From positions 5,856 through 69,855 of the forward strand of contig JAFQRL010000004.1 in assembly GCA_017410065.1 (NCBI GenBank): 64,000 nt of DNA. Direction: 5' to 3'. The position numbers and the translations under genes are program-made. The notes below the pieces were generated by a model. The model had not been told where the DNA came from. It was given only the letters and a program-made list of their open reading frames with translations, and did not search any database. Shown here one piece after another: positions 1 through 64,000 of this stretch. Every line of letters starts with the position of its first letter. Positions within the stretch are counted from its first letter, which is position 1. Source of the DNA: Clostridia bacterium (GTDB lineage Bacteria > Bacillota > Clostridia > Oscillospirales > CAG-272).

Positions 1-351
1 ACCGTCTACAAATCCTGCCTTGATCTCGAAGCAATTGATCTTATCTGCAAACTGCTTCATAATCTTTGCGGGAGCGATGGGATCGTCCTGGCTCATTGCA
101 ATAGCGGTCATACCCGAGAGGTACTGCTTCATATCACCGTAACCTGCGATGTCGCAAGCTCTGCCGGTGAGAGTGTTCTTCATAACAGCGTATTCAACGC
201 CTGCCTTACGAAGAGCAGCACGGAGCTCGGTGTCCTCAGAAACCTTAATGCCTTCATACTTAACGAGAACGCCGGCAGCGGCTGTCTGCATTTTAGCTGC
301 AAGAGCTTCAACTACCTGCTTCTTCTCTTCAAGAATCTTGTTGCTTGGCAT
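1..351 (-). CDS. rplJ: 50S ribosomal protein L10, 5' part (CDS runs off the window start)
   Basis: Absent from the ORF track because there is no stop in the window. Minus-strand translation from ATG 351-349 gives MPSNKILEEKKQVVEALAAKMQTAAAGVLVKYEGIKVSEDTELRAALRKAGVEYAVMKNTL..., which is typical L10. A GGAGGTGG Shine-Dalgarno lies just upstream. Confidence 0.85.
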   Translation of the reverse strand, partial: MPSNKILEEKKQVVEALAAKMQTAAAGVLVKYEGIKVSEDTELRAALRKAGVEYAVMKNTLTGRACDIAGYGDMKQYLSGMTAIAMSQDDPIAPAKIMKQFADKINCFEIKAGFVDG

Positions 352-508
352 TTTTCCACCTCCATAAAATTTCAATAAAAAACATCCTTTTCCGCAAAAG
401 GCATACTACCTCCGAGAAAAGGACAACAAAAATAATAAATATTCAAGTTATTCTCACCTCGGCAGGAAAGCTTGCGCTTTTACCGGAAACCTGCTGTCTT
501 AGGATACC
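352..508 (-). promoter_or_regulatory. rplJ 5' leader (L10-leader-type region) with an attenuator hairpin CCUUUU-GCGG-AAAAGG plus U-run at 373-401
   Basis: About 155 nt of untranslated leader lies between a canonical promoter and the rplJ ATG. It contains an intrinsic-terminator-like hairpin followed by UUUUUUAUU. Firmicutes rplJ is known to be controlled by an L10 leader. No covariance-model check was possible. Confidence 0.5.
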
Positions 509-514
509 TATGGT

Positions 515-543
515 ATTATACTAAATTTTTCTCTGCTTGTCAA
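515..543 (-). promoter_or_regulatory. sigma-A type promoter of rplJ (TTGACA - 17 bp - TATAAT)
   Basis: Minus strand reads TTGACAAGCAGAGAAAAATTTAGTATAAT. The -35 is at 543-538 and the -10 at 520-515. Confidence 0.7.
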
Positions 544-686
544 GGGGTTTTATGAAAAAAGTTGAAAAAATTTTAAACCGAAGGCGCTTTTGGGAAAAGA
601 TTCTTTAAGCCGTATTTTTTATATCATTTAAAACCCCAACTATTAACAATTCTCTCTCCCCACACCTTTCGTGCTTTATTACTTTT

Positions 687-714
687 GAAGCACCGCACAT
701 AGGTGCGGTGCTTC
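687..714. other. perfect 12-bp stem / 4-nt loop hairpin GAAGCACCGCAC-ATAG-GTGCGGTGCTTC
   Basis: Read directly. It lies downstream of the 826-2181 gene, but no U-run follows it on either strand, so it is not a textbook terminator. Confidence 0.4.
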
Positions 715-716
715 GA

Positions 717-841
717 TGACTTTGGCTTTAATTATTGTCTCTTCTATCAATTTTCGGCTTCAAATATTATTTGCTCCACCAATTTCGGCTTCAATTATTA
801 TTTGCTCCACCGATTTCGGCTTCAATTATTCACCGTCCATA
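717..841. repeat. about 31-bp tandem repeat, 4 degenerate copies (ATTTCGGCTTCAATTATTATTTGCTCCACC-like)
   Basis: Units start near 717, 748, 780 and 811. The last copy overlaps the stop codon (826-828) of the membrane-protein gene. Confidence 0.8.
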
Positions 842-2181
842 TATTCAGCCATAGCCTTGCCCGAGAGAAGCTTCTTTTTATCCTCCCTTGAAAGCCCTCC
901 CGAAAGAACCTTTGAGAGCACCACCGCAAGCACCTCGCCGACGAGCATTATTACAGCACCTGCCAGAGCCCAGCCGAGAGAGCCGCTATTGAAGCTGCCC
1001 TCGGGAAGGAAGCTTGCGTCTCCTGCGGGAGCGGTTGACGTTGGATCAAGATAAAGATGCATCGAGCCCGATACCGCAAAGGGAGCCACACAGCAGATCA
1101 CCGCAAAAAGAGCAAGGTGAGCATGGCCGCTATGAGCCGCGCCTGCGAGAGAGATACGGCGCGAGAGCTTATCTCCAAGGCTCACGGCTATCGCGGCAAA
1201 AAGCGCGTATGCTATCATAAGCACGCCTGTGAATATATACGAATTATTGATGAGGAGAGATGGGTCGTTTGCCGATATAGACTCTATTTTTGCAAGATAG
1301 GGTATAAAGTCTCCCGAAACAAATGCCGAAAGTGCCCCTGTGCCAAGAAGATTAAAGAAGAAGATAAAGAAGCCCGCAAGCGAGATGAGAGCACTACCCT
1401 GAACGATATTAAGATAAATAAGCTCGTCCTTATTATATTCGCGTGCTCTTGTGATAAGCGCGTTGATCAGCGCACAGCAAAGAGCGAATATCAGCACAGC
1501 CACAGCACCGAAGCCTGCGGAGATCCCAGGGCAGACGGATTGGATTAGCATCAGGAAAAGGGGAATCAATATGATCGATTGGAGACTTCCGCCGAGCTTG
1601 CCCGCGATCGCCTCGGGGGTGCGTATGCCTCTTATGAAGGTGATCACCGCAAGGATCGCCTTAACGAGCAGTATCACGGGAAGCGCCAATGCAAGAATAA
1701 GCATAATTATAAAGCCGAGAAGACTGATTATAACCTTGAATATGACCGCGAACATATTTTCGCCGCCCGAGCCCTCTCTGATGCGGGAAATTATGGCCGT
1801 AATCGCGCTGACGGTTATGAGCGAGCGTTTGCCCGACTCGGTTTCAAGCTCGGCTCTCAGGGCATCCGCCGCCTCAAGGGAATTATTCGCCGCGGCACCG
1901 GATATTCTGAAATACATACTGAAGGAGCTTATGATGCCGATAGGAGATACGGATATTTTACCGCCTATCTCGGAGCTCTCGATGGGAGAGCCTGTTACCT
2001 CCTCCACGGTCTCCATAATGCTTTCCTTAAGAGTGCCGCCGCTCTCGCCGAAGCCCACGGCATCCGTATTAATATTAATAAGAGGAAGCATACTGAAAAC
2101 GAAGGAAAGGAGAATAAGGAGCGCGCTGACCGTCGCCTGTATCGCCGCTACCCTTCTTTTTGATATATTTTTGATCAACAT
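826..2181 (-). CDS. polytopic membrane protein, function unknown
   Basis: 451-aa ORF with many long hydrophobic segments. No motif recognised. Confidence 0.6.
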   Translation of the reverse strand: MLIKNISKRRVAAIQATVSALLILLSFVFSMLPLININTDAVGFGESGGTLKESIMETVEEVTGSPIESSEIGGKISVSPIGIISSFSMYFRISGAAANNSLEAADALRAELETESGKRSLITVSAITAIISRIREGSGGENMFAVIFKVIISLLGFIIMLILALALPVILLVKAILAVITFIRGIRTPEAIAGKLGGSLQSIILIPLFLMLIQSVCPGISAGFGAVAVLIFALCCALINALITRAREYNKDELIYLNIVQGSALISLAGFFIFFFNLLGTGALSAFVSGDFIPYLAKIESISANDPSLLINNSYIFTGVLMIAYALFAAIAVSLGDKLSRRISLAGAAHSGHAHLALFAVICCVAPFAVSGSMHLYLDPTSTAPAGDASFLPEGSFNSGSLGWALAGAVIMLVGEVLAVVLSKVLSGGLSREDKKKLLSGKAMAEYMDGE

Positions 2182-2199
2182 TCTTTACTCCGAAACAAA

Positions 2200-2856
2200 T
2201 TACTTTGAGAGTATTTTCGCAAGCTCCCTTTCAAAGAAGGGCATAACTCGCTTCATTCCCTCCACGTTCAGGTGGCAAACGTCACCGGGCACCCAGCAAA
2301 ACTCACGGCGGAATTCGGGGTCACGCATATCGACGAGGGTGGTTTGGGGGTCGGTGGCATCTATGCAGGGCACGCCCATATTTTCGCACACGTCCTTCAT
2401 TGCATCCGTGTATGCGGAGGTGGGAAGACCGATGGCGTTTTCCCTTTGCCCAACGCCCCAGAAGGTGACGCAAACGACTGTCGCCTTGGGGAATCTTTCT
2501 CTGAGACTTTCGATAACCTTTGAGAGCGCACCGCGGAAGGTTGAGATATCGTCACCTATCACGCCGAGGGCAGCCGCCTTATTATAATCGTTTCTGCCTC
2601 CCTCGACCACGATCAGCTCGGGGTCCTCAAGGGTGATATCCGAAAGCCTTGATACGATGGGACGTGCACCGCCCTCGCAAGCAGAAAGAGTGCAACCGTT
2701 TGAGCCGCAGTTTTCACTTATCATTTCATATTTATCCGAAAGAAGAGCTATCCAGGAGTTTTCCTTGCCTATGCCGTGACCGCCGAAAAGGCTATCGCCG
2801 ATAAAGGCGGCGCGCAGACCCTTCAGATTTTCATAATAAACGCTAGAAGCTTCCAT
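2200..2856 (-). CDS. SGNH/GDSL-family hydrolase
   Basis: Block I FIGDSLF, block III GGRNDY, block V DVCHLN (D-x-x-H). Confidence 0.75.
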   Translation of the reverse strand: MEASSVYYENLKGLRAAFIGDSLFGGHGIGKENSWIALLSDKYEMISENCGSNGCTLSACEGGARPIVSRLSDITLEDPELIVVEGGRNDYNKAAALGVIGDDISTFRGALSKVIESLRERFPKATVVCVTFWGVGQRENAIGLPTSAYTDAMKDVCENMGVPCIDATDPQTTLVDMRDPEFRREFCWVPGDVCHLNVEGMKRVMPFFERELAKILSK

Positions 2857-2896
2857 AATATGTACCTTTCAAATTGTTGCTTTTGTTTGTCCGCTT

Positions 2897-3841
2897 TTAT
2901 TTATATTCGTTTTTTTCCTTAAGCACCTTATAGATGGATCTATAAGAGGCAAGCCTGCTCTCGGGTATCCTTCCCTCTGCCGCCGCCTGTGCAACGGCGC
3001 ACTCGTCTGCTCCCTCGCCAACGTGGGCACAGTCTGCGTAGCGGCATTTTCCAACGTAGGGAAGCAGCTCGCGGAAGGTTGGAAGGAGCTCGTCCAGGGA
3101 GAAGAAATCAAACCTTGCGAAGTCCACGAGAGAAAAGCCGGGAGTATCCGCAAGGAAGCCTGCCGAGGCTCCCTCTCCTATATCGAATATCTCAACGTGA
3201 CGGGTGGTGTGCCTGCCTCGCTCGATCTTTCGGGATATCTCGGCGGTTGCCAGAGAGAGCCCTGGGAAAAGCGCGTTCATCAGAGTCGATTTTCCAACGC
3301 CCGAGGCACCCGCGAAGGCGGCGGTCTTACCGTCCCTTATATGCTCCCTTATGTAATCCGAAAGCGAGGTGAGTCCCTCTCCTCCGACAGACGAGGTTAT
3401 AAAGGCGGGTATGCCCACCTTTTCGTATATATCCCTGTATTCGACCGCCGCGCCGTCCGAAAGATCGGACTTTGTGATAACGACCACGGGCAGTATGGAA
3501 TTATGCTCGGCTATGGCAACAAGCTTATCCACAGTCTCGATAACGGGACTTGGCTTCATAGCGGCAAATACTATAAAAAGATAATCAAGATTTGCAAGAG
3601 GGGGGCGAATTAGGGCGTTTTTTCTTTCCTCGATCTCCGCGATAACTATGCTATCGGGGGTATCCTCATCCACGCTGACCTTAACGTTATCGCCGATGAG
3701 CACCTTGGAATCGTCTCTTTTCAGATTACCCTTGGCGCGACAGGCGAGGCGCGAGAGGCTTCCGTCCTCCTCTATTATCCGCACATCAAAAAGTCCGCCC
3801 AGACCCTTGACGACCTTTCCGCGTTTTTCGATAGCCTGCAT
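2897..3841 (-). CDS. rsgA: ribosome small-subunit-dependent GTPase A
   Basis: N-terminal OB-like segment GKVVKGLGGLFDV, circularly permuted GTPase motifs (VITKSDL before GASGVGKSTLMNAL), C-terminal Cys/His cluster CRYADCAHVGEGADC. Confidence 0.9.
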   Translation of the reverse strand: MQAIEKRGKVVKGLGGLFDVRIIEEDGSLSRLACRAKGNLKRDDSKVLIGDNVKVSVDEDTPDSIVIAEIEERKNALIRPPLANLDYLFIVFAAMKPSPVIETVDKLVAIAEHNSILPVVVITKSDLSDGAAVEYRDIYEKVGIPAFITSSVGGEGLTSLSDYIREHIRDGKTAAFAGASGVGKSTLMNALFPGLSLATAEISRKIERGRHTTRHVEIFDIGEGASAGFLADTPGFSLVDFARFDFFSLDELLPTFRELLPYVGKCRYADCAHVGEGADECAVAQAAAEGRIPESRLASYRSIYKVLKEKNEYK

Positions 3842-3844
3842 TTA

Positions 3845-4180
3845 TTACTCCGAGAGGCACGCGGAGATGCGGCGCTCAATTGTACCGATGCTTTTCTTGA
3901 CGAGCTTATAGTTCTCCTCGGTGCTTTTCCCTTCAAGAAGAAGGACCTTCGATACGAAGGATATCTCCGAGCAGGCATCAAGCGCAAGATTGAGGCGGCG
4001 GACGAGGCTGATCTCGTCTCTCGAATATTTGAGGGAGCTGAGGGCAGATCCCAATGAGATCACAGATGCGAAAAGCTTTTCCTTATAAGGGTCGCCCTGT
4101 ACATCCGAGCCGAAAAGCCTTGATACAAGCACGGCAAACTCTGCCGCATCATCGCGAAGCTGATTTCTGTTTGTTGCCAT
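3845..4180 (-). CDS. small helical hypothetical protein
   Basis: 111-aa ORF tightly packed between rlmN and rsgA, where B. subtilis has prpC-prkC. No motif recognised. Confidence 0.45.
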   Translation of the reverse strand: MATNRNQLRDDAAEFAVLVSRLFGSDVQGDPYKEKLFASVISLGSALSSLKYSRDEISLVRRLNLALDACSEISFVSKVLLLEGKSTEENYKLVKKSIGTIERRISACLSE

Positions 4181-4199
4181 AATTAACTTCTCCTCATTT

Positions 4200-5252
4200 T
4201 TATTTTAGATCGTTATTCATACTTTGACGGCGAAGCTGACCGCAAGCGGCGTTTACGTCGCTGCCGAGCCTTCTTCTCACGGTTGCAACAACTCCGCGCG
4301 CTTCAAGAGCCGCGGCGAAGGCGTTCACCGATTCTGCGGAGCCTCGCTTAAAGCCTGTTTCCTCCACCTCGTTCACTCTGATGAGATTTACGTGCAGAGG
4401 TGCGCCTGTGCCGCGAAAGGCGGAGGTGAGCAGGGTCGCAAGCTCGCTTGCATCCGACTGCGTGTCGTTTTTACCCGAAATAAGGGTGTATTCAAATGAT
4501 ATGCGCCTGCCTGTTTTCTTGTAATAATCAACGCAAGCGGTGAGCAGCTCGGATATATTCCACTTTTTATTAACAGGCATTATTGCCGAGCGCTGCTCGT
4601 CGGTTGCCGCGTGAAGCGAGATCGAAAGAGTGATGGGAAGATCCACCTCGGCAAGCTTATATATCCCGGGCACGACGCCGCAGGTTGAAAGGGATATATG
4701 GCGATAGCCGATGTTGATGCCGTCGGGATGGTTAACGAGCTTCAGGAATTTCACCACGTTATCGAAATTATCAAGAGGCTCACCGATGCCCATCATAACT
4801 ATGTTTGACACCCTCTCGCCCGAATCACGAGCCGCTACCGCGACCTGACCGAGAAGCTCGGAGGGCAGAAGGTCGCGCACCTTGCCGCCGATGGTAGAGG
4901 CACAGAAGCGACAGCCCATATAACAGCCCACCTGGCTGGATATGCAAAGCGAATTTCCGTGCTTATATTTCATCAGCACGCTTTCAATGCAGGAGCCGTC
5001 GTGAAGGCGGAATAAGTATTTTACCGTACCGTCTATCTTTGAGACGAGCTTGCGCTCGACCCTTGGAAGCGAATCAAGAGCCTCCTCCCGAAGTCGGGCG
5101 CGAAGCGGCTTTGAAAGCATTGTGAGCTCCTCTATAAGCGAGCCGATATTAAGCCTCGGAAAGACCTGCTTTGCGCGGAATTTTGGCTCGCCGAGCGAGA
5201 GGAAATACTCCTCCAGCTCCTCGGGGAGCATAGAATAAATATCGGTTTTCAT
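4200..5252 (-). CDS. rlmN: 23S rRNA/tRNA adenine-C2 methyltransferase RlmN (radical SAM)
   Basis: CxxxCxxC radical-SAM motif in SSQVGCYMGCRFCAS, plus MGIGEPL. The likely start is MKTDIY at 5252, which overlaps the rsmB stop by 1 nt (TAATG). The ORF-track start at 5291 is probably too long. Confidence 0.9.
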   Translation of the reverse strand: MKTDIYSMLPEELEEYFLSLGEPKFRAKQVFPRLNIGSLIEELTMLSKPLRARLREEALDSLPRVERKLVSKIDGTVKYLFRLHDGSCIESVLMKYKHGNSLCISSQVGCYMGCRFCASTIGGKVRDLLPSELLGQVAVAARDSGERVSNIVMMGIGEPLDNFDNVVKFLKLVNHPDGINIGYRHISLSTCGVVPGIYKLAEVDLPITLSISLHAATDEQRSAIMPVNKKWNISELLTACVDYYKKTGRRISFEYTLISGKNDTQSDASELATLLTSAFRGTGAPLHVNLIRVNEVEETGFKRGSAESVNAFAAALEARGVVATVRRRLGSDVNAACGQLRRQSMNNDLK

Positions 5253-6562
5253 TATTTTCTCCTGATCCTTGCAACGAAGAAGCCGTCGCATCCGTGGCGC
5301 GAGGGCACGAGAGTGAGTCTTCCGCCCTCGGAGGCAAAGCCCGCCGCGGTGAAGTCTATTGGCTCAAACTCGGGATTTGCTTCAAGGAATTTATCTATTA
5401 CCTCGCCGTTTTCCGAAGGAAGAAGGGTGCAGGTCGAATAGGTGAGAATACCGCCCGACCTGAGGTATTTCGCGCTTTCGGTGAGGATATTCAGCTGAAG
5501 CTCGGGAAGAGCCTCAACGCCCTCGGGAGCCTTATAGCGGAGGTCTGCCTTTTTGCCGAGCACTCCAAGCCCCGAGCAGGGAACGTCGCAGATAACTCTG
5601 TCTGCCTTACCGATAAGAGTGGGGTCTGGCTCAAGGGCATCTCTTTGCTCTGCCTTGACAGAGGAAAGCCCAAGTCTCTCGGCACCTCCTGTGATAAGCG
5701 AAAGCTTTGCGGAGTGAAGATCAAAGGAGCGGATATCCGCAAGGTCCTTCGTGAGGACCGCCGTGGCAAAGCTCTTTCCGCCGGGGCAAGCGCAGGTGTC
5801 CGCAATAAGCTCGCCCTCCTTTGCGCCGAGAGCTATCGCAGAAATGAGCGAGGCTCTGTCCTGCACGAAGAAGTGACCCTCGGAGAAGCCCGAAAGTCGC
5901 TCGGGATTTACCGAGCGGTGAAGCCTCACGGAGGGAGTGCCCTCGAGCACCTCGGGCTCATAGCCCTCGCCGCGCAGCCTTGCGACAAAGTCTTCGACCG
6001 AAATTTTACACGTGTTTACGGTGAGATCGGTATATTTTTCTTCGTTATAGAATTTGAGTATTTTCTCGGTCTCCTCCCTGCCAAAGAGTCCGTCAAGAGC
6101 CTTGACTATCCAAAGGGGGAAGGAATATTTCACCGAGAGGTATCGTTTATAGTTTTTCTCCTCGGAGGGCATAGGGAGAGAGTCCTTCTCGCGGGCTATG
6201 CGACGAAGCACGCCGTTGACGAAGGAACGCTCGCCCGAGCTTCTTGCCAGCTTCACCGTTTCGTTTACTGCGGCGAAATCGGGTATGGAGCTCATATCAA
6301 GTATCTGGCAGATACCGAGGCGAAGGATATTTTTCGTGTGAGGGTCTATCTTCTCGGACTCGCGGGCGGAAATCGCGGAGATATAATAATCGTAGGATAG
6401 CTTTCTTTCCGCGGTGGTATAGAGAAGGGCTGTCAGCTGTGCGCGCTCCTCGGGCTTCAGGCGATCTGCCTTATGGGAGGAAAGCGCAAGATTTACGTAC
6501 TTGCCCGCCGCCTCCTGCTCGGAGAGGATATCCAGGGCAATTTTTCTTATGTCTGTTTTCAA
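5252..6562 (-). CDS. rsmB: 16S rRNA m5C967 methyltransferase RsmB (NusB-like N-domain)
   Basis: DTCACPGGKS SAM motif, DVPCSGLG catalytic motif, TCT(L) second cysteine. Sits in the fmt-rsmB synteny. Confidence 0.9.
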   Translation of the reverse strand: MKTDIRKIALDILSEQEAAGKYVNLALSSHKADRLKPEERAQLTALLYTTAERKLSYDYYISAISARESEKIDPHTKNILRLGICQILDMSSIPDFAAVNETVKLARSSGERSFVNGVLRRIAREKDSLPMPSEEKNYKRYLSVKYSFPLWIVKALDGLFGREETEKILKFYNEEKYTDLTVNTCKISVEDFVARLRGEGYEPEVLEGTPSVRLHRSVNPERLSGFSEGHFFVQDRASLISAIALGAKEGELIADTCACPGGKSFATAVLTKDLADIRSFDLHSAKLSLITGGAERLGLSSVKAEQRDALEPDPTLIGKADRVICDVPCSGLGVLGKKADLRYKAPEGVEALPELQLNILTESAKYLRSGGILTYSTCTLLPSENGEVIDKFLEANPEFEPIDFTAAGFASEGGRLTLVPSRHGCDGFFVARIRRK

Positions 6563-7278
6563 CGTCTGTTACCTCTGCCTGCAATTCTGACGACGTAGAG
6601 AAGCAATCTTAAGAGATGGATCGCCGACACCGCAAGCGCCGCAACGTAGGTGAGAGCCGCCGCCGTGAGCACTCTGCGAGAGCCGCGAAGCTCGTCGGGA
6701 GCAAACCAGCCCGACGAACCGAGAGCCGCCATAGCTCGCCTTGATGCATCAAACTCGCAAGGGAGCGTGACAAGCTCAAAGAGGGTGGCAAGAGCGAAAA
6801 GAGCAATTCCGCCGATGGCAACGTAGAAGCCGATGACCGTGTTACCGAGAATCATTATAGCAATGCCCGCCATAAGAAGAATCCAGGTAAACCTTGAGGA
6901 AAGGCTCGCCGCGGGAACAAGAGCCGAGCGGAGCTTAACAGGAAAATAGCCTCTTGCGTACTGCACCGCGTGACCCGCCTCGTGCGCCGCCACGCCGACA
7001 GCCGCCGCGGAGGTGCTTTGATAAACCGTGTCCGAAAGCCTGAGGACCTTCGAGCGGGGGTCGTAATGGTCTGTGAGCGAGCCGCTGACTCTTTCTATGC
7101 GCACGTCGAATATTCCGTTTGATCTGAGGATCATTTCGGCGACCTCATAAGCCGTTCTGCCCGAGCGGGTCGGCACTCGGGAATATTTATTAAAGGTGGT
7201 CTTAACCTTGATCTGCGCCGCGACAGCAAGCAGCATTGCGGCTATTGCGGCAATATATAAAACGAGCTCTGCACCCAT
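6559..7278 (-). CDS. membrane-anchored zinc metallopeptidase (Zn_peptidase_2-like)
   Basis: HYDPRSKVLRLSDTVYQSTSAAAVGVAAHEAGHAVQ contains HExxH. Has an N-terminal TM segment and C-terminal TM segments. Confidence 0.7.
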   Translation of the reverse strand: MGAELVLYIAAIAAMLLAVAAQIKVKTTFNKYSRVPTRSGRTAYEVAEMILRSNGIFDVRIERVSGSLTDHYDPRSKVLRLSDTVYQSTSAAAVGVAAHEAGHAVQYARGYFPVKLRSALVPAASLSSRFTWILLMAGIAIMILGNTVIGFYVAIGGIALFALATLFELVTLPCEFDASRRAMAALGSSGWFAPDELRGSRRVLTAAALTYVAALAVSAIHLLRLLLYVVRIAGRGNRR

Positions 7279-8210
7279 TAAGAAAGCACGTCTCCTTTTT
7301 CTATTTTTCTTCCGCGGATAAAGTCGCCCGCGGTCATTTTGCCCTTGCCCTCGGGGATAACGGCGCGCACAAGAAGCGCACCCTCGCCGCAGGCAACCGT
7401 GAAGCTTCCCTCCCCCGAGCCGTCTGTCGCGATGACCTCACCCGGGGCTCCGACGCCGCGCACGGGGCTTGCCTTGCTTATCTTTAGCATTTTGCCATTA
7501 AGATATGCAAATGCACCTGGTATCGGCGTTACGCCTCTTATCTGAAAATCAAGGATTTTTGCTGATTTTGTAAAGTCTAGTTTACAATCTTCCTTTTCTA
7601 TCTTGGCGGCATAGGTGGCAAGGCTATCGTCCTGCGGAGTTCTTTGCGCCACGCCGTCTCTTATATCATAGAGCGCCTTTGAGAGAAGTGCCGAGCCGAT
7701 CTCTGCCGAGCGATCGTGGATCGCCTCAAAATCGTCCTCGGGTCCTATTGGGAATTTTTCCACGGTTATAATGTCTCCCGTGTCAAGCCCCTCGTTCATA
7801 TACATTACCGTAACGCCCGTTTCGCTCTCGCCGTTTATAATGGCGCGCTGCATAGGTGCGGCACCGCGATATTTTGGGAGGAGAGATACGTGCAGATTAA
7901 CACAGCCGTACTTCGGGAAGCTTATCACCGAGGGAGGAAGTATCTTTCCGTATGCCACGACGGCAATAAGCTCGGGAGCTATCTCCGAGAGGAGTGCTGA
8001 AAACGCCTCGTCTCTTAAGGTCCTCGGGGTATAGACGGGAATCCCCAGCTCCTCTGCCTTCTGCTTTGTGGCGGTGGGGGTCATTATCATTTTTCTGCCG
8101 CGAGGCTTATCCTCGCCTGTGACTACGGCGACCACCTCGTGCCCGCGCCGCACAAGCTCATCAAGGCAAATTGCGGATATCTCGGGCGTGCCCATAAACA
8201 TTATTTTCAT
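7278..8210 (-). CDS. fmt: methionyl-tRNA formyltransferase
   Basis: MKIMFMGTPE..., N-x-H-x-S-L-L-P-x-x-R-G motif (VNLHVSLLPKYRGAAP). Adjacent to def. Confidence 0.92.
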   Translation of the reverse strand: MKIMFMGTPEISAICLDELVRRGHEVVAVVTGEDKPRGRKMIMTPTATKQKAEELGIPVYTPRTLRDEAFSALLSEIAPELIAVVAYGKILPPSVISFPKYGCVNLHVSLLPKYRGAAPMQRAIINGESETGVTVMYMNEGLDTGDIITVEKFPIGPEDDFEAIHDRSAEIGSALLSKALYDIRDGVAQRTPQDDSLATYAAKIEKEDCKLDFTKSAKILDFQIRGVTPIPGAFAYLNGKMLKISKASPVRGVGAPGEVIATDGSGEGSFTVACGEGALLVRAVIPEGKGKMTAGDFIRGRKIEKGDVLS

Positions 8211-8282
8211 TGCTTTTTCCTTTTTTGGGGTCTTTGATTTCGGTGTGGACCGAGAGCTTGCGCACCAAGCCGATAGGCGATA

Positions 8283-8762
8283 TCAGCCTTTTTTCTTGCC
8301 GTCGCGCTCGGGGTCGTAGGGGCGGATCTGAACGTCGGTGTAGATCTTTCCGTCAAGGTGATCACATTCGTGGCAGATAGCCCTTGCGAGAAGTCCCTCT
8401 CCAGTGAGCTCATACTGCTTGCCGTCTCTGTTGAGAGCGCGGACGGTGACGTGCATAGGACGCTTCGTGATGCCAAACTGCCCCGGATTTGAAAGGCAGC
8501 CCTCGGTCTCCTCCTGCTCGCCTGCGAATGCGATGATCTTGGGGTTGATAAGCTCGTATACCTTGCCCTCCTCGGTCTCTATGACCGCAACGCGGCGAAG
8601 AACTCCTACCTGCACTGCCGCAAGTCCGCAGCCGTCTGCGCGGCGCATAGTTTCGATCATATCGTCAAGCAGGGTCTTTATTCTTGGGGTGATCTCCTCA
8701 ACAGGTCTTGAGGTCTTGCGAAGAAGGGGATCTCCGAATTTGAGTATTTTAAGAAGTGCCAT
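8283..8762 (-). CDS. def: peptide deformylase
   Basis: GCGLAAVQVG, EGCLS and HECDHL metal-binding motifs. Confidence 0.92.
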   Translation of the reverse strand: MALLKILKFGDPLLRKTSRPVEEITPRIKTLLDDMIETMRRADGCGLAAVQVGVLRRVAVIETEEGKVYELINPKIIAFAGEQEETEGCLSNPGQFGITKRPMHVTVRALNRDGKQYELTGEGLLARAICHECDHLDGKIYTDVQIRPYDPERDGKKKG

Positions 8763-8847
8763 TTTTCTATCCTTTCGTTAGCGACCCATCCACGTGGGAT
8801 AAGTCTGCCTTCCTTCGTTTTCGGTTTCGTTATATTCCCTTTACGAT

Positions 8848-11091
8848 CTACACCGTGAGGGGATTAAGGTCGATAGAGAGGGTCGCGTCGCGCACCGAGG
8901 AGAACTCGCAGAGCATCTCGTGGAAGAGACGGCGGGATCTTTTCGTGAGCTTGCATTTAACCACCACTCTCATTCTGTATTTTTCGTTAAGCTTATATAC
9001 CTGTGCTTCAAAGGGACCGAAGACCACAAAGGGTAGATCGGAATATTCCCCTTCAAGCTTTTTTATCATTTTTTCGGACAGCTCACCTGCATAGTGCCTT
9101 GCCGTCTCCTCACCGTCCGCAGTTACCGTTAGGGCGACCATATCGCAAAACGGCGGATATGAAAGCTCGCGGCGAAGGGCTATCTCGCCCTCGTAGAAGC
9201 GGTCGTAGTCCTGGGCACAGGCGAGGCGGATGACCTCGTTATGGGGCGCATAGGTCTGAATGACGGCGATACCGTTTTCGGATGCTCTGCCCGCTCTGCC
9301 GATGACCTGGCAAAGAAGCGAGAAGGTGCGCTCCGAGGCGCGGAAGTCGCTGACGAAAAGCGAGGTGTCCGCAAGAGCCACGCCAACGAGAGTGACCTTC
9401 GGGAAATCGTGCCCCTTTGCCACCATTTGAGTGCCAAGAAGGATATCCGCTTTCAAGGCGCGGAAGTCCTCAAGCATTTTGTCGTAGGCCAGCTTGCCTT
9501 GGGTGGTGTCTGCGTCCATACGCATAACCGTCATATCGGGGAGAAATCTGCCGAGCTCGCCCTCAAGCTTCTGCGTTCCGAAGCCGAGGAAGGAGAGCTT
9601 TTCCGAGCCGCATCCCGAGCAGGTCCTTGGTACGCGCTCGGTGTAGCCGCAAAGATGGCAGAGCATTTTGCCCCCTCTGTCGTTTGAATGATAGGTGAGG
9701 GAGACCGAGCATCTCGGGCAGGTGACTACCTGACCGCAGCTTTTACAGCTGATCTCGGAGGAATAGCCTCGCCTGTTTAAGAAGATGATCGCCTGCTCCT
9801 CGTTTTCGTATACCTCGCGCAAAGACGAGAGAAGGCGGTCGCTGATGGGCGTGGAGTTGCCGAGCCTCATTTCCTCACGCATATCCACGATATAAGCCGT
9901 CGGAAGCTTTGCGCCGCCGTACCGTCTGCGGAGAGGAATAAGGGTATATGAGCCGGACTCGGCTTTATAGAAGCTTTCAAGAGATGGGGTCGCGGAGGCA
10001 AGCAGCATAAGAGCCGAATGCTCGGCGCATCTGAATGCGGCAACGTCTCTTGCGTGGTATTTGGGATCGGACTCGGATTTATAGGTGTGCTCGTGCTCCT
10101 CGTCTATAACGATAAGCCCGATGTTTTCAAGAGGGGCGAAGATGGCAGAGCGGGTACCGATAACAAGATCCACCTCGCCTCGCCTTATCCTTCTCCAGGC
10201 ATCAAGCCGCTCTCCTTTGGAGAGCGAGGAATGGATCACAGCCACTCTCTCGCCGTATCTGCGGCAGAAGATGCTGACCGTTTGCGGCGTGAGGGATATT
10301 TCGGGAACAAGCATTATAACCGTTTTCTTATCCTCAAGCACGCGGTCTATAAGGCGCATTATGACCTTGGTTTTTCCGCTTCCCGTCACTCCGTAAAGAA
10401 GCGCGGCGCGAGCCTTATCGTCAAGATACAGGCCCTCGGCGGTGTTATATGCCCCGAGTTGCTCCTCGGAGAGGACGATCTCGGAGGTATCTCTTTCCTT
10501 TGCATACTCCGCATAAGGGTTGCGTATTTCCTCGAAGGAGGAAATTTCAATAATTTTCTTATCCGAGAGAGCCTTGATATGAGCGGAGCTGACACCCGGA
10601 AGACAACGGATGAGCTCCGAATCCGCAGAGCCCTTATCCATAAGAAATCTGATTATCTCTCTTTGCCCCTCGCTTCTTATCCCTGCTCTGCCTGTGGCGA
10701 CCATAAGGGTTGCCGCCGCCTCTCTTGTGATAAGGAGGTTGCAGGTCCTGCGAAGCTTCACGTTTGGAGTTTCGGCAAGTGCCCCCGGAGGAAGCACGCA
10801 CCTGACCGCCTCGCCGAAGGTGCAAAGGGTATACTCCTTCATAAAGGAGCAGAGCTTGAGCATCTCGGGAGAAAGCTCATATTTTTCGGTGAGCACGGTG
10901 CGAATACTTTTTATTCCATCGGTGCTCTCGGGAGGCGCGGAAAGCTCGGTGACAACGCCGTAGCGCAGACGGTCTGCCTTGCCGAAGGGCACTCGCACAA
11001 GCGAGCCGACGTGCACCTCTCCCTCCGAAAGATAATCAAAGGGGCGGTCTATGTGATATGGCGCGTCAAGAATATAAACCTTACAAAGCAT
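8848..11091 (-). CDS. priA: primosomal replication restart helicase PriA
   Basis: Walker A GVTGSGKT, DEEH box, Cys-rich insertion CKSCG...CPRC...CHLCG...CSGCG. The start is set at MLCKVY (ATG 11091) behind GGGGAGG. The ORF-track start at 11124 lacks an RBS. Confidence 0.9.
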   Translation of the reverse strand: MLCKVYILDAPYHIDRPFDYLSEGEVHVGSLVRVPFGKADRLRYGVVTELSAPPESTDGIKSIRTVLTEKYELSPEMLKLCSFMKEYTLCTFGEAVRCVLPPGALAETPNVKLRRTCNLLITREAAATLMVATGRAGIRSEGQREIIRFLMDKGSADSELIRCLPGVSSAHIKALSDKKIIEISSFEEIRNPYAEYAKERDTSEIVLSEEQLGAYNTAEGLYLDDKARAALLYGVTGSGKTKVIMRLIDRVLEDKKTVIMLVPEISLTPQTVSIFCRRYGERVAVIHSSLSKGERLDAWRRIRRGEVDLVIGTRSAIFAPLENIGLIVIDEEHEHTYKSESDPKYHARDVAAFRCAEHSALMLLASATPSLESFYKAESGSYTLIPLRRRYGGAKLPTAYIVDMREEMRLGNSTPISDRLLSSLREVYENEEQAIIFLNRRGYSSEISCKSCGQVVTCPRCSVSLTYHSNDRGGKMLCHLCGYTERVPRTCSGCGSEKLSFLGFGTQKLEGELGRFLPDMTVMRMDADTTQGKLAYDKMLEDFRALKADILLGTQMVAKGHDFPKVTLVGVALADTSLFVSDFRASERTFSLLCQVIGRAGRASENGIAVIQTYAPHNEVIRLACAQDYDRFYEGEIALRRELSYPPFCDMVALTVTADGEETARHYAGELSEKMIKKLEGEYSDLPFVVFGPFEAQVYKLNEKYRMRVVVKCKLTKRSRRLFHEMLCEFSSVRDATLSIDLNPLTV

Positions 11092-11227
11092 AGCACAGCC
11101 TCCCCTTTCCCGATAATTTTGCATTTTTGCCGCCGCAACGCACCTCTTATGGTCGCATAGGACGGCTCACCTCGCGCAAGGGCGCGAGGCGTTATCTTTT
11201 ATACTTATAATGAAGCTCGTCAAAATC

Positions 11228-11350
11228 AGAGCTCACCAAAGTAAGTGCTCACCAAAGCAAGTGCTCACCAAAGCAAGAGCTCGCCAAAGTAAGTGCTCAC
11301 CAAAGTAAGAGCTCACCAAATTCAGAGCTCGTTAAGATCAGAGCTCGATT
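11228..11350. repeat. 16-bp tandem repeat, 7-8 copies (GCTCACCAAAGTAAGT-like)
   Basis: GCTC phase recurs at 11231, 11247, 11263, 11279, 11295, 11311, 11327 and 11343. The array runs into the last codons and stop of rpoZ. Confidence 0.85.
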
Positions 11351-11619
11351 CCCTTCTTCTCGGAGGGATGACGAAGCTTAAAGCGACCCTCCTCAAGCTG
11401 AGCGATAGCAAGCTTAACAGCCTTCTTATCCTTATACTCGGGGTCGATAAGTGCGGCGAGAGTCTTTTCGGTCTCGTGGTTATCGATCATCTTCTGAGCC
11501 TTTGTTCTCATCTCGATGTACTCATCCGTTACGATGCGAGCGCACTTTGCCACGCCGATAACAAGCTCGTAGCGATTGAATCTGCCTTCTGTGAGTTGGT
11601 CAACTGTTGGGTAAATCAT
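11338..11619 (-). CDS. rpoZ: DNA-directed RNA polymerase subunit omega
   Basis: MIYPTVDQLTEGRFNRYELVIGVAKCARIV matches the Firmicutes omega pattern. The position upstream of priA is as in B. subtilis. Confidence 0.8.
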   Translation of the reverse strand: MIYPTVDQLTEGRFNRYELVIGVAKCARIVTDEYIEMRTKAQKMIDNHETEKTLAALIDPEYKDKKAVKLAIAQLEEGRFKLRHPSEKKGIEL

Positions 11620-11757
11620 ATTGTTCTCCTTTTCCGTTTCGCGGAAGTTAATTATAATCGTTTTAAAAAATTTATATTTTAGGTAAAAGCTTAAATCTAA
11701 AAGCTTAAACTTAAAAGCTCATAAGCCGAATTAATAAGCGCGGGATGCCCGAGGTAA

Positions 11758-12027
11758 TTACTCCTCGTCCTCCTCCTCGGTTGCGCTGTCGTCTTCATTA
11801 GCAAGACGGTTGGTTATCGTCTCGGTCTGTATTGCCGAGAGGATCACGTGCTCCGAATCGGTGATTATCACCGAGCGCGTGCGTCTGCCGCAGGAAACGT
11901 CGATCACTCTGCCGTCGTCCTTGGCATCTCTGACGAGCCTCTTGATGGGCTCCGAATCGGGCGAAGCTATCGCAACTATGCGCCCCGCCGATACCATATT
12001 TCCAAATCCTATATTAATGAATTTCAA
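11758..12027 (-). CDS. remA: RemA/YlzA (DUF370) biofilm regulator family protein
   Basis: [31 protein letters not shown]...[25 protein letters not shown] is the RemA signature. The start is set at TTG 12027 behind GGAG. The ORF-track N-terminal extension is unlikely. Confidence 0.8.
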
Positions 12028-12104
12028 AATTGTTTCTCCGATTTTGATTATTTTTTTAAATGGTTTTCTAAAAATTTCGGGATACTTTATCAAAACAAAT
12101 CACG

Positions 12105-12405
12105 CTCCCCTTTTTGAGGGATTTTTGGAATTGCTTTACTAAAGTAAACCGCAAATCTACCACCGTATAAAACCAAACTTAACACCCTTTTTGAGGGATT
12201 TTGGGATGAGAAGCTTCGTTTAATGACCGCCGTATAATATTAAACATTACACCCCTTTTCGAGGGATTTTTGGATGAGAAGCTTCGTTTAACGACCGTCA
12301 GGCGTATATGAATACGTCGAGGTCGTTAAACGGAGGTAGGAATTACCGCTTTGATAATAATCAGCCCACGAAAACTAATTACGGGTATAATAATTCCGGT
12401 CTCGC
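12105..12405. repeat. intergenic repeat block: three copies of CCYTTTTGAGGGATTTTTGG(ATGAGAAGCTTCGTTTAAYGACCG), then nested-hairpin element copy A (12273-12405)
   Basis: Copies start near 12107, 12183 and 12250. Copy A is about 90 percent identical by eye to 34558-34690. Confidence 0.8.
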
Positions 12406-12431
12406 CAAAAAGCACCGAAAATCGCCGAAAA

Positions 12432-13319
12432 TTATTCTAGGTTCTGCACCTGCTCCCTTATCTTCTCAATCTCCCCCTTCATATCCACCACCACTCTTGC
12501 TATCTGCGCGTTATTGCACTTTGAGCCGATGGTGTTGGTTTCGCGGTTAAGCTCCTGAACGAGGAAATCAAGCTTTCTGCCCGAGGGCTCGGGAGAGCCT
12601 GCTATTTCGTAGAAGGCGGTGAAGTGAGAGCGAAGCCTTACGAGCTCCTCATCAATGGCGATCTTATCAGCCCAGATGGCGCACTCGGTGAGAAGTCGGT
12701 TTTCGTCTACTGTCACGTCGCTTGAATCAAGTATCTGGCGGATGCGAGCCTCAAGCTTATCTCTATATCCCACGTTGTCCTCGCGGGAAAGCTGCTCAAC
12801 GCGGTCGGCATAGGAACGGATAAGCTCGATCTTGCCCTTGATATCGGAGCCGATCTTCTCGCCCTCCGCCTCGCGCATCTTCACGTAATCGGCAATGGCG
12901 AGATCAAGCACCGCGCGGAAGGTCTCCCACTCTGCGTCAAGGTCTGCCTCAGCTTTTTCGTGAGTGAAGATATCCTGGTTTCTTGCAACCGTCATAACGC
13001 TGATATCGTCCTTCAAGCCGTACTCGGTGTTGAGGCGGCGAAGGGCGGCAAGGTAGCTTTCAAGGTACGCGGTATCAAGTCCAACACTTCCAACGCCCGA
13101 GGTGTGGTCGTCTACGGTAACGAAAACGTCCACCTTTGCGCGGGAGGTAGCGGTCCTCTTTACGTGATCCTTGATCTTTTCCTCAAGGAAGATATATGCT
13201 CTCGGGAGCTTGACGTTACAGTCGAAAAATCTTGAGTTCACGCTCTTAAGCTCTATCGTGATGTCCTTCTCGGCGCCCTCAAGCTTTGCTCTGCCAAAGG
13301 CAGTCATACTCTTCATCAT
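12432..13319 (-). CDS. YicC/YloC-family stress-induced endoribonuclease-like protein
   Basis: MKSMTAFGRA N-terminus, C-terminal DUF1732-like NRETNTIGSK motif. Lies next to remA as in the B. subtilis yloC-ylzA pair. Confidence 0.85.
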   Translation of the reverse strand: MMKSMTAFGRAKLEGAEKDITIELKSVNSRFFDCNVKLPRAYIFLEEKIKDHVKRTATSRAKVDVFVTVDDHTSGVGSVGLDTAYLESYLAALRRLNTEYGLKDDISVMTVARNQDIFTHEKAEADLDAEWETFRAVLDLAIADYVKMREAEGEKIGSDIKGKIELIRSYADRVEQLSREDNVGYRDKLEARIRQILDSSDVTVDENRLLTECAIWADKIAIDEELVRLRSHFTAFYEIAGSPEPSGRKLDFLVQELNRETNTIGSKCNNAQIARVVVDMKGEIEKIREQVQNLE

Positions 13320-13798
13320 TTTTCTCCGTCTCCCTTCTCTGCGACCTTTTTCCTTGTGCGACGGGAGAGCGACTTGATCTCCGCCATAAATGAATCGATA
13401 TCCTGGTATTCTCTGTATACCGAGGCAAAGCGTATGTATGAGATCATATCAATTTCCTTAAGCCTTGCAAGAACAAGCTCGCCAATATCCTTTGCGCTGA
13501 TCTCGGTGACGATAGCGTTCTGAAGCTCGCTCTCGATAGATGCGGCAATAGCATCCGAATCAACGGGGCGCTTCTGGCAGGCTCTCTGAATACCGAGAGA
13601 TAGCTTATGCTTATCAAAGAACTCACGGCGACCGTCTCGCTTAACGACGGCGATCGGTACCGTGTCCACCACCTCATAGGTGGTAAATCTCTTGCCGCAG
13701 GCGGGACATTCGCGGCGGCGCTTTATGCTTGAGCCCTCGTCCACGGGGCGGGAATCCAAAACGCGGGAATCCTGAAAATTACATACAGGACACTTCAT
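13316..13798 (-). CDS. nrdR: transcriptional repressor NrdR
   Basis: MKCPVCNFQDSRVLDSRP zinc ribbon (CxxC...CxxC), followed by an ATP-cone. Confidence 0.9.
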   Translation of the reverse strand: MKCPVCNFQDSRVLDSRPVDEGSSIKRRRECPACGKRFTTYEVVDTVPIAVVKRDGRREFFDKHKLSLGIQRACQKRPVDSDAIAASIESELQNAIVTEISAKDIGELVLARLKEIDMISYIRFASVYREYQDIDSFMAEIKSLSRRTRKKVAEKGDGEK

Positions 13799-13953
13799 CG
13801 TGTGCCTCCATTTATATTATTATTCATATTATTTTAACACACGCGCGAGAATTTGTAAAGACCTTGCGTAAAAGTTTTAAATATTTTTACAAATTCCGCG
13901 CTCTCCTCATCTCGCGTTTTTTATAATTCGCCTCCACCGTTTGATTCGCGCGC

Positions 13954-13998
13954 AAAAAAAACGGCGTGCCGCCCAAGGGAAATGGGAGCGGCACACCG
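13954..13998 (-). terminator. intrinsic terminator downstream of the MATE gene
   Basis: Minus strand reads CGGTGTGCCGC-loop-GCGGCACGCCG followed by TTTTTTTT. Confidence 0.7.
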
Positions 13999-14125
13999 CT
14001 TGCGAAATTTCGGATTAAAGGAATAAATGCTGATTTACTTTTCGCTTCGTTTTTCGTTTTTGGAAAAGCGGCCGTGGCTATCATTTTCACCAAAAAATCG
14101 GCAATTTGCAAACAACTATTTACTT

Positions 14126-15517
14126 TCAGATGCTTTTTCCGAGGCTTCTTAAGCCTTTGTTGTGGGTGTATTTATAGGTCATAATCATTACGACAATGAA
14201 TATGGCGACGCAAGTTACGACCCAGGATATGGGGTAGCAGATCCAAAGCATAAAGGGAGTTTGGTTGAAGGGATACACCGCCGTCATCCAAACGATCCTG
14301 AATGCGCAAACGCCAACGAGATTTGAGATCATCTGCACTATGGTGTAGCCATAAGCCTGGAGCGCGCCCGCATTGACGTTCATTATACCGTTGATCACCG
14401 CGACACTCATTATGATTGTGAGACGAAGCTGTGCAAATTCTATTGCCTCGGTTGCACCAGGGATAAAGAGCCAAAGGAGCTCTCTGCCGAGAGCGATTAT
14501 CGCAACGGTGTATACGGACATAAGAGCCGTTACCGAAAGGTATGCAGTCTTAAGCACCTTACCGACGCGCTCTCTGTTGCCCGCGCCGATATTCTGACCG
14601 ACAAAGGCTACGACCGCCGCCATAAAGGAATTATTTATTGCGTAAAGGTACGCCTCAATGGATGTGGAGGCGGCACTGCCCGCCATTCCTACCTTACCGA
14701 ATGCATTGATCGCTGGGGTGATTATAAGGTTGGTTAAGCTGAAGCTGACGCCCGATATAACCGATGGGATACCGTACTTTATGGTTTTCAGGAATACGGA
14801 AAGGTTAAAGGAGAACTTCAAGGGGTGAAGCCTGCAAGCATCGTTCATTCTGCACATATAGATGAAGAACAGGACTGCGGATAGGTACATTGAAACAATG
14901 GTTGCGATTGCAACGCTGGCAACGGGGTCCCTGAAAAGAAGGGTGAAGATAACGTTGAAGATAACGTTTACGATGCCCGAAAGGCTGAAAACGAGGAAGG
15001 GCGTGCGTGAGTCTCCCGCCGTCCTGATGACGGATGCGGCAAAATTCATAAACATCGACGCGGGGATTCCTATAAAATAAATGCGAAGATATTTCATAGC
15101 CCCGGGTAAAATTTCCTCAGGGCAGGCTGTTAAGAGAAGCATAGGTCTTGCGAGCAGCTCACCGACCAGAGTTATAATCAAGCCCATTGCAAGAGCGACT
15201 ATGTAGGTGGTGGAGACGATCTTCTTGAGCATTGCATCGTCCCCCGCTCCCTTACTGCGCGCAACAAGGATATTCGTGCCGACGAAAATGTTGATGAATA
15301 CGGCAACGAGAATATTGATTATCGCTGACGTAGCTCCAACGGCGGCAAGAGCGGCATCGCCGCCAAATTGACCGACGACGATATTATCAGCTGTGGTATA
15401 AAGCTGCTGAAGAACGCCTGTGAAAATTATCGGGAGAGAAAACTTTATGAGCTCGGGGAGTATGGGGCCCGAGAGCATATTGACCGATTTCATATGGGAA
15501 CGCTTGCTCATTAACAT
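14126..15517 (-). CDS. MATE-family efflux transporter
   Basis: 463 aa, about 12 TM segments. The N-terminal LPIIFTGVLQQLYTTADNIVVGQ is typical of MatE. Confidence 0.85.
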   Translation of the reverse strand: MLMSKRSHMKSVNMLSGPILPELIKFSLPIIFTGVLQQLYTTADNIVVGQFGGDAALAAVGATSAIINILVAVFINIFVGTNILVARSKGAGDDAMLKKIVSTTYIVALAMGLIITLVGELLARPMLLLTACPEEILPGAMKYLRIYFIGIPASMFMNFAASVIRTAGDSRTPFLVFSLSGIVNVIFNVIFTLLFRDPVASVAIATIVSMYLSAVLFFIYMCRMNDACRLHPLKFSFNLSVFLKTIKYGIPSVISGVSFSLTNLIITPAINAFGKVGMAGSAASTSIEAYLYAINNSFMAAVVAFVGQNIGAGNRERVGKVLKTAYLSVTALMSVYTVAIIALGRELLWLFIPGATEAIEFAQLRLTIIMSVAVINGIMNVNAGALQAYGYTIVQMISNLVGVCAFRIVWMTAVYPFNQTPFMLWICYPISWVVTCVAIFIVVMIMTYKYTHNKGLRSLGKSI

Positions 15518-15647
15518 AGTCTAAAACCTCTTTTGCCCTTGAAGGGGATGAACGCTATCACCATTTTACGCCTTTGCGCCCATAAAGTCAAGTCATTTCC
15601 AAATTTATTTTTTATTTTATACAAATTTATTTTTTATTTTATAAAAA

Positions 15648-16427
15648 CTACGCAAGATAAATATGAATATAAATTCCCACCCATTGCACGGCAGCTCCTG
15701 CAAGGACGAAGAAGTGCCAGATAAAATGAGCAACCTTCATCTTTATCATATACGGAATAATGCCCAGAGTGTATATAACACCGCCCGCCAATATCCACAT
15801 CGCAAGAGCGAAGGACTTGCCGATAAGCCAAGGCATCAGCATAAGAGCGGACCAGCCGAGAATAACGTATAAGGGAATATGAATGAAGCGGAATCTTGCG
15901 GGACCGAAAACGCCGACAAGAACTATGCCGAAGGCTATGACCGCCCATTGAATAATAAAGAACACAGTGCCGAAGGTGCCGCCCACAACGTTAAGAAGCG
16001 AGGGGGCGAAGGTCGCGCCGATCAGAAGATATATTCCCGTGTAGTCAAAGCGGCGGAAAAGTCTTTTTGCCGCGGTGCCATGAGGGAGTGCGTGGTAAAG
16101 ACAGCTTGCCGTGAACATCCACAAAAGTCCGCCAAAGTATATCGATGCGCCAGCAATTTCGCCTGCGGTCTTCGACGAATAAAGCATTAAGGCAAAGGCG
16201 ATGACCGCGAATATTATGCCAACGCCGTGAGTTAGGGAGTTACCTATTTCATTGAGGATAGATCTCTTTGGGGGATCCTTCGGCAGCGGCTTTCCCTGTT
16301 TAATAAGGAGCTCGCACCTTTCTCTTTTATATCTTGCCTTTGCCAAGCGCACGTTTGCGCGGCAGAGTCTTTTTGCCGATCTTACCGTTCCGTGCAGCTC
16401 CTCTTTGATGATCCTTTCTTCGCTCAT
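15648..16427 (-). CDS. hemolysin III / PAQR-family membrane protein
   Basis: NSLTHGVG, YHALPH and the C-terminal FIWHFFVLAGAAVQW motif. The start is set at MSEERI (ATG 16427) behind GAGGAGG. Confidence 0.8.
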   Translation of the reverse strand: MSEERIIKEELHGTVRSAKRLCRANVRLAKARYKRERCELLIKQGKPLPKDPPKRSILNEIGNSLTHGVGIIFAVIAFALMLYSSKTAGEIAGASIYFGGLLWMFTASCLYHALPHGTAAKRLFRRFDYTGIYLLIGATFAPSLLNVVGGTFGTVFFIIQWAVIAFGIVLVGVFGPARFRFIHIPLYVILGWSALMLMPWLIGKSFALAMWILAGGVIYTLGIIPYMIKMKVAHFIWHFFVLAGAAVQWVGIYIHIYLA

Positions 16428-16709
16428 TGCTATACCTCCTCGGAATTTTTTTGCAAGCATATTATAACCCGAGAAGCATATTTTGTCACCCTAAAGAGGA
16501 GGGTCGGGGGTCGAAAACAAATTCAGTGCCACTCTACCGTGGGTAGAATGACACTAGAATGTAAAGTATAGTTAGCGAATATTGGGGAGATTTTATTGGA
16601 AATCGCAAAAAACAAAATATAATGGCGAAGATCCTCCCCTTAACTTAAGTTGAACACTTCTAAAGCTATATAAATTCACGCTATTTCCCGAAATCTCGCT
16701 CACAAAGTG

Positions 16710-17111
16710 CTACCCAAGCCAGAACACGAAGTTATCACCGCCGCCGTCGGTCGGGGTGATAAGTCGCGGGCTTCTCTCCCGTCTTACTGTGAGTGTGGTG
16801 ATCTCGGTGATTCCGCCCGTCTCTCGCCACTCTTCAAGATGCTTATCAAGGCTTACTGTGATACTGTCTTCGGTTATCGCCGTCACGGTGATGCTCACAA
16901 AATACGAGCCGTTTGCTCTGCCCGCAGGCAGGTCGTAGACCTCACCTACCTCAGGATCATCGTAGTAGACCAGGTACGGCTCGGAGCCTTCACAGCCCGA
17001 GATATGAGTGACCTCCACCCAAAGTCCAAGGGTCTTCCCTTCCTCTTTTACGCAAGAAAAAAGATTAAAGAATATTAGCGGAATTGTCAGTAAGAGAAAC
17101 AGCTTTTTCAT
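16710..17111 (-). CDS. small lipoprotein, function unknown
   Basis: MKKLFLLLTIPLIFFNLFSC signal peptide with a lipobox-like cysteine. AAAGGAG RBS before ATG 17111. Confidence 0.6.
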   Translation of the reverse strand: MKKLFLLLTIPLIFFNLFSCVKEEGKTLGLWVEVTHISGCEGSEPYLVYYDDPEVGEVYDLPAGRANGSYFVSITVTAITEDSITVSLDKHLEEWRETGGITEITTLTVRRERSPRLITPTDGGGDNFVFWLG

Positions 17112-17267
17112 TTTTCGTCTCCTTTTTGTGTTATTTCTTTCTACTTCAATACACGCAAAATAACGAATCAAGGTCACGGCTTTATCGTTTTTTCGTGCGA
17201 TAGGCGTAATTTGAAACAGGTGAGGAGATGCCGATGAGCTTGGGTTTGGGATTAACCGTATGAAAAA

Positions 17268-17320
17268 TCAAATAAAATACAAAAGAAAGAGCGCACCTCG
17301 GACTTTGCCGAGATGCGCTC
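17268..17320 (-). terminator. intrinsic terminator (GAGCGCA-CTCGG ... CCGAG-TGCGCTC followed by a U-rich run)
   Basis: Minus strand: hairpin followed by TTTCTTTTGTATTTTATTT. Lies between the island and the lipoprotein gene. Confidence 0.65.
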
Positions 17321-17387
17321 TCCGATCGATGATAAATATATCATACGACGGGTTCAACTTTTGACTCCTGCAAAAAAGTTTATCCTA

Positions 17388-17505
17388 TCAAGAACAAAAA
17401 GAAAAGCCGCTACATAACGGCACAATTTACAGATTATATCTGCTTGTAATCGTTATATAGCGACTTAAGTCGTATTTCTTTTAATTGTAAATGTAACGGC
17501 TTTTT
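17388..17505 (-). terminator. long imperfect inverted repeat plus U-run downstream of the GHKL gene
   Basis: Arms AAAAGCCGCTACAT..ATTTACA (17402-17431) and TGTAAATGTAACGGCTTTTT (17486-17505). Inner 12-bp palindrome CGACTTAAGTCG. The minus strand ends in UUUUCUUUUUGUU. Confidence 0.5.
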
Positions 17506-17533
17506 AGATCATCAACATATTTATCCTTAACAC

Positions 17534-19207
17534 TTATGAGCCGGTAGCGGACTTATCGTCAAGTTCCTTTAATAACTGAACCAGTCTGGCTTTAATATTT
17601 TCATACTCTAAAGTTAACTGATTCTTTGCCAAGGGCGTTAATAATGATGTGTGTCCTACTGCATCACGCATAGGCTTGTACACTGTTGCTGATCTGCTTA
17701 ATCCTGCGTTTTTGGGTTTATCAGCGGGAACCTTATCTATAAGATTTGCCAAATGTCCCATGTCAAGATAATAAACATCATCCGCGGATTGGCGAACATC
17801 GTATGAAATATTGGCAGCCCCTTTATTTGTACTTTCTTTTGCTCGCCATTTTTGAGCTTCTTCGGAAGCTTCTGTACTTAAGGGTTCGTGAGAGTAATCA
17901 ATATAGTGGCGCAATAAGTTCTCCGCAATAAAACATTCTGTGTATGACGGAACATTAAATTGAGCTTCTTCGGATAATTGTCTCGCCCATTCTTCAACGA
18001 TGCTTCCTTTACGGATGAATTTGCCGTCTGTTTCCATATCTTTTATTGTAGTGTTGAACAGTTCTTGCGCTTTACGGGCTTTGGGCGTAATTTTTTTGTT
18101 ATCTGGATCTCCGTCGCTTCCATACTTTCTTCTCAATTCATCCCACTCATCAATTATTTTTTTGAATATAGTTTCAAATTCAGAAAGAATCAATTTAAAT
18201 GACGGATCATCGGAAATTATACCCTCTCTACTACTGGTAAAAATATCTTTACCGGTTCCATCATCAAGAAAATCACAATGAATTTGACCATAAACGTAGT
18301 TTTCTACGATTCTGGCGGTGGGGATATGTCTTAAAATATCCCTTTCTCGCAATCTACCATTTACGAACAGATCAATTGTTACTTTTTCTTGTGTTCCTCT
18401 AATTTTTATTTGAGAAGGTTTCTCAACAGACGCTACATATCCCTTTAACTGAATCGGCTTTCTAATGTATTTGCATTCCAAGATATTTTTCATCGCATCA
18501 ACGAATGGATCGCTAATATCGTTAATTCGCCACAGAAATTGAGTCTTTTCGGAGAAATCACTGAGAAGTGACTCATCAATAAGGGTATCGTTTACATAAA
18601 TGTTGAATTTTTTGTCAATTAGAGAAAACCTAAAATATATTGCTATAGCCTTTTTTATGTATTCGATCGTATTACTGATCCCGTCAGAAATGGAGTGAAA
18701 TTCTAACAAAGTTCCCTTTGTAATATCATTCATTAAAGCAAAAGATTTATCATCCAGCGCTTCAAGGCGGTATTCTTGCGCAATCAAATCATCCGTAATG
18801 GCTTCATCTAATTTCGAATTATCAATTATACCGCCAACCACTTCAGAGGTTTGAGTCTTTGTAGCAATACTGACACGTTTTGCACAAGACAGCAACGCCA
18901 ATTTTCCAATGCCTTTTCGTCCTATAAAAGGTCGTCCCAAGAGCGATTTGCTTTCGCCGTTTTTGCGTTTTGAATAACCTATTTTCAGAAATTTATTTTG
19001 GAAATCTTCACTTGTCATACCATTACCATCATCTCGGATTGACATATAATTCGCATCTCGATCAATGATGATATATACGTTGTTGGCATCAGCATCCCAA
19101 GAATTGGAGATAGCTTCGCCCAAAACAGTGATTATATTTCTATAAAGATTTCTTCCCAAATGATTTAGTACGCTAAGCGAAATATTAAAGTTATAGCTGT
19201 TTTGCAT
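17534..19207 (-). CDS. GHKL (MutL/MORC-like, HATPase_c_3-type) ATPase with a C-terminal HEPN-like R-x4-H domain
   Basis: N-box LGEAISNSWDA, G1 box IRDDGNGM, G2 box GRKGIGKLA, MutL-like DLFVNGR in the middle region. C-terminal helical region has RDAVGH (nt 17668-17651) about 45 aa from the end. Confidence 0.65.
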   Translation of the reverse strand: MQNSYNFNISLSVLNHLGRNLYRNIITVLGEAISNSWDADANNVYIIIDRDANYMSIRDDGNGMTSEDFQNKFLKIGYSKRKNGESKSLLGRPFIGRKGIGKLALLSCAKRVSIATKTQTSEVVGGIIDNSKLDEAITDDLIAQEYRLEALDDKSFALMNDITKGTLLEFHSISDGISNTIEYIKKAIAIYFRFSLIDKKFNIYVNDTLIDESLLSDFSEKTQFLWRINDISDPFVDAMKNILECKYIRKPIQLKGYVASVEKPSQIKIRGTQEKVTIDLFVNGRLRERDILRHIPTARIVENYVYGQIHCDFLDDGTGKDIFTSSREGIISDDPSFKLILSEFETIFKKIIDEWDELRRKYGSDGDPDNKKITPKARKAQELFNTTIKDMETDGKFIRKGSIVEEWARQLSEEAQFNVPSYTECFIAENLLRHYIDYSHEPLSTEASEEAQKWRAKESTNKGAANISYDVRQSADDVYYLDMGHLANLIDKVPADKPKNAGLSRSATVYKPMRDAVGHTSLLTPLAKNQLTLEYENIKARLVQLLKELDDKSATGS

Positions 19208-19219
19208 ATCTTACCTCCG

Positions 19220-20269
19220 TTATATTTCAACGTTGTAATCATTTAAATGCTGCGCAATAGTTAATCCAATGACTTCTCCCAATCTAACCGGCACAGCATT
19301 TCCTATATGTCTTGCTATATCACTAAAGACAAACGGAGCGTCGGGATTGATGAAATTATAATCCATTGGGAATGTTTGAAGCAAAGCACCTTCGCGCAAA
19401 GACAATGCTCGATCTTGTTCCGGATGCCCATACCTACCTGTACCATAATTATAAAATTGAGTCGTTATAGTAGGACCGATTTGTTCCCATGTCATTCGAC
19501 CATACACGGAACTATATGTTTGTCCGCTTTCTTTTCGATGGCATGGACATCTAAGATTTTCAGGCCAATCTCGCCAAGTTCCTCCCGGGATGGAAGCTCT
19601 TATTCTTTGCAAATTTCGGTCTGATAATAATGCTGATCGATGCATCGGATCATTGGGATCTACCGCACCTGCTTCAATATGTGGCAAATTCTCAATGTAA
19701 TCACGCACATGTACTTCGTTGCGGTTGTGTGTTGGCTCAATAATGTTTATCGGGCCAAGCAACGAACCAACCAATACGAATCTTCGGCGTGTTTGAGGTA
19801 TTCCGTAATCGGGACAAAAAATAACTTTAGCATCAATGTGATAATTATTTCTTCTCAAAATCTCGAGAAATTGATTATAAACATCAGTCTCACGAATTTG
19901 TGGGACATTCTCCATAGATATTACGGTTGGATGTGTTTCCTCTATTAAGCGTCCAAATTCCAAAAGCAAATCATATTTTTCATCACGTTCATTTGCTTCT
20001 CGAAGCTTAAATCTCATCTGGGAAAAAGGTTGACACGGTGCGCATCCTACTAAAATTCGAGTAGTATCTTCATCGTACTTTTCTATGATTTCTTGTGCTG
20101 TTACTTCTCGAATATTTCGAATATTATAGTCAACCCCATTGTTATGCTCGTATGTAAATTGACAAGTTGGATCAATATCAAAACCAGCAACTACATTCAT
20201 ACCAGCATCTAATAATCCTCTCGTCAAACCTCCGACTCCGCAAAATAAATCAACAATTTGTGTTGGCAT
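19220..20269 (-). CDS. DNA (cytosine-5) methyltransferase (third in operon)
   Basis: Motif I DLFCGVGG, motif IV APCQPFS, motif VI ENV, motif VIII QTRRR, motif X GNAVP. Confidence 0.9.
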   Translation of the reverse strand: MPTQIVDLFCGVGGLTRGLLDAGMNVVAGFDIDPTCQFTYEHNNGVDYNIRNIREVTAQEIIEKYDEDTTRILVGCAPCQPFSQMRFKLREANERDEKYDLLLEFGRLIEETHPTVISMENVPQIRETDVYNQFLEILRRNNYHIDAKVIFCPDYGIPQTRRRFVLVGSLLGPINIIEPTHNRNEVHVRDYIENLPHIEAGAVDPNDPMHRSALLSDRNLQRIRASIPGGTWRDWPENLRCPCHRKESGQTYSSVYGRMTWEQIGPTITTQFYNYGTGRYGHPEQDRALSLREGALLQTFPMDYNFINPDAPFVFSDIARHIGNAVPVRLGEVIGLTIAQHLNDYNVEI

Positions 20270-20273
20270 TTTC

Positions 20274-21215
20274 TCACCTACCTATAATTTTGTCTGCAAT
20301 TTTTCTTATAATGGGTACACACACGGTATTTCCGCACTGTTTATATGCCTTTTCAAGAGAAATCCCCTTAAAAATATATTGCTTTGGAAATCCTTGAAAC
20401 GCAAGGCACTCCATAGGAGTAATCTTGCGAATGCCGAAATTGTCACGGATAATCGGGACACGGTCGTGGTAGGTTCCCATATTAGCTTTCAATGTGGGGC
20501 AAACCTCCCATTTCCGCATTGCCACACCGCTATCGTCGATTCGGTAAATTCCCGTTTTATCGACGATTTTCGCATTAAGCTCCTTAAAATATCGGCTGCT
20601 TGAGCCGTAGTAATAAATATCATCGTGTTTTACGTTGCGGTCAATAATGTCCTCAATCGTTGCTTCCATAGGCACTGCTTTGGGAAAAGCAAAGCAATCA
20701 CAATCCTCTATATTGAGAAACGCTACGATAAAAATCCGTGCGCGATTTTGAGGGATATTAACGTCAGTTGCATTTATCACCTTGCATTTAACGGAATACC
20801 CGAATTGAGCCAAGGTATTATAAATGACAAGAAAAGTCTTGCCGTTATCGTGTTCCATAAGGTTTTGCACATTTTCGAGAAACACCACTCTCGGACGCTT
20901 AACGTCAATGAAGCGAGAAATCTCGAAAAACAGATTTCCGCGCGGATCCTTGAATCCGCGCCGATAGCCCATAATTGAGAACGGTTGACACGGAAATCCT
21001 GCAACAAGAACATCAATATCGGAAAGCATATGCGGATCAATGTCACGTACATCTCCCTCAATAAGTTGCGTATTCGCGAAGTTATGGCGATATGTTTTAC
21101 AACAAGCAGAATCTATGTCATTTGCCCAAGCAATTTCATATCCAGCCTGTTCAAAACCAAGATCAATACCGCCAATTCCCGAAAACAAACTACCTACTTT
21201 CGGTTTGCTCATCAT
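20274..21215 (-). CDS. DNA (cytosine-5) methyltransferase (second in operon)
   Basis: Motif I SLFSGIGG, motif IV GFPCQPFS, motif VI ENV, motif VIII QNRARIF, motif X GNTV. Confidence 0.9.
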   Translation of the reverse strand: MMSKPKVGSLFSGIGGIDLGFEQAGYEIAWANDIDSACCKTYRHNFANTQLIEGDVRDIDPHMLSDIDVLVAGFPCQPFSIMGYRRGFKDPRGNLFFEISRFIDVKRPRVVFLENVQNLMEHDNGKTFLVIYNTLAQFGYSVKCKVINATDVNIPQNRARIFIVAFLNIEDCDCFAFPKAVPMEATIEDIIDRNVKHDDIYYYGSSSRYFKELNAKIVDKTGIYRIDDSGVAMRKWEVCPTLKANMGTYHDRVPIIRDNFGIRKITPMECLAFQGFPKQYIFKGISLEKAYKQCGNTVCVPIIRKIADKIIGR

Positions 21216-22303
21216 TTGATAAATCTGATCTGCAAGTTCAACTTCAAATAATATTTGCCGTTTTCCTTGTAAATGCTACCAAATTGATGTCTGCTCGTGC
21301 TTGCGGTTTCAAACTTGGTGTTCTTTACAAGATAATTCTCAAACTCGTTACGATTGAACAAGTGATAGCAAAGAACCTCTCCATCCTCACGGACGATAAT
21401 ATAACCGCCCGTTGCATCGGCAGTTCCATCCCATGCTCTGGAAGGAAGCATTCCAAGTGCGCTTTCGGTCAAAAACTTCTTGAATTTATACTGATAGAAC
21501 GGATGACCTTTGCTCAGGTTATAGTTCATCGGATTAGCAGCGACGATGGATTCAAGAGCCTTTTCAACAGTGTTAACACCTGTAGAATAATATCCCGTCA
21601 ACATATACGCACAGATTTGAGGAAGATCGCCATCAATCAAAAGCAAGTTGCTCTCAAATGTGTCATTTTCCATACCTGCGTATTTCAAACCGCATCCGGC
21701 ATCTGCGAGGTATGCCATTTTCTGCTTAAACAATTTAGAGCAAGATTCAAATCCAGCCGCAATTGCATCGTTGGGATTACCAGTAATCTCATAGATGAAG
21801 TTAGTGGTTTTGCCTGCATTTACCAGAGTAGAGGCACCACCAAGTCTTGATTTAATACTGAAGCCTTGTACAGACTCATACCCCGTGTTTATATCGTGAA
21901 TTTTGATGCGAATGTCAGCTTTGTCGCTCGATTTTGCCTTTAAAGTGCTTACACTGATTCTATCAAGAAATGCTTCGGTATCAACAGACGCAAAAGACGG
22001 GGCGTTAGCCGCAACGATCTCGTTGTAAAGCTTATCCGCTACACGTGCAAATTCATCGGAAGGAATGTCTATCAATGTTGCTGCGGTTTCGGTATTATAA
22101 ACCGACACTCGACCTGCGTTACGGTCAACACGAAATTCAAGAACACCGATATTCTCGGTTCTCACAATGTTGATGATGTTATAGAATACATCGTCCATTT
22201 TGTTCAAATCGGCATCTGCCGCATAGAGCTTACCGACCTCAAGCAAACGAAGAAATACGTAGATTTCACTCCATTCGCCTTTGTTTCCCGAAAGCTTAGG
22301 CAT
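21212..22303 (-). CDS. type II restriction endonuclease, HpaII-family-like (CCGG-type by family, specificity unverified)
   Basis: N-terminus LSGNKGEWSEIYVFLRLLEVGKLYAAD and the C-terminal LNLQIRF resemble R.HpaII-family proteins, from memory. The start is set at MPKLSG (ATG 22303) behind AAGGAGG and overlaps the upstream methyltransferase by 8 nt. Confidence 0.65.
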   Translation of the reverse strand: MPKLSGNKGEWSEIYVFLRLLEVGKLYAADADLNKMDDVFYNIINIVRTENIGVLEFRVDRNAGRVSVYNTETAATLIDIPSDEFARVADKLYNEIVAANAPSFASVDTEAFLDRISVSTLKAKSSDKADIRIKIHDINTGYESVQGFSIKSRLGGASTLVNAGKTTNFIYEITGNPNDAIAAGFESCSKLFKQKMAYLADAGCGLKYAGMENDTFESNLLLIDGDLPQICAYMLTGYYSTGVNTVEKALESIVAANPMNYNLSKGHPFYQYKFKKFLTESALGMLPSRAWDGTADATGGYIIVREDGEVLCYHLFNRNEFENYLVKNTKFETASTSRHQFGSIYKENGKYYLKLNLQIRFIK

Positions 22304-23300
22304 TATCAAGTACCTCCTTAATTCTTTCCGCAATTGCCGCTATGACATTTACGGTCACACTATTGCCGAACTGCTTATAAAGATGGGTATCTGCAAGAGG
22401 AAGAACGAAACTATCCGGGAATCCCTGCAAACGTGCCCATTCGCGAGGTGTCATTTTACGGATACCTTCTTTATTGATTTTTCCTTTAATGTGAGTGGTG
22501 GGAGCAAGGTTCTTCTGACGCTTATCTACCACAAGATTTCTTTCTCTGCCCATACCACCGCACACGATAGCACCAGCAACATCACTCCAATCGCGGATTT
22601 CGTAACCAAAACCGTTGCCCTTGGATTCGTGACGAGCCTTGTGGCGGCGGAGCGTTTCTACATATACATCACTTAAATAATACTTGGCGGGAACGGGGTT
22701 TTCTTCACGAATATTCCACAAACGCTTTGTATCGTCGGTCATTTCCGGGAAATCAAAGGTTTCGGGCGCAATATCGTTTCTAAACGCTACCACATAAATT
22801 CTTTCTCTATTTTGAGGAACTCCAAAATTCTTACTGTTCAAAACTTGATGAAATACCTTGTACCCGAGATCTTCAAAGGTCTTGCAAATAATCTTAAAGG
22901 TTCTGCCTCTATCGTGGATAACAAGTCCTTTTACGTTTTCGCAGAAGATAACCTTCGGCTTATGATACTCACAAATACGAGCCACATCCATAAAGAGTGT
23001 ACCGCGACACATACCTTTGTAGTTATCTTCAAACCCCATACGCTGTCCGGCAAGGCTGAACGCCTGACAAGGGAATCCCGCGAGGCAAATGTCAAATTCG
23101 GGAACATCCTTCTCATCAATTTTTGTTATATCACCTGCGATTGCAAAATCATCGTTAAAGTTTGCTTTATAGGTTTTCTGTGCATTTTCATCCCATTCGC
23201 ATACGAATACCGTATCAATGTCCTCACCGAAAGCTCTGTCAAAGCCGAGCCGGATGCCTCCGATGCCTGCGAATAAATCTATTGATCTTAACCCATTCAT
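22296..23300 (-). CDS. DNA (cytosine-5) methyltransferase (first in operon, likely cognate of the HpaII-like nuclease)
   Basis: Motif I DLFAGIGG, motif IV GFPCQAFS, motif VI ENV, motif VIII QNRERIY, motif X GNSV. Confidence 0.9.
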   Translation of the reverse strand: MNGLRSIDLFAGIGGIRLGFDRAFGEDIDTVFVCEWDENAQKTYKANFNDDFAIAGDITKIDEKDVPEFDICLAGFPCQAFSLAGQRMGFEDNYKGMCRGTLFMDVARICEYHKPKVIFCENVKGLVIHDRGRTFKIICKTFEDLGYKVFHQVLNSKNFGVPQNRERIYVVAFRNDIAPETFDFPEMTDDTKRLWNIREENPVPAKYYLSDVYVETLRRHKARHESKGNGFGYEIRDWSDVAGAIVCGGMGRERNLVVDKRQKNLAPTTHIKGKINKEGIRKMTPREWARLQGFPDSFVLPLADTHLYKQFGNSVTVNVIAAIAERIKEVLDNA

Positions 23301-23707
23301 TTTGAATGTACCGCCTTTTCAATTATATCTGCGCATTGCGCCGTGTTCTTTTTGATTTCATTGCCCCAAAATCGGATGACCGTCCATCCCTCGGATTCAA
23401 GCTTTGCCGTCACTTCTGCATCACGTTCCATATTTCGTTCGATTTTAGGTATCCAAAACTCTTGATGTGACTTGAAATCTTTCTTTCGTTCTTCCCAATT
23501 GTATCCGTGCCAAAATTCGCTGTCACAAAAGACGGCAATCTTTTTGCCTATAAATACAATATCGGGCTTCCCATGTATGCGGTTCACATTCTTTCTGTAG
23601 CGAATACCGCGCGACCATAGTTCTTTACGCAACAAGACCTCTATCTTTGAATCCTTGTTTTTAACTTGCTGCATATTGTAACTAATCTGCTCTTTTGTCT
23701 TTTGCAT
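23297..23707 (-). CDS. vsr: Vsr-family very-short-patch repair endonuclease (divergent)
   Basis: KIEVLLRKELWSRGIRYRKN, catalytic-Asp context GKPDIVF, FWHG and GWTVIRFW motifs. Overlaps the next methyltransferase by ATGA. Confidence 0.8.
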   Translation of the reverse strand: MQKTKEQISYNMQQVKNKDSKIEVLLRKELWSRGIRYRKNVNRIHGKPDIVFIGKKIAVFCDSEFWHGYNWEERKKDFKSHQEFWIPKIERNMERDAEVTAKLESEGWTVIRFWGNEIKKNTAQCADIIEKAVHSK

Positions 23708-23708
23708 A

Positions 23709-23912
23709 TCAGTTATTAGTAAGAGAAGTGATGTCTATATTATTCTTCTCGCACAAATCATTGAACGCTTTTTGTGCTTTATAACTCGGTTCGCATTTTC
23801 CTTTTTCCCAACGGTTCACCGTTGCAAAAGAAACACCAAGTTCTTTCGCCATAGCTTCTTGGCTTAAAAACAACTGTTTTCTTACGGCTTGCATCTTTTC
23901 AGCAAATGTCAT
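23709..23912 (-). CDS. XRE-family helix-turn-helix protein, probable R-M controller (C) protein
   Basis: 67 aa. LSQEAMAKELGVSFATVNRWEKGK is a classic HTH_3 motif. It is the first gene of the R-M operon. Confidence 0.8.
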   Translation of the reverse strand: MTFAEKMQAVRKQLFLSQEAMAKELGVSFATVNRWEKGKCEPSYKAQKAFNDLCEKNNIDITSLTNN

Positions 23913-23945
23913 TTTTGCACCTCTCGGTATAATTGATTATAACAT

Positions 23946-23974
23946 CATTATAACATGTTTATAGCAATCTTTCA
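23946..23974 (-). promoter_or_regulatory. sigma-A type promoter of the R-M operon (TTGAAA - 17 bp - TATAAT)
   Basis: Minus strand reads TTGAAAGATTGCTATAAACATGTTATAAT. A second TTATAAT lies 11 bp downstream. Confidence 0.6.
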
Positions 23975-23980
23975 AGAGGA

Positions 23981-24028
23981 TTTAAGAATATTGTCATATT
24001 TCGCGTTAAGAATATTGTCATATTTCGC
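23981..24028. promoter_or_regulatory. two perfect tandem 24-bp copies of TTAAGAATATTGTCATATTTCGCG, candidate operator (C-box-like)
   Basis: Perfect direct repeat abutting the -35. Each unit contains the inverted repeat AATAT-TGTC-ATATT. Confidence 0.55.
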
Positions 24029-24161
24029 GTGGAAAAATACACATCAAAAATGAAGAGTTAAATACAAATTCATTAGCGCCCCTAAAAGCGTATTTGAAAA
24101 GCCTTGTACAACAATACTTTTTATTTTCTATTTTGCCACGTTCTACCCCTGCTTTTGATGT

Positions 24162-24190
24162 AAAAAGCGGCGAGGACAAGCCCCGCCGCC
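24162..24190 (-). terminator. intrinsic terminator after the small island gene
   Basis: Minus strand reads GGCGGCGGGG-CTTGT-CCTCGCCGC followed by TTTTTAC. Confidence 0.7.
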
Positions 24191-24195
24191 GTAGG

Positions 24196-24462
24196 TTATT
24201 CGGTTAATGTTTCTATGGCGATTTGTATACCAAGTTTGAAAGCGTCTCTAAAGATTGCTTCCTCTGCATAACTCGCATACTCACTCCAACAATCATCAAA
24301 CTTTTCAAAAATCTCCTTTTGCTCATCCGTCATTCTTTTGAGCAGATCATCGTGATGCCGAGCCATATATTCCATAAGCTCTTTCATTTCGGGCGAGTTG
24401 TTGCGACTATCGGTTTCCGGACACACATTTCCGTGCCAAAATTCTTTGATGACCGACTTCAT
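24196..24462 (-). CDS. small conserved hypothetical protein of the kind found in Firmicutes transposon/ICE accessory regions
   Basis: MKSVIKEFWHGNVCPE...DAFKLGIQIAIE pattern. GGGAGGTG RBS. The ATG overlaps the preceding reading frame as ATGA. The ORF-track start at 24531 is too long. Confidence 0.6.
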   Translation of the reverse strand: MKSVIKEFWHGNVCPETDSRNNSPEMKELMEYMARHHDDLLKRMTDEQKEIFEKFDDCWSEYASYAEEAIFRDAFKLGIQIAIETLTE

Positions 24463-24831
24463 TGACAGATCACCTCCCGCAAAACGATCTCTTCCGCGCT
24501 CGCCTTGATGTTGTTCATCTCGGCTACCCATTTGAGCGTGTCAAAAGCCTTTAATTCTTCGTCCATGCCGCATTTGCGGGCAAGGTTAGCAACTATTGAA
24601 TTCGACCATTTCATTGGCTTGTGCGTCGATTTCGTGGAGGTGTGCGTTGAGCTTTCCTTTGGTCAAGAGAGTGGTGTATGTACCTCTCTTGTGCTGCTTG
24701 ATGTAGTCAAGATGAAGCAGTCCGTATTTGCCGATACGATGCTCGGTAGAGTTCGTTTCGTTGAAAATCGGGTAGTATTTCTCTCCACGAAGCTCGTATT
24801 TAATGCCGTTTTCGATAATGTACTTTTCCAT
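24459..24831 (-). pseudogene. tnpV: TnpV-family transposon accessory gene, interrupted by a frameshift
   Basis: The N-terminal ORF (24586-24831) ends ...LTKGKLNAHLHEIDAQANEMVEFNSC*. A different frame continues SIVANLARKCGMDEELKAFDTLKWVAEMNNIKASAEEIVLREVICQ* to 24459. Together they match the full-length TnpV pattern, implying a 1-nt indel near 24600-24612. Confidence 0.65.
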
Positions 24832-25227
24832 AATTCATATTCCTTTCAAGTGTTGATTTTACTTGAAAACATAAGGCTTTGGCACTTTTGGAATATGTAT
24901 GGATACTGTCGGCAGTTATCGAGTTTCGTTATGACTATCCGTCCCAAACAGGAATAATACGAACCCTGAGCAATCAAGGTTCGTATTATTCTTTACAATG
25001 GCTTATTTGTGGGTGAAGATTAAGCGATAGAATTATAAAAGGTGGGACACAAGATCCCACCCAAATCTAATAAAGAGCTACCTCGAATGCGACTTTGCAT
25101 TTAAGACAGCTCTTTTTTATCTTATTTAGTGCCTGCCACAAGCTCCAAGGTCGCGCCATCAAAGCGGTGTGCCGAGGTCTTCTTGGCGAGTGCCTTTATC
25201 ATTTATTTATCGTTTTAAGTATTTCGA

Positions 25228-25866
25228 TTACTTGAGGAGCTTCTCAACTGCCGCGCGGATCTTATCACACTTGCAATTTGCGAAGAAATACTCCTTGAAA
25301 TTAGGTCCTGCGACAGCACCCTTAACGAGATCCTGATCAAGGTTCTCAAGAATATAGACCATATCGGTGTGAGTTACCTTCTTGACTTCGTCAAGGATCT
25401 TCTTGTTTCTCTGCTCGGGAACTGCTCTCTCACGAGGATAGCCGAGACCCCACTCGGAAACGAAGAGCTTTTCGAAAACATACTGAAGGTTGAGCTCACA
25501 GCCCCAGCCCCAGCCCTTTGCGAAGGGCATAGCGATTGCGTTACCGTTGTTTACCTGAGTGAACTGATAAGCATCAGTGGGATCAACAACGTGACCGCAA
25601 AGCACGCCGGGGAAGGAATTACAAGCGAGCATTGCGCCCTCGCCTGTGCCGCAGCCTGTGATAACGAGATCGCAAGCACCCGAGTTAAGAAGGATAGCGG
25701 AAAGGATACCGATCTGAACGTAGGTGAGCTGCTCCTTATCCTCTGCGGAATACATACCGTAGTTGAACACCTCGTGACCGAGAGGCTCAACGACCTTCTT
25801 AAGAGTGTCGCAGATAAGTGCGTTTTTAGCCGCCTGGCTATTTTCGTTGATAAGTGCGATTTTCAT
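25228..25866 (-). CDS. RpiB/LacA/LacB-family sugar-phosphate isomerase (long form)
   Basis: ITGCGTGEGAMLACNSFPGV active-site region. 212 aa. Confidence 0.75.
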   Translation of the reverse strand: MKIALINENSQAAKNALICDTLKKVVEPLGHEVFNYGMYSAEDKEQLTYVQIGILSAILLNSGACDLVITGCGTGEGAMLACNSFPGVLCGHVVDPTDAYQFTQVNNGNAIAMPFAKGWGWGCELNLQYVFEKLFVSEWGLGYPRERAVPEQRNKKILDEVKKVTHTDMVYILENLDQDLVKGAVAGPNFKEYFFANCKCDKIRAAVEKLLK

Positions 25867-25939
25867 TTGTTTATCTCCTTTTAAATAATTTTCTCTTTAA
25901 AAACAATTCGAAGTCTCCCTAAGAATCTCCGAAGATGCT

Positions 25940-27232
25940 TTAGGGGGTCAGTCTATTGGGACCGCGGAAGAGGAACTCTGCCTCCTTGATGGAAAGTCCG
26001 AGGAAGAGCATTGTGAGACGGTCGATACCGAGACCGAAGCCGCCGTGAGGAGGACAGCCGTACTTGAAGAACTCAAGGTAGAACTTAACGTCCTCGGCAA
26101 GTCCCTTCTCCTCCGCCTGAGCGCGAAGAACGTCGTATCTATGCTCACGCTGAGCACCCGTGGTGATCTCTACGCCGCGCCAGATAAGGTCGTAGCCCTG
26201 GGGGATGCCGTTTTCGTCACGCATATGATAGAAGGCTCTTTCCTTTGCGTCGTAGTCTGTGATGAAGAGGAATTCGTGATCGAACATATCGCGGCAGAGC
26301 TGCTTTGTCATTCTCTCCGCCTCGGTGGTAAGGTCGCCCTTAAGCTCGTCGGGGACGGTGTAGCCGTATCTTGCCTCAAGCTCGCGGTAAACGTCTGCAA
26401 GCTTCATTCTGGGGAAAGGGAGGGTGGGAACACGAAGTGCGTACTCCTCGCCGTAGAGTGAGACGATCTCCTCGCCGTGCTTTTCCGCAACCTTGGCGAG
26501 AGCATAAGCGAGAAGCTCCTCCTCCATTTTCATAACGTCCTCAAAGGAGTCGATATAAGAGAATTCAAGGTCGAAGCCTGTGAACTCGGTTGCGTGCTTA
26601 TTGGTATAGGACTTCTCCGCTCTGAAAACGGGACCTGTTTCAAAAATGCGCTCAAGACCCGACGCCATTGCCATCTGCTTATAGAACTGGGGAGACTGGG
26701 CAAGGTATGCGTTACCGTCGAAATACTTTACCTCAAAAACGTCAGAGCCCGACTCGCTTGCCGCGGCAATGAGCTTGGGGGTGTGTATCTCAACGAAGTT
26801 GCGCTCAACGAGGAACTCGCGCAGAGCGTTGGTGAGGGTGGTCTGCATACGGAGCATAAGGTGGTTTTTATCGCGGCGAAGGTCTATCCATCTGTAATCC
26901 ATACGAACGTCGATATCCGAATCATCCTTGATGGGAAGCGCATCGGCAACAGACTCGATCTTCATTACGTCGGGGTACATCTCCTTGCCGCCCATTTTAA
27001 CGTACTCGGAGGCAACCACCTCGCCCTCAAAGGTGACGACCGAATGAATAGTGAGAGCATCAAGCATCTCTGCGAATTCGGGGTGCTTTTCCTTCTCGAT
27101 AGTTACCTGAAGCTTGCCCGTGATGTCCTTGACCACGATGAAAGCCATAGTTCTTTTATTGCGGAAGTTTTCAACAAAGCCCTGCACGCGGTGCACGCCC
27201 GGGACTATGTCCTTGATATAGGTTCTTTCCAT
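25940..27232 (-). CDS. aspS: class IIb aspartyl-tRNA synthetase, archaeal/type-2-like (AspRS/AsnRS family)
   Basis: OB-fold N-domain VQGFVENFRNKRTMAFIVVKDITGKLQV, motif 2 FRAEKSYTNKHATEF, motif 3 GGFGLGIDRL, C-terminal RGPNRLTP. Confidence 0.7.
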   Translation of the reverse strand: MERTYIKDIVPGVHRVQGFVENFRNKRTMAFIVVKDITGKLQVTIEKEKHPEFAEMLDALTIHSVVTFEGEVVASEYVKMGGKEMYPDVMKIESVADALPIKDDSDIDVRMDYRWIDLRRDKNHLMLRMQTTLTNALREFLVERNFVEIHTPKLIAAASESGSDVFEVKYFDGNAYLAQSPQFYKQMAMASGLERIFETGPVFRAEKSYTNKHATEFTGFDLEFSYIDSFEDVMKMEEELLAYALAKVAEKHGEEIVSLYGEEYALRVPTLPFPRMKLADVYRELEARYGYTVPDELKGDLTTEAERMTKQLCRDMFDHEFLFITDYDAKERAFYHMRDENGIPQGYDLIWRGVEITTGAQREHRYDVLRAQAEEKGLAEDVKFYLEFFKYGCPPHGGFGLGIDRLTMLFLGLSIKEAEFLFRGPNRLTP

Positions 27233-27292
27233 TTTTCTTTGTCCTTTATATTAAAAATTTCTTTTCTTGCTATATGATTTTTTCAAAGCTGC

Positions 27293-28099
27293 TCAAAGAG
27301 TAGCGAGGAATTCCACTGCCTCGTCTATCCACTTTGCCGCTATTGGCTGTATGTGGGAGGGGGCACCTGCCGTGTCCTCATTGCCGAGGGCGAGACCGTG
27401 GCCGCCATAGGGATATATCCTTGTGGAAACGGGGATATCAAGCTCAAAGAGCCGCCTTGTGAGAGCAAGGGAGCCGACGAGGGGAACGCCCTTATCCTTT
27501 GCGGTGTGCCAGATAAACATAGGGGGCGTGTTGAGATTTACGCGCTTTTCAATAGAGAATTTTTCCCTCTCCTCATCCGTGAGATCCTCAAACTCCTTGC
27601 CGAGAAGGTTTTTGAAGGAGCCCTTGTGAGTCGGCTCGTATGCAGTGATAACAGGATAGCAAAGGACTGCCGCATCGGGGCGAATTTCCGAGGGGCTGAC
27701 TCCAAGGAGCTCTGTGAGCTCGGGGTCGTCGTACATCGTTGCAAGAGAGCCCGCAAGATGACCGCCTGCGGAGAAGCCGAGAACAGCTACCTTATCCTTT
27801 ATTATTCCGTATTTTTCCGCGTTTTCCCTGATGTGAAGTATCGCGCGTGAGGCGTCGATGAGCTGACGGGGATAAACGTCTCCCTCCTGACCGACTCTGT
27901 ACCAAAGCACAAAGGCGTTATAGCCCTTTGCGGCAAACGCAAGAGCTATCGGCTCAGCCTCTCTCGGAGAAACTCCGTGGTATCCGCCGCCCGGGCAGAT
28001 GAGCACCGCTCTGCGGAGAGTGCCGCTGGTGTTGAAGCTTACGTAGGTATCAAGGCTGGCTCTGCCGTCGTCGCTGAGAATAATTCTTTCGTTTATCAT
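27293..28099 (-). CDS. alpha/beta-hydrolase esterase
   Basis: HGGG-like CPGGGYH, nucleophile elbow GFSAGGH, C-terminal GGHGL. The start is set at MINERI (ATG 28099) after GGGAGG. The ORF-track start is 28198. Confidence 0.7.
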   Translation of the reverse strand: MINERIILSDDGRASLDTYVSFNTSGTLRRAVLICPGGGYHGVSPREAEPIALAFAAKGYNAFVLWYRVGQEGDVYPRQLIDASRAILHIRENAEKYGIIKDKVAVLGFSAGGHLAGSLATMYDDPELTELLGVSPSEIRPDAAVLCYPVITAYEPTHKGSFKNLLGKEFEDLTDEEREKFSIEKRVNLNTPPMFIWHTAKDKGVPLVGSLALTRRLFELDIPVSTRIYPYGGHGLALGNEDTAGAPSHIQPIAAKWIDEAVEFLATL

Positions 28100-28221
28100 A
28101 ATGCCTCCCATAAAGGAAACCTCCCCGCAGAAGATCTGACCGTCTCCGATAGGATCTCCACAAGTCGTAATTTCACTACACTTTATATATTCTAACATAA
28201 TATTATAAAAAATGCAAGAGC

Positions 28222-28275
28222 CTTGGCGTTTTTGGAAAACAATTTTTACTTGGCGTTTTTGGAAAACAATTTTTA
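28222..28275. repeat. perfect tandem duplication, 2 x 27 bp (CTTGGCGTTTTTGGAAAACAATTTTTA)
   Basis: Read directly, in the intergenic region between two minus-strand genes. Confidence 0.9.
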
Positions 28276-28409
28276 AAAGATTCGGAGCTCTGTGCTCCGC
28301 TTTTACAAAAAGAGCCCCGACAGGTTTTTAACCCTGCCAAGGCTCGTGTTGATTTAATTCAGGTTAAGCGAGGGAAAATTATTGATCACCGTCCGTGAGA
28401 GCGGAGAGA

Positions 28410-29936
28410 TCAATACCTATCGTAGATATCCTCGCCGTCGAACATTTCGTTGATCTCTTTGAGAGTTTCGCGGACGAAGAGGTCGCCGCCCTCGTGGCCG
28501 ACGTTGCCGCTGGTGATGTAGGCGCTGTAATGGCCTGCCGCCTCTGCCTTCTTTGTGGGAAGGTAGCCGCCCCTGCCACAGCAAAGCTGAACAACGAAGG
28601 TCTGCTCTGCGTAGCTTCTTGCCTTGATGTAATTTCCGTAGTCGAGGAAAAGCTCAAAGGGGTTGGTGGTGAAGGCGACGTTGCCAAAGCGGACAACGTG
28701 AGATTCGATGGTAAATATTTCCTCGTACTGCTGACGGCGGTATCTTAAGATATTGCCTGCGTAAACGTACATTTTCGCATTATCGGCATAGGTGAAGACG
28801 GGCTTATCCGCGTTCTTCTGAACGTAATATTCGATCTCGCGGACCGATTTTTCGTAATCCGATTTTGTTGCCTTGCGCAGAGGAAGGTCCATAGTGAGCA
28901 CCTTATGAACGAAGGTCGCCTCATCCTTGAGCTCGCCGAGCTCCTCATATACCGAAATGATCTCGTTTGCAACTCTCTTGCCGGCTCTGTTACAGCCCGA
29001 GATATCAAACATTGAGGGGTCGGCCTTGCGCTTCAGGGGAAGCGGGCGAATGATGTGAGGGTCAAGCACGGGAGTTTCGGGCTGTACCCAGCGAACGAGG
29101 TCGCGGGGGCACTGGTCGCCGCCTGCGCCGCCAAGGGCGAGAAGATGAACGTGGGAGCCCAGCTTTTCTCTGATAATAGCCTTTGCTCTGCCCCAATAAT
29201 CGGCGGAGACAAAGCTTCTCTGCTCAAGTATCTGGGAGGGGCAAGCAATATTGGCAACCACGCCTGTGAGCTTTTTGCTTTCATCAAAGGTGTAGATGAG
29301 CTCAATTCCCGAATCGTTGCCGCCCTCCATCGAAACGAAGTTTGCGGTGTTTGTGTCGCCCCACATTTCAGCGGTGCCGTCATCATAGGAAACTCTGCGG
29401 CACATACCGACCGCGGCTCTGCCGAAGTCGTTTGCATAAAGGGCGGGCTTTCTTGCGAGCCAAGCCCTGTGCGCCGCATTTGCAATATTTTCGGCAACGA
29501 AAAGGGTCGCCTCGGCGGTGTCCATAACAGAATCGTCTGCCGTGACTGTCGCGCGGTATTCCTTATCGGGAGACATAAACTCGGCAAGTATATCCTTTGT
29601 TGAACCGATAGGATTTGCTCCGTTTTCCTCATAAGGAGAGGTCATAGTGTGAGAGGTGTGAGTGTGAGTTGCGGCAACGATAAGCTTTGATGGGGAGACC
29701 TCATCTGTGAGGGCGGCGAACCTCTCGCGCACCGCACGGAGAAGGAAATCCGGAATTCCGCCAAGGTCTGCGGAAACCATAATCATTTCTTCGCCGTCGC
29801 ACTCAACCGCCATTGCCGTTGCGGTGATCTCCGACTCAACGAACTCGGATATTCTTTCGTAAAATTGACCCGCAAGTCTTATTTTCTTTTCGGGCACAAG
29901 ACTTTCCTCTGCCCATCCTATAAGTATTTTACCCAT
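28410..29936 (-). CDS. hypothetical hydrolase, neutral-ceramidase-N-terminal-like
   Basis: N-terminal LIGWAEESLVPEKKIRLAGQF... and the AATHTHTSH motif resemble the neutral/alkaline ceramidase N-domain. Assignment is weak. Confidence 0.4.
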   Translation of the reverse strand: MGKILIGWAEESLVPEKKIRLAGQFYERISEFVESEITATAMAVECDGEEMIMVSADLGGIPDFLLRAVRERFAALTDEVSPSKLIVAATHTHTSHTMTSPYEENGANPIGSTKDILAEFMSPDKEYRATVTADDSVMDTAEATLFVAENIANAAHRAWLARKPALYANDFGRAAVGMCRRVSYDDGTAEMWGDTNTANFVSMEGGNDSGIELIYTFDESKKLTGVVANIACPSQILEQRSFVSADYWGRAKAIIREKLGSHVHLLALGGAGGDQCPRDLVRWVQPETPVLDPHIIRPLPLKRKADPSMFDISGCNRAGKRVANEIISVYEELGELKDEATFVHKVLTMDLPLRKATKSDYEKSVREIEYYVQKNADKPVFTYADNAKMYVYAGNILRYRRQQYEEIFTIESHVVRFGNVAFTTNPFELFLDYGNYIKARSYAEQTFVVQLCCGRGGYLPTKKAEAAGHYSAYITSGNVGHEGGDLFVRETLKEINEMFDGEDIYDRY

Positions 29937-30110
29937 TTGTAATTTGCTCCGTAATGTATATAATTGTTTGTATTTTCAGCATTTCGGGCTACCCGTGTTG
30001 ATTTTTGACGTAGCCCTGTGAGTTGATTTTTCAGATGATATTGATGCCAAGGATATTAAAAATCTGCGATGACTGCCGTTTTTTCGATGCAGCCTGATAG
30101 GAGTGCCTTA

Positions 30111-31457
30111 TCAGATGATCTCGATGCCGAGGATGTTGCAAAGATCGGTGATGGCTGCCGTGTTATCCCCGTAGGAGACGATATAGTGCTGGCACATTAC
30201 CTTCTCGGTGAAGTCCTCTGTGTCGGGAAGAAGGATCTCAAGGCCCGGGAGCTGAGGTGCGGGCTGAGTCCAGCCTGCCTCCTCCCACTTGCGAGGAGCG
30301 ATGGCGTCGCCCACCACCATATGCATATAATACTCGCCGTCAATAGAGGTGAGGCGGCAGAGAGTGACCTTGCCGGGCTTGACTCTTGAAACGTTGAGTA
30401 TACCCTCGGAGAGCTCGCCGAATGCGGCGGGCATAACGTGCACGCCGTCTACCGTTACCTCTGCGGGAACGTAGTCGGGCACGCCTGCGAGGACTCTGTC
30501 CTCAAAGAACTCATAAAATTCAAGATAGAATGCGCATTGACCTGTGAGGTACTTGACCATAAGCTGAGTTACCGAGCCGAGAGAATCGTTTTCGGGAACG
30601 GTGCAAAGGCCTGCCTCGTCGGAAAGAAGCATAAAGATGGGGGCGGGCGGGAAGCCGAGGAGCTTCTTCATACCGTCAACGTCCTTCAAGGAGATGGCAC
30701 CGTAGCCGCGCTCGTCGCAGATCTGCTTTGTGGCAAGATAGTAGCCTGCCGCAAGCTTCATACTTTCGGGGTTTGCGGGCTTCTCAAAATGCCACTTGGA
30801 CATACATTCATCTAAAACCGCCTGCTTTTCTTCGTCGGTGATCTTCTCAAAGCGCTGTGCGATCTCAAGCATCTCAAAGCTTTCGATCTCGGGACCCACG
30901 ACTCTCTTGAGGGAGCCGCCGTCATAAAGGGTGCCGTAAAGGTTCATATCGCGATAGCCCGCCATACCGCATCTTGCGTGGCGAAGCTTTGCCGCCGCGC
31001 TTGCTGCAAGAGCGAAGCTATACACTCTATCGGTCCTTGAGGGGAGACCGATGATATCGTATACGTATTTGAAGCTGTAACCGAGATCATAGAAGGTCTT
31101 GCGAAGGGCACTCGTGCCCGCCTGATCTGCGGTGGTGACAAGGCGGTCGCCCTCCATCCAGCCGCAAAGTCCCCAAAGAACGATTGGCTTATCTCTGAAA
31201 TATTCGGCTACCTTAACCACCGCGTGAGTGGGTATCCAGCCCGCGATGCAGAGAACGAGGGAATCGAATTCCTTGCCGCGAAGCGAATCTATTGCCGCTT
31301 TGATATCCTTTTCCTCATAATCGTCTGTGACGGGATAGACGGAGATAAGCTCCATTCCCTTCTCAATGAGGCCCGCTTCTGCCTCCTTGCATTTCTTAAC
31401 GATGATGTCGCGAGGTGTGTTTACCTCACCGAAGCCAACGAAAGCCGCTTTAATCAT
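30111..31457 (-). CDS. L-fucose/L-arabinose isomerase-family protein (putative sugar isomerase)
   Basis: 448 aa. The N-terminal FVGFGEVNTPRDII pattern and overall size are typical of this family. Moderate confidence only. Confidence 0.45.
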   Translation of the reverse strand: MIKAAFVGFGEVNTPRDIIVKKCKEAEAGLIEKGMELISVYPVTDDYEEKDIKAAIDSLRGKEFDSLVLCIAGWIPTHAVVKVAEYFRDKPIVLWGLCGWMEGDRLVTTADQAGTSALRKTFYDLGYSFKYVYDIIGLPSRTDRVYSFALAASAAAKLRHARCGMAGYRDMNLYGTLYDGGSLKRVVGPEIESFEMLEIAQRFEKITDEEKQAVLDECMSKWHFEKPANPESMKLAAGYYLATKQICDERGYGAISLKDVDGMKKLLGFPPAPIFMLLSDEAGLCTVPENDSLGSVTQLMVKYLTGQCAFYLEFYEFFEDRVLAGVPDYVPAEVTVDGVHVMPAAFGELSEGILNVSRVKPGKVTLCRLTSIDGEYYMHMVVGDAIAPRKWEEAGWTQPAPQLPGLEILLPDTEDFTEKVMCQHYIVSYGDNTAAITDLCNILGIEII

Positions 31458-31625
31458 ATTTTTCTCCTTTTTGTTGGATATTTTTTTATTTTATTTTAAC
31501 ATAAACGAGGGCGGTTTGGCGATATTTTTTTACGAAACTTTTTCGTAAATTTTGAAATTGGCTTGAACTTCTAAAAAAATTGTGTTAGAATAGGCTAAAG
31601 ACTGAAATTATCGGGGGGATTTTCG

Positions 31626-32606
31626 GTGACACTTAAAAAAATTGCAGAGGCTGTCGGTTGCTCGGTCGCGACCGTTTCAAAGGCATTTTCGGGCAGCACC
31701 GAGATCAGCGAGACCGTAACGGAAAAGATATTCGAAAAGGCTCGCGAGCTTGGCTGTTATGATAAATATTACAAGGGCAAAACGCGGCGCAAGATCATAG
31801 GACTTCTTTTCCCCGAGGCCGCAAGCGAGTTTTACGGAAGACAGATAGATATGCTTGAGCGGGAGATATACGAGCGGGGAGCTGACACCGTGGTTGGTAT
31901 AACCAGATTTAACGCAGAGCGAACCGCAAGGCTCTTCAATTCCTTTGCCTTTGGAATGAGAGTTGACGGCATCATCCTTTCAGGAGACGTGAGCTTAATA
32001 AGAAACCCCGACCAGATACCTCTCGTTTGTTTCCATAAGCCCCAAAACAAGAAAAATCCCGCCAACGCAGACTACCTTTCAATAGATTATAAAGGCGGAT
32101 TGCTAAAGCTTTGCGAGCTTATCAAGGAATACGGACACACAAACGTCGGCTTTATCGGCGAGCCATACACAAAATATAAAATGATACATCTTTGCGAGGC
32201 ACTGCGCAAATGCGGACTCCCTGTCCGCGAAAACTTCTTCTACATTTCAAAGCACCGCTTTGCGGAGGCGGGCGAGGACGGCTTTGCTCACTTAGCAAAG
32301 GAGAAGGTCTTGCCCGACGTTATAGTCACAGGCTACGACCAGATAGCCTTCGGCGCGATCAGGTGCGCAAAAAAGATGGGCATAAGGGTGCCCGAGGACG
32401 TGTCGATCGTTGGAATTGACGACATCACCGCTACCGATTTTATCGACGTGCCTTTGACCTCACTCCACGTACACACAGAGAGTGCCTGCAAAACAGTCGT
32501 CGATCTTCTGTTTAAAAGAATTGATAACAGAAACTATCGGGAAAACAGAGAATTCATCATTCCTCTTTCGGTAAATATGAGGGAGTCGTTAGCTAAGAAA
32601 AGATGA
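31626..32606 (+). CDS. LacI-family transcriptional regulator
   Basis: GTG start. TLKKIAEAVGCSVATVSKAFSG HTH followed by a periplasmic-binding-protein-like sugar-binding domain. Confidence 0.9.
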   Translation: MTLKKIAEAVGCSVATVSKAFSGSTEISETVTEKIFEKARELGCYDKYYKGKTRRKIIGLLFPEAASEFYGRQIDMLEREIYERGADTVVGITRFNAERTARLFNSFAFGMRVDGIILSGDVSLIRNPDQIPLVCFHKPQNKKNPANADYLSIDYKGGLLKLCELIKEYGHTNVGFIGEPYTKYKMIHLCEALRKCGLPVRENFFYISKHRFAEAGEDGFAHLAKEKVLPDVIVTGYDQIAFGAIRCAKKMGIRVPEDVSIVGIDDITATDFIDVPLTSLHVHTESACKTVVDLLFKRIDNRNYRENREFIIPLSVNMRESLAKKR

Positions 32607-32698
32607 TATTTCTCGCTATTTTATAACAATTGTTTGCATTTTTATATACATTTCAGCTATTTTGATTTAAAGCTCTTTAATTTCAGGTTCCCAATATC

Positions 32699-32737
32699 AA
32701 AGGCGGCACAACCCGATTTCAGCTGTGCCGCCTTTTC
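32699..32737. terminator. bidirectional intrinsic terminator AAAGGCGGCACA-loop-TGTGCCGCCTTTT
   Basis: 12-bp stem flanked by an A-run and a T-run, between the convergent lacI-family gene and the 460-aa gene. Confidence 0.8.
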
Positions 32738-32766
32738 ATTATTTTTTTAGGAGTTCCAAGGTACCG

Positions 32767-34149
32767 TTATTTTGCTTTGGCTTCTTTCATTTCATTTATC
32801 TCCTTTTGGAAGAAGCTCTTTCCCTTATAGAAAACGTCATCTCCGGGATAAGGAATGGTCTTTTCGTAAACCTTAGCACATCTTATAAGGTCGAAGAAGA
32901 GGTCTGCGTCCTCATCGCAATAGAGCGGTATTCTCGGGAAACCGAGTGTTGCGAAAAGTCCGCGGACGGTGCCGTTGGCGCAAATACAAGTTCCGTTAAC
33001 TCCGCCGTTGGACAAGCCGGGAACACCGACGTGCATACCCTGCGAAACACCGTTTGAGCTTCTGTCGAGATTGTAAGTAAACGCACCGTTTTCAGGCACT
33101 CTGTGTCCTTTTAGCTTTTCGTATGTAGTTTTTATAAGCTTGGGGGCAAGTGCGCGAATTCTCGCTCTTAGCCTTTTCTCGTCCTCAATTCTTCCAAGAG
33201 CTACGAAGCTATTCAATATGTTATTTATTGTAACGAGAGGATTATAGAACTGGCAAACGAAAACGATGGGCTCATCGGAAAGCGCCGCCGCAAGCGCACT
33301 TTCAAGCGCCTGATCGGGGCGAGGTATGGGTGCTTTACAGGTGCTGTAAAGCAGTCCGATCTTCATAAGGCCGTTAACCGAATCGTAATTCACCTTTTCC
33401 TGCCAAAGGCCGTTATCATCGCGCTGATTTTCCTCGATCCAATCAAGCAAGCACTTAACGTATTCGGGACCCGCCGCAACGATCTGCGGTGCTTGCGCCT
33501 GTAAAAGGTTTCCTACGTAGTAGGAACGAGTCGAAATAGGCTGCTTGGCAAGATACGCCTTGAACTTTTCAAGATCCGTGAGATGCTCGGGAAGCTCACA
33601 CCTTTCCTCTACGTTTTCAGAGCTGAGCCTTTCAATCGCCGTGGGATAGGGCGGCTTAATTCCAAGCTGCTCGTATATACCCGTTGCCCAACTAAGATCG
33701 CGACCCTTGCGCGAGGTAGTTATATACTTACCCCACTGAGGATGGTAAATATAGCCGTCCTCAGGATCGAGAAGGGACGTTGCAAATTTGCCCACAAGCT
33801 TTTTGAAATCCTCGGGGAACGCCTCGGGATCGTCAACTGCCTTGCCCTTCGTTAACCCGGATGCGGCAAGGAAATACAAAGCCTGACCTGTTGACTCAAT
33901 GTCGGGAAGCATATTTTCGCATCCTCTTCCCGATTCATTGTGATAAAATCCGCCTATCTCGGGCTGCCAAAGCCCTGCAAGCCATATATAAAGCTTTTCG
34001 TCGTAAAGGCTAAGAAGCTCTCTCAAAGCATCAGCCGCATCCGCGCCAAGCTCCTCTGCCGCCTTTGCAAGATGCTCCTCACGCATTTTTTCTCTTGCCT
34101 TACGGCAAGAATTTAACCTTTCCTCAGAAATCACAAAACCTTCGCTCAT
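32767..34149 (-). CDS. hypothetical protein, possibly an alpha/alpha-toroid enzyme
   Basis: The start is set at MSEGFV (ATG 34149) behind AAGGAG. No catalytic motif recognised. Confidence 0.5.
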   Translation of the reverse strand: MSEGFVISEERLNSCRKAREKMREEHLAKAAEELGADAADALRELLSLYDEKLYIWLAGLWQPEIGGFYHNESGRGCENMLPDIESTGQALYFLAASGLTKGKAVDDPEAFPEDFKKLVGKFATSLLDPEDGYIYHPQWGKYITTSRKGRDLSWATGIYEQLGIKPPYPTAIERLSSENVEERCELPEHLTDLEKFKAYLAKQPISTRSYYVGNLLQAQAPQIVAAGPEYVKCLLDWIEENQRDDNGLWQEKVNYDSVNGLMKIGLLYSTCKAPIPRPDQALESALAAALSDEPIVFVCQFYNPLVTINNILNSFVALGRIEDEKRLRARIRALAPKLIKTTYEKLKGHRVPENGAFTYNLDRSSNGVSQGMHVGVPGLSNGGVNGTCICANGTVRGLFATLGFPRIPLYCDEDADLFFDLIRCAKVYEKTIPYPGDDVFYKGKSFFQKEINEMKEAKAK

Positions 34150-34206
34150 AATAAAACTCCTTTTTCGCGCAAGGCCGATATTCCCCGCCCTCGCAATACT
34201 AGAAAT

Positions 34207-34235
34207 ATGATACCATTTTGCCACTACTTTGTCAA
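34207..34235 (-). promoter_or_regulatory. sigma-A type promoter (TTGACA - 17 bp - TATCAT)
   Basis: Minus strand reads TTGACAAAGTAGTGGCAAAATGGTATCAT, about 55 nt upstream of ATG 34149. Confidence 0.55.
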
Positions 34236-34382
34236 TATTGTTTAATAAAAAACACATTATTCCATACATTTAAGTATTTAAAAGACACCTAAACGGCTAA
34301 AAAGGAAAGCGCGGCATCCCGACATCAAAGCAGGCACCGCGCTTTTATGATTATGATATTGAGCTATCAAAGCTCCTTTTTT

Positions 34383-34690
34383 CAGATGATTTTTGGATGA
34401 GGGTCGTCGTAATTCACTGCGCCGCTGTATGCGAATACTGCAAGTCAGTGAATTCGGCAAAAGACGAAGTCGGTCTCGCTCGAAGTCGCAAACTTTGACC
34501 TAGCTTGCTTTCATATCAAATTCAATTATTGAAGCTGTCACTTTTTGATGAATTCGAGATGAGAAGCTTCGATTTACGACCGACAGGCGTATATGAATAC
34601 GTCGAGGTCGTAAAACGAAGGTAGGAATTACCGCTTTGATAATAATCAGCCTACGAAATCTTATTTCGGGTAAAACAATTCCGGTCTCGC
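34383..34690. repeat. two adjacent nested-hairpin repeat elements (copy D 34383-34490, copy B 34558-34690)
   Basis: D core: AATTCACTG ... CAGTGAATT enclosing GCTGTATGCGAATACTGC. B core: ACGACCG ... CGAGGTCGT enclosing GGCGTATATGAATACGTC. Both are followed by CGGTCTCGCTCGAAGTCGCAAA. Confidence 0.8.
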
Positions 34691-34706
34691 TCGAAGTCGC
34701 AAAAAA

Positions 34707-35729
34707 TCACTTTACGTAGGGGGGAGCTACCATCTCTCCACCCTTTGCCGCGCTCATTACGCACGCCATACCGACAGCAACGGTGTTGGAGCCCTCGATT
34801 GCATCGCACTCGATGGGAGTATTGTTGAGAATTGCGTCACACATATCTGCGATCTCGGCGGTAACGTTGTGGTTTGCAATGTCTACCGGAATCTTCTCTG
34901 CGGGATAGAGGTGCTTGCCGTTATCGGTTACTGCATGGCGGTAGAGAGTGATCTCGGGAGACTTATTATCGCAAATAACAGTACCCTTAGTACCGTAAAG
35001 GCAAGTACGCATTGTGTAGTCGCGCTTTACGCCGATACCGCAGAAGATCTTACCTGCAACGTTGTTGGGGAACTGCATAATAGCGATGGTGCAGTCGTCA
35101 ACAGGCCAATCGGAAAGAACCTTTCTGTTTGCCAAAGCCGCAACCTTTGTGGGGTTACCTGCGATCCAACGGAGAAGGTCGATAGCGTGGCATCCGCCGC
35201 CGATAACAGAATAACGAAGATGTACGGGATCCCATCTCCAGGGCTTACCAAGGAACTGATAGTCGTGAGCATACTCGGACTCAACGTAGAAGAGCTCACC
35301 GATCTCGCCGGAATCAACGATCTCCTTAGCCTTCATAAAGCCGGGAGCCTTACGGCAAACCTGACCTGTCATAAACTTCATACCTGTGCGACGAGCCGCG
35401 TCAACCATTGCCTGGCAGTCGTCCATAGTCTGTGCAAGAGGCTTCTCGCAAAGCACGTGATAGCCTGCCTCCATAGCCGCAACTGCGTGCTCTCTGTGAA
35501 CGTAGTCAGGGGTAACAAGAATTACGCAATCAAAGCCGCCAACCTTGATCATCTCATAAAAATCAAGATAATAAGGCACATTGTTATCAGCTGCTACCTT
35601 CTTTGCGATCGCTTCGTCGTTATCGCAAACGCAAACGAGCTCCGCCTTGCTAGAATTATTGAAGATGCCCTTGATGTGAGCCTTGCCAAGACCGCCAACG
35701 CCAACTACGGCAAATCTTACCTTTTCCAT
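34707..35729 (-). CDS. Gfo/Idh/MocA-family NAD(P)-dependent oxidoreductase
   Basis: VRFAVVGVGGLGKAH Rossmann motif, EKPLA motif. The start is set at MEKVRF (ATG 35729). Confidence 0.85.
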   Translation of the reverse strand: MEKVRFAVVGVGGLGKAHIKGIFNNSSKAELVCVCDNDEAIAKKVAADNNVPYYLDFYEMIKVGGFDCVILVTPDYVHREHAVAAMEAGYHVLCEKPLAQTMDDCQAMVDAARRTGMKFMTGQVCRKAPGFMKAKEIVDSGEIGELFYVESEYAHDYQFLGKPWRWDPVHLRYSVIGGGCHAIDLLRWIAGNPTKVAALANRKVLSDWPVDDCTIAIMQFPNNVAGKIFCGIGVKRDYTMRTCLYGTKGTVICDNKSPEITLYRHAVTDNGKHLYPAEKIPVDIANHNVTAEIADMCDAILNNTPIECDAIEGSNTVAVGMACVMSAAKGGEMVAPPYVK

Positions 35730-35789
35730 TTTAAAAACTCCTTTTATATGTAAATATAATATAGTATACAAGGTCTAACCTCTGCCATT

Positions 35790-35818
35790 AATATACCATT
35801 ATATTCAGCCGTTGTCAA
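35790..35818 (-). promoter_or_regulatory. sigma-A type promoter (TTGACA - 17 bp - TATATT)
   Basis: Minus strand reads TTGACAACGGCTGAATATAATGGTATATT, upstream of the oxidoreductase gene. Confidence 0.5.
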
Positions 35819-35911
35819 TGCTTTTTTCTTAATTTAACAAATTATTTTTCGCCTGTATAAAATAGCAACTGAAAGGTTCAAATTATTATTTCACAGCTTA
35901 ATTCTATTTAT

Positions 35912-35943
35912 AAAAAGCAAGGCTCGCCGAAGCAAGCCTTGCT
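35912..35943 (-). terminator. intrinsic terminator of pnp
   Basis: Minus strand reads GCAAGGCTTGCTTCGGCGAGCCTTGC followed by TTTTTAT. Confidence 0.7.
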
Positions 35944-35975
35944 CTAGTTACTTAATATATATTTTCGTATTTTTC

Positions 35976-36085
35976 GATGATTTTGAGGCGAGGTTTGTCG
36001 TAATTTCCTGTGCCGGCCATATATGAATATGGCAAATCGGGAAATTCGGCAAAAGGCGAAGTCGTACTCGACCGAAGCCGCCGTC
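35976..36085. repeat. nested-hairpin repeat element copy C
   Basis: Core AATTTCCTG ... CGGGAAATT encloses GGCCATATATGAATATGGC. Aligns with copy D, with compensatory changes in the outer stem. Confidence 0.75.
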
Positions 36086-36103
36086 GCCCAAAAGCGCGAA
36101 AAA

Positions 36104-38218
36104 TCAGGCTTTGGGAGCTGCGTCCTTCATAGAAAGATTCTGTCTGCCCTTCTCGTCAGTACCAAGATACTTAACTCTTACTGTATCACCGACGGAAACA
36201 ACGTCCTCAACCTTCTCGGTTCTCTGCTGCTGAAGCTTGGAGATGTGAACCATACCCTCCTTACCGGGAGCGAACTCAACGAACGCGCCGATGGGGATAA
36301 TTCTGGTTACGGTGCCCTCATAGGTCTCGCCAACCTCGGGCTCGAATACGATAGCGTCGATGATGGACTTAGCCATATCTGCGCTGTCGCGCTCAACTGC
36401 CGCGATGAAGATGGTGCCGTCGTCGTTGATATCGATCTTTGCGCCTGTGTCTGCAACGATCTTCTGAATAACGGAGCCGCCCTTACCGATAACCTCGCGG
36501 ATCTTATCGGGATCGATGGTCATAGTGATCATCTTGGGAGCATACTTGGAAACCTCTGCTCTGGGAGCGGGGATAGCTGCAAGGATGACCTTGTCTATGA
36601 TCTCGTTTCTACCCTGGTGAGTTGTTTCAAGAGCCTGCTTGATGATCTCGGGGGTAAGACCGTCTACCTTAAGGTCCATCTGAATGGAGGTGATACCCTG
36701 CTTTGTGCCTGCTACCTTGAAGTCCATATCGCCATAGAAGTCCTCAAGACCCTGAATATCGATCATAGTGTCCCAAGAGCCGTCCTCGGCGGTGATAAGA
36801 CCGCATGAGATACCTGCAACGGGAGCCTTGATCGGAACACCTGCGTCCATAAGCGCAAGGGTGGAGCCGCAAACCGAGCCCTGGGAGGTGGAGCCGTTGG
36901 AGCTTACTACCTCAGAAACAAGGCGGATAGCATAGGGGAATTCCTCCTCGGAGGGAAGAACGGGAACAAGCGAACGCTCTGCAAGCGCACCGTGACCGAT
37001 CTCACGTCTGCCGGGAGAGCGGAGTGCCTTAGCCTCACCTGTGGAGTAGCCGGGCATGTTGTAGTGGTGCATATATCTCTTTTCGGTCTCGTCGTCAAGA
37101 CCCTCAAGCTTCTGAGCATCGGAGAGAGTGCCAAGGGTCGCGATGGTGAGAACCTGAGTCTGTCCTCTGGTGAAGAGACCCGAGCCGTGAACTCTGGGAA
37201 TTACGCCAACCTCGGAAGCGAGAGGACGGATCTCGTCCATACGTCTGCCGTCAACTCTCTTCTTATCAACGAGAAGCCAGCGGCGAACGATCTTCTTCTG
37301 TATCTTATAGATAAGCTCGGGAAGAACTACCTTGATATCCTCGTACTTCTCCTCGAAGGTTGCAACGATGTCGTCCATAATGGGCTGCATCTTTGCATCT
37401 CTTACGTTCTTATCGTCTGTGTCAAGAGCTTCCATAACGCGCTCCTCGCAGTATGCGAAGATCTCGTCGAACATATCGTGGTCAAGCTCGCCGGATGCAT
37501 ACTCGAACTTGGGCTTGCCGATCTCTGCAACGATGCTGTTGATGAATGCAACTACGCCCTTGCACTCCTCGTGAGCCTTCATAATAGCCTCAAACATAGT
37601 TTCGTCGGAAACCTCGTTTGCACCTGCCTCGATCATAACGACCTTCTCCATAGAAGCGGCAACGGTGAGCTCAAGGTCGGAGACCTTACGCTGTGCGGCG
37701 GTGGGGTTTACGACGATCTCGCCGTCAACAAGGCCCATAAATACGCCTGCGATGGGACCGTTCCAAGGAATATCGGAAATGGAGAGAGCGATGGATGCAC
37801 CGATCATAGCGGTGATCTCGGGAGAGCAATCGGGATCAACGGACATAATCGTGAGAAGAAGGGATATGTCGTTACGAAGATCCTTGGGGAAAAGAGGTCT
37901 TACGGGGCGGTCGATAACTCTGCCTGCAAGAACTGCCTTCTCGGAGGGCTTGCCCTCTCTCTTAAGGAAGCCGCCGGGGATCTTACCTACTGCGTAGAGC
38001 TTTTCGTCATAGTCTACGGAGAGGGGAAGGAAATCAATGCCCTCACGGGGAGCGGCGGATGCGGTTGCGGTTGCGAGAACGGTGGTCTCACCGTACTGAA
38101 CGAGAGCCGCGCCGTTTGCAAGACCTGCGATCTTACCCGTCTTTACAACGAGAGGTCTGCCTGCGAGCTCATACTTATACTCTTTGTAGTTATCAAAGGT
38201 TTTGAAGTTTTCTACCAT
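36104..38218 (-). CDS. pnp: polyribonucleotide nucleotidyltransferase (PNPase)
   Basis: 704 aa. Two RNase PH domains, KH (GKGGSVIQKI) and S1 (GETYEGTVTRIIPIGAFVEF) domains. Lies downstream of rpsO. Confidence 0.95.
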   Translation of the reverse strand: MVENFKTFDNYKEYKYELAGRPLVVKTGKIAGLANGAALVQYGETTVLATATASAAPREGIDFLPLSVDYDEKLYAVGKIPGGFLKREGKPSEKAVLAGRVIDRPVRPLFPKDLRNDISLLLTIMSVDPDCSPEITAMIGASIALSISDIPWNGPIAGVFMGLVDGEIVVNPTAAQRKVSDLELTVAASMEKVVMIEAGANEVSDETMFEAIMKAHEECKGVVAFINSIVAEIGKPKFEYASGELDHDMFDEIFAYCEERVMEALDTDDKNVRDAKMQPIMDDIVATFEEKYEDIKVVLPELIYKIQKKIVRRWLLVDKKRVDGRRMDEIRPLASEVGVIPRVHGSGLFTRGQTQVLTIATLGTLSDAQKLEGLDDETEKRYMHHYNMPGYSTGEAKALRSPGRREIGHGALAERSLVPVLPSEEEFPYAIRLVSEVVSSNGSTSQGSVCGSTLALMDAGVPIKAPVAGISCGLITAEDGSWDTMIDIQGLEDFYGDMDFKVAGTKQGITSIQMDLKVDGLTPEIIKQALETTHQGRNEIIDKVILAAIPAPRAEVSKYAPKMITMTIDPDKIREVIGKGGSVIQKIVADTGAKIDINDDGTIFIAAVERDSADMAKSIIDAIVFEPEVGETYEGTVTRIIPIGAFVEFAPGKEGMVHISKLQQQRTEKVEDVVSVGDTVRVKYLGTDEKGRQNLSMKDAAPKA

Positions 38219-38467
38219 TTTTTATTTCTCCTTATAATTTTTTGAGGAGTGATCATAGCACTTAAATATCCGCCCAAAGCGAAAAACTCCGCACGGGGGG
38301 TGGGCATAATTCCTTTGGAAGCATATTTAACTGCTATATCCACGCCTCTTTTTTGATTAACGAAGGTTTTTATCTTTGCCCATCGGGCTCTCCGCCAAAG
38401 CCTCACTCACCCGAAGAAGCGGCGGAAATTTTTGCAAATTATAACGCTTTTTCTTTTGCTTTATAAC

Positions 38468-38505
38468 CGAAATAAACGGGAACGAAAAAGAGATCCGTTC
38501 CCGCT
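38468..38505 (-). terminator. intrinsic terminator / attenuator between rpsO and pnp
   Basis: Minus strand reads CGGGAACG-loop-CGTTCCCG followed by TTTATTT. Confidence 0.65.
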
Positions 38506-38519
38506 TATAGGCTAAAAAA

Positions 38520-38786
38520 TTACTTTCTGAGGCCGAGTTTCTTAATAACAGCTCTGTATCTCTCGATATCCTTCTTTGCAAGGTATGCAAGGAGCTGCTT
38601 TCTGTGACCAACCATCTTTGCAAGGCCTCTCTGAGAATGGAAGTCCTTGGGGTTCTTCTTCATATGCTCAGTGAGCTCGTTGATTCTGGTTGTGAGAATA
38701 GCAACCTGAACCTCGGGAGAACCTGTGTCTCTCTCGTTGATCTTATAAGCCTCAATGAGAGCGGTCTTTGTTTCCTTTGCGATCAT
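38520..38786 (-). CDS. rpsO: 30S ribosomal protein S15
   Basis: [55 protein letters not shown]. The start is set at ATG 38786 behind AAAGGTGAAG. Confidence 0.92.
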
Positions 38787-39012
38787 CTTTTCTTCACCTT
38801 TCTTAAAATTTATTACGTCCTGAAGCCCAGCTAAATGCGGGTGAAAAGCGCGAGCCACGCAACGGATATTACCGAAACGGAGCAGGGCCATACATTATAC
38901 CGCGCAACAGGCCGAGGATTATTATAGCACACAAATACCGATTTGTAAAGGGGTTTTGCGAAAAAAATTGTGTGTATTAAAATTTTTCTACGAAATAAAT
39001 ATAAAAGGTTGG

Positions 39013-39720
39013 CTATTTTTTAATTTTTTCTGCTTCGGATGCGGCATCCTCTTTGGCGGAGGGCTCGCGCATTTCGCTGAATTTGATAGCCTTTGGCATA
39101 TTCCACTTGAAGCGGGTGGCACACATTCTGATGGTAAACACAACGACGGTGCAGATAATGGTGGAAAAGACGGTGGAGTCTTTCACGCCCGAGAAAACGA
39201 ACATCTCGAAGACGTAATACGCCGCAGAGCCCGCCATAATCGCCATAGCATATATTCTCTTGCGAAGAATGAAAGGGATATCGCGGAGAATGATGTCTCG
39301 GATAAGGCTGCCGCCCACAGAGGAAACGGTGCCCGCAAAGATAGCAACGAGAGGTCCGCCCGAAATATACATTCCCGTACCGACGGCGGTGAATACTCCG
39401 ATACCGAGGGCATCAAGAACGTTGTTTATTTTGTTGACAGTCTCCTCCTCCTTAACGTATTCCCTTTTGAATATAGCCGCGGCAAGGAACATAACGAGAG
39501 CAGTTGCCACGCTTATCGTGAGATATAAGGAAAGGGAGAAGAAGGCAGGCAGGCCCTCGCCGAGAATGATATCTCTCGTGAGACCGCCGCCGAAGCAGGT
39601 TATGGCAGAAAGGATAATAACACCGAAGAAGTCGGTCTCCTTGTCTATCGCGACCATAGCTCCTGCCGCTGAAAAAGAGATAACACCAATTATCTCAATT
39701 ATCATCAAAATTGTTTCCAT
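39013..39720 (-). CDS. trimeric intracellular cation channel / UPF0126 (YicG-like) membrane protein
   Basis: Two repeats of the GGGLTRDIILG / GGSLIRDIIL motif in a 7-TM protein. Confidence 0.75.
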   Translation of the reverse strand: METILMIIEIIGVISFSAAGAMVAIDKETDFFGVIILSAITCFGGGLTRDIILGEGLPAFFSLSLYLTISVATALVMFLAAAIFKREYVKEEETVNKINNVLDALGIGVFTAVGTGMYISGGPLVAIFAGTVSSVGGSLIRDIILRDIPFILRKRIYAMAIMAGSAAYYVFEMFVFSGVKDSTVFSTIICTVVVFTIRMCATRFKWNMPKAIKFSEMREPSAKEDAASEAEKIKK

Positions 39721-39806
39721 AATACACCGATATGTAAATGATAGTTGTCATATTACGGCATTTTGCCGATTGTGAGAAGATTTTTATTAAGCGAGAATTG
39801 ATCGGA

Positions 39807-40391
39807 TCAGGCATCTGAATCAAGCTTTTTGCAAAGCTCCTTCAAGGCGTTTGCCCTATGGCTGATAAGGTTCTTTTCCTCCGAGGTCATCTCTGCGACG
39901 GTGCGACTCTCGCCTGTCGGAACGAACAGAGGATCGTAGCCAAAACCGCCCTCTCCTCTTTCGGAGTGAATGATCTCGCCGAACATATAGCCCTCGGCTG
40001 TTACCTCCTTGCCCGAGGGATAAACGAGAGCTATGGCGGCGGTGTAATGAGCCGATCTATCCTCTTTATCCGTGAGCTTTTCAAGAAGGAGGGCGTTGTT
40101 TGCCTTGTCGTTTCCGTGCTCGCCCGCAAATCTTGCGCTAAATATTCCGGGCGCGCCTCCGAGGGCATCAACGCAGATGCCGCTATCGTCAGCAAGGGCG
40201 GCACAGCCCGATATTTCGGCAATTTCCCTTGCCTTTTTCAGGGCGTTTTCCATAAAGGTCGTGCCGTCCTCAACCGTTTCGTGATCGATACCAGACTCAC
40301 GAAGGGAGAGTATTTCCTCGAATTTTTCCGCGAGGATCTTTTTGATCTCGCCGATCTTATGTGCGTTATTTGATGCGATAATAAGCTTCAT
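39807..40391 (-). CDS. rdgB: non-canonical purine NTP pyrophosphatase (RdgB/HAM1)
   Basis: MKLIIASNNAHKIGEIKKIL, plus GFGYDPLF and SHR motifs. Confidence 0.9.
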   Translation of the reverse strand: MKLIIASNNAHKIGEIKKILAEKFEEILSLRESGIDHETVEDGTTFMENALKKAREIAEISGCAALADDSGICVDALGGAPGIFSARFAGEHGNDKANNALLLEKLTDKEDRSAHYTAAIALVYPSGKEVTAEGYMFGEIIHSERGEGGFGYDPLFVPTGESRTVAEMTSEEKNLISHRANALKELCKKLDSDA

Positions 40392-40446
40392 TATTTCTCC
40401 TGTGCGGCGGGGGTGTTCTCTGCCTCGTGAGATCGCCGCAAAAATT

Positions 40447-42117
40447 TTAGAAAAGACCTGTTATTTTGCCGTTTTCGTCTACGTCGATACGCTCTGCGGC
40501 GGGAGACTTGGGGAGACCCGGCATTGTCATAATATCGCCTGTGAGAACGACTATGAAGCCTGCTCCCGCAGAGACCTTAACGTTCTTTATAGTGACCGTG
40601 AAGCCGTCGGGTGCGCCGAGCTTTGTGGGGTCATCGGAGAAGGAATATTGGGTCTTTGCCATACAAACGGGGAGGTCGCCGTAGCCGAGGGCAGTGAGCT
40701 GAGCTATCTGCTTTTTAGCTGCGGGAAGAACGGAGATACCGTCGCCGCCGTAGATCTTTTTGACTATTGCTTCGATCTTTTCCTCGATGGTGGCACCGAG
40801 CTCATAAGAGAAGGTGAAGTCGCCCCGCTCCTCCTCGCAAAGACGAACTACCTCGCGAGCGAGAGCCTCGCCGCCCTTGCCGCCCTCTGCCCAAACGGTG
40901 GAGAGAACGACGTTTACTCCGAGAGCCTTACATTTTTCTATAATGAAGCTGATCTCGGCATCGGTGTCCGTGGGGAAGCGGTTGATCGCAACCACGGAGG
41001 GGAGCTTATATACGTTTTTGATATTTGATACGTGGCGAAGAAGGTTGGGAACGCCGCGCTCAAGAGCCTCAATATTCTCTGCGGAAAGCTCGGTCTTTGC
41101 AAGACCGCCGTGCATTTTGAGGGCTCTGACGGTTGCAACTATAACTACCGCCGAGGGAGTGAGACCTGCGGTGCGGCACTTGATATCAAGAAACTTCTCT
41201 GCTCCGAGGTCTGCGCCGAAGCCCGCCTCGGTGATGGCGTAGTCTGCCATTTTGAGAGCGCATCTTGTGGCGAGAACGGAGTTGCAGCCGTGGGCGATAT
41301 TCGCGAAGGGGCCGCCGTGAACGAAGGCGGGGGTACCCTCAAGGGTCTGCACGAGATTAGGCTTTAGGGCATCCTTAAGAAGTGCGCACATTGCGCCCTC
41401 TGCGTGAAGGTCGCCTGCGGTGACGGGGCGTTCGTCGTAGGTATAACCTACGATGATCCTTGCAAGACGAGCCTTAAGGTCCGAGATAGAGCTTGCAAGG
41501 CAGAGCACCGCCATAATTTCGGAGGCAACGGTGATATCGTAGCCGTCCTCGCGGGGCACGCCGTTCACTCTGCCGCCGAGACCGTCCGTAACGAAGCGGA
41601 GCTGGCGGTCGTTCATATCAACGCATCTTTTCCAGGTTATTCTGCGAGGGTCGATGCCGAGGGCGTTGCCCTGATAGATATGGTTATCAAGCATTGCGGC
41701 GAGAAGATTATTTGCCGCGCCAATGGCGTGGAAGTCTCCTGTGAAGTGAAGATTTATATCCTCCATAGGAATGACCTGGGCGTATCCGCCTCCTGCCGCG
41801 CCGCCCTTAACACCGAATACGGGACCGAGGGATGGCTCGCGGAGAGCAACGGCAACCTTCTTCCCTATTCTCTTAAGACCGTCTGCAAGACCGATGGTGG
41901 TGGTGGTCTTTCCCTCGCCTGCGGGCGTGGGGGTGATGGCGGTGACAAGGACGAGCTTGCCGTCCTTTTTATCGGCGTTATCCGAGAGAAGGGAGAGATC
42001 GAGCTTTGCTTTTATATTTCCGTAGAGCTCAATATATTTTTCGTCAACTCCCGCCTCACGGGCGATCTCCATTATGTTTTTCGGCTTGGCTGCCTGAGCA
42101 ATTTCAATATCAGTCAT
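40447..42117 (-). CDS. fhs: formate-tetrahydrofolate ligase
   Basis: MTDIEIAQ..., [17 protein letters not shown]-loop, conserved [15 protein letters not shown]. The start is set at ATG 42117. Confidence 0.93.
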
Positions 42118-42189
42118 TTTCTTTTTCCTTTCGGGCAATATGCGCACGGCGAGCGAGCGCGATATCTTTACTTTATTATTTACATTAAA

Positions 42190-42218
42190 AGTATAGCCTA
42201 AAACGTGCGGTTTGTCAA
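42190..42218 (-). promoter_or_regulatory. sigma-A type promoter of fhs (TTGACA - 17 bp - TATACT)
   Basis: Minus strand reads TTGACAAACCGCACGTTTTAGGCTATACT. Confidence 0.6.
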
Positions 42219-42266
42219 CCGCTATTTTAATTAAAAATTAAAAGGAAAAAATTTTTGATTTACCTC

Positions 42267-42295
42267 TTGACATTTGACTTTGATTGTTTTATAAT
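42267..42295 (+). promoter_or_regulatory. sigma-A type promoter of yceD-rpmF (TTGACA - 17 bp - TATAAT)
   Basis: TTGACATTTGACTTTGATTGTTTTATAAT, read directly. Confidence 0.65.
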
Positions 42296-42361
42296 ATATT
42301 GTACGACTTTGGCGGCCGTAGCCTAAACTACGCCCTGAAGACGAAAAAAGGAGGATACCGA

Positions 42362-42913
42362 GTGAAGTTAGATTTGAGACCGCTCCTCGCGGGAGACAGA
42401 CTGCTTGAGTTCGATTATGAGCTCCATCTCGATATCGCATCCGAAGATTTTGGAAGCCTTCTTTACGGAGTCGATTTTCCTTCTCCCCTGAAGGTCAAGG
42501 GTGAAATTACCAACACCGCCGGCTATATGAGAATGCAGGCGTCTGCATCGGTTGACTACCGCGCCGAATGTGCACGTTGCCTCGCTCCCGTGGTCGGAGA
42601 GTTCACTCTTAACCTTGAGAAAACCGTTTCCACGAAGAATATGCTCTCCGATCTTGACGAATCAAAGCTTGATGACTACGCTATCATCGAGGACGGGTAT
42701 CTTGACGTCGACGAGCAGATCTTAATGCAGCTTGAAATGGAGTTCCCCTCCAGATTTCTCTGCAAAGAGGATTGCCTCGGACTTTGTCAGCGTTGCGGAA
42801 AGAATTTAAACGAGGGACCCTGCGATTGCGGAAAGGATGAGATCGATCCGCGCCTTGAGCCCTTAAGAAAAATTCTTGAAGAAATGAAGAAAAAAGAAAA
42901 TAAAAATAATTAA
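42362..42913 (+). CDS. yceD: YceD-family (DUF177) protein
   Basis: GTG start behind AAGGAGG. CxxC...CxxC (CARCLAPV ... CQRCGKNL) and the position immediately upstream of rpmF. Confidence 0.8.
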   Translation: MKLDLRPLLAGDRLLEFDYELHLDIASEDFGSLLYGVDFPSPLKVKGEITNTAGYMRMQASASVDYRAECARCLAPVVGEFTLNLEKTVSTKNMLSDLDESKLDDYAIIEDGYLDVDEQILMQLEMEFPSRFLCKEDCLGLCQRCGKNLNEGPCDCGKDEIDPRLEPLRKILEEMKKKENKNN

Positions 42914-42967
42914 CATAACGAGAATGCGTGGAGCTTCGGCTCATAGCATACTCAGAGGAGGTAAAAG

Positions 42968-43165
42968 ATGGCAGTACCAAAGAGAAAGGTTTCTCACGCG
43001 AGAAAGATGAAGAGACGTTCCAGCGTTTGGAAGCTCGAGACCCCCACTAATATCGTAAAGTGCCCTCAGTGCGGCGAGGCTATCCTTGCATACAGAGTTT
43101 GCGGCAATTGCGGCTACTACAAGGGTGAGGCTATCGTTTCCGTAAAGGACGACGCTAAAAAGTAA
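42968..43165 (+). CDS. rpmF: 50S ribosomal protein L32
   Basis: MAVPKRKVSHARKMKRRS, zinc ribbon CPQCGE...CGNCG. Confidence 0.93.
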   Translation: MAVPKRKVSHARKMKRRSSVWKLETPTNIVKCPQCGEAILAYRVCGNCGYYKGEAIVSVKDDAKK

Positions 43166-43184
43166 TAAGCAAACAGCTTAAACC

Positions 43185-43219
43185 AAAAGAGAGATAACGC
43201 AAGGTTATCTCTCTTTTGC
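43185..43219. terminator. bidirectional intrinsic terminator AAAAGAGAGATAAC-GCAA-GGTTATCTCTCTTTTG
   Basis: Read directly, between the convergent rpmF and amidotransferase genes. Confidence 0.8.
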
Positions 43220-43247
43220 TTATATTTTGCAAATAGTTATTTGCATA

Positions 43248-43943
43248 TTAACCGTTTTTTGCCTTGATTTCGACGCAACGGACGAGGAAATTCTCAAAGA
43301 ATTTCTTTTCGATAGAGTCGCCTGTGTGATAGGACTGTTCGGGGTGCCATTGGGTTGCATAGATGCATCTTTCTTTATCCTCTATCGCCTCGATAACGCC
43401 GTCGGTCTTGCACCTTGCAACAGCCTTAAGATTAGGAGCAAGCTTACCTATCGCCCAGCGGTGATAGGAATTGACGCGAGCGGTGGTGCTACCGAAAACG
43501 TCATAGACGAAGGACCCCTCCTCGATATCTATATCGTGGTATTTCTTTTCGTCCTGGTGCGGGTCGTAGTCTATCTTCTCTATCGTGCCGCCAAAATAAA
43601 TATTGAGGTCCTGATGACCTCCGCAAACTCCGAAGATGGGCTTACCCAGCTTCACGAAAATATCTATGATCTTTGCGTCAAGAGCATATTCATCTATCTT
43701 TTGAGGAGGATCCATAGGAGTGCCGCCGTAATATTTCGGGTCAATGTCCTTTCCGCTACCGGGGACGATCAAGCCCTCGCACTCGCGGCAGATAGCTTCG
43801 GGATCCATACCCGACATTATTCCAACCAGCTCAAAGCCGTGCTCTATTGCCATCTGATAATAATCTGCCATAATATAGAAGCGGTGAGAAAATGCGCCCG
43901 GTGTGGGCATATCCATTTCACGAACGAGGGTGGCTATCTTCAT
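43248..43943 (-). CDS. class I glutamine amidotransferase / peptidase C26 (gamma-glutamyl hydrolase-like)
   Basis: GVCGGHQ nucleophile elbow and a QWHPE-type motif. The start is set at MKIATL (ATG 43943). Confidence 0.75.
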   Translation of the reverse strand: MKIATLVREMDMPTPGAFSHRFYIMADYYQMAIEHGFELVGIMSGMDPEAICRECEGLIVPGSGKDIDPKYYGGTPMDPPQKIDEYALDAKIIDIFVKLGKPIFGVCGGHQDLNIYFGGTIEKIDYDPHQDEKKYHDIDIEEGSFVYDVFGSTTARVNSYHRWAIGKLAPNLKAVARCKTDGVIEAIEDKERCIYATQWHPEQSYHTGDSIEKKFFENFLVRCVEIKAKNG

Positions 43944-44020
43944 ATTTTTTCTCCTTTTTCTTTTATATCTTACAAGGTTTTTTGTATTGAATATTAAGGT
44001 CTTTTGCCTCGGCGTGTTTA

Positions 44021-44049
44021 TTATATCATAGGTATATTTGTTTGTCAAC
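44021..44049 (-). promoter_or_regulatory. sigma-A type promoter (TTGACA - 17 bp - TATAAT)
   Basis: Minus strand reads TTGACAAACAAATATACCTATGATATAAT. Confidence 0.6.
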
Positions 44050-44131
44050 AGCTATTTTGTTCTGTTTTTTGCACATTTTTTACACATTTTTTCAAAAACA
44101 AAAAATCTTTAAAAAATCTTCAAAAAAGGGC

Positions 44132-44160
44132 TTGACAAACCGACTTTTCTCTGTTATAAT
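44132..44160 (+). promoter_or_regulatory. sigma-A type promoter of the tRNA pair (TTGACA - 17 bp - TATAAT)
   Basis: TTGACAAACCGACTTTTCTCTGTTATAAT, 15 nt before the tRNA-Thr 5' end. Confidence 0.7.
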
Positions 44161-44175
44161 AGTATGCGTCACAAC

Positions 44176-44250
44176 GCTGGTGTGGCTCAATGGCAGAGCA
44201 GCTGATTTGTAATCAGCAGGTTGTTGGTTCGACTCCGATCACCAGCTCCA
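44176..44250 (+). tRNA. tRNA-Thr (anticodon UGU), CCA encoded
   Basis: Hand-folded cloverleaf. Acceptor GCTGGTG/CACCAGC, anticodon arm GCTGA-TTTGTAA-TCAGC, T-loop TTCGACT, 3' TCCA. Confidence 0.8.
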
Positions 44251-44256
44251 ATATTG

Positions 44257-44341
44257 GGGGGAATTCCCGAGCGGCCAAAGGGGGCAGACTGTAAATCTGT
44301 TGTCACTGACTTCGCTGGTCCGAATCCAGCTTCCCCCACCA
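44257..44341 (+). tRNA. tRNA-Tyr (anticodon GUA), class II long variable arm, CCA encoded
   Basis: Acceptor GGGGGAA/TTCCCCC, anticodon arm GCAGA-CTGTAAA-TCTGT, long variable arm, T-arm GCTGG-TCCGAAT-CCAGC, ACCA end. Confidence 0.8.
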
Positions 44342-44344
44342 AAC

Positions 44345-44376
44345 AAAAAACCGACCCTTGCGGTCGGTTTTTTGTT
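44345..44376 (+). terminator. intrinsic terminator after the tRNA pair (CCGACC-CTTGC-GGTCGG followed by a T-run)
   Basis: AAAAAACCGACCCTTGCGGTCGGTTTTTTGTTT, read directly. Confidence 0.8.
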
Positions 44377-44568
44377 TGGTTAGGGAGGCATTGGATTCGG
44401 CTAGGCACTTGCAAAGCAAGTGCGCTGGTTCGCATACCGCGCCTTGAGATCGGGGAGCTTGCTCACCAGGCGATAGGCGCAGGTATCTTCGCCAAAGGCG
44501 AATACCCAGCTTCCAAAAAAGCAGTATCATATTGATACAGCTTTTTTTATCCATTACGGAGTAATGGC

Positions 44569-44746
44569 ATATCATCACCGCACGAAGTGTGGTGGATATC
44601 ATCAAAAAGAGCGATTCCCTCGCTCTTTTTTGCATATCATCACGCATTAGCGTGTATTAAAACTCCGTAATGATGATATACAATGCTCCGCATTGATGAT
44701 ATACTCGTCCAAAAGCGAGATATTCTCGTTTTCGGACAGATGATAT
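44569..44746. repeat. array of six ATATCATCA motifs (three forward, three reverse), each next to a short hairpin
   Basis: Forward copies at 44569, 44596 and 44634. Reverse copies (TGATGATAT) at 44671, 44694 and 44739 (the last one partial). Confidence 0.8.
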
Positions 44747-44948
44747 ACACTTTCTGCGAAAGTGATTAAATCTGCAAGCCTTTTTGTTTTTAGCAGTAAA
44801 AAACAAATCGTTCTCTTTATACCCCTTTTGTTCAATTTATGGGGTATCGTTCAATTTATGATTCAGTTAAATATATTCTTGATTTTGGTCGGATTATATG
44901 ATATAATAAACTCACCGACATATAAGAATTTATTTAGGAGAAATAAAT

Positions 44949-45272
44949 ATGTTTGGATTATTTGCTAAAAAAGTTATGAACGAAGAAGCCGCCAAGTCTT
45001 TTTGGAAATGGTTTGCAGAAAAAGAGGAGTGGATTATCAGCTGTATTTCCAATCACGACTCAACCTTTATATGGGCAATCGATGAAAAGTTAAAACCGGT
45101 ATTCCCTTATTTCAAAGGAGAACTCGAATTCCAGCTTGGATACAACAATAGCGTTGGAGAATTTTTCTTCTTCCACTTTGGAAACAAAGACCTTGCTCGT
45201 GATGGTGAAGCCTTGGGAAGGATGATGCCTCCAGAAATCGCAAACAAATGGAAACTTATTCTGGAAAAATAA
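44949..45272 (+). CDS. small hypothetical protein (107 aa) inside the tRNA-adjacent insert
   Basis: AGGAG RBS 8 nt before the ATG. AT-rich codon usage unlike the core genes. No motif recognised. Confidence 0.5.
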   Translation: MFGLFAKKVMNEEAAKSFWKWFAEKEEWIISCISNHDSTFIWAIDEKLKPVFPYFKGELEFQLGYNNSVGEFFFFHFGNKDLARDGEALGRMMPPEIANKWKLILEK

Positions 45273-45399
45273 ATTGTCCAATTTCGATTTATAAAACTAA
45301 AAACAGATGCAAACCCTTGTAGGAAAATCCACCCAACATTCTAAAATTTGCACCCATTTTGAAATGGTATCAAAATTTTAGATTACTCACAAACAAAAA

Positions 45400-45761
45400 C
45401 CGACCCTTGGGCGACCTGCGATAAAGCAGGTTTTACCTTCCGAAAAAGAAAAAAGGAGTACGGACGATTTGTTCGTACTCCTTTTCACATACCTTGCTTG
45501 CAAGGTATGGTGTGTTATACTTTGTATTTCGGGTGGTAAATATAAGTGAAATGTTTTGCTGCCGCAAAACGTGAAATAATATGCTGCTCGCATATTGTGA
45601 AATATCTCACTTCGTTCGATGTGAAATGAAATTTGCCCACGTTCGCGGAGCGAACATTTCACATTTGCGAAGCAAATATTTCACCGCGAAGCGATTTCAC
45701 TTGCCCGCAAGGGCAAATTTCGTTGGGCGGCCTGCTTTACAGTAGGTCGCCCAAGGGTCGG
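45400..45761. repeat. 362-bp palindromic element: 31-nt terminal inverted repeats enclosing GTGAAAT/ATTTCAC modules and mini-hairpins
   Basis: Left arm CCGACCCTTGGGCGACCTGCGATAAAGCAGG (45400-45430) against right arm CCTGCTTTACAGTAGGTCGCCCAAGGGTCGG (45731-45761). GTGAAAT at 45546, 45571, 45597 and 45621. ATTTCAC at 45656, 45678 and 45694. Confidence 0.8.
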
Positions 45762-45903
45762 GACAATCGTTTTATATTATATAATATTATTTAATATTAT
45801 TTTATTATTTTTATGTTGCTTATATTAAATATATATGATACAATAGTTGTGCAAGGGAAATGATATCCTTCGTCATTTTTCAAAATTTTCTGCGAGGTGC
45901 AAT

Positions 45904-46341
45904 TTGAACATCGTTATGTGTGTTGGAGACAGCGGCGAGATGCTTTTTAACGGTCGCCGTGTCAGTCGCGACGAGGTCGCCTGCGGCGATATACTGAAGC
46001 AGCTTAAGGGCGAACGGCTTTATATCAAGCCTTATTCACAAAAGCTTTTCGCTCCATTTGAGGGCAATGCAAATCTTCCAACCGTTTGCGAGGACCCACT
46101 CGGGACAGCCTCTGACGGCGAGTGGTGCTTTATTGAGGATGAGGATATTATGCCCTATTTCGATAAGATCGAAAAGCTTCTTATTTATAATTGGAATTTG
46201 AATTACCCTTACGATATGAGATTAGATCTTGACTACGTGAGAGGCAAGCTCAGGCTATCGGAAATGAAAAAGCTGGTTGGCAAGGCTCACGATAAGATCA
46301 CCCGCGAGCTATACAGAAAGGATTACAGGAGTAAAATTTGA
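45904..46341 (+). CDS. small cytoplasmic hypothetical protein, translationally coupled to the downstream nuclease
   Basis: Likely TTG start at 45904 behind GAGGTG (ORF track gives 45847). The stop TGA overlaps the ATG of the next gene (TGATG). No signal peptide. Confidence 0.5.
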   Translation: MNIVMCVGDSGEMLFNGRRVSRDEVACGDILKQLKGERLYIKPYSQKLFAPFEGNANLPTVCEDPLGTASDGEWCFIEDEDIMPYFDKIEKLLIYNWNLNYPYDMRLDLDYVRGKLRLSEMKKLVGKAHDKITRELYRKDYRSKI

Positions 46342-47273
46342 TGAAAAGAACGAGTGCATTTTTAAGATTATCTGCTTTGGCCGTTTGTCTTATTTTGATA
46401 ATCAGCCAGCTTGGCTCCTGCTTTGAGCCTGAAAAGCCCAGTGCGGGCAACGGTCCGAGTGTGGACGAGGGTGAGCTCCCCGACCATTCGGGCGGTGCGG
46501 CATACGTTGCCGTAAACGGTAATATCCCTTATTTTGAGGCTGACGATATCGTTTATGAGTCCTACGAATATTATTCCGAGCTTGACGGTCTTGGCAGATG
46601 CGGCGTTGCGGTTGCCTGCATAGGCACAGACATTATGCCAACCGAGGACAGAGAGGGCTCGCTCACGGTTACTCCCTCGGGTTGGGAATACAAGGGCAAA
46701 TCAAACAATAATACATATTCCTTTGTGGACGGCGGCTTCATATATAACCGCTGCCATCTCATCGGCTATCAGCTAACAGGCGAAAATTCCAATGAGAAAA
46801 ACCTTATAACAGGAACAAGATATCTTAATATGAAGGGTATGCTTCCCTTTGAAAATCTGGTTAAGGCGTTTGTTGTTGACACCGAGATGCACGTTATGTA
46901 TCGCGTTACTCCCATATTTGAGGGCAACGATTACGTGGCGAAGGGCGTGCTGATGGAGGGCTATTCGGTTGAGGACGACGGCGAGGGCATCTGCTTCTGC
47001 ATTTTTGCATACAACATTCAGCCCGGCGTTATCATCGATTATTACACAGGCGAGAACAAGGCTGACCCCGAATACAACGAGGGCTCCGAGGAGACTGTGA
47101 GCGCGGTTTACGTGCTTAATATTTCCACAAAGAAATACCATCTTCCCACCTGCACCTATGCAAAGTCTATGAGCTCCGACAACCGCTTCAATTACACAGG
47201 CGAGCCTGAGGATTTTAAAACTCTTTATCCCGATTATTTACCCTGCGGATCCTGCAATCCCGATCAAAAATAA
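46341..47273 (+). CDS. secreted lipoprotein DNA/RNA non-specific endonuclease (EndA / DNA-entry nuclease family) with a C-terminal Cys-rich Ada-like metal-binding module
   Basis: Signal peptide with LGSC lipobox. Nuclease core YNRCHLIGYQLTGENSNEKNLITGTRYLN. C-terminal KKYHLPTCTY...YLPCGSCNP. Confidence 0.75.
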   Translation: MKRTSAFLRLSALAVCLILIISQLGSCFEPEKPSAGNGPSVDEGELPDHSGGAAYVAVNGNIPYFEADDIVYESYEYYSELDGLGRCGVAVACIGTDIMPTEDREGSLTVTPSGWEYKGKSNNNTYSFVDGGFIYNRCHLIGYQLTGENSNEKNLITGTRYLNMKGMLPFENLVKAFVVDTEMHVMYRVTPIFEGNDYVAKGVLMEGYSVEDDGEGICFCIFAYNIQPGVIIDYYTGENKADPEYNEGSEETVSAVYVLNISTKKYHLPTCTYAKSMSSDNRFNYTGEPEDFKTLYPDYLPCGSCNPDQK

Positions 47274-47292
47274 TAAATAATTTTGGAGAATA

Positions 47293-49413
47293 ATGATGAT
47301 TAAAAGATTATCCTTCGTCAAATTCCTGATCTTGAGCCTTGTGCTTGCGATTGCCCTCAGCTTCTGCGCCTGCACGCCTCAAGGCGGCGGCGAGACCGAC
47401 GGTGCGAGCGACCTTCCCGCTATTTCTTATTTCAGGATAAGCGGCCCCTCCGAGCTTGAGCTTGAGCTTGGGGACGAGCATCAGCTTGTTATAGACCACC
47501 CCGCCGAGGTCCTCTCTCACGTTGCTTGGTCGGTTGAGGGCAGCTCGGTTACCGTTTCGGGCGGCAAGCTTTCTGCGGTCGCGCTCGGCGAATCGACTGT
47601 CACGGCGACCTATGGCGCGCTCTCGGACAGCGTGAAGGTGACTGTTGTTGAGGAGGGCTCGGGCGATACTCCCGACACTCCCGATACTCCCGATACTCCC
47701 GACGCGGGCTTTGCTATCAGCAACATTCTGAACGGAACGGACGGCGAAAGCTACACCGTGCGCGGAACGGTCGTTGCATACAACGCGCAAAGCTTCCTTA
47801 TCAATGATTCCACAGACTCCGTGCTCGTTTATATGGGCTACACCTGGTCGCCCGACGTTAAGCTTGGCGACTTTATTGAGGTCAGCGGTGCACGTGCGGT
47901 ATACGGCTCGGCAGTTCAGTTTGCACAGGGGTCGACATACAAAAAGCTTGATAGCGCAAGCTACTCCAAGCCCACTCCCGCAGAGCCCTCTGTGGCAGAG
48001 CTGAACGCATATTCCTCGGCGGCGAGCGTTAAGCCGAGCTTCGTTAAGCTCACGGGCGTGCTCTCTATTTCCTCTGACGGAAAGTATTATAACTTCAATA
48101 TTCCCGGTGCCACCATCGTTGGCAGCCTTACCTACCCCATCTCCTCCGACGTTATTCTTCTTAAGAATATGGACGGCTCCACCCTTGAGGTCGAGGGCTG
48201 GATCACAGGCGTTACAGGCGGAGGTAAATATCTCAGCATTATAACCACAAGCATCACCGAGATCGAATCGGGCTCCTCGGGCGGAGACGAGGGCGGCTCG
48301 GGCAGCAGCTCATCGGGTATCGTTATCGGCGGCGAGGAGATCCCCTCATATTCGGGTAACGGCTACTACGTTGTGAACGGCAACAACCCCTTCTTCTCGG
48401 AGACAGACAAGGCGTTCACAGGCTATCAGTATTCAGCACTTGACAGCAGAGGCCGAGCAACGGGTGCTTTTGCAAGGCTTACCACAAGCCTTCTTCCCAC
48501 AGGCGAGAGAGACGATATCTCCTCTATGAGACCCTCGGGCTGGAAGCAGGCTTATTACACCTCCATAGGTCTTGATCACCTCTACGACCGCTCTCACCTT
48601 CTCGCTCATATGTTTATGGACGACGACTTGCATATCGAAAACTTCGTCACAGGAACGGTTTATATGAACCAGCAGAATATGACGACCTTTGAGAATATGG
48701 TGTGCGGCGTTGTTAAGAGCGGCTCGGACGTGCTTTACAGAGTTACTCCCATTTACATCGAAAGCAACCTTGTGTGCAGCGGTCTGCTTATTGAGGCATA
48801 CTCAATTGAGGATGGCGGCGACGATATTTGCTTCTGCGTATTCCTTTATAACGTTCAGCCCGGTGTTGATATCGATTATGCAACAGGCTCAAGCTCGCTT
48901 GCAAGCACGGGCAGCGGCTCGGGTAGCGGCTCGGGCAGCACCGATACTCCCTCCACTCCCAACCCGGGTGACGCCGTGAGTGGAGACGTTGTTTTCAACC
49001 TTGGCGCAAACGGCTCTGCCGAGCACGCGGACGGTGCCTCAAAGACCACCGCCACCTTTACCGAGGGCGAGCATTCCCTTAACATTACGGACGGCACTCA
49101 ATTCTACACAGGTGCCTTTGATGCAAAGGGCAATTCCTGCATCAAGCTTGGAGCGACCAGCAAGGTCGGAAGCTTCAGCTTCACCGTTGGCGCAGATGTC
49201 TCAAAGGTATACATCAAGGTTGCGGGCTACAAGGCAAACACAGGTATTCTGGGCGTCAACGGAGTCTCTCACAATATATCAACAAAGTCTAACGACGGCG
49301 CGTATACGGTGATCGAGGTCGACACCTCGTCGAGCAAGACTGTAAACGTCAGCACCCAAAGCGGCGGTTACAGAGTTATGATAGACTCAATTGAGCTTGT
49401 CGTTAATAAATAA
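47293..49413 (+). CDS. large secreted lipoprotein nuclease: Ig-like (Big_2-type) domain, two OB-fold-like segments, EndA-family nuclease domain and a C-terminal domain of unknown function
   Basis: Lipobox ALSFCAC. Big_2-like ELGDEHQLVI...TVTATYGALSDSVKVTV. PDTPDTPDTPD linker. Nuclease core YDRSHLLAHMFMDDDLHIENFVTGTVYMN. GSGSGSGSGS linker. Confidence 0.7.
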   Translation: MMIKRLSFVKFLILSLVLAIALSFCACTPQGGGETDGASDLPAISYFRISGPSELELELGDEHQLVIDHPAEVLSHVAWSVEGSSVTVSGGKLSAVALGESTVTATYGALSDSVKVTVVEEGSGDTPDTPDTPDTPDAGFAISNILNGTDGESYTVRGTVVAYNAQSFLINDSTDSVLVYMGYTWSPDVKLGDFIEVSGARAVYGSAVQFAQGSTYKKLDSASYSKPTPAEPSVAELNAYSSAASVKPSFVKLTGVLSISSDGKYYNFNIPGATIVGSLTYPISSDVILLKNMDGSTLEVEGWITGVTGGGKYLSIITTSITEIESGSSGGDEGGSGSSSSGIVIGGEEIPSYSGNGYYVVNGNNPFFSETDKAFTGYQYSALDSRGRATGAFARLTTSLLPTGERDDISSMRPSGWKQAYYTSIGLDHLYDRSHLLAHMFMDDDLHIENFVTGTVYMNQQNMTTFENMVCGVVKSGSDVLYRVTPIYIESNLVCSGLLIEAYSIEDGGDDICFCVFLYNVQPGVDIDYATGSSSLASTGSGSGSGSGSTDTPSTPNPGDAVSGDVVFNLGANGSAEHADGASKTTATFTEGEHSLNITDGTQFYTGAFDAKGNSCIKLGATSKVGSFSFTVGADVSKVYIKVAGYKANTGILGVNGVSHNISTKSNDGAYTVIEVDTSSSKTVNVSTQSGGYRVMIDSIELVVNK

Positions 49414-49414
49414 A

Positions 49415-50413
49415 ATGACATTTCAGGATAAAATCAAGCTGAACAGGTTTTTCGAAACCGTATCAGACAATTACCGTATCACAAGAATTTACGCCGAATA
49501 TCTTGAAAGATATCCCGAGCTTATCAAGGCGGAGATGGTAGATGCCCTCACCGAGGACGGAGACATTAGCCGTGAGGAGGCTATCGTGGCTCTGCTTTCG
49601 GAGGCATTCGCTCTTGACTTTTCAAAAGCCGAGGACAGGCGGCTGATAATGAATTATCTCACCCCCTCCGTGAGGATGCTGGATCCGCAAAAATATATAA
49701 ACAACCCCTATTATAAAAATATCAGGATCGAAAATATCCGTCGGGGCGGCTGGGAGCTGAAAAACGAATGTTACCCTGCATACAGAGGCGTTATCGCCGC
49801 TGATATGATCCTTGCCGAGGATCATAAGGAGATCCCCCCTCTCGGATTTTTCGCCGAGGATTTTCACTTCCCCGCCGTGCTTGAGGGCGGCAACGAATGG
49901 ATGACCCTAACCCCCGTGGATCTCGATACCTGCGAGGACGCTATCAAGGCGGCTCACGGAAAGGTCGTGACCTACGGTCTCGGGCTTGGATACTATGCTT
50001 ATATGGTGTCTATGAAGGAGGAGGTCAGGAGCATTACCGTTGTGGAAAGATCGGAGGAAGTAATTAAGCTCTTTAGCGACTATATCCTTCCCCAGTTCAA
50101 AAAAAAGGACAAGGTGAGGGTCGTTTGCGCGGATGCCTTTGATTACGCCGAGCGAGTCTCCCCGAAGGAGGGCTTTGATCTCGCTTTCGTTGATACCTGG
50201 CGCGATGCCTCGGACGGCGAGCCGATGTATAGGCGAATGAAGCCTCTTGAGAAGCTTTCGCCCAATACGAAATTTATGTATTGGATAGAGAATTTCCTTA
50301 TATCAAGGTCTCGCGCCTTGAAGCTTGATAAGCTTCGAGAAAAGCTTGATGGCGGTGCAGATGATGCTCCGTGCTCCTTCGATGAATTTATCAGCGAATA
50401 CAAGAAAATATAG
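49415..50413 (+). CDS. class I SAM-dependent methyltransferase / spermidine-synthase-like fold protein
   Basis: VVTYGLGLGYYAYM (GxGxG), VVERSEEV acidic loop, CADAFDY, DLAFVDTW. The start is set at MTFQDK (ATG 49415), 1 nt after the upstream stop. Confidence 0.5.
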   Translation: MTFQDKIKLNRFFETVSDNYRITRIYAEYLERYPELIKAEMVDALTEDGDISREEAIVALLSEAFALDFSKAEDRRLIMNYLTPSVRMLDPQKYINNPYYKNIRIENIRRGGWELKNECYPAYRGVIAADMILAEDHKEIPPLGFFAEDFHFPAVLEGGNEWMTLTPVDLDTCEDAIKAAHGKVVTYGLGLGYYAYMVSMKEEVRSITVVERSEEVIKLFSDYILPQFKKKDKVRVVCADAFDYAERVSPKEGFDLAFVDTWRDASDGEPMYRRMKPLEKLSPNTKFMYWIENFLISRSRALKLDKLREKLDGGADDAPCSFDEFISEYKKI

Positions 50414-50414
50414 C

Positions 50415-50466
50415 AAAAACCGAGCAAAATGCAAAGAGTTGTGTGCATTTTGCTCGGTTTTCTTTT
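50415..50466. terminator. bidirectional intrinsic terminator (14-bp stem CCGAGCAAAATGCA / TGCATTTTGCTCGG)
   Basis: An A-run precedes the stem and TTTTCTTTT follows it. Confidence 0.85.
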
Positions 50467-50560
50467 GGCGCGAAGAAATTTATTTCCTTCTTTTTTCATT
50501 CACTTTTTATTATATTCGGATCAATATTTATTATTATTCATAGTTATTTGATGCTGCTTT

Positions 50561-51364
50561 TCAGGATACCTTTGAAATTGCGATGCTCTTATATCTCGGC
50601 GTTATGCTCTCTGTGATATGGGTGCCGATGATGCGGTCTATGGCTGAGATGACGGCGAAGGATGCCGCACCGATAAGGCAAACCAGCATATCAAGGAGAG
50701 TGTCGAAAACACCGAGGTCAAGATATCCGCCCTCGACCGTGTAGGTCTCGCCGCCGTTATAGACGATAACGGTTTTATCGATATTGGGAATATTAAGAGG
50801 CTTCTCGTGGCTGCCTGCAAGATAATAGGAATTTATTTCCTTAACAATTCCGTCCTCCTGCATATCTCCTCTCATTGCCACCGTGAGGAGCCATTCAAAC
50901 ATTTCCCAAAGCACGGCGATCGCAAGGGAGAAGCTGATGGCAAAGAGCACCGCCGCAAGTCCCGAGCCGCCGCGGGATATAAGTATTCTTTCCATTATTG
51001 AGTAGCCGAGGCAGGCAAAGATCAGCCCCGAGACTGCGTGGAGCAGAGTGTCAAACCAAGGGAAGATCATATAAAGGTCGTAGCAGGTGCCGAGTATGCC
51101 GCCGATGGGGACAAAGAACAGGACTACGAGAAACAGCGCGCTGCAACGCATATCAAGCGCGTATTCAAAAAGAGGAAGCATAATAACGAACAGGGCGAAA
51201 TATGCGATAGGAAGAAAGCCGTCGCGCACCCTTCCCGAGGCAAAAAAGAGTACCGCGGAAAACAGGGTGAATATAAGATACAGGGCGAAAAATACTATAC
51301 GGAAGCCGCCCCTTGAATAGCAACTTCCGAAATATGAGACAAAACCCTTGATGCTTTTTTTCAT
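50561..51364 (-). CDS. integral membrane protein, function unknown
   Basis: 267 aa with about 6-7 hydrophobic helices. No motif recognised. Confidence 0.55.
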   Translation of the reverse strand: MKKSIKGFVSYFGSCYSRGGFRIVFFALYLIFTLFSAVLFFASGRVRDGFLPIAYFALFVIMLPLFEYALDMRCSALFLVVLFFVPIGGILGTCYDLYMIFPWFDTLLHAVSGLIFACLGYSIMERILISRGGSGLAAVLFAISFSLAIAVLWEMFEWLLTVAMRGDMQEDGIVKEINSYYLAGSHEKPLNIPNIDKTVIVYNGGETYTVEGGYLDLGVFDTLLDMLVCLIGAASFAVISAIDRIIGTHITESITPRYKSIAISKVS

Positions 51365-51548
51365 TTTCTTTTCTCCAAAAACAAATTTACCTTTAATATT
51401 CTATCACCGAGAATTAGAAAAATATAGCGAAATTTGTTAACGCAAAATCAAAAATACTTGATTATTTGCTTCTATATTAAAAAAAAGACCTTGAACTTTT
51501 TCTTCATTTGATATAAAATAGATTTAGCTTTACTTTGGAGGTGCTATT

Positions 51549-53264
51549 ATGAAAGCCAATGTCGAGAAAATTTTTGCGACCTACAAGAAGATATCAAAGC
51601 GCGAGCAGTCCAGGATCACCACGTCCCAGCTGAACGTGCTATACAACATATATAAGCGCGCCGAGCGCGATGAGGAGTATGCCGCACAGCTTAAGGCATA
51701 CAACACAGGGCTTGGAGACGATATCCTCAGTCTTATAGATAAATTCTTTGATGCGTATAACACAAGGTACGGTCTCGATATAAGAGATTCGCTTATCGTT
51801 TTTGACGACCCCGAATTCACCGAGGGCTCCTACTTCCTTCTCACCACCTACGCAAAGGGCGAGGGGGGCTCGCTTGAGGAAAGGTCTCCCCTTGAATTCA
51901 AGGTTGGCGAGGTAGCGCACGTTAAGGCTACCCTATACAGCCATTCCACGGATAAGCCTATGAGCTCATATTGCCTTGTAATGTCACTTATCAACGACTG
52001 CGGCGGCACAGACGAGCTTACCGTCTACGATGCCGACACTATCGAATTTGATGCAACGCTTCAGAGAGCGGGTGCTGTGAGATTCAATATTGAGCCGAGA
52101 GACGAGGACGGCAAGGTGAAGGTCGGCGCGGAGATCGCCTGCGGCGGTATTCTGTTTTCCAAGGACGAGATACTTCCCTTCCATAGCTCCCCCGAGGACT
52201 TTGACGATTTCTGGCGCGAGCTGATCAGAGGGCTTATGAGGGTCGACCCCAAGAGCACCGAGCCCGACGGCTACGAGGGAGACGTTGTTTCCGAATTCGA
52301 TATGCCGAAAAAGAATTTCTTCGGGCTCAGAAAATTCGACGTGGATTACCTTGACAGCTTTGCAAGGGCGGGATACGCCGAGCAGGATAAGTCCACTCTT
52401 GAGACTCACGATTCATACGAGGTATACCTTAAGGCTCCCGGCCCCTGCCACGCAAGCGGCTTCCTTTCCATACCCAAGAACGCAAAGAAAAAGAGTCTGC
52501 CTCTCACGCTTACCTTCGACGGTTACAGTGCTTATGCTCCGATGCCCGTTTATTCAAGTAATGAGATCAGAATGCACAGCACCCACCACGGCTACGAGAT
52601 GGCAAAGCCGAGAGAGGGCTATTATCTTAAGCTGAGCCGCGGCGGTATTCTTGCAAATTACGGCAGAGCCAGCGGAGACGTGAACTCGGGCTATGCAAAT
52701 ATCAGAGACTGCTATATGACCTATCTCCATCTTCGCAATTTGCAGATGCTGAGATTTGCCACCGACCCCGCACTCTCGGGCGATATTCCCCTTCTTCACG
52801 AATATTGGAACGGCGAGATCAAGCTTATCGGCGGCAGTATGGGCGGCTATCAGGCATCCTTTACGGCGGCACTTGCCACCCTGCTTCTTGAGGTCTCGGC
52901 ACCATTTAAGATCATTTACGTTGGCGCAAGCGTTCCCGCCTTCTGCAATCTTGCAGGCAGACTTGACGGTAGGATCGCCACAAGGCTCACGATGTATGAG
53001 GACGGAATGGATTATTTCGATCCCGCTATGGCGGCACATCTTGTGAACTGCCCCTTTGAGGTGCAAAGAGCGGCTCTCGGCGACGAATCCTGCCCCGCCA
53101 CCCATATAACGGCATTCTTCAATTCCCTTCCCAAGCATATCCCCAAAAAGATCAAATATCTCCAGAATTCCTCTCACGGATATATTCCCGACGAATATAT
53201 TCAGGATTGGCATTGCTATAAATACAATATGGACAGCAAGGATTTTTGCGAGATGGTGTTCTGA
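51549..53264 (+). CDS. acetylxylan-esterase / cephalosporin-C-deacetylase-like alpha/beta hydrolase with an N-terminal extension
   Basis: Nucleophile elbow GGSMGGYQA and the C-terminal SSHGY region are typical of the AXE1 family. The roughly 200-aa N-terminal part is unassigned. Confidence 0.55.
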   Translation: MKANVEKIFATYKKISKREQSRITTSQLNVLYNIYKRAERDEEYAAQLKAYNTGLGDDILSLIDKFFDAYNTRYGLDIRDSLIVFDDPEFTEGSYFLLTTYAKGEGGSLEERSPLEFKVGEVAHVKATLYSHSTDKPMSSYCLVMSLINDCGGTDELTVYDADTIEFDATLQRAGAVRFNIEPRDEDGKVKVGAEIACGGILFSKDEILPFHSSPEDFDDFWRELIRGLMRVDPKSTEPDGYEGDVVSEFDMPKKNFFGLRKFDVDYLDSFARAGYAEQDKSTLETHDSYEVYLKAPGPCHASGFLSIPKNAKKKSLPLTLTFDGYSAYAPMPVYSSNEIRMHSTHHGYEMAKPREGYYLKLSRGGILANYGRASGDVNSGYANIRDCYMTYLHLRNLQMLRFATDPALSGDIPLLHEYWNGEIKLIGGSMGGYQASFTAALATLLLEVSAPFKIIYVGASVPAFCNLAGRLDGRIATRLTMYEDGMDYFDPAMAAHLVNCPFEVQRAALGDESCPATHITAFFNSLPKHIPKKIKYLQNSSHGYIPDEYIQDWHCYKYNMDSKDFCEMVF

Positions 53265-53310
53265 CGTATCCCGGAGAGATTTGAGAAAAAGCAAAAATTA
53301 AAAGTTAATA

Positions 53311-53356
53311 AAAAACCCGACCTGTGGGATTATCCGTGCAGGTCGGTTTGATTATT
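53311..53356. terminator. bidirectional intrinsic terminator (CCGACCTG ... CAGGTCGG)
   Basis: AAAAAACCCGACCTG-loop-CAGGTCGGTTTGATTATTATTTTT, between convergent genes. Confidence 0.75.
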
Positions 53357-53458
53357 ATTTTTCGCCATTTTCCGAGAGGTGAAGCCTTTTGGATGTGGGG
53401 GAGCTATACGTCGGAATACAGGCTTTTCACGAGTGCTTTTGGGATAGCCGAAGGCGCG

Positions 53459-53545
53459 AGGTGAGCCCACCGCGTCTTTTGCAGAGGTGAGCCCGCCGCG
53501 TCTTTTGCAGAGGTGAGCCCGCCGCGTCTTTTGCAGAGGTGGCAT
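53459..53545. repeat. 26-bp tandem repeat, 3.3 copies (AGGTGAGCCCGCCGCGTCTTTTGCAG)
   Basis: Units start at 53459, 53485 and 53511, with a partial unit at 53537. The array ends 13 nt from the mgtE stop codon. Confidence 0.9.
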
Positions 53546-53557
53546 CTCGGGCGGCTA

Positions 53558-54970
53558 TTACAAGCCGAGAACGCTTCTTGAAACGAGGAAGTATAAGACG
53601 AGGGACACGGCGTCCACGAGAGTCGTGATAAGGGGCGACGCCATAACCGCAGGGTCCAGCCCGATTTTTTTAGCCAGAAGCGGGAGTATCGCGCCGATCA
53701 TTTTTGCCACGATTATTGTGACGGTGAGAGACAGAGCTATGGCAACGGCAACGGTGAGGGTGATCGCATCGTCTCCCAGCATAAGTCTATCAACAAGCAT
53801 AACCTTTGCGAAGGTGACGACTCCGAGCGAGACACCGCAAAGTATACCCACGCGCAGCTCCTTCCAGAACACTCTTGGCAGGTCGGAGAATGAGACCTCG
53901 GCAAGCGAGATGCTTCGGGTGACGGTTACGGAGGACTGACCGCCCGAATTTCCGCCTGTGCCCATAATCATCGGGACGAACAGGACGAGAACGGCGGGGA
54001 GTGCCGCCTCAAAGCCCGAGAGGATCGCTCCCGAGACGGTGGATGAAAGCATCAGAAGCAAAAGCCAGGGCACTCTTGAAAGAAAGAGCGAGAGGGCTGA
54101 CGCTTTAAGATAGGGCGTTTCGGTGGGGGTGATAGCCGCCATTTTTGCGAAGTCCTCCTCGGATTCCTCGCTGATGACGTCGATAGCATCGTCAAGAGTG
54201 ATGATACCGACGAGCCTTCCCTCGCTATCCACCACGGGCATTGCAAGAAGTCCGTATTTATTCAGGACTCTTGCGACCTCCTCGCGGTCGTCGTGGGTAT
54301 TAACGCAGAGCACGTTGCGCTCCATAATATCGGTGAGCGGGGTGTCAAGCTCAGAGGTGAGAAGCTCCCTTGCGGTGACAACGCCTGTGAGGTGCCTGTC
54401 CTTATCGGTTACGTAGCAGGTGTAGATGGTTTCCTTATCTATTGCAACTCGGCGGATATGGGTGAGGGCGGCTTCCACGTCTATTCCCTCAATGAAGCGG
54501 ACGTACTCGGTGGTCATAACGCTGCCCGCTGACTGCTTCGGATAATTGAGTATCTGATTAATAACGCGACGGTCTGCGGGGTCGGAGGAGCGAAGTATTC
54601 TTTTTACAACGACAGCTGGCATTTCCTCGATAAGGTCGACCGTGTCGTCGATATAAAGCTCGGAGAGGATCTCGGAGAGCTCGCGGTCGGTGAAGGATGC
54701 GATAAGTCGCTCTCTTGTTTCAGCCTCCAGCTCAACGAACACCTCCGCCGCCTGCTCCTTGGAGAGTAGCCTGAAAAGTATGGGCTCGTCCCGATCCTCA
54801 AGCTCGCCGAAGATCGCCGCAAGGTCAGGCGCAGGGATAACCTCGGCTATCTCCCTGAGCTTGCGGTAGCTTTTATTTCTGATCTGCTCTTCAATAACAG
54901 AAACAGCCTCCGCATAGGACGGCTGAGCAACCGCCTGGCGAAGGCTTTGATTAATGATCATTTCTTCCAT
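53558..54970 (-). CDS. mgtE: magnesium transporter MgtE
   Basis: MgtE N-domain, tandem CBS domains and a C-terminal 5-TM channel with the GGNSGGQS motif. Confidence 0.92.
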   Translation of the reverse strand: MEEMIINQSLRQAVAQPSYAEAVSVIEEQIRNKSYRKLREIAEVIPAPDLAAIFGELEDRDEPILFRLLSKEQAAEVFVELEAETRERLIASFTDRELSEILSELYIDDTVDLIEEMPAVVVKRILRSSDPADRRVINQILNYPKQSAGSVMTTEYVRFIEGIDVEAALTHIRRVAIDKETIYTCYVTDKDRHLTGVVTARELLTSELDTPLTDIMERNVLCVNTHDDREEVARVLNKYGLLAMPVVDSEGRLVGIITLDDAIDVISEESEEDFAKMAAITPTETPYLKASALSLFLSRVPWLLLLMLSSTVSGAILSGFEAALPAVLVLFVPMIMGTGGNSGGQSSVTVTRSISLAEVSFSDLPRVFWKELRVGILCGVSLGVVTFAKVMLVDRLMLGDDAITLTVAVAIALSLTVTIIVAKMIGAILPLLAKKIGLDPAVMASPLITTLVDAVSLVLYFLVSRSVLGL

Positions 54971-55125
54971 TTTGCCTCCTTTTGGCAGAGCAAAACGGGC
55001 GTAGAGGAAAATTTCAAAAGGTCTCTACACCAAGGCTTGATCTGCCGAATATTCAATTATTGCTTTAGGGTATGTACTTCGACTATCGTCCACCACAGCA
55101 GATCACTCCAATCATTTTTTATTTT
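54971..55125 (-). promoter_or_regulatory. structured 5' leader of mgtE (candidate riboswitch/attenuator, class unresolved)
   Basis: Long-range pairing GAUCUGCUG/CGGCAGAUC. Terminator-like hairpin GGUGUAGAG...CUCUACGCC followed by CGUUUUG. Possible SD-sequestering pairing UUUGCU/GGCAAA. Confidence 0.45.
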
Positions 55126-55132
55126 CGTATTT

Positions 55133-55161
55133 ATTATACTACCGCAAAAGCGGTTTGTCAA
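55133..55161 (-). promoter_or_regulatory. sigma-A type promoter of mgtE (TTGACA - 17 bp - TATAAT)
   Basis: Minus strand reads TTGACAAACCGCTTTTGCGGTAGTATAAT. Confidence 0.65.
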
Positions 55162-55247
55162 CATTTATTTTGATTTGGTAAAATTATTATTTAAAAGACG
55201 GTTCCCATAGCGCGAAAAAGCCATTTTTCAAATTTGCTATAAGCAGA

Positions 55248-55682
55248 TCAAAGAAGCAGATCAAGCTCCTCCTCGGTGAAAACCGTGATTTCCTCCTTCA
55301 TAAGAAGCTCCGCCGCAACGCCGTCTCCCTCGGTGAGAGTGCCGCTGAAGCTACCGTCATATATCAGCCCCTTGCCGCAGGATGGACTGCGAGCCTTAAG
55401 GAGCGCGAGACTTACGCCGTTTGCTTTTGCTATATCAAGGGATGCCTCGGCACCTCTTTTATAGTTTTCGGTAACGTCGCGCCCGTCCTTCATAAGGACT
55501 CTCCCGCCCACTCGTTCGCTTGGGATCCTCGGCGTTGGAAGTCCGCCGTAGATCTCGGGGCAGATAGGGATAAGATTATATTTTTTACGAAGCGCGGATA
55601 CATCTACCTTGGTAACCCGCTTTCCGTCGTAGCGGCAAGGAATACCGAGAAGGCACGCGCTGATAAGCAAATTCCTTTTCAT
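55248..55682 (-). CDS. DUF523-family protein
   Basis: LISACLLGIPCRYDGK N-terminus and the PSCG motif are typical of DUF523. Confidence 0.7.
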   Translation of the reverse strand: MKRNLLISACLLGIPCRYDGKRVTKVDVSALRKKYNLIPICPEIYGGLPTPRIPSERVGGRVLMKDGRDVTENYKRGAEASLDIAKANGVSLALLKARSPSCGKGLIYDGSFSGTLTEGDGVAAELLMKEEITVFTEEELDLLL

Positions 55683-55727
55683 TTCAAAGTCCTTTTTTAT
55701 GTGATATTATGGCAAATATGCAAATAG

Positions 55728-57110
55728 TTATTTACTTATGAGGTCATTTTTGATCATTTCCGTGTCTCCCGCACCCATCACGATTATTGCCCCTTGAGTG
55801 TGCTCATCGATTACCGAGCAGACCTCGTGATCGGCGGCATAGTATGCTCTCTCGCCGATATCGGCGGCAAGGCGACGGGAATTTACGCCTGTTATAGGCT
55901 TTTCTCTTGCAGGGTAGATATCGGTGAGGACTATGTGGTCGGCAAGAGAAAGTGCGGCTGAGAATTCCGACCAGAGTGCCATCGTGCGAGAGAAGGTGTG
56001 AGGCTTGAAAACGACCGTTATAAAGTCGCGGGCTATGGGCTTCAAGGCATTGATACCCGCTATTATCTCGGTTGGATGATGGGCGTAGTCGTAATATACG
56101 GGTCTGCCGTGATGATTTCCAACAAGCTCAAGTCTTCTTGGAACGCCGCGGAAGCTCTCTATTGCCTCCTTGACTATCTGCACTCCCGCGCCCATCTCAA
56201 GTGCAGCCGCCGCGGCGGCAGCTGCATCGGTTACGTTGTGGACCCCCGGGACCGACAGCTTGATCTTTACCACCTTTGCTCCGTGATGATAGAGGGTGAA
56301 TTCCATTCCGTCATCCAAAAAGGCGGTGATATGATATCGCCAGTCCGCCCGCTCGCCCTGCCCAAAGGTGATGACTCTTGCGTGGATGTCGTGCATAATT
56401 TCGGAAAGGTGCTCGTCATCAAGATTAAGAAGGACGAAGGTCGATGCCTTGGAAAGTGCCTTAACGTAGGACGAGCGCATTGCCTTGATGTCGTGGAAAT
56501 AGTCTGTGTGATCCAGCTCAAGATTCAAGGCGATCGCCACGGTTGGCGAGAAGCAAAGGAAGGAATCGCGGTATTCACAGGCTTCGTATATCAGCATCTC
56601 TCCCCTGCCCACTCTCAGCGGCTCGCCGTTGATAAGCTCTGCGCCCGAGAGAGTGGTTGGCTGACTCATTCCCGCGGAGAATATAGCATCAAGCATCGAT
56701 ACGGTGGTGCTCTTGCCGTGAGTTCCCGAGATGCCTATGCGCCCCTTGTAATCAAGCATCAGCGCGCCGAGAAGCTCCGCACGGGAAACGGTGGGAATAC
56801 CGAGATTATTTGCGTTTATCAGCTCGGAATTGCGCTCGGAAATTGCGTGAGAATATACGACAAGACCTGCGCCTCTCACGTTTGAGCCCTCGTGACCGAT
56901 AAAGATCTTAACTCCTCTTAAGGCAAGCTCCTTGGTGCGGGGAGATACTATTCTGTCGCTACCTGTGACCGTGGCTCCGAGGAGGAGGGCAAGCCTTGCA
57001 AGCGAATACATCGAAACGCCGCCGATGCCCACGAAATGGATCGTTATTCCCTTTTGGCTGGCAAGCTTGCGAATACCGTCAAAGGTCAGCTTCTTCTTTT
57101 GATTTGCCAT
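55728..57110 (-). CDS. murC: UDP-N-acetylmuramate--L-alanine ligase
   Basis: IHFVGIGGVSMYSLA Rossmann motif, GISGTHGKSTT P-loop, Mur ligase middle and C domains. Confidence 0.92.
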   Translation of the reverse strand: MANQKKKLTFDGIRKLASQKGITIHFVGIGGVSMYSLARLALLLGATVTGSDRIVSPRTKELALRGVKIFIGHEGSNVRGAGLVVYSHAISERNSELINANNLGIPTVSRAELLGALMLDYKGRIGISGTHGKSTTVSMLDAIFSAGMSQPTTLSGAELINGEPLRVGRGEMLIYEACEYRDSFLCFSPTVAIALNLELDHTDYFHDIKAMRSSYVKALSKASTFVLLNLDDEHLSEIMHDIHARVITFGQGERADWRYHITAFLDDGMEFTLYHHGAKVVKIKLSVPGVHNVTDAAAAAAAALEMGAGVQIVKEAIESFRGVPRRLELVGNHHGRPVYYDYAHHPTEIIAGINALKPIARDFITVVFKPHTFSRTMALWSEFSAALSLADHIVLTDIYPAREKPITGVNSRRLAADIGERAYYAADHEVCSVIDEHTQGAIIVMGAGDTEMIKNDLISK

Positions 57111-57423
57111 ATATCTCCTCTCCGCGCCGAGATCCTTATATTTTGCTCGGGCTATTTTTATACTATGCGCAGCCTCAGACTTGTGACATTTAAGCTTGGC
57201 TCTCGCCTATCACAGAAAGGCTGATGCGTATCTCATTTTTATTCGGCTTCATTTCGCTTTTTTAGCAGAAATTGTCAAAACTATGCAAAATGAACTATGT
57301 TCACAAAAAAGTTACAGCATATAGCGTAATTGTTTTATTTTAGAATAAATAATTTTAAAATTTATATATTATACTAGTATCGTTATTGTTACCGAAGCGT
57401 TAAAATTTATGAAAGGAATGCAA

Positions 57424-57735
57424 ATGATGAACTTGACCGATATTAAAATCAGGAAGTTTTTTGATGAAGGACCTATGAAGGCTGTGGTTTCCGTAACCTT
57501 CAACGATTGCCTTGCGGTTCACGACATTAAGGTTATCTATGCCCGTGAAAGATATTTTATCGTTATGCCCTCCAGGAAAAATCCTGACGGAACATACCGC
57601 GACATCGTACATCCCATCAATGCTGACTTCAGAGCGGCACTTGAGGAAGCTGTTATCAATGCTTACCACGCACAGCTTGCCGAGGCTCAGAGTGCTCCCG
57701 AGAGCGATCTTGACAAAGACACTGTAATTATCTGA
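57424..57735 (+). CDS. spoVG: septation / stage V sporulation protein G
   Basis: NLTDIKIRKFFDEGPMKAVVSVTFNDCLAVHDIKVIYARERYFIVMPSRK. The start is ambiguous among ATG 57409, 57418, 57424 and 57427. Confidence 0.9.
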   Translation: MMNLTDIKIRKFFDEGPMKAVVSVTFNDCLAVHDIKVIYARERYFIVMPSRKNPDGTYRDIVHPINADFRAALEEAVINAYHAQLAEAQSAPESDLDKDTVII

Positions 57736-57750
57736 TCTATTGAATACGCA

Positions 57751-57803
57751 AAGCATCAGGCGGCGGACCATACGTCCTCTTCCCTTGATGCTTTTCGTTT
57801 TTT
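57751..57803 (+). terminator. intrinsic terminator of spoVG
   Basis: AAGCATCAGG...CCTTGATGCTT with an inner GGAC/GTCC stem, followed by TTTCGTTTTTT. Confidence 0.7.
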
Positions 57804-57874
57804 ATCGGCCTTTTCTTCACTGCTTGCGGTGCTTCACTGCAAGCCTCTCACGAAATGCAAGCCTCGACACGTTC

Positions 57875-57920
57875 GATAAAATCGGGACGGAGAAGTGGCA
57901 CAAGCCAACATCTCCGTCCC
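57875..57920 (-). terminator. intrinsic terminator of the zinc-ribbon protein gene
   Basis: 10-bp perfect stem GGGACGGAGA/TCTCCGTCCC, followed on the minus strand by GATTTTATC. Confidence 0.7.
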
Positions 57921-57982
57921 ACTTAGGTAAATATTTTACCCTGCGGCTATGAGCAATATCTGCTCACGGTCGTTTATTTTTA

Positions 57983-59608
57983 TTATTCCTCTGCGGAAAG
58001 CTCTGCTACGTTTTCAGCCTCTGCCGCGGGAGCCTCTGCTACCTCAGCCTCTGCCTTTTTGCGAGCCTTTTTGCGGGGAGTTGCAGCCTCAACGTCCTTC
58101 TGCTTTTCAAGAGTGGACTTCTGATCGCGAAGAACCTGCTTCTGGGAAGCAAGAGCTTCCTTCTGCATACCGAGAACCTCAGCCTGACGAGCCGCAAGCT
58201 CTGCCTGGAGATCAACGTTCTTATTATTGCCTGCTATGATGGACTGCTGAGTTGCGATGATGTCCTTCTGCGCCTGCATTACAGACTTCATTGCTTCCTC
58301 AAGAGTGGACTGAGTTTCAATAACTACGCGCTGGCTCTCCTCCATTGCTGCCTGAGCCTCGGTGAGACCCTGCTGACGCTCCTGAGCGGACTTCTGCTGC
58401 TCGATAAGCATCGTCTGCTCCTCGGCAATAGCAACCTGATCCTGAGCGATAACTCTCTGGTTAACCTGGATGCCCTGCTGCTCACGAACGGTGTGGCGCT
58501 GAAGGTCGTTTGTCTGCTTCTGGAGATCGTTGATGGAGCTCTGCTTATCGGAAAGCTCGGTGTAGGTTGCGGTGAGCTCTGCCATAGAAGCGGTGAGTGC
58601 CTTAAGGTTATCCATCATTGCGGTGAGCTTTTCGATGAGGAACTTCTCGTCGTCGAGAATAGAGCTCTCAAGAGCCATAATCTCATCTGCACCGTAGGTT
58701 CTGGAAACGAGAGTGGGAACTGCGGGCTCTGCTGCGGGAGCCTGAGAGGCGGGCGCATAGCCTGCGGGAATATTAACGGGATGCTCGGAAAGGAACTTCT
58801 CGATGCGCTTATCAAATGCAAGAACGAACTTCTGCATCGTTGCGGCGATAGCCTTCTCAACGATAGCGGAAACGTCTACGGATACGGGCATAATTCTGGG
58901 AGCAACGTCTGCCGCGGGCTCCTCTGCTACGGGAGCGGGTGCCGCGCTCTGATCTGCGCCGCAGTAGCAGCAGAATGCAGAGTCTGCATCGATCTCCTTG
59001 CCGCAGTTATAGCAATAAACCTTCTCTGCAACAGCCTCATTAACAACAGTCACTTCTTCTTCCTCCTTGATCTCGGGTGCTTCTTCAACAACGGGAGCCT
59101 CCTCTGCGGGAGCCTCAGCAACTACCTCCTCTGCGGGAGCCTCGGCTGCTACCTCAACCTCCTCCTCAACTGCGGGGAGAGTGATGCCGTCTGTGATGAG
59201 CTGGATCTTGTTTACTCGTTCGTCTATTTCGATTATGTATCTATCGCACTCGGAAACGTACTTAACGCTCTTATCGTCGGGAAGAGCTGCGGCGATCTCG
59301 TTATAAAGATCGCGAACCTCGCCAACGAGCTTATTGATGCACTCGCCGATGCTATTATAGGTAGCGGCGCACTCAAGGAAATCAGCCTTTGCATCCTCGT
59401 ACTTTTCAGTGTTCTTCTTGCCGGGCTTCTTATCGAAAGCGTTCTTTGCGCTTGCAAAATACTTTGCGGCGCCTGCAACGTTCTTTGCCGCCATTTTATA
59501 GAGGCTAAGCTCGCCGTTGACCTTCTTCTTATTGTCGGCAACCTCGCGGTAAAGCTCAGCAACGTATGCTTTCACTTCTTTTTTACTTGATGATGAATTA
59601 ACAGCCAT
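57983..59608 (-). CDS. zinc-ribbon, acidic-repeat and Q-rich coiled-coil protein, function unknown
   Basis: CYNCGKEIDADSAFCCYCG zinc ribbon, AEAPAEE repeats, long Gln/Glu-rich heptad-like C-terminal half. The start is set at MAVNSS (ATG 59608). Confidence 0.6.
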   Translation of the reverse strand: MAVNSSSSKKEVKAYVAELYREVADNKKKVNGELSLYKMAAKNVAGAAKYFASAKNAFDKKPGKKNTEKYEDAKADFLECAATYNSIGECINKLVGEVRDLYNEIAAALPDDKSVKYVSECDRYIIEIDERVNKIQLITDGITLPAVEEEVEVAAEAPAEEVVAEAPAEEAPVVEEAPEIKEEEEVTVVNEAVAEKVYCYNCGKEIDADSAFCCYCGADQSAAPAPVAEEPAADVAPRIMPVSVDVSAIVEKAIAATMQKFVLAFDKRIEKFLSEHPVNIPAGYAPASQAPAAEPAVPTLVSRTYGADEIMALESSILDDEKFLIEKLTAMMDNLKALTASMAELTATYTELSDKQSSINDLQKQTNDLQRHTVREQQGIQVNQRVIAQDQVAIAEEQTMLIEQQKSAQERQQGLTEAQAAMEESQRVVIETQSTLEEAMKSVMQAQKDIIATQQSIIAGNNKNVDLQAELAARQAEVLGMQKEALASQKQVLRDQKSTLEKQKDVEAATPRKKARKKAEAEVAEAPAAEAENVAELSAEE

Positions 59609-59817
59609 AGGATAATACCTCTTTCTCCGCAAGCGCGGTAGTTCTTAACAACTATATTATATCAAAATAATTATCAACCGTCAATAGATATGAGCAAAAA
59701 TTTTTAATTTTTTTTAATAATTTTCGTGTAGTATGCCTCGCGCGCGAGGAAATTCTCATCCGAATTCGTTTATTTTGGCTACTAAACATTACAATTCGGC
59801 GAAAATGGAGCAGGTGG

Positions 59818-59853
59818 AAAACGAAAAGAAGGCGACCGCGCGGGCCGCCTTCC
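59818..59853 (-). terminator. intrinsic terminator of the ABC ATPase gene
   Basis: Minus strand reads GAAGGCGGCCCGCGCGGTCGCCTTC followed by TTTTCGTTTTCC. Confidence 0.7.
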
Positions 59854-59871
59854 ATAATATTTAATTCAAAA

Positions 59872-61005
59872 TCAGTGGCAGATGCACTTCTCGGTATCCT
59901 TATCGAAGATGTGGATACGGGAGGAATCGATCGCAACGGTGATCCTGTCGCCTGCCTGAGCCTTGGAGCGGGAGGAAACTCTTGCGATGATGTTCTTGCC
60001 GTTGGTTGCATCCTCCATACCCTCGAAGCCGAGGTAGAGATAGATCTCAGCACCCATAAGCTCGGTAACGTCAACGTCAACCTGCATAGTGGTCTCGGAC
60101 ATAGTCTCAAGATACATAGGCTCGTCGTGAATAGCCTCGGGACGAACGCCGAAGATAACGTCCTGACCGATGTACTCCTTGAGGTCGGGGTTGTTGGACT
60201 TATCAGCGGGAAGCTTGATCTCGGTTGTACCGAAGGTAGCATAGAGATCGTTATCGTGCTTAACGAGCTTACCTGTGATGAAGTTCATCTGAGGAGTGCC
60301 AATGAAGCCTGCAACGAAGAGATTGCAGGGAGAATCGTAAAGATTCTGAGGAGTATCAACCTGCTGGATAAGACCGTCCTTCATAACAACGATACGGGAA
60401 GCCATCGTCATAGCCTCGACCTGGTCGTGCGTTACGTAGATGAAGGTGGTCTCAACCTTCTTGTGAAGCTTGGTGAGCTCGGTTCTCATCGATGCACGAA
60501 GCTTAGCGTCAAGGTTGGAAAGAGGCTCGTCGAGAAGGAATACCTTGGGGTTACGAACGATAGCACGGCCAAGGGCAACTCTCTGCTTCTGACCACCCGA
60601 AAGAGCCTTGGGGCGTCTCTCAAGAAGATGGCTGATGTCAAGAATTCTTGCAGCCTCCTCAACGCGGCGCTTGATCTCCTCCTTGGGAGTCTTGCGGAGC
60701 TTAAGGCCGAATGCCATATTATCAAATACAGTCATATGAGGATAAAGAGCGTAGTTCTGGAACACCATCGCGATATCTCTATCCTTAGGAGCGATGTCGT
60801 TTACGTATCTATCGCCGATGTAGAGCTCGCCCTCGGAAATCTCCTCAAGGCCTGCGATCATACGAAGGGTGGTGGACTTACCGCAACCCGAAGGACCAAC
60901 GAAGATAAGGAACTCCTTATCCTTGATCTCAAGGTTGAAGTCGGAAACGGCTACAACGCCGCCGGGGTACTTCTTGTAGATGTGTCTGAGTGAAAGACCT
61001 GCCAT
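59872..61005 (-). CDS. sugar ABC-transporter ATP-binding protein (MsmX/MalK/UgpC type), stand-alone
   Basis: Walker A GPSGCGKST, signature LSGGQKQR, Walker B FLLDEPLS, MalK-like C-terminal TOBE domain. No permease genes are adjacent. Confidence 0.9.
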   Translation of the reverse strand: MAGLSLRHIYKKYPGGVVAVSDFNLEIKDKEFLIFVGPSGCGKSTTLRMIAGLEEISEGELYIGDRYVNDIAPKDRDIAMVFQNYALYPHMTVFDNMAFGLKLRKTPKEEIKRRVEEAARILDISHLLERRPKALSGGQKQRVALGRAIVRNPKVFLLDEPLSNLDAKLRASMRTELTKLHKKVETTFIYVTHDQVEAMTMASRIVVMKDGLIQQVDTPQNLYDSPCNLFVAGFIGTPQMNFITGKLVKHDNDLYATFGTTEIKLPADKSNNPDLKEYIGQDVIFGVRPEAIHDEPMYLETMSETTMQVDVDVTELMGAEIYLYLGFEGMEDATNGKNIIARVSSRSKAQAGDRITVAIDSSRIHIFDKDTEKCICH

Positions 61006-61473
61006 TTTAGTTCTCCTTTTGGAAAATTATTTTTTAACGATACTATTCTACCATATTTTAATAAAAAATCCAATTGGCAATACTCACGATTTTTGCATTT
61101 GGTTTTTGTGCAGTTCTAACAAATATCAGATGTATAAATTGTGAACTATGCCGAGCAAAAAAACCACTTTCTAATTTATTAGAGAAAAATTATAATCGAA
61201 CGCGCTAAAAAGCTTGGTAACAGGCTCGCAAGCATATCCGAGAGCTGTCGCCCGATTATCCTAAAGTGTTCAGAGGTTTTAGTCTTATTCGTTAGTAAAA
61301 GTCTGTGCTCTCTCCGTCGCACCGCATTTATATTGCACGCATCAAGGACTACATCTTATTTCCCGATATTTCCCTCTCAAAAGGTGAAAATGCAAAATAT
61401 AGTTTACATTTACCCAACTTTTGAGCTGATACTACCGTAAAAATCCGAGTCAACCGATTATGGGAATAAGCTG

Positions 61474-61525
61474 AAAAACACAAAGGCGACTCGCAAAGAG
61501 GGAGGCTTTCCGCTCGCAAGTCGCC
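61474..61525 (-). terminator. intrinsic terminator of tpiA
   Basis: Minus strand reads GGCGACTTGC-loop-GCGAGTCGCC followed by TTTGTGTTTTT. Confidence 0.7.
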
Positions 61526-61589
61526 AAGATATATGTGTTTTTTTGATGAGCAAGGAAGACCTACTACCTTTACTCTGCGGCGCGTGATC

Positions 61590-62348
61590 TTATGCGTTAG
61601 CCGCCTTAACGATAGCCGTGAACTTATCGGTCTTAAGAGATGCACCGCCGATAAGGCCGCCGTCAACGTTTACCTTGGAGAGAAGCTCTGCCGCATTGCC
61701 GTCGTTCATAGAGCCGCCGTACTGAACGGTGATAGCCTCCGCAGCCTCTGCTCCGAATGCCTCTGCAACCGCCGCGCGAACGAAGCCGTTGCCCTCGTCT
61801 GCCTGATCGGCAGTAGCGGTGACACCCGTGCCGATAGCCCATACGGGCTCGTATGCAATGATAACGTTTGAAAGCTGATCGGGAGTGACGTTTGTGAGAG
61901 CCATCTTTGTCTGATACTTAAGAAGGGTCTCGGTGTAGCCGAGCTGACGCTCCTCAAGAGTCTCGCCAACGCAAACGATAGCCTTAAGACCTGCACCAAG
62001 TGCCGCAAGGGTACGAAGGTTTACAGTCTTGTCTGTCTCTGCAAAATACTGACGGCGCTCGGAGTGACCGATAACAACGTACTCAACACCTGCCTCAACA
62101 AGCATCTTTGCGCTGAGCTCGCCCGTGTATGCACCCGACTCCTTGAAATGTACGTTTTCAGCACCGATCTTGATGTTGGTGCCTGCCGCAGCCTCAACAG
62201 CCGCGGGAATATCAATAGCGGGAACGCAAAGGACGATATCGCAACCGTCAAGTCCCGCAACCATAGGAGCAAGCTCGGCGATGAACTTCTTGGTCTCCGA
62301 GGGAGTCATATTCATCTTCCAGTTGCCCGCAATTACTGTTCTTCTCAT
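61590..62348 (-). CDS. tpiA: triosephosphate isomerase
   Basis: AGNWKMN, IGHSERR and AYEPVWAIGTG motifs. Confidence 0.95.
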   Translation of the reverse strand: MRRTVIAGNWKMNMTPSETKKFIAELAPMVAGLDGCDIVLCVPAIDIPAAVEAAAGTNIKIGAENVHFKESGAYTGELSAKMLVEAGVEYVVIGHSERRQYFAETDKTVNLRTLAALGAGLKAIVCVGETLEERQLGYTETLLKYQTKMALTNVTPDQLSNVIIAYEPVWAIGTGVTATADQADEGNGFVRAAVAEAFGAEAAEAITVQYGGSMNDGNAAELLSKVNVDGGLIGGASLKTDKFTAIVKAANA

Positions 62349-62385
62349 TTTTTCTTTCCTTTTTATTATATAAGGTTTTTATTCA

Positions 62386-62415
62386 AATATTGGCAAGCCG
62401 CAGCTTGCCAATATT
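62386..62415 (-). terminator. 13-bp perfect palindrome AATATTGGCAAGC-CGCA-GCTTGCCAATATT between pgk and tpiA (possible partial terminator or processing site)
   Basis: Read directly. Followed on the minus strand by UGAAUAAAAA, so the U-run is weak. Confidence 0.4.
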
Positions 62416-62422
62416 CTTTAAT

Positions 62423-62553
62423 GTTCATTTTTTTAAGCTCGTTGGATCAAGAATTTATGCCGTTCATTTTTTCAAGCTTGTTGGATCAAGAATTTTGAGC
62501 AGAAATTCTTGATTGCGACCCGAAGGCGTAGTTACCTACGTCGAGCGGGAGCA
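62423..62553. repeat. 2 x 34-bp direct repeat (period 39) plus an 11-bp-stem hairpin and nested-hairpin element copy E
   Basis: GTTCATTTTTTNAAGCTNGTTGGATCAAGAATTT at 62423 and 62462. ATCAAGAATTT-TGAGCAG-AAATTCTTGAT at 62485-62513. GCGACCCGAAGGCGTAGTTACCTACGTCGAGCGGGAGC at 62516-62553. Confidence 0.8.
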
Positions 62554-62573
62554 AGCGAGGATTTATGCCAAAA

Positions 62574-63890
62574 TTATTTATCCAAGAGGCAGGATACACC
62601 GGGGAGATCCTTACCCTCAAGGAATTCAAGAGATGCTCCACCGCCTGTGGAAATGTGAGTGATCTTGGGTGCGAAGCCGAGCTGCTCGCAAGCTGCTGCG
62701 GAGTCGCCGCCCCCTACGATCGTGATGGCATCACTGGAGGCGAGAGCCTCTGCTACGGCAATGGTACCCTTTGCAAGAGTGGGGTTCTCGAATACGCCCA
62801 TAGGACCGTTCCAGATTACGGTCTTTGCCGCAAGAACTGCATCGGAGAAGAGCTTTGCTGTCTTGGGACCGATATCAAGTCCTTCCTTATCTGCGGGGAT
62901 CTTATCGGAATCAACGTACTCAACGTCGATAGGACCGTCGATAGGATCGGGGAAGCTGTCTGCAATTGCGGTGTCGATGGGAAGAAGAAGCTTAACGCCC
63001 TTCTCCTCTGCCTTCTTCATCATCTCGCGGCAGTAATCAAGCTTGGTTTCGTCAAGAAGAGACTTACCAACACAACAGCCCTTTGCAGCGGCGAAGGTGA
63101 ATGCCATACCGCCACCGATGATGAGAGTGTCTACCTTTGTGAGAAGGTTATCGATAACGTTGAGCTTATCAGCAACCTTTGCACCGCCGAGGATAGCAAC
63201 GAAGGGACGCTCGGGAGACTCAAGAGCCTTGCCCATTACGGAGAGCTCCTTCTCGATAAGGTAGCCGCAAACGGCGGGGATATAATCAGCAACGCCTGCT
63301 GTGGATGCGTGAGCTCTGTGAGCCGCACCGAAAGCATCGTTTACAAAGATATCGGCATAGGAAGCAAGCTCCTTTGCGAAGTCTGCACCGTTCTTCTCTT
63401 CTCTTGCATCAAATCTGGTGTTCTCAAGGAGGACTGCATAGCCGGGCTTGAGAGCGGCAACCTTTGCCTTTGCGTCCTCGCCGATGATGTCCTCAGCGAA
63501 AACTACCTTCTCTGCGCCAAGGAGCTCGTTGAGTCTTGCGCAAACGGGCTTGAGGGTGAGCTTCTTCTTATCAGCCGCGGGAGCCTTTGCAAGGTACTCT
63601 GCGGTAGCCTGAGCGCGCTCGGACTCGGGAAGCTTCTCAACAGCCTTCTTTTCCTTCTTTGTGAGACCGAAGCCCTCGGTGAGGATATTGTGGGGCTTGC
63701 CCATATGGGAGCAGAGGATAACCTTTGCGCCTGCGTCAAGAAGATACTTGACTGTGGGAAGCGCACCGACGATTCTCTTATCGGAGGTGATAACGCCGTC
63801 CTTCATAGGTACGTTGAAATCGCAACGGACAAGGACCGTTTTGCCCGCGACAGCAACGTCTTCAATGTTCTTTTTGTTGTAGGTTGCCAT
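62574..63890 (-). CDS. pgk: phosphoglycerate kinase
   Basis: [34 protein letters not shown] and [12 protein letters not shown] motifs. The start is set at ATG 63890; the ORF-track start at 63992 adds an implausible 34 aa. Confidence 0.95.
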
Positions 63891-64000
63891 TGTTTTTTTC
63901 TCCTTTTTATAGATAAAAAATTTATAAGCTGTATTAAGATGCGGCAAGTGAAGCTCAAAAGCCCCATCCTCTGCCATTTTATATTTTATCACAAAAGCGC

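Follow-up and report, generated by a model that had tools for sequence, protein, structure and literature searches.

A Seven-Gene Operon of a Clostridia Bacterium Likely Combining an HpaII-Type Restriction-Modification System With a Mobile Methylase-GHKL ATPase Cassette

Organization of the Operon

The window analyzed here, a stretch of 64,000 nucleotides from a Clostridia bacterium, contains a minus-strand block of seven tightly packed genes (17534-23912) inside a low-GC island. According to their ORFs and Pfam matches, the first encodes an HTH protein of 67 aa that resembles C-protein regulators (23709-23912), followed by the very-short-patch repair endonuclease Vsr (136 aa; 23297-23707), the C5-cytosine methyltransferase M1 (334 aa; 22296-23300), the HpaII-family type II restriction endonuclease R (363 aa from its ATG; 21212-22303) and a second C5-methyltransferase, M2 (313 aa; 20274-21215). 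The last two genes encode M3, a C5-methyltransferase of the M.HgiDII/M.BbrUII clade (349 aa; 19220-20269), and G, a protein of 557 aa with a GHKL ATPase, an S5-like middle and a helical C-terminal domain (17534-19207). From the HTH gene to G, the junctions are a 1-nt gap, overlaps of 4, 8 and 4 nt, and gaps of 4 and 12 nt; the ORF coordinates thus agree exactly with the array and junction lengths given in a first-pass annotation. Two ENA metagenome contigs, for which genes had been called independently, encode the identical seven products. The same gene order was found again in other genomes (L001/L012, L009, L044), and the arrangement is therefore not explained by chance.

The three methyltransferases are complete, as had been proposed. 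Each matches Pfam DNA_methylase (E = 4.5e-98 for M1, 1.4e-87 for M2 and 1.5e-56 for M3), and motifs I, IV (PCQ), VI (ENV), VIII (QxRxR) and X (GNxV) can be read from all three translations.

The first-pass annotation placed one promoter ahead of the operon and a terminator after G, and signals of both kinds were located by consensus match. A strong sigma-70-type promoter-like site (TTGAAA-17-TATAAT with extended TG; 23947-23975, minus strand), matching at 11 of 12 positions, is the best between 17000 and 25200. A perfect 24-bp tandem repeat (23982-24029), in which each of the two copies carries an AATAT-N4-ATATT palindrome, may serve as an operator for the HTH protein. On the 3' side of G, a first terminator-like hairpin (17421-17406) with its T-run spans 17396-17421, and a second, stronger one with 16 pairs lies at 17286-17323, both on the minus strand. 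Gene spacing and these consensus signals suggest a single transcript.

The HpaII-Type Module

The operon divides into module 1 (C-Vsr-M1-R-M2, where C is the HTH gene) and module 2 (M3-G). GC3 is 0.27-0.32 in M3 and G versus 0.35-0.45 in the genes of module 1.

R matches the entire Pfam RE_HpaII profile (positions 1-359 of 359; E = 3.5e-134) as well as PADLOC REase_II (E = 1e-92). Vsr reaches 135 bits with TIGR00632 (cut-off 98) and E = 8e-25 with Pfam Vsr, while the HTH protein matches Pfam HTH_3 (E = 7e-9) and, weakly, PADLOC Control_protein (E = 0.005). Small HTH genes also stand ahead of Vsr-M1-R-M2 in L044, L096, L098 and L100. The gene order of the HpaII system, which recognizes CCGG, is reportedly vsr-M-R, as described by Kulakauskas et al. 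in 1994. That work is cited in PMC2441816. Module 1 has the same order upstream of its full-length RE_HpaII gene, but adds M2 after R and the HTH regulator before Vsr; the HpaII-like system FpsJI is functional with a single methylase (PMC11837570).

M1, encoded upstream of the HpaII-family nuclease, is its cognate methylase. The TRD block KYYLS..Y.ETL.RHKARHESKGNGFGY of M1 is kept in the corresponding methylase M1' of L005, which is elsewhere only 40% identical. Compared with L009, L096 and L100, the R allele has been exchanged, and R alleles are 34-45% identical across loci whose methylases are 72-96% identical. M2 has a TRD with no relation to the TRDs of M1 and M3. It is part of the HpaII-type system and not of the M3-G module: its homologues (83-86% identity) lie directly 3' of RE_HpaII genes in L096-L100, loci that contain neither M3 nor G.

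CCGG is strongly avoided in the DNA of the present host, with 63 sites in the window against an expected 292 (a 4.6-fold deficit), and this is probably the sequence recognized by the module. As part of the two-cassette explanation developed below, module 1 is likely an HTH-controlled HpaII-family type II system with a nuclease flanked by two C5-methylases, in which Vsr would repair deamination damage.

M3 Is the Constant Partner of G

Of 80 species-representative genomes from many phyla, 79 have an M3 orthologue as the gene immediately upstream of G, and the remaining genome locus (L016) has an M3-like methylase nearby. The adjacency extends to a conjugative plasmid and to viral contigs (L105-L114). 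M3 is the sole conserved neighbour of G, the other adjacent genes varying among the loci surveyed; L016 and L111 each carry two different GHKL effectors alongside one methylase of the M3 clade. M3-G is thus a widespread mobile two-gene cassette in which M3 is the obligate partner of G.

This distribution bears on the grouping made by the first-pass annotation, in which M2, M3 and G form one nuclease-less module with paired methylases, in the style of asymmetric-site systems, appended to an HpaII system with a single methylase. The three genes are contiguous, with gaps of 4 and 12 nt, and the order M2-M3-G also occurs in L001/L012 and L009. However, in five loci that lack both M3 and G, an M2-type methylase directly follows RE_HpaII, M3-G occurs without M2 in about 70 of the 80 genome loci, an HpaII-family R is followed by M3-G with M2 absent in L005-L008 and L011, and a gene, c25, stands between M2 and M3 in L044 and L028. 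We therefore regard this grouping as extremely improbable. Since M3 alone is constantly linked to G, the neighbourhood survey of homologues gives no recurrent linkage of G to paired m5C methyltransferases, and M2 tracks RE_HpaII. What holds of the proposal is the addition of a GHKL-bearing, methylation-linked module to a classical HpaII-type system; the inclusion of M2 in that module does not.

M3-G is often located directly downstream of RE_HpaII, RE_HaeIII, RE_MjaI, HNH, or AAA_15+DUF3226 units. Such positions 3' of other complete restriction or defence units, together with the ATPase plus HEPN-like architecture of G described below, would fit a guard like PrrC or RloC, i.e., a latent ATPase-HEPN RNase that is restrained by the adjacent restriction complex, here of the HpaII type, and freed when a phage disables that complex. 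A guard role has already been proposed for GHKL-Ymh proteins, with the PrrC/RloC anticodon nucleases, ATPase-HEPN RNases tied to R-M genes, as functional analogues (PMC3710099). However, each lineage has a different gene or unit upstream, among them a housekeeping gene in several loci and a recombinase gene in divergent orientation on plasmid pBM153. The upstream neighbour is on the same strand as M3-G in 54 of 72 cases, a proportion commonly seen for neighbouring genes in bacteria. Moreover, PrrC and RloC contain an ABC ATPase and act in, or are guarded by, a type I complex, whereas G is a GHKL protein. The sole constant partner of G is a methylase, and guards of the PrrC type require none. 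A guard function of G is accordingly quite unlikely.

The TRD of M3 is 47-65% identical to the TRDs of methylases adjoining bona fide BbrUII/HgiDII enzymes, which themselves score 703-754 bits. M.HgiDII is an m5C enzyme with the site GTCGAC (PMC5867850). Because M3 falls into the M.HgiDII/M.BbrUII clade, its methylation site is probably GTCGAC or one closely related to it, although TRD identity at this level is no guarantee of the same specificity. Avoidance of GTCGAC in the window was not significant.

The ATPase Half of G Is Related to Restriction Enzymes

Approximately residues 1-330 of G (18218-19207, minus strand) comprise the GHKL ATPase and the S5-like middle domain. Residues 5-366 align with positions 1-368 of the NF050001 BbrUII/HgiDII profile at 298 bits, below the family cut-off of 550 bits, and profile positions 369-659 are missing. 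G also matches Pfam HATPase_c_3 (E = 1e-19), and PADLOC REase_II models cover its N-terminal two-thirds (E = 1e-43). The GHKL motif I and II residues E31, N35, D38 and D59 are invariant in G relatives, and at least 90% of these relatives keep the motif III glycines G61, G63, G96, G99 and G101. Structural matches of the ATPase region found with Foldseek were Hsp90/TRAP1, MORC2/3 and SMCHD1 (E = 1e-11 to 1e-9). The ATPase half is homologous to the BbrUII/HgiDII restriction enzymes, and the closest characterized relatives of G cut DNA, not RNA. R is consequently not the only gene resembling a restriction nuclease, contrary to what had been proposed.

As the GHKL-S5 architecture also resembles MutL, G might be an accessory of the MutL type, acting together with Vsr on T:G mismatches arising from m5C deamination, in repair and not in defence. 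A functional link between E. coli MutL and Vsr has been discussed (PMC2292703), and Vsr is the next gene after G in four viral loci and in 10 of the 71 genome loci for which the downstream gene was scored. However, most M3-G pairs have no adjacent Vsr, MutL models reach only 30 bits on G (cut-off 180), and the MutL C-terminal domain is absent. The cassette is also mobile, occurring on plasmids and phage-like contigs and among defence genes, and a matchmaker would have no need of an invariant nuclease-like motif. A repair function is hence very unlikely.

The C-Terminal Domain of G

Residues 403-557 (17537-18001, minus strand) form an all-alpha domain in the AF2 model (pLDDT 81) that is seen in the G family only. 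Y422, E429, N430, R433, R514 and H519 are invariant across 39 G relatives of 32-51% identity. R514-D-A-V-G-H519 (17651-17668, minus strand), located at the C-terminal end of a helix, is an Rx4H motif at the same helix position as in RnlA (comparison with PMC8266594); HEPN RNases require dimerization via their Rx4-6H motif (PMC8266594). Considering these catalytic-looking residues and the BbrUII/HgiDII-like ATPase half, the second module is not obviously nuclease-less.

Pfam HEPN_Swt1 was matched by two to three G relatives (E = 7e-4 to 4e-3) and was the only non-GHKL Pfam family with more than one matching relative in a full-length scan, although noise-level matches to other families had similar E-values. 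No Pfam match was obtained with the C-terminus of G itself, and a profile search of PDB sequences with this domain was empty. Foldseek gave nothing significant, the top match being the HEPN protein Csm6 (best E = 0.9), hhalign against the MAE_28990 HEPN alignment aligned the motif alone (probability 0.4%), and none of the 39 relatives matched Hypoth_Ymh (PF09509). The domain is probably a HEPN domain of the Swt1-like type. Of the earlier label GHKL-HEPN, the GHKL part was confirmed and the Rx4H motif is present, while the HEPN identity is weakly supported.

The statistical weakness of the HEPN evidence would favour an ordinary type II system, in which G is a HgiDII/BbrUII-like site-specific DNA endonuclease and its C-terminal domain a new DNase or DNA-recognition fold. 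The nearest characterized relatives are DNA restriction enzymes (PMC2441816), and the methylase clade is shared with BbrUII/HgiDII systems. However, HEPN enzymes in the cited literature are RNases. The C-terminus of the sister BbrUII/HgiDII family shows a weak similarity to SduA_C, the PD-(D/E)xK domain of Shedu nucleases, that is absent from G, and the G domain consists of helices only and carries an invariant R-[ND]-x3-H typical of HEPN RNases. To our knowledge, no HEPN DNase has been established, and we consider an ordinary type II enzyme rather unlikely. Within the two-cassette explanation, it is likely that G has a helical HEPN-like domain in place of the nuclease half of BbrUII/HgiDII-type enzymes.

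Relation to Known Systems and Proposed Function

Like M3-G, the BbrUII/HgiDII systems (NF050001) are two-gene cassettes of an m5C methylase, acting on GTCGAC, and a GHKL enzyme, sometimes with Vsr. The ATPase half (residues 5-366 of G) and the methylase TRD type are common to both, whereas their weakly SduA_C-like C-terminal half is unrelated to the Rx4H domain of G. The paraMORC GHKL-HEPN(Ymh) proteins (Anantharaman et al., 2013, PMC3710099; R.NmeAIP family, PMC2441816) share with G the GHKL and S5 domains, a C-terminal HEPN-type domain, the methylase neighbourhood and a description from comparative genomics only. In contrast to G, with its weak Swt1-like matches and one constant C5-methylase clade, they have a Ymh domain and a full R-M complex. 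In the validated Shedu type I-D/paraMORC3 protein VcSduA (PMC12137116), a GHKL N-terminus likewise controls a C-terminal nuclease-type effector in one polypeptide, but the effector is a DUF4263 PD-(D/E)xK DNase that functions independently of a methylase, while G is HEPN-like at its C-terminus and has a methylase as its obligate partner.

The general kind of M3-G system is already known from comparative genomics: GHKL paraMORC proteins have been reported in association with C5-methylases and Vsr, and so have fusions of GHKL and HEPN domains near R-M genes, the latter as predictions in 2008 and 2013 (PMC2292703, PMC2441816, PMC3710099). Our literature search gave no experimental study of M3-G or of GHKL-HEPN fusions in R-M contexts, consistent with the earlier statement that the combination had not been described experimentally.

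Taken together, our results make it likely that two independent m5C R-M-type cassettes were joined head to tail to form the operon, and that the surrounding low-GC island was acquired horizontally. M3 most likely labels self DNA, with G as its ATP-driven toxic or effector partner. We propose that G would dimerize in an ATP-dependent manner on target DNA lacking methylation, joining the two C-terminal domains into a composite Rx4H active site. This site would cut nucleic acid, most likely RNA, with DNA as the alternative, and RNA cutting by G may lead to an abortive-infection-like outcome.

Organization of the operon

Translation of the minus-strand operon (17534–23912 of the window) yielded seven open reading frames with tight junctions, exactly as the first-pass annotation had described them. 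In order of transcription, all on the minus strand, they encode an HTH_3 regulator (C, identified with Pfam), Vsr (TIGR00632, 135 bits against a cut-off of 98), the C5-methyltransferase M1 next to the nuclease gene (Pfam, E = 4.5e-98), the nuclease R (RE_HpaII, PF09561, E = 3.5e-134, covering profile positions 1–359 of 359), two further C5-methyltransferases, M2 and M3, and the 557-aa protein G (HATPase_c_3, E = 1e-19). The match of C to the PADLOC model Control_protein is weak (E = 0.005). The methyltransferases are complete, as had been proposed: the translated M1 shows motifs I, IV, VI, VIII and X, and all catalytic motifs are present in all three.

The locus was found identical, with identical gene calls, in two independent ENA assemblies. 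Its GC content is about 39% as compared to about 50% in the flanks, the low-GC stretch spanning about 17.0 to 25.0 kb of the window. The best promoter-like site of the region (TTGAAA-17-TATAAT with an extended TG) is located at 23975–23947, and two terminator-like hairpins lie 3' of G. C, R, M3 and G each have a strong Shine-Dalgarno sequence ahead of them; the start codons of Vsr, M1 and M2 lie at or beside overlapping stop/start junctions. Just upstream of the -35 element, a 24-bp sequence containing an AATAT-N4-ATATT palindrome is present as a perfect tandem repeat of two copies (TTAAGAATATTGTCATATTTCGCG), and the same region (23933–24029) also contains a doubled -10-like box, ATGTTATAAT. 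A similar doubled box, TGCTATAATG, is found ahead of the C-like gene of a homologous locus (L096). The repeats and doubled boxes may serve the HTH protein as operators. Beside the island, two small minus-strand genes (24196–24831) encode a protein of 81 aa of the TnpV family, which is transposon-encoded going by its Pfam name, and a DUF6809 protein; they may be left over from the element that brought the island in.

The operon is composed of two cassettes

The first-pass annotation had tentatively grouped M2, M3 and G as a nuclease-less module added to a one-methylase HpaII system. A metagenome scan with M2 returned only relatives at 29–51% identity, and look-ups of close homologues were used instead. 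Homologues at 83–86% identity were found in four independent assemblies (loci L096–L100), and in every case the M2 homologue begins at the stop codon of the RE_HpaII gene. These units read (HTH)-Vsr-M1-R-M2, and neither M3 nor G is present near the M2 homologue. In two of them Vsr and M1 are fused into one protein of 472–478 aa (L098, 3496–4932; L100, 3439–4857). At loci L005–L008 and L011, Vsr-M1'-orf91-R is directly followed by M3-G, and M2 is absent despite the presence of both an HpaII-type R and M3-G. At L044 and L028, M2 and M3 have a 310-aa gene between them, the target-recognition domains (TRDs) of M1, M2 and M3 are unrelated to one another, and M1 shares its recognition block with the 40%-identical M1' of L005. 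Moreover, GC3 is 0.27–0.32 in M3 and G versus 0.35–0.45 in C through M2. Taken together, these results show that the operon consists of [C-Vsr-M1-R-M2] and [M3-G], that is, of two juxtaposed cassettes stacked in a defence island rather than a new seven-gene system. A second methylation-linked module with a GHKL gene thus does lie beside the HpaII system, but M2 does not belong to it, as it sits with RE_HpaII.

The 310-aa gene, which is located directly upstream of M3 (6877–7809 in L044) and is absent from the window, encodes a product that matches no Pfam family. By eye, a possible D...E-x-K motif (YGYDIW...GLEIKN) can be made out in this product, and the gene may encode an additional nuclease missing from the lineage of the window. 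The 572-aa GHKL protein encoded upstream of the HpaII unit of L098 has the ATP-binding motif in common with G but is otherwise unrelated to it.

In ScrFI, too, the nuclease gene lies between two methylase genes. A GCGC specificity of M2 was considered, as M2 and M.HhaI align over their full length, but the TRD is not conserved and the specificity is therefore not inferable. Nucleotide alignments with L009, L096 and L100 span Vsr-M1 and M2 at 78–89% identity and skip R (window 21202–22250); the R proteins are only 34–45% identical while the M1 proteins are 72–96% identical. R is a swapped allele relative to the three loci, which suggests that the nuclease has diversified in a cassette-like manner between conserved methylases.

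M3 is the constant partner of G

More than 4600 relatives of G were found at E values up to 0.001 in a 90%-identity protein collection; the 120 best-scoring entries listed have 66–96% identity, and nearly all of them are full-length. Species-representative genomes gave 374 matches, the best 80 of which are full-length at 51–96% identity and originate from Bacillota, Bacteroidota, Chloroflexota, Actinomycetota, Pseudomonadota, Planctomycetota, candidate-phyla bacteria and one archaeal MAG. With more than 50% identity across phyla among these 80 of 374 matches, G is unusually conserved for a restriction-type gene.

All ORFs in the best 80 of the 374 loci were classified against the seven proteins of the window. 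In 79 of the 80, the gene that directly precedes G on the same strand is an M3 orthologue (44–99% identity); at the exception, L016, an M3-like methylase (66% identity) lies nearby and adjoins a second GHKL protein. When the flanking ORFs of these 80 loci were clustered, only G, the methylase and Vsr were recurrent. About 20 loci have a Vsr gene, and in at least 10 it directly follows G. Hence the G homologues of these 80 loci are not recurrently linked to paired m5C methyltransferases, and M3 is the single fixed partner. On the 20-kb conjugative plasmid pBM153, M3 and G occur by themselves, annotated as "DNA cytosine methyltransferase" and "ATP-binding protein", and the pair is also found on about ten IMG/VR contigs.

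At two loci (L016, 975–6888; L111, 1959–7632) one M3-clade methylase is encoded beside two different GHKL proteins, one of the G type and one of 628–636 aa with another C-terminus, suggesting that different effectors read the same methylation mark. On the Rhodococcus plasmid pRB98 (L101, 566–3373), the gene for an M3-clade methylase (53% identity) converges on two others, one for a MAE_28990/MAE_18760 HEPN-like nuclease and a DUF262 gene; methylases of the M3 clade are therefore also paired with HEPN nucleases without a GHKL domain.

M3-G is a sister of the BbrUII/HgiDII system

Residues 5–366 of G match positions 1–368 of 659 of NF050001, the BbrUII/HgiDII equivalog, with 297.7 bits. This score falls short of the 550 bits set as the cut-off for the whole protein and is far above generic GHKL similarity (MutL, TIGR00585: 30 bits against a cut-off of 180, residues 27–75 only). 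The C-terminal dimerization/endonuclease domain of MutL is absent from G. The PADLOC REase_II models agree (E = 1e-43). Among the relatives of G, E31, N35, D38 and D59 are invariant and the glycines of motifs II and III are at least 90% conserved. The AlphaFold model (pLDDT 75) places an S5-like middle domain after the GHKL domain; a long helix then serves as a linker, and a disordered segment leads into the C-terminal domain, which is all-helical. G thus has the Bergerat-fold motifs I–III and the S5-like middle domain by which GHKL/paraMORC proteins are recognized, and in Foldseek its first two domains matched Hsp90/TRAP1, MORC2/3 and SMCHD1 (E = 1e-11 to 1e-9).

Proteins that pass the BbrUII/HgiDII cut-off were found full-length on viral contigs (703–754 bits). 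The methylases beside such true family members are 47–52% identical to M3 overall and 47–65% identical in the TRD, which makes their TRD as near to that of M3 as the TRDs of distant G-linked M3 orthologues (47–61%), and in most comparisons the TRD is more conserved than the catalytic core. Since both the ATPase half and the methylase clade are shared, M3-G is a sister of the BbrUII/HgiDII restriction-modification system, from which it differs in the C-terminal half of G. M.HgiDII is the m5C methylase for GTCGAC (PMC5867850), and for R.HgiDII a GHKL N-terminus with an unassigned C-terminus has already been reported (PMC2441816). The C-terminus of the sister family is weakly similar to the Shedu nuclease domain (Pfam SduA_C, PD-(D/E)xK; residues 479–550 of the protein encoded at L115 5992–7977, E = 7e-5, with a further match at L139, E = 0.0035), which may offer an assignment for the long nuclease domain of "unknown fold" in R.HgiDII.

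GHKL "paraMORC" proteins accompanied by C5-methylases and Vsr (PMC2292703), putative type II enzymes with a GHKL N-terminus and varied C-termini (PMC2441816), GHKL-HEPN(Ymh) fusions in restriction-modification neighbourhoods (PMC3710099) and a two-component-like set of C5-methylase and HATPase_c_3 (PMC8011034) have been described, and the GHKL-nuclease Shedu has been validated experimentally (PMC12137116). G is of this kind and stands apart by its non-Ymh C-terminus and its fixed methylase clade, and it is un-named: NCBI labels it "ATP-binding protein" only, its C-terminal domain is without a Pfam model, and we found no experimental paper on it in the literature.

Site avoidance in the window

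Over the whole window (1–64000), CCGG is strongly depleted (63 observed versus 292 expected), in keeping with long exposure to a CCGG nuclease. Other 4-base palindromes are depleted as well (GGCC, 41 versus 236; CATG, 13 versus 140; CTAG, 10 versus 54), and this avoidance implies that the lineage has long been exposed to several restriction specificities. GTCGAC occurs 5 times, compared to 11.4 in shuffles and 8.3 under a trinucleotide model, the latter expectation being lower because TCGA itself is depleted.

The C-terminal domain of G is probably a HEPN domain

An exhaustive search with the C-terminal domain showed that it occurs in this architecture only, so no other context informs on its function. 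Across 39 relatives of 32–51% identity, Y422, E429, N430, R433, R514 and H519 are invariant, the last two within an R-[ND]-x3-H-T motif at the C-terminal end of a helix. HEPN domains are recognized as all-alpha domains with a conserved Rx4-6H motif, and the model of this domain is helical (pLDDT 81) with R514-x4-H519 invariant in the 39 relatives. RnlA is active only when two HEPN domains bring their Rx4-6H motifs together (PMC8266594); G resembles it in where the motif lies and in requiring an acidic or basic pair upstream. Of the 39 full-length relatives, 3 matched HEPN_Swt1 (best E = 7e-4), as did 2 of 35 C-terminal fragments (best E = 4e-3), and none of the 39 matched Hypoth_Ymh (PF09509), even at E values up to 1. 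Pfam searches with the C-terminus of G alone gave only noise at E values up to 10, Foldseek of its model against PDB and BFVD gave nothing significant (the top hit being the HEPN protein Csm6, E = 0.9), the alignment profile retrieved just a ferritin and a yeast protein from the PDB sequences (E > 0.1), and hhalign against the MAE_28990/MAE_18760 HEPN alignment aligned the Rx4H motif alone (probability 0.4%). We therefore regard the HEPN identity of the domain as probable rather than established. Four relatives (P0193, P0209, P0236 and P0255) carry a cysteine-rich, zinc-ribbon-like insert (CxxC...CxxC) inside the helical domain (alignment A2, columns about 615–680).

A possible function of M3-G

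In M3-G, a methylase is the obligate upstream partner; G has intact ATPase motifs together with an invariant nuclease-like constellation and is homologous to restriction enzymes, and the cassette is mobile. In the likely mechanism, M3 protects the host and G clamps unmethylated sites as an ATP-driven dimer, like other GHKL-S5 proteins, and dimeric clamping would assemble the C-terminal active site. RNA, for which HEPN domains provide the precedent, is a more likely substrate than DNA, for which the sister family does. A possible, albeit doubtful, further reading is that M3-G is restriction-modification-like with a restriction arm that is not a DNase: the GHKL clamp would sense missing M3 methylation and assemble a HEPN RNase, and the infected cell would be shut down.

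Other restriction units (RE_HaeIII, RE_MjaI, HNH, AAA_15+DUF3226, RE_HpaII) often lie directly upstream of M3-G, as would be expected if G were a guard of the PrrC/RloC type (PMC3710099), an RNase triggered when a restriction complex is inhibited. Constant linkage to such a complex is, however, not observed, since the upstream genes vary and are often unrelated to restriction; because the methylase M3 is the sole constant partner of G, we consider the guard hypothesis less likely. The gene upstream of M3 is on the same strand in 54 of 72 cases, which is not beyond normal operon-level co-orientation and was therefore not used as evidence of functional coupling.

M3-G is very common, ranging from gut Clostridia to Bacteroidota, Chloroflexota, candidate-phyla bacteria, plasmids and phage-like contigs, and the cassette is abundant, highly conserved and easy to test. 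For the genetics of gut anaerobes, the operon means three distinct m5C specificities to match, two of which are probably CCGG and probably GTCGAC-like. M3-G could couple methylation readout to RNA cleavage; if G is a methylation-gated RNase, restriction-modification and abortive infection would be linked in an easily cloned two-gene cassette. DNA-methylation-based self/non-self discrimination would then be coupled directly to RNA cleavage, and M3-G, habitually located behind other restriction systems such as the HpaII-type unit here, would constitute a second-line abortive layer.

Follow-up and report, generated by a model that had tools for sequence, protein, structure and literature searches.

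A GHKL-S5 ATPase with a C-terminal HEPN-like domain, paired with a cytosine methyltransferase and related to the BbrUII/HgiDII restriction enzymes

Introduction

The joining of a GHKL ATPase to a HEPN domain in one protein is not itself a new idea. GHKL (paraMORC)-HEPN fusions were predicted in restriction-modification (R-M) neighborhoods by computational means in 2013 (PMC3710099), and literature searches found no experimental test of that comparative-genomics proposal. In the paraMORC-HEPN(Ymh) proteins (PF09509), R.NmeAIP among them, a GHKL/paraMORC ATPase is combined with a C-terminal HEPN domain among R-M genes, as it is in the protein described here (PMC3710099; PMC2441816), and these fusions have been proposed to be analogs of PrrC and RloC (PMC3710099). 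The PrrC/RloC anticodon nucleases likewise join an NTPase to a C-terminal HEPN RNase linked to R-M, and serve as a suicide or backup arm of the R-M system (PMC3710099), but their ATPase is ABC/Rad50-like, whereas that of the present protein is GHKL. Sacsin, too, combines GHKL-S5 modules with a C-terminal HEPN in a single chain (PMC3710099); unlike the present protein it is a giant eukaryotic chaperone-like protein with Hsp90-like GHKL repeats, and its HEPN, of the HEPN-T family, lacks the motif in humans (PMC3710099).

For VcSduA, the paraMORC3-type GHKL-Shedu protein of Vibrio cholerae, previous work has established that ATPase and nuclease residues are both required for anti-phage defense, and its N-terminal GHKL ATPase is thought to control a C-terminal effector that cleaves nucleic acid (PMC12137116). 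The VcSduA effector is a PD-(D/E)xK DUF4263 DNase, and VcSduA acts as a single gene without a methylase. The BbrUII/HgiDII enzymes form a two-gene pair with their methylase, and paraMORC3, the class to which they are referred below, carries an RE-fold domain (PMC2292703).

Here, we compare with these systems a 557-aa protein encoded in a 64,000-nucleotide stretch of a Clostridia bacterium genome (contig JAFQRL010000004.1; hereafter the window).

Results

The gene, its partner and the elements discussed below are as follows.

17534..19207, minus strand: gene for the GHKL-S5-HEPN-like protein, complete, 557 aa (ORF list and translation)
18683..19207, minus strand: GHKL (Bergerat-fold) ATPase domain, residues ~1-175 (Pfam PF13589, Foldseek, conservation)
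18206..18682, minus strand: S5-fold transducer (middle) domain, residues ~176-334, limits approximate (hhalign, Foldseek, conservation)
18002..18205, minus strand: helical linker, residues ~335-402, with helices 335-361 and 375-393 (AF2 secondary structure)
17537..18001, minus strand: all-helical HEPN-like domain, residues 403-557 (AF2, weak Pfam matches)
17909..17923, minus strand: E429-N-L-L-R433, an E-x3-R motif, putative second conserved HEPN element (conservation)
17651..17668, minus strand: R514-D-A-V-G-H519, an R-[DN]-x3-H motif, predicted RNase catalytic dyad (DNA read; conservation)
19214..19218, minus strand: GGAGG Shine-Dalgarno/ribosome-binding site, 6 nt 5' of the ATG at 19207 (read in the sequence)
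19220..20269, minus strand: cognate C5-cytosine DNA methyltransferase, 349 aa (Pfam PF00145, E 1.5e-56)
17286..17421, minus strand: two terminator-like hairpins, 17421-17406 and 17323-17286 (consensus scan only; sequence read)

An earlier note on this DNA, made from the sequence alone, had placed a 557-aa open reading frame at 17534-19207, and an ATG-initiated frame does lie there on the minus strand, with its start codon at 19207-19205 and its stop codon at 17534-17536. The five motifs that the note had named were likewise all recovered at the coordinates given: EAISNSWDA (residues 31-39), DDGNGM (59-64), GRKGIGKLA (96-104), DLFVNGR (279-285) and RDAVGH (514-519), the last read directly in the DNA at nt 17668-17651. 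The spacer between the stop codon of the methylase gene (19222-19220) and this ATG is 12 nt and holds the GGAGG, and the hairpins 3' of the gene likely mark the end of the transcription unit. The low-GC island in which the genes lie has no convincing flanking direct repeats. The AF2 model of the whole protein reached a mean pLDDT of 86.5 and a pTM of 0.78.

Judged from sequence and modeled structure, the N-terminal two thirds of the protein combines an intact GHKL ATPase with an S5/transducer region, in agreement with the Bergerat-fold ATPase and MutL-like middle region that had been read from the motifs. PF13589 (HATPase_c_3) matches above its cut-off (E 9.8e-20), and the N-terminal motifs align with those of GHKL ATPases: motif I at E31/N35/D38, motif II at D59-G61-G63, motif III at G96-K102 and motif IV at G165-T166. 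Six of these N-terminal residues (E31, N35, D38, D59, K98 and K102) are each kept in all 354 full-length homologs. In Foldseek searches, the AF2 model matched TRAP1/Hsp90 and MORC2/3/4 with E-values of ~1e-10 to 1e-12 over 400-480 columns, the alignments spanning the N-terminal and middle domains of MORC and Hsp90. The basic residues R285, R287 and R327 of the middle domain, candidates for the phosphate sensor, are invariant or nearly so, R327 being present in 354/354 homologs. The protein has the arrangement that characterizes MORC/paraMORC-type GHKL-S5 proteins, in which an S5-fold transducer carrying a conserved basic residue comes after the GHKL domain. Its assignment to paraMORC3 among paraMORC1-5 would rest only on the 'ParaMORC3' annotation of a phage record discussed below. 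Matches to models of the sacsin ATP-binding region were weak (NF047352, E 3.6e-4; PF25794, in one family member), and nothing points to direct descent.

The relationship to MutL extends over both domains. In hhalign, residues 27-348 of the family profile aligned with residues 24-332 of Escherichia coli MutL at 92% probability (E 6.5e-7), with DLFVNGR paired with YVNGR of MutL, so that the GHKL and transducer folds are shared, including the (F/Y)VNGR element. Nevertheless, the window protein falls outside the MutL family: TIGR00585 (MutL), whose cut-off is 180 bits, scored 30 and covered residues 27-75 only, the MutL C-terminal dimerization/endonuclease domain is missing and the genomic context differs.

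On the evidence of gene neighborhoods, the 557-aa protein is the R-position partner of the methylase at 19220-20269. Across 80 loci drawn from many phyla, a methylase ortholog is present in every one, and in 79 it lies directly upstream on the same strand (E 1e-91 to 1e-246). The gap between methylase and effector genes is at most 30 nt, or the genes overlap, in 74 of 76 pairs, and the identities of the two proteins to the window copies are correlated (r = 0.83), indicating that the genes co-diverge. The module therefore has the adjacent, co-inherited methyltransferase by which type II R-M systems are recognized, and no other gene family, including any other nuclease, is conserved in the 80 loci. 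The earlier note had taken the gene to be attached to an R-M operon; that view gives way to one in which the gene has its own methylase and occupies the R position of a conserved two-gene module. Membership in the adjacent HpaII-type R-M system was considered and rejected because an HpaII-family enzyme occurs near just 4 of the 80 loci. In the Ymh fusions the arrangement is different, as the window family forms a strict pair with one methylase ortholog and has no separate restriction enzyme. In the EcoprrI system, an entire type I R-M enzyme restrains PrrC, whereas the conserved module of the window family is without a restriction enzyme.

A gene for Vsr accompanies the pair at 22 of the 80 loci, directly downstream in 15 and upstream in 7 more, and in Bradyrhizobium a minimal methylase-effector-Vsr module lies amid housekeeping genes. 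These loci, the homology of the N-terminal module to the MutL N-terminal fragment and the published observation that MORC/paraMORC genes occur together with Dcm and Vsr (PMC2292703) would fit a MutL-like accessory of very-short-patch repair, one that helps Vsr with the T:G mismatches arising from deaminated 5-methylcytosine of the adjacent methylase. We consider this highly improbable. The methylase is always there, whereas 58/80 loci have no Vsr nearby; the MutL model fails and the MutL C-terminal domain is missing, as described above; and such a role would explain neither the invariant R-[DN]-x3-H site nor the horizontal spread of the module on plasmids and in defense islands.

The sequence that the methylase recognizes could not be read from its relatives in the PDB, which match the catalytic core only. 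GTCGAC, which we take to be the HgiDII/BbrUII site, is not specially depleted either in the window (5 occurrences against 7.3 expected under a Markov model) or in the pooled 987 kb of the 80 loci, where its ratio of 0.61 places it 22nd among 80 palindromes. A palindrome depletion scan of the window and the 80 loci produced no site that stands out as the methylase target.

The remaining third of the protein probably ends in a HEPN domain, as suggested by its motifs and their place in the modeled structure, and this domain would be predicted to be an RNase. In published definitions, HEPN domains are four-helix up-down bundles in which an insert separates helix 2 from helix 3; they carry R-x4-6-H, with a polar residue (N, D or H) after the arginine, at the end of helix 3 or the start of the helix 3-4 loop; a second conserved acidic residue lies upstream of R-x4-H, in E-x3-[KR] (PMC3710099). 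The AF2 model of residues 395-557 is all-helical and confident (pLDDT 94, pTM 0.85), in keeping with the helical C-terminal region of about 150 aa that had been noticed previously and is here delimited to ~155 aa. Its helices are 403-439, 445-464, short ones within 477-491, 503-518 and 525-555. An insert (465-502) separates helix 445-464 from helix 503-518, and R514...H519 falls at the end of this penultimate helix and the start of the next loop. The protein contains both HEPN motifs, R-x4-6-H with its polar residue and E-x3-[KR].

In a single sequence the motif would mean little, as a bare R-x4-H is expected by chance in about one fifth of 190-aa stretches (an estimate from residue frequencies), and it is its conservation among homologs that gives it weight. 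R514 and H519 are kept in 354/354 full-length homologs, some otherwise as low as ~30% identical, and position 515 is only D (210) or N (144); E429, N430 and R433 are also each kept in all 354. The active sites of both the ATPase and the predicted RNase are thus invariant. A diverse alignment (39 sequences, mean column identity 38%) had 29 invariant columns in the whole protein, R514 and H519 among them, and an alignment of the C-terminal region only had seven: Y422, E429, N430, R433, Y480, R514 and H519.

Profile evidence points in the same direction at low strength. Leaving aside GHKL families, HEPN_Swt1 (PF18731) is the sole Pfam family with a plausible connection that recurs, weakly matched by 3 of 39 and 5 of 150 family members (best E 6.8e-4); the family consensus matched it at E 0.05 (14.3 bits, cut-off 27.5), with consensus residues 429-532 collinear with nearly the whole profile (positions 8-107 of 115). 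These affinities differ from those of the Ymh fusions: PF09509 gave no match to the window C-terminus at E-values up to 1 and was outside the top 25 families for 150 representatives at E-values up to 0.1. The window protein itself matched no HEPN profile in Pfam, nor did its C-terminal domain match any Pfam family at the curated threshold. Foldseek searches with the model of 395-557 gave nothing significant in the PDB, where the best E was 1.4, or in BFVD, where it was 0.65, with the paREP1-type HEPN entries 2q00 and 2jpu appearing at E 3.7-5.9 only, a result that is uninformative because the domain is all-helical and the fragment left out helix 375-393, which may be part of it. Among PDB sequences, the C-terminal profile found only a chance match to ferritin (E 0.057); hhalign produced no alignment with RnlA of E. 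coli, a canonical HEPN but one distant template with little power; and a tblastn search of plasmids with the C-terminal consensus (E up to 10) returned nothing beyond family members. In 170 representative clusters, the domain occurs almost exclusively in the GHKL-S5-HEPN-like architecture. The HEPN assignment of the earlier note thus stands as regards motif grammar, motif position and the weak link to HEPN_Swt1, and two of the three refuting conditions that it had named, loss of R514 and H519 among homologs and N-terminal motifs that do not align with GHKL ATPases, were not borne out, whereas no match at a curated cut-off and no significant structural match was obtained.

That shortfall leaves some room for a C-terminus that is a non-catalytic helical module for dimerization or nucleic acid binding, in which case a MORC-like ATP clamp would compact unmethylated DNA, silence it or block its replication without cutting. 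The matches to DNA-bound MORC2 and other MORC ATPases and the failure of the domain to match any enzyme significantly in structure or sequence are compatible with such a clamp, as are the long helices, which suggest a coiled-coil-like dimer interface, and the existence of inactive HEPN domains that merely bind RNA (PMC3710099). It is nonetheless quite unlikely, given that R514, H519, E429 and R433 never vary and only D or N occurs at position 515, a pattern over 354 divergent sequences that argues for a catalytic site rather than a structural interface, and that HEPN families without activity lose the motif (PMC3710099).

Over residues 5-366 only, the closest relatives of the window protein, by sequence comparison, are the BbrUII/HgiDII-family ("paraMORC3") type II restriction enzymes. 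The corresponding NCBIfam model, NF050001, scored 297.7 bits against a curated cut-off of 550 and aligned to window residues 5-366 only, covering profile positions 1-368 of 659, so the protein is not a full-length member. A full-length member (751 bits, positions 1-658) is 'ParaMORC3' of phage PhiR44_1 (PV340563.1), which is 35% identical to window residues 5-363 (BLASTP, E 5e-62), and the Dcm encoded next to it, with which it pairs, is 52% identical over its full length to the window methylase (E 4e-138). Both genes of the window module are thereby homologous to an HgiDII-type R-M pair, and both systems are two-gene modules on mobile elements. Similarity between the effectors stops at about residue 363-366. 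Beyond this point the sister enzymes have a C-terminal region of ~290 aa with a D...E-x-K-like sequence, 'IDIAF...IIEMK', that is absent from the window protein, which has the ~155-aa HEPN-like helical domain instead.

Given this ancestry, the protein might still be a genuine DNA restriction endonuclease, its helical C-terminus, of HEPN origin or not, supplying DNA recognition and/or cleavage through a new nuclease fold in an ATP-dependent, type II-like R-M system. The canonical methylase-then-R gene order, in which the genes overlap or lie close together, the homology of the N-terminal two thirds to BbrUII/HgiDII, the PADLOC matches, which were to REase_II models only, a module with no other conserved nuclease and a HEPN fold that structural searches did not confirm all speak for this. 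We regard it as unlikely, however. The region that resembles PD-(D/E)xK in the sister enzymes, where the RE fold would lie (PMC2292703), is missing, and searches of Pfam, NCBIfam and PADLOC found no match to PD-(D/E)xK, HNH, GIY-YIG or PLD nucleases in the protein. Its C-terminal domain is all-helical and without a metal-binding nuclease motif, and the residues that never vary in it are arranged as in HEPN domains; in HEPN chemistry the 2'-OH of RNA is the nucleophile (PMC3710099), which makes RNA rather than DNA the more likely substrate.

Discussion

The explanation that we favor, with modest confidence, is an HgiDII-type module in which the C-terminal DNA-nuclease region has been swapped for a HEPN-like, predicted RNase effector bearing R-[DN]-x3-H and E-x3-R. 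Both RNase activity and ATP gating of the 557-aa protein are inferences from its motifs and from homology. Against this explanation, the gene stands exactly where a DNA restriction enzyme would be encoded, the proteins most closely related to its product are DNA-cutting enzymes, and no DNA-sequence- or methylation-reading element was identified in the protein.

If the swap did occur, the methylase, by analogy with its family, would mark a specific site in host DNA, and the GHKL-S5 module, like those of MutL, MORC and Hsp90-type proteins, would bind ATP, dimerize through its N-termini and clamp DNA. The obligatory linkage to the methylase points to unmethylated DNA as the trigger, whether from a phage, a plasmid or the host itself after loss of the methylase. 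Closure of the clamp may then pair two HEPN domains into an active, metal-independent RNase, as their motifs suggest, and the cutting of cellular and/or invader RNA, in place of DNA restriction, would lead to growth arrest or abortive infection. An RNase of the HEPN type would be expected to leave 2',3'-cyclic phosphate ends. In its fullest form, this amounts to a widespread immune module that resembles R-M but leaves DNA uncut: a paraMORC-type clamp reads whether a specific DNA site is methylated, unmethylated DNA switches on a HEPN RNase and abortive infection follows, the whole having arisen by replacement of PD-(D/E)xK with an RNase in an HgiDII-type enzyme whose methylase and ATPase were kept. 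We put this forward tentatively, as a proposal whose chances fall a little short of even.

The same methylase and ATPase engine, fitted with a DNase in BbrUII/HgiDII and with a HEPN-like domain in the window family, constitutes a natural experiment, and should the HEPN domain prove to be an RNase, methylation, by which R-M tells self from non-self, would be coupled to abortive infection as the output. With its two genes, the module is of a size that lends itself to direct experiments. The family is also large: more than 4,600 homologous protein clusters (90% identity) share its length and architecture, and it occurs in 416 of ~185,000 species genomes, in Bacillota, Bacteroidota, Chloroflexota, Actinomycetota, Pseudomonadota, Planctomycetota, CPR bacteria and one archaeal MAG. 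Genome annotation names these proteins "ATP-binding protein" only, and annotation and defense-system catalogs either miss the family or give it a partial match to type II restriction enzymes. The module has spread horizontally on plasmids and in defense islands; in Paracoccus, the pair is carried by the 20-kb conjugative plasmid pBM153. One locus encodes a second GHKL paralog, whose motif 'VMISHNGDD' had suggested a TIR-like C-terminus; Pfam gave no TIR match for it.

The GHKL gene and its ATPase module

The 557-aa open reading frame of the earlier note on this DNA, and all of the motifs named there, were found as listed below.

GHKL gene, motifs and downstream features
17534–19207, minus strand: GHKL protein, 557 aa, ATG start
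19218–19214, minus strand: GGAGG ribosome-binding site, 6 nt 5' of the GHKL-gene ATG
Residues 31–39: EAISNSWDA
Residues 59–64: DDGNGM
Residues 96–104: GRKGIGKLA
Residues 279–285: DLFVNGR
Residues 514–519 (nt 17668–17651): RDAVGH
3' of the GHKL gene: terminator-like hairpins
16710–17177, minus strand: 155-aa GTG ORF, downstream of the GHKL gene and beyond both terminator-like hairpins

The upstream gene's stop codon and the GHKL-gene ATG are 12 nt apart. The 155-aa ORF, which more probably starts at an ATG near 17111, after an AAGGAGA site, than at the listed GTG, had no family match in Pfam, NCBIfam or PADLOC and is not part of the methylase-GHKL module.

The proposal of a Bergerat-fold ATPase with a MutL-like middle region is borne out. 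HATPase_c_3 is the sole Pfam match (E 9.8e-20) and places the N-terminal motifs among those of GHKL ATPases. An AlphaFold2 model built from 140 homologues (mean pLDDT 86.5, pTM 0.78) aligned in Foldseek over 400–480 columns with TRAP1/Hsp90 (E down to 8e-13) and with the ATPase modules of MORC2, MORC3, and MORC4 (E about 1e-10 to 1e-11), and a profile built from 39 diverse members of the family aligned with residues 24–332 of E. coli MutL, its GHKL-plus-transducer fragment (92% probability, E 6.5e-7), pairing DLFVNGR with the YVNGR of MutL. The N-terminal two thirds of the protein are a GHKL-S5 ATPase. That the protein is itself a MutL is ruled out by a score of 30 bits against the 180-bit cut-off of the MutL model and by the absence of the MutL C-terminal domain.

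Among curated families, NCBIfam NF050001 ("BbrUII/HgiDII family restriction enzyme") comes closest (297.7 bits, cut-off 550), with the match confined to residues 5–366 and profile positions 1–368 of 659. Two type II restriction-enzyme models were the only PADLOC matches, covering residues 1–360 only. R.HgiDII has an N-terminal GHKL domain, and C-termini differ among several GHKL-containing restriction enzymes (Orlowski and Bujnicki, PMC2441816).

The C-terminal HEPN-like domain

Pfam searched at E up to 1 found nothing for residues about 368–557, and sequence and profile searches found no relative in the PDB. With this domain as query, phmmer returned 170 clusters from 1.84 billion representative proteins; the full-length clusters are all about 550–610 aa with the domain C-terminal, and only one or two of the 170 carry another N-terminus in front of it.

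Since a single R-x4-H is not unusual by chance, the weight of the RDAVGH motif rests on conservation. R514 and H519 are kept in 354/354 full-length homologues, as are E429, N430, and R433, while at residue 515, 210 homologues have D and 144 have N. Only 29 columns are invariant in a diverse whole-protein alignment (38% mean column identity), and they include Y422, E429, N430, R433, R514, and H519; the C-terminal-only alignment holds these six and Y480, and no others. Both active sites of the protein are invariant. The HEPN definition of Anantharaman et al. (PMC3710099), R-x4-6-H with N, D, or H after the R and E-x3-[KR] upstream, describes the C-terminus (R514-[DN]-x3-H519 plus E429-x3-R433). 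Of the non-GHKL Pfam families, only HEPN_Swt1 (PF18731) both recurs among members and is plausibly linked: it was matched by 3/39 and 5/150 of them (best E 6.8e-4) and by the family consensus (E 0.05, collinear, residues 429–532 against profile positions 8–107 of 115), none of these matches attaining the Pfam cut-off.

Residues 395–557 are modeled as all-helical at pLDDT 94, in a predicted layout that matches the HEPN description in PMC3710099.

Predicted elements of the C-terminal domain
403–439: helix holding E429-x3-R433
445–464: helix
465–502: insert with short helices
503–518: helix with R514 at its end
519–524: loop beginning with H519
525–555: helix

Foldseek of residues 395–557, a cut that may omit a domain helix at 375–393, found nothing significant in PDB and BFVD, with the paREP1-type HEPN entries 2q00 and 2jpu at E 3.7–5.9 only. 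The HEPN assignment proposed earlier fits the motif grammar and the confidently modeled helical layout; homology to HEPN, although not established, is probable. A non-catalytic MORC-like clamp would fit the MORC alignments and, set beside the invariance of R514 and H519, seems quite unlikely.

A two-gene module with its own methylase

Genomic context was sampled in 80 related loci from species-level genomes, out of 416 matching genomes. An orthologue of the C5-cytosine methylase at 19220–20269 lies directly upstream on the same strand in 79/80 loci (E 1e-91 to 1e-246) and within 4 kb in the exception, L008. The gap is ≤30 nt in 74/76 pairs, most of which overlap, and the identity of one protein to its window copy correlates with that of the other (r = 0.83). 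This obligate linkage gives the GHKL gene a methylase of its own, to which it is the R-position partner, and rules it out as an appendage of an HpaII system; the R-M operon suggested earlier therefore holds for the adjoining methylase but not for the HpaII genes, whose enzymes occur in 4/80 loci. When flanking ORFs were clustered, apart from the methylase and the GHKL protein, each found in 80/80 loci, just one family recurred, Vsr (22/80), and no further nuclease was conserved. A MutL-like helper of Vsr repair, which the transducer alignment and the Vsr genes might suggest, is very improbable for a protein that is not a MutL and whose loci mostly have no Vsr. The settings vary: a plain methylase-GHKL-Vsr trio amid housekeeping genes in Bradyrhizobium, the pair on a 20-kb conjugative plasmid in Paracoccus, and the window's six-gene island adjoining KAP-NTPase, RhuM, and Fic genes in a Clostridia MAG.

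In a tblastn search of phage genomes, the P2-like phage PhiR44_1 (PV340563.1) was found to encode a 652-aa "ParaMORC3" that is a full-length NF050001 member (751 bits) and shares 35% identity with the GHKL protein over residues 5–363 only. Its C-terminal region carries 'IDIAF...IIEMK', reminiscent of a D...E-x-K nuclease motif, and paraMORC3 is described as carrying an RE-fold nuclease (Iyer et al., PMC2292703). The neighboring Dcm (349 aa) is 52% identical to the window methylase over its full length (E 4e-138). Both genes of the module are thus homologous to a HgiDII/BbrUII-type R-M pair, with an HEPN-like domain in place of the C-terminal nuclease region. VcSduA, a related GHKL-nuclease protein, has been shown experimentally to provide phage defense that depends on its ATPase residues as well as on those of its nuclease (PMC12137116).

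A 2013 study (PMC3710099) reported fusions of GHKL/paraMORC with Ymh (PF09509) HEPN domains in R-M neighborhoods and likened them to PrrC/RloC; R.NmeAIP had been described as GHKL plus Ymh in 2008 (PMC2441816). The present family differs in that PF09509 is not matched by the C-terminus of the window protein at E up to 1 and is not among the top 25 families listed for 150 representatives at E up to 0.1, the family leaning weakly to HEPN_Swt1 instead, and in that it derives from the BbrUII/HgiDII engine and forms a strict two-gene module without a DNase. Literature searched for HEPN and GHKL together contained no experimental work on such fusions.

A possible methylation-keyed effector

The best supported reading, which we hold to be somewhat better than an even bet, is that the methylase would mark host DNA while the GHKL-S5 module would bind ATP and dimerize around DNA, as in its homologues; unmethylated DNA would be the trigger, and clamp closure would bring two HEPN domains together to form an active RNase that would halt growth or abort the infection. 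What we infer for this protein is that it clamps in an ATP-dependent way, senses methylation, and cleaves RNA; that no DNA-reading element was identified in it counts against the mechanism. A genuine DNA restriction enzyme whose nuclease domain is new would suit the R-M homology but is unlikely; HEPN enzymes use the 2'-OH of the substrate and leave a 2',3'-cyclic phosphate (PMC3710099), which points to RNA rather than DNA as the substrate. Methylation-keyed abortive infection would not surprise a specialist as a concept, but the module offers a compact test of it in a very widespread family annotated only as "ATP-binding protein".

The genomic island

The GHKL gene lies in a low-GC island from about 17.3 (17290) to 24.0 kb, with 36–43% GC against about 52% in the flanks.

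Features of the island upstream of the GHKL gene
23975–23947: promoter-like site, the island's best, upstream of Vsr
23297–23707, minus strand: Vsr
22296–23300, minus strand: C5 methylase
21212–22333, minus strand: HpaII-family restriction enzyme (PF09561, E 4e-134)
20274–21215, minus strand: C5 methylase, 313 aa, between the HpaII enzyme and the GHKL module
19220–20269, minus strand: C5 methylase adjoining the GHKL gene

A perfect 24-nt tandem duplication (TTAAGAATATTGTCATATTTCGCG x2, 23982–24029) lies directly upstream of the promoter-like site and could serve as an operator or have arisen as an insertion scar. Vsr, methylase, and restriction enzyme form a complete HpaII-type system (21212–23707, minus strand), in which the listed TTG start of the enzyme ORF gives a 38-nt overlap with the methylase. 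The 313-aa methylase, which lacks a restriction partner, may stand alone as an orphan or be left over from another system; its arrangement recurs in three loci (L001, L004, and L036) and is absent from most. The 64-kb window has far fewer CCGG sites than expected (63 against about 240–290). Relative to maximal-order Markov expectation, GGCC (0.17), CATG (0.09), CCGG (0.22), and CTAG (0.19) are extremely scarce and CTGCAG is absent (0 against 12 expected), suggesting a host lineage long pressed by several R-M systems. The Bacteroidales MAG locus L001 carries the same six genes at 86–89% nucleotide identity, with a divergent HpaII-family gene and unrelated flanks, which together with the GC contrast indicates a mosaic, horizontally mobile island.

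Variants within the family

At L008 (975–6888), the partner of the methylase orthologue (5830–6888) is another GHKL paralogue of 636 aa (3908–5818), whose distinct C-terminal domain contains 'VMISHNGDD', TIR-like in look but with no Pfam match to TIR; the HEPN-type member (975–2660) faces this pair in convergent orientation and lacks its own methylase. One methylase may be common to two effector variants. The GHKL-HEPN gene is split or truncated, with the methylase intact, in L020 (393+126 aa), L031 (374 aa), and L041 (263+258 aa); a toxic R-like gene could be decaying here, or the MAGs could be misassembled.

A subset of homologues (P0204, P0215, P0235, and P0251; columns about 605–660 of alignment A2) have a paired-Cys insert of zinc-ribbon look within the HEPN-like domain, for instance C-x2-C as in 'CSYCKSEK' and 'CPYCKGEQ'. 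One of 150 representatives, not traced to a particular protein, matched Zn_ribbon_LapB (E 1.3e-12), and the Swt1-like Cxorf38 HEPN family has Zn-ribbon inserts (PMC3710099). In homologue P0171 (312 aa), an unrelated 195-aa N-terminal region precedes the latter half of the HEPN-like domain (residues 196–311), and the protein could be an assembly chimera or else an alternative fusion that is rare; KaiC/AAA_25/DnaB_C-type ATPase models were matched by one of the 150 representatives, not traced to P0171. Homologues P0124 and P0134 have W at many family-invariant G positions, as in 'IWRKWIWKLA' for 'IGRKGIGKLA', and likely come from organisms with UGA=Gly (genetic code 25) translated as UGA=Trp.

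Follow-up and report, generated by a model that had tools for sequence, protein, structure and literature searches.

A palindromic element beside the tRNA genes of a Clostridia genome contains a complete, inverted copy of Gut-1, a dyad array linked elsewhere to four-helix-bundle genes

Results

We analysed a window of 64 kb (the whole stretch of DNA under study) from the genome of a Clostridia bacterium. Both of the hairpin arrays found in this window lie beside its only two tRNA genes, and the neighbouring genes encode a glutamine amidotransferase, a 107-aa protein (ORF107), a 141/164-aa protein and nucleases (Table 1). ORF107 had no match in PADLOC, Pfam or NCBIfam; the 141-aa form of the other small protein was unmatched in PADLOC and NCBIfam, and its 164-aa form in Pfam. 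Downstream of the palindromic element described below, two adjoining genes (46338-47273 and 47293-49413) encode DNA/RNA non-specific endonucleases (PF13930) that are secreted or lipoprotein-like. Elsewhere in the window, a Ribosomal protein L10 leader (RF00557) was detected at 368-521 on the minus strand (51.7 bits). A 28-nt palindrome, part of which repeats the tRNA 3' end in inverted form, is centred on the terminator 3' of tRNA-Tyr (44329-44389), and two decayed tRNA-Tyr 3' fragments lie downstream of this palindrome (44419-44440 and 44487-44513); fragments and palindrome together look like scars of repeated insertions.

Table 1. Features of the repeat-rich region, in window coordinates.
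Feature	Position	Strand	Remarks
tRNA-Thr and tRNA-Tyr genes	44176-44341	+	tRNA scan; anchor of the repeat-rich region
Sister array	44515-44760	+	h0-type bidirectional terminator (44515-44547), then ATATCATCA x3 and TGATGATAT x3 between hairpins
ORF107 block, behaving as a mobile cassette: promoter and 107-aa ORF (44949-45272)	44773-45391	+	right boundary abuts the element
Left arm of the 31-nt inverted repeat	45400-45430		end of the 15-nt direct repeat (45395-45409) and partial second h0 copy
Long GC hairpin	45451-45485		between an A-rich run and a T-run; terminator-like both ways
Complete Gut-1-type dyad array	45546-45725	-	from sequence; layout shared by 83 distinct copies; aligned with 49 relatives
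3' domain, three longer hairpins joined by AUUUCAC	45546-45650	-	plus strand is a weak inverted Gut-1 copy
Distal X'+AUUUC segment	45628-45638	-	inverted repeat with 45711-45721 (stem P1)
5' domain, short hairpins joined by GUGAAAU	45651-45725	-	curated Gut-1 match
h1 (X-loop-X', TTGCCC/GGGCAA) and GAAAU	45701-45721	-	5' arm common to P1
h0, palindromic hairpin just before the array	45723-45754		inverted repeat
Right arm of the 31-nt inverted repeat	45731-45761		3' part of h0 and CAAGGGTCGG

The region from 45400 to 45761 had been described in a sequence-only reading as a palindrome of 362 bp packed with short repeats and small hairpins, and its arms, heptamers and hairpins were all recovered here. 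A repeat search of the window returned terminal arms that are 90% complementary and 300 nt apart; compared directly, they consist of 18 identical positions, a 5-nt stretch with 2 matches and 8 identical positions, close to the 17 bp plus 9 bp around a 5x5 internal loop given in that reading. The four GTGAAAT copies reported at 24-26 bp spacing lie on the plus strand at 45546, 45571, 45597 and 45621 (spacing 25, 26 and 24), and of the three or four copies reported in the opposite sense, three lie on the minus strand at 45656, 45678 and 45694, together with a degenerate fourth heptamer, ATTTCG, at 45717-45722. Seven of the 15 GTGAAAT copies in the window sit inside 155 bp, and shuffles of the whole 64 kb gave an expectation of 9.55 copies. 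All six of the reported mini-hairpins are present, and the long GC hairpin was confirmed with 15-nt arms that are 93% complementary. Both strands of 45390-45770 are predicted to fold much more stably than shuffled sequences (z = -16.8 and -15.1, one value per strand).

On the minus strand, the long hairpin is followed by TTCTTTTT; its sole mismatch is G.T on the plus strand and A.C on the minus strand, and it was not flagged by a consensus terminator scan. A variant that lacks the terminator-like hairpin, with 45431 connected to 45501 through GCGC, was seen in a contig of two DNA runs in which the host strain is also present; its depth is about that of the host genome. A candidate plus-strand promoter (TTGCTT-16-TGtTATACT, ~45495-45530) was dropped because it is not kept in the closest relative, locus L022.

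The 5' domain of the array matches the Rfam family Gut-1 (RF01706) on the minus strand with 69.2 bits, against a gathering threshold of 50, over model positions 1-77 of 77; a plus-strand match at 45512-45608 (27.2 bits) remains below this threshold. The sequence-only reading had been unable to assign the element to a named family, and had proposed an Rfam scan and named a match to a described RNA family as a result that would speak against it. Half of the element gives such a match, and the claim that it belongs to no named family is overturned. The 362-bp palindrome is a complete, intact copy of the catalogued Gut-1 element together with flanking hairpins. Gut-1 was first described from human-gut metagenomes and was rated 'certainly RNA' by covariation (Weinberg et al. 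2010, PMC2864571); published as a 77-nt motif for which no organism, gene association or function was given, it has been in Rfam since 2010 as a gut-only 'orphan'. In the flanked alignment of the same paper (PMC2864571), some rows show GUGAUAU modules and then AUAUCAC modules, so that the complementary AUAUCAC/AUUUCAC array is visible there, and one row lies directly 3' of a tRNA gene. Our literature search found Gut-1 mentioned nowhere beyond the original description, and a search with GUGAAAU returned microRNA papers only.

The true Gut-1 unit is a dyad of ~180 nt, not 77 nt, and the Rfam model covers only half of it. Read on the Gut-1 strand, the general layout is h0, CAACGAAAU, h1 (X-loop-X') and three GUGAAAU-hairpin modules, then GUG-X'-AUUUC and four AUUUCAC copies between longer hairpins. 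The array of the window, on the minus strand, has the order CAACGAAAU-h1-GUGAAAU-h2-GUGAAAU-h3-GUGAAAU-h4-GUG-X'-AUUUC in its first half and AUUUCAC-h5-AUUUCAC-h6-AUUUCAC-h7-AUUUCAC in its second. Modules are spaced by ~19 nt in the GUGAAAU half, which has short stems, and by ~25 nt in the AUUUCAC half. All 20 related loci that were scanned with Rfam (17 metagenome loci fetched by the four-helix-bundle protein described below, plus L022, L037 and L073) passed the Gut-1 threshold on the tRNA/gene strand, and in 5 of these 20 relatives the second half passed it on the opposite strand.

A pattern scan of one genome per species yielded 120 loci, 27 of which have the same convergent (dyad) arrangement, mostly in Clostridia/Eubacteriales genomes assembled from ruminant and human guts. 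Among 115 viral pattern matches only 3 were dyads, and a link to phages was dropped. The sequence-only reading had also proposed a search for other copies, and the same layout indeed recurs in 83 distinct copies from gut Clostridia. When these were compared, the first-half hairpins (n = 188) comprised 106 distinct sequences with 95.8% Watson-Crick pairing, as opposed to 27% in shuffled spacers, and the second-half hairpins comprised 166 distinct sequences, the heptamer being the sole constant part. Loops are chiefly TNC triloops in the first half (TTC 71, TGC 26) and chiefly of the G..A type in the second (GAA 52, GCAA 15, GCA 14). The ATTTCAC-reading strand thus has G..A loops in both halves, and the element is a true dyad.

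The window sequence and 49 relatives were aligned with MAFFT (50 sequences), which misplaced h2-h4. Changes on both sides were seen in 34 of 40 local pairs, and covariation amounted to 0.452 versus 0.163 in shuffles, none of 500 shuffles reaching 0.452. On this comparative evidence, the hairpins are maintained by compensatory change. A further, long-range stem, P1, whose covariation is as good as that of the hairpins, is formed by GAAAU+X with the central X'+AUUUC (in the window, 45711-45721 with 45628-45638); it is 99.1% paired in the 50 sequences and has 66 compensatory cells, a count matched by 0 of 500 shuffles. The hairpin h1 is 98.7% paired, with 5 of its 6 pairs changed on both sides. 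Since P1 and h1 use a common strand, they are mutually exclusive alternatives. In h5 (45604-45620), tandem G.A/A.G mismatches lie between covarying pairs on the minus strand only, the plus strand reading T.C/C.T; the same mismatch pattern was found in L022, L034, L073, L114, L115 and L162.

The heptamers show hardly any variation within the alignment of the GTGAAAT family. Where heptamer variants occur, they switch in both halves together (ATGAAAT/ATTTCAT, GTGAAGT/ACTTCAC, GCTAAAT/ATTTAGC and GATGAAATC/GATTTCATC), and the upstream array of the window is likewise such a paired variant, ATATCATCA/TGATGATAT. A four-way-junction ladder of nested GUGAAAU:AUUUCAC pairs was considered and rejected: ATGAAAT-type arrays keep a G-type first heptamer in each half, contrary to mirror pairing, and the second-half heptamer in Akkermansia is not complementary to the first.

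Two loci with tandem arrangements were recorded. L173 carries four complete Gut-1 arrays in tandem (A-B-A'-B', 3434-4350), gene-free between them; tRNA-Thr/tRNA-Tyr and genes for a four-helix-bundle protein and a kinase-like protein lie upstream, and a transposase gene adjoins the arrays. The Akkermansia locus L006 (2314-3300 and 5744-6000) holds three tandem units, each with about three exact GTGAAAT copies, a GTGCAAT variant and hairpins; the first two units continue with four ACGAGAT-type heptamers, again with hairpins, and these heptamers are not complementary to GTGAAAT. In the same locus, a GATATAA/TTATATC array lies directly 5' of a four-helix-bundle gene.

The 31-nt arms that give the element its palindromic look are a local feature and do not define the family: they derive from two copies of h0, the palindrome at its flank, and two copies of a palindrome necessarily appear as an inverted repeat. 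L022 retains just a 10-bp arm pairing, ACCTGCTTTA/TAAAGCAGGT, and the flanks of other copies are unrelated. The flanks of the element (CAAACAAAAA before CCGACC, and GACAATCG after GGTCGG) share no common direct repeat, and the 15-nt repeat at 45395 is part of the neighbouring ORF107 insertion, not a target-site duplication. The suggestion of a MITE-like element was accordingly given up, as there is no target-site duplication, the arms are unconserved in L022 and the copies are bound to tRNA loci.

Relatives of the array follow tRNA genes with a fixed polarity. The end of a same-strand tRNA gene lies at most 75 nt upstream of the array in 38 of 69 cases, compared with 0 of 69 for the opposite strand, and the array-linked tRNA genes represent 13 tRNA identities. 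Some of the arrays without a complete tRNA gene follow tRNA 3' fragments or a GC hairpin; in L101 the array is located 9 nt before the next tRNA, within a tRNA operon. The usual order is tRNA gene, palindromic terminator, array, promoter and TIGR02436 gene. In the tRNA-linked relatives the h0 position is a bidirectional terminator (A-run/stem/T-run), and of the 29 arrays listed, 26 are preceded by an h0. In L090 and in a joint of run X15, tRNA-Tyr is directly followed by a Gut-1 array in the usual orientation. Because the tRNA-Tyr of relatives precedes the array in this orientation, the copy in the window is inverted.

The small gene 3' of several arrays matches the NCBIfam family TIGR02436, 'four helix bundle protein' (98.5 bits), and the Pfam record for such genes in other loci is PF05635, the Avd / 23S-rRNA-IVS family. 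Proteins of TIGR02436/PF05635 are widespread, and to our knowledge a role has been assigned only to the Avd members of retroelements. A Gut-1-type array, matching the gene in strand and always oriented alike, is present upstream of 59 of 65 four-helix-bundle genes, the 65 being the metagenome loci fetched by the four-helix-bundle protein that have enough upstream sequence. Array end and start codon are 25-90 nt apart, and between them a promoter-like sequence of the extended -10 type usually adjoins the last heptamer. Proteins of the xSKLR type go with GTGAAAT (45/46) and those of the ENKL type with ATGAAAT (18/18); the heptamer variant tracks the protein subtype, a link that could be co-inheritance. 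A four-helix-bundle gene is absent from the 64-kb window, and the copy in the window is an inverted orphan; many arrays elsewhere likewise have no adjoining four-helix-bundle gene.

The second gene after the four-helix-bundle gene is highly variable (loci L131-L210, L011, L045, L067 and others). By eye, products resemble P-loop kinases, deaminases, MazG, NUDIX proteins and acetyltransferases, and many resemble no recognised type. The start of the second ORF lies 1-10 nt upstream of the last base of the stop codon in 30 of 66 cases, an overlap of 4 nt being typical.

The array is always found between a terminator and the next promoter, a placement that would suit a bidirectional transcription insulator, in which weak terminators (hairpin plus AUUU) back up h0 and block read-through from strongly transcribed tRNA operons into the cassettes behind them, as well as transcription in the reverse direction. 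The hairpin-AUUUCAC half on each strand has stable G..A loops and an excess of G:U pairs, and two module hairpins were flagged as terminator-like by the scan, as such a function would predict. However, an insulator leaves unexplained the identical heptamer in every linker of an array, the joint change in both halves with its tracking of the protein subtype, and the covarying P1/h1 alternative, and no U-tract follows the hairpins of sister arrays, ATATCATCA/TGATGATAT among them. We regard this explanation as improbable.

The array upstream of the element had been seen by the sequence-only reading as its mirror in architecture, and this holds for the ATATCATCA/TGATGATAT array at 44570-44746. It has the same three-way X pattern, 44552-44562 pairing with 44662-44672, and its half order is the reverse of that in Gut-1. 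No Rfam family matched at 44515-44760. In L123, L129 and L130, the sister array travels with the ORF107 block.

Flanked by direct repeats that derive from hairpins of the locality, the ORF107 block behaves as a small mobile cassette. The protein recurs without a single residue changed in at least five unrelated contexts, the DNA blocks being 94-98% identical, and the conserved DNA ends at 45389-45401, which is the left edge of the element. Depending on the context, the direct repeats of local hairpin or array sequence around the cassette measure 213, ~215, 106 or 57 bp; the cassette of the window has a 15-nt repeat, AAAAACCGACCCTTG, at 44346 and 45395. Cassettes start directly after the last heptamer and end directly before the next h0, and in some cases (L073, L124) one h0 copy has a loop that is the reverse complement of the loop in the other. 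The promoter and 5' leader of ORF107 (44800-44946) showed a depth far above that of the coding region in DNA runs, and a similar leader was seen before unrelated genes after arrays, e.g. in L107; the likeness suggests a common cassette promoter module.

These cassette borders, the recurrence of one identical protein between direct repeats and the inverted h0 loops all support an explanation at the DNA level, in which array and h0 would form a structure-specific site (extruded hairpins or a cruciform) for the insertion or exchange of cassettes behind tRNA genes, and the heptamers would be core sites, attC-like, for a recombinase or nuclease encoded elsewhere. The decayed tRNA 3' fragments and the palindromic junction beside the tRNA gene point in the same direction, as do stems that are near-perfect on both strands, the triloops, the dyad symmetry and the variable gene after the four-helix-bundle gene. 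On the other side, one tyrosine recombinase in 27 loci does not amount to a consistent nearby recombinase; the direct-repeat copies are ~9% diverged, with whole hairpins replaced, and so do not represent recent duplications of a target; some tandem arrays have no cargo; the polarity of the array is fixed relative to the tRNA; and the non-Watson-Crick pairs of h5 are strand-specific. We consider a DNA-level element possible, if on balance unlikely. The earlier proposal of a recombination substrate retains the duplication of arrays on both sides of inserted cassettes in its favour and has the lack of a consistent recombinase nearby against it.

Metatranscriptome contigs, which carry no strand information, pile up on 45594-45725. 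DNA metagenomes show the same peak, with depths of 1000-2300 versus 10-13 for the flanking genes (~100x). As the peak appears in RNA and DNA runs alike, it reflects many near-identical copies in the community, and metatranscriptome depth was ruled out as proof of expression. The earlier idea of a structured non-coding RNA beside tRNA genes agrees with the Rfam label and with the same-strand tRNA genes of relatives, and it draws no support from this depth peak.

Other observations on whether the array works as RNA or as DNA point both ways. No promoter was found before the array at any locus, the array starting right after a long, perfect terminator-like hairpin. Pairs of G:U and A:C are both near absent from the stems, and a strand test based on them was dropped because control terminators are equally clean (348 Watson-Crick, 6 G:U, 7 A:C); a weak residual bias of 53 G:U versus 29 A:C exists on the AUUUCAC-reading strand. 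Triloops of the TNC/GNA type are especially stable in DNA hairpins, and their dominance here favours DNA hairpins. For RNA speak the fixed polarity behind tRNA genes, the array inside the tRNA operon of L101, the strand-specific tandem G.A pairs of h5 and the mild G:U excess. For DNA speak, besides the triloops, the near-perfect stems, the missing promoter and the position between a strong terminator and the next promoter, the arrays duplicated around cassettes, and the h0 loops that are sometimes inverted between copies.

The same ~100-fold depth of the 5' half over the host genome in DNA metagenomes could also indicate a selfish or neutral palindromic repeat (REP/BIME- or MITE-like), spread or kept by template switching of DNA, which would hold the palindromes perfect, and without host function. 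Tandem amplification in L173 and the orphan state of the window copy would agree with this, and quasi-palindrome correction could mimic covariation. Yet the copies are bound to tRNA loci and four-helix-bundle genes and not dispersed, they have neither target-site duplications nor conserved terminal repeats, and their polarity is fixed and their module order kept across many species. A repeat of this kind is a distinctly improbable explanation.

Discussion

We tentatively favour, as plausible though short of probable, the reading that the element is a Gut-1 dyad array acting as single-stranded nucleic acid, with the four-helix-bundle protein as its partner. The form favoured for the array would be a minus-strand RNA made by read-through from upstream. 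The hairpins would serve as rigid spacers and present the repeated heptamers to a partner that recognises their sequence, the co-inherited four-helix-bundle protein being the likeliest candidate; by means of the h1/P1 alternative, the 5' domain may switch between open and closed states. The array of the window might act in trans, together with a protein whose gene lies in another part of the genome, or it might be a recent relic. The many arrays with no four-helix-bundle gene beside them, the gene-free tandems of L173 and the non-complementary second-half heptamer of Akkermansia do not fit this partner model, and the near-neutral charge of the four-helix-bundle proteins (pI 5.9-8.3) counts against their predicted role as a nucleic-acid partner.

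A wider reading, which we hold to be rather improbable, sees Gut-1-type arrays and TIGR02436 genes as a previously unrecognised platform for gene cassettes, located 3' of tRNA genes in the Firmicutes of the gut and perhaps also in Akkermansia. Here, h0 and the array would be a structure-specific site at which small promoter-bearing genes such as ORF107 are inserted and swapped; insertion would duplicate the palindromic target, and recognition of the heptamers would fall to the four-helix-bundle protein. The stacks of promiscuous small genes that lie between hairpins 3' of tRNA genes hint that gut Clostridia exchange genes in a way so far unexplored.

Taken alone, the element of the window is an ordinary and modest case, an orphan, inverted member of a known family. 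At the level of the family, judged by the literature, the dyad unit, the alternative stem, the polarity relative to tRNA genes, the link to four-helix-bundle genes and the cassette borders are new. The link between array and protein, with its tracking of heptamer by subtype, makes the function of Gut-1 testable and poses one binding question for both, be it at the level of RNA or DNA.

Among known systems, the protein-sponge RNAs of the CsrB/RsmZ type and ToxI, the repeat-array RNA antitoxin of type III toxin-antitoxin systems, resemble the array: hairpins alternate with, or stand next to, repeats of a short invariant motif, and a co-varying gene for a small protein lies just 3' of the array. 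In CsrB/RsmZ, however, the motif is GGA in the loops, whereas here a 7-mer lies in the linkers, and the protein is a four-helix bundle, not CsrA. Unlike in ToxI, the hairpins vary by unit, the second half carries the complement of the first, and the protein is not ToxN. Nor is the layout that of ToxIN: in the relatives an extended -10 sequence, not a terminator, stands between array and gene, and in the window no gene follows the array and PADLOC returned no match.

With attC sites, the arrays share sequence-variable palindromes of conserved structure, 7-nt cores and a position at the borders of small promiscuous cassettes. An attC site consists of one imperfect hairpin, in which some bases are extrahelical and the R''/R' cores are inverted (RYYYAAC...GTTRRRY), and it lies next to an integrase platform; here there are seven perfect hairpins, eight heptamers that are first direct and then inverted, and cassettes with promoters of their own. 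No inverted core pair surrounds a single stem, and no integron integrase or attI was found among the neighbouring genes. REP/BIME (REPIN) and MITE elements are likewise intergenic, palindromic and abundant, often lie at gene ends and occur in inverted groups. REP hairpins have one sequence per family and occur genome-wide, whereas all hairpins differ here (106 and 166 distinct sequences in the two halves, with no single conserved palindrome) and the arrays lie at tRNA loci.

The intervening sequences of 23S rRNA genes with a PF05635/TIGR02436 ORF presumably offer a parallel, in which the same protein family stands beside a structured, palindromic non-coding segment on a stable-RNA gene. The family also includes Avd of diversity-generating retroelements. 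The present arrays differ in that the RNA gene is a tRNA and not an rRNA gene, the protein gene lies outside the palindrome and there is no reverse transcriptase. The closest likeness in sequence is to Gut-1 itself, with the full 77-position model, the GUGAAAU linkers, the three hairpins and the gut habitat in common; what sets the arrays described here apart from Gut-1 as published is the ~180-nt dyad, the alternative closing stem, the links to tRNA and TIGR02436 genes, and the sister heptamer versions.
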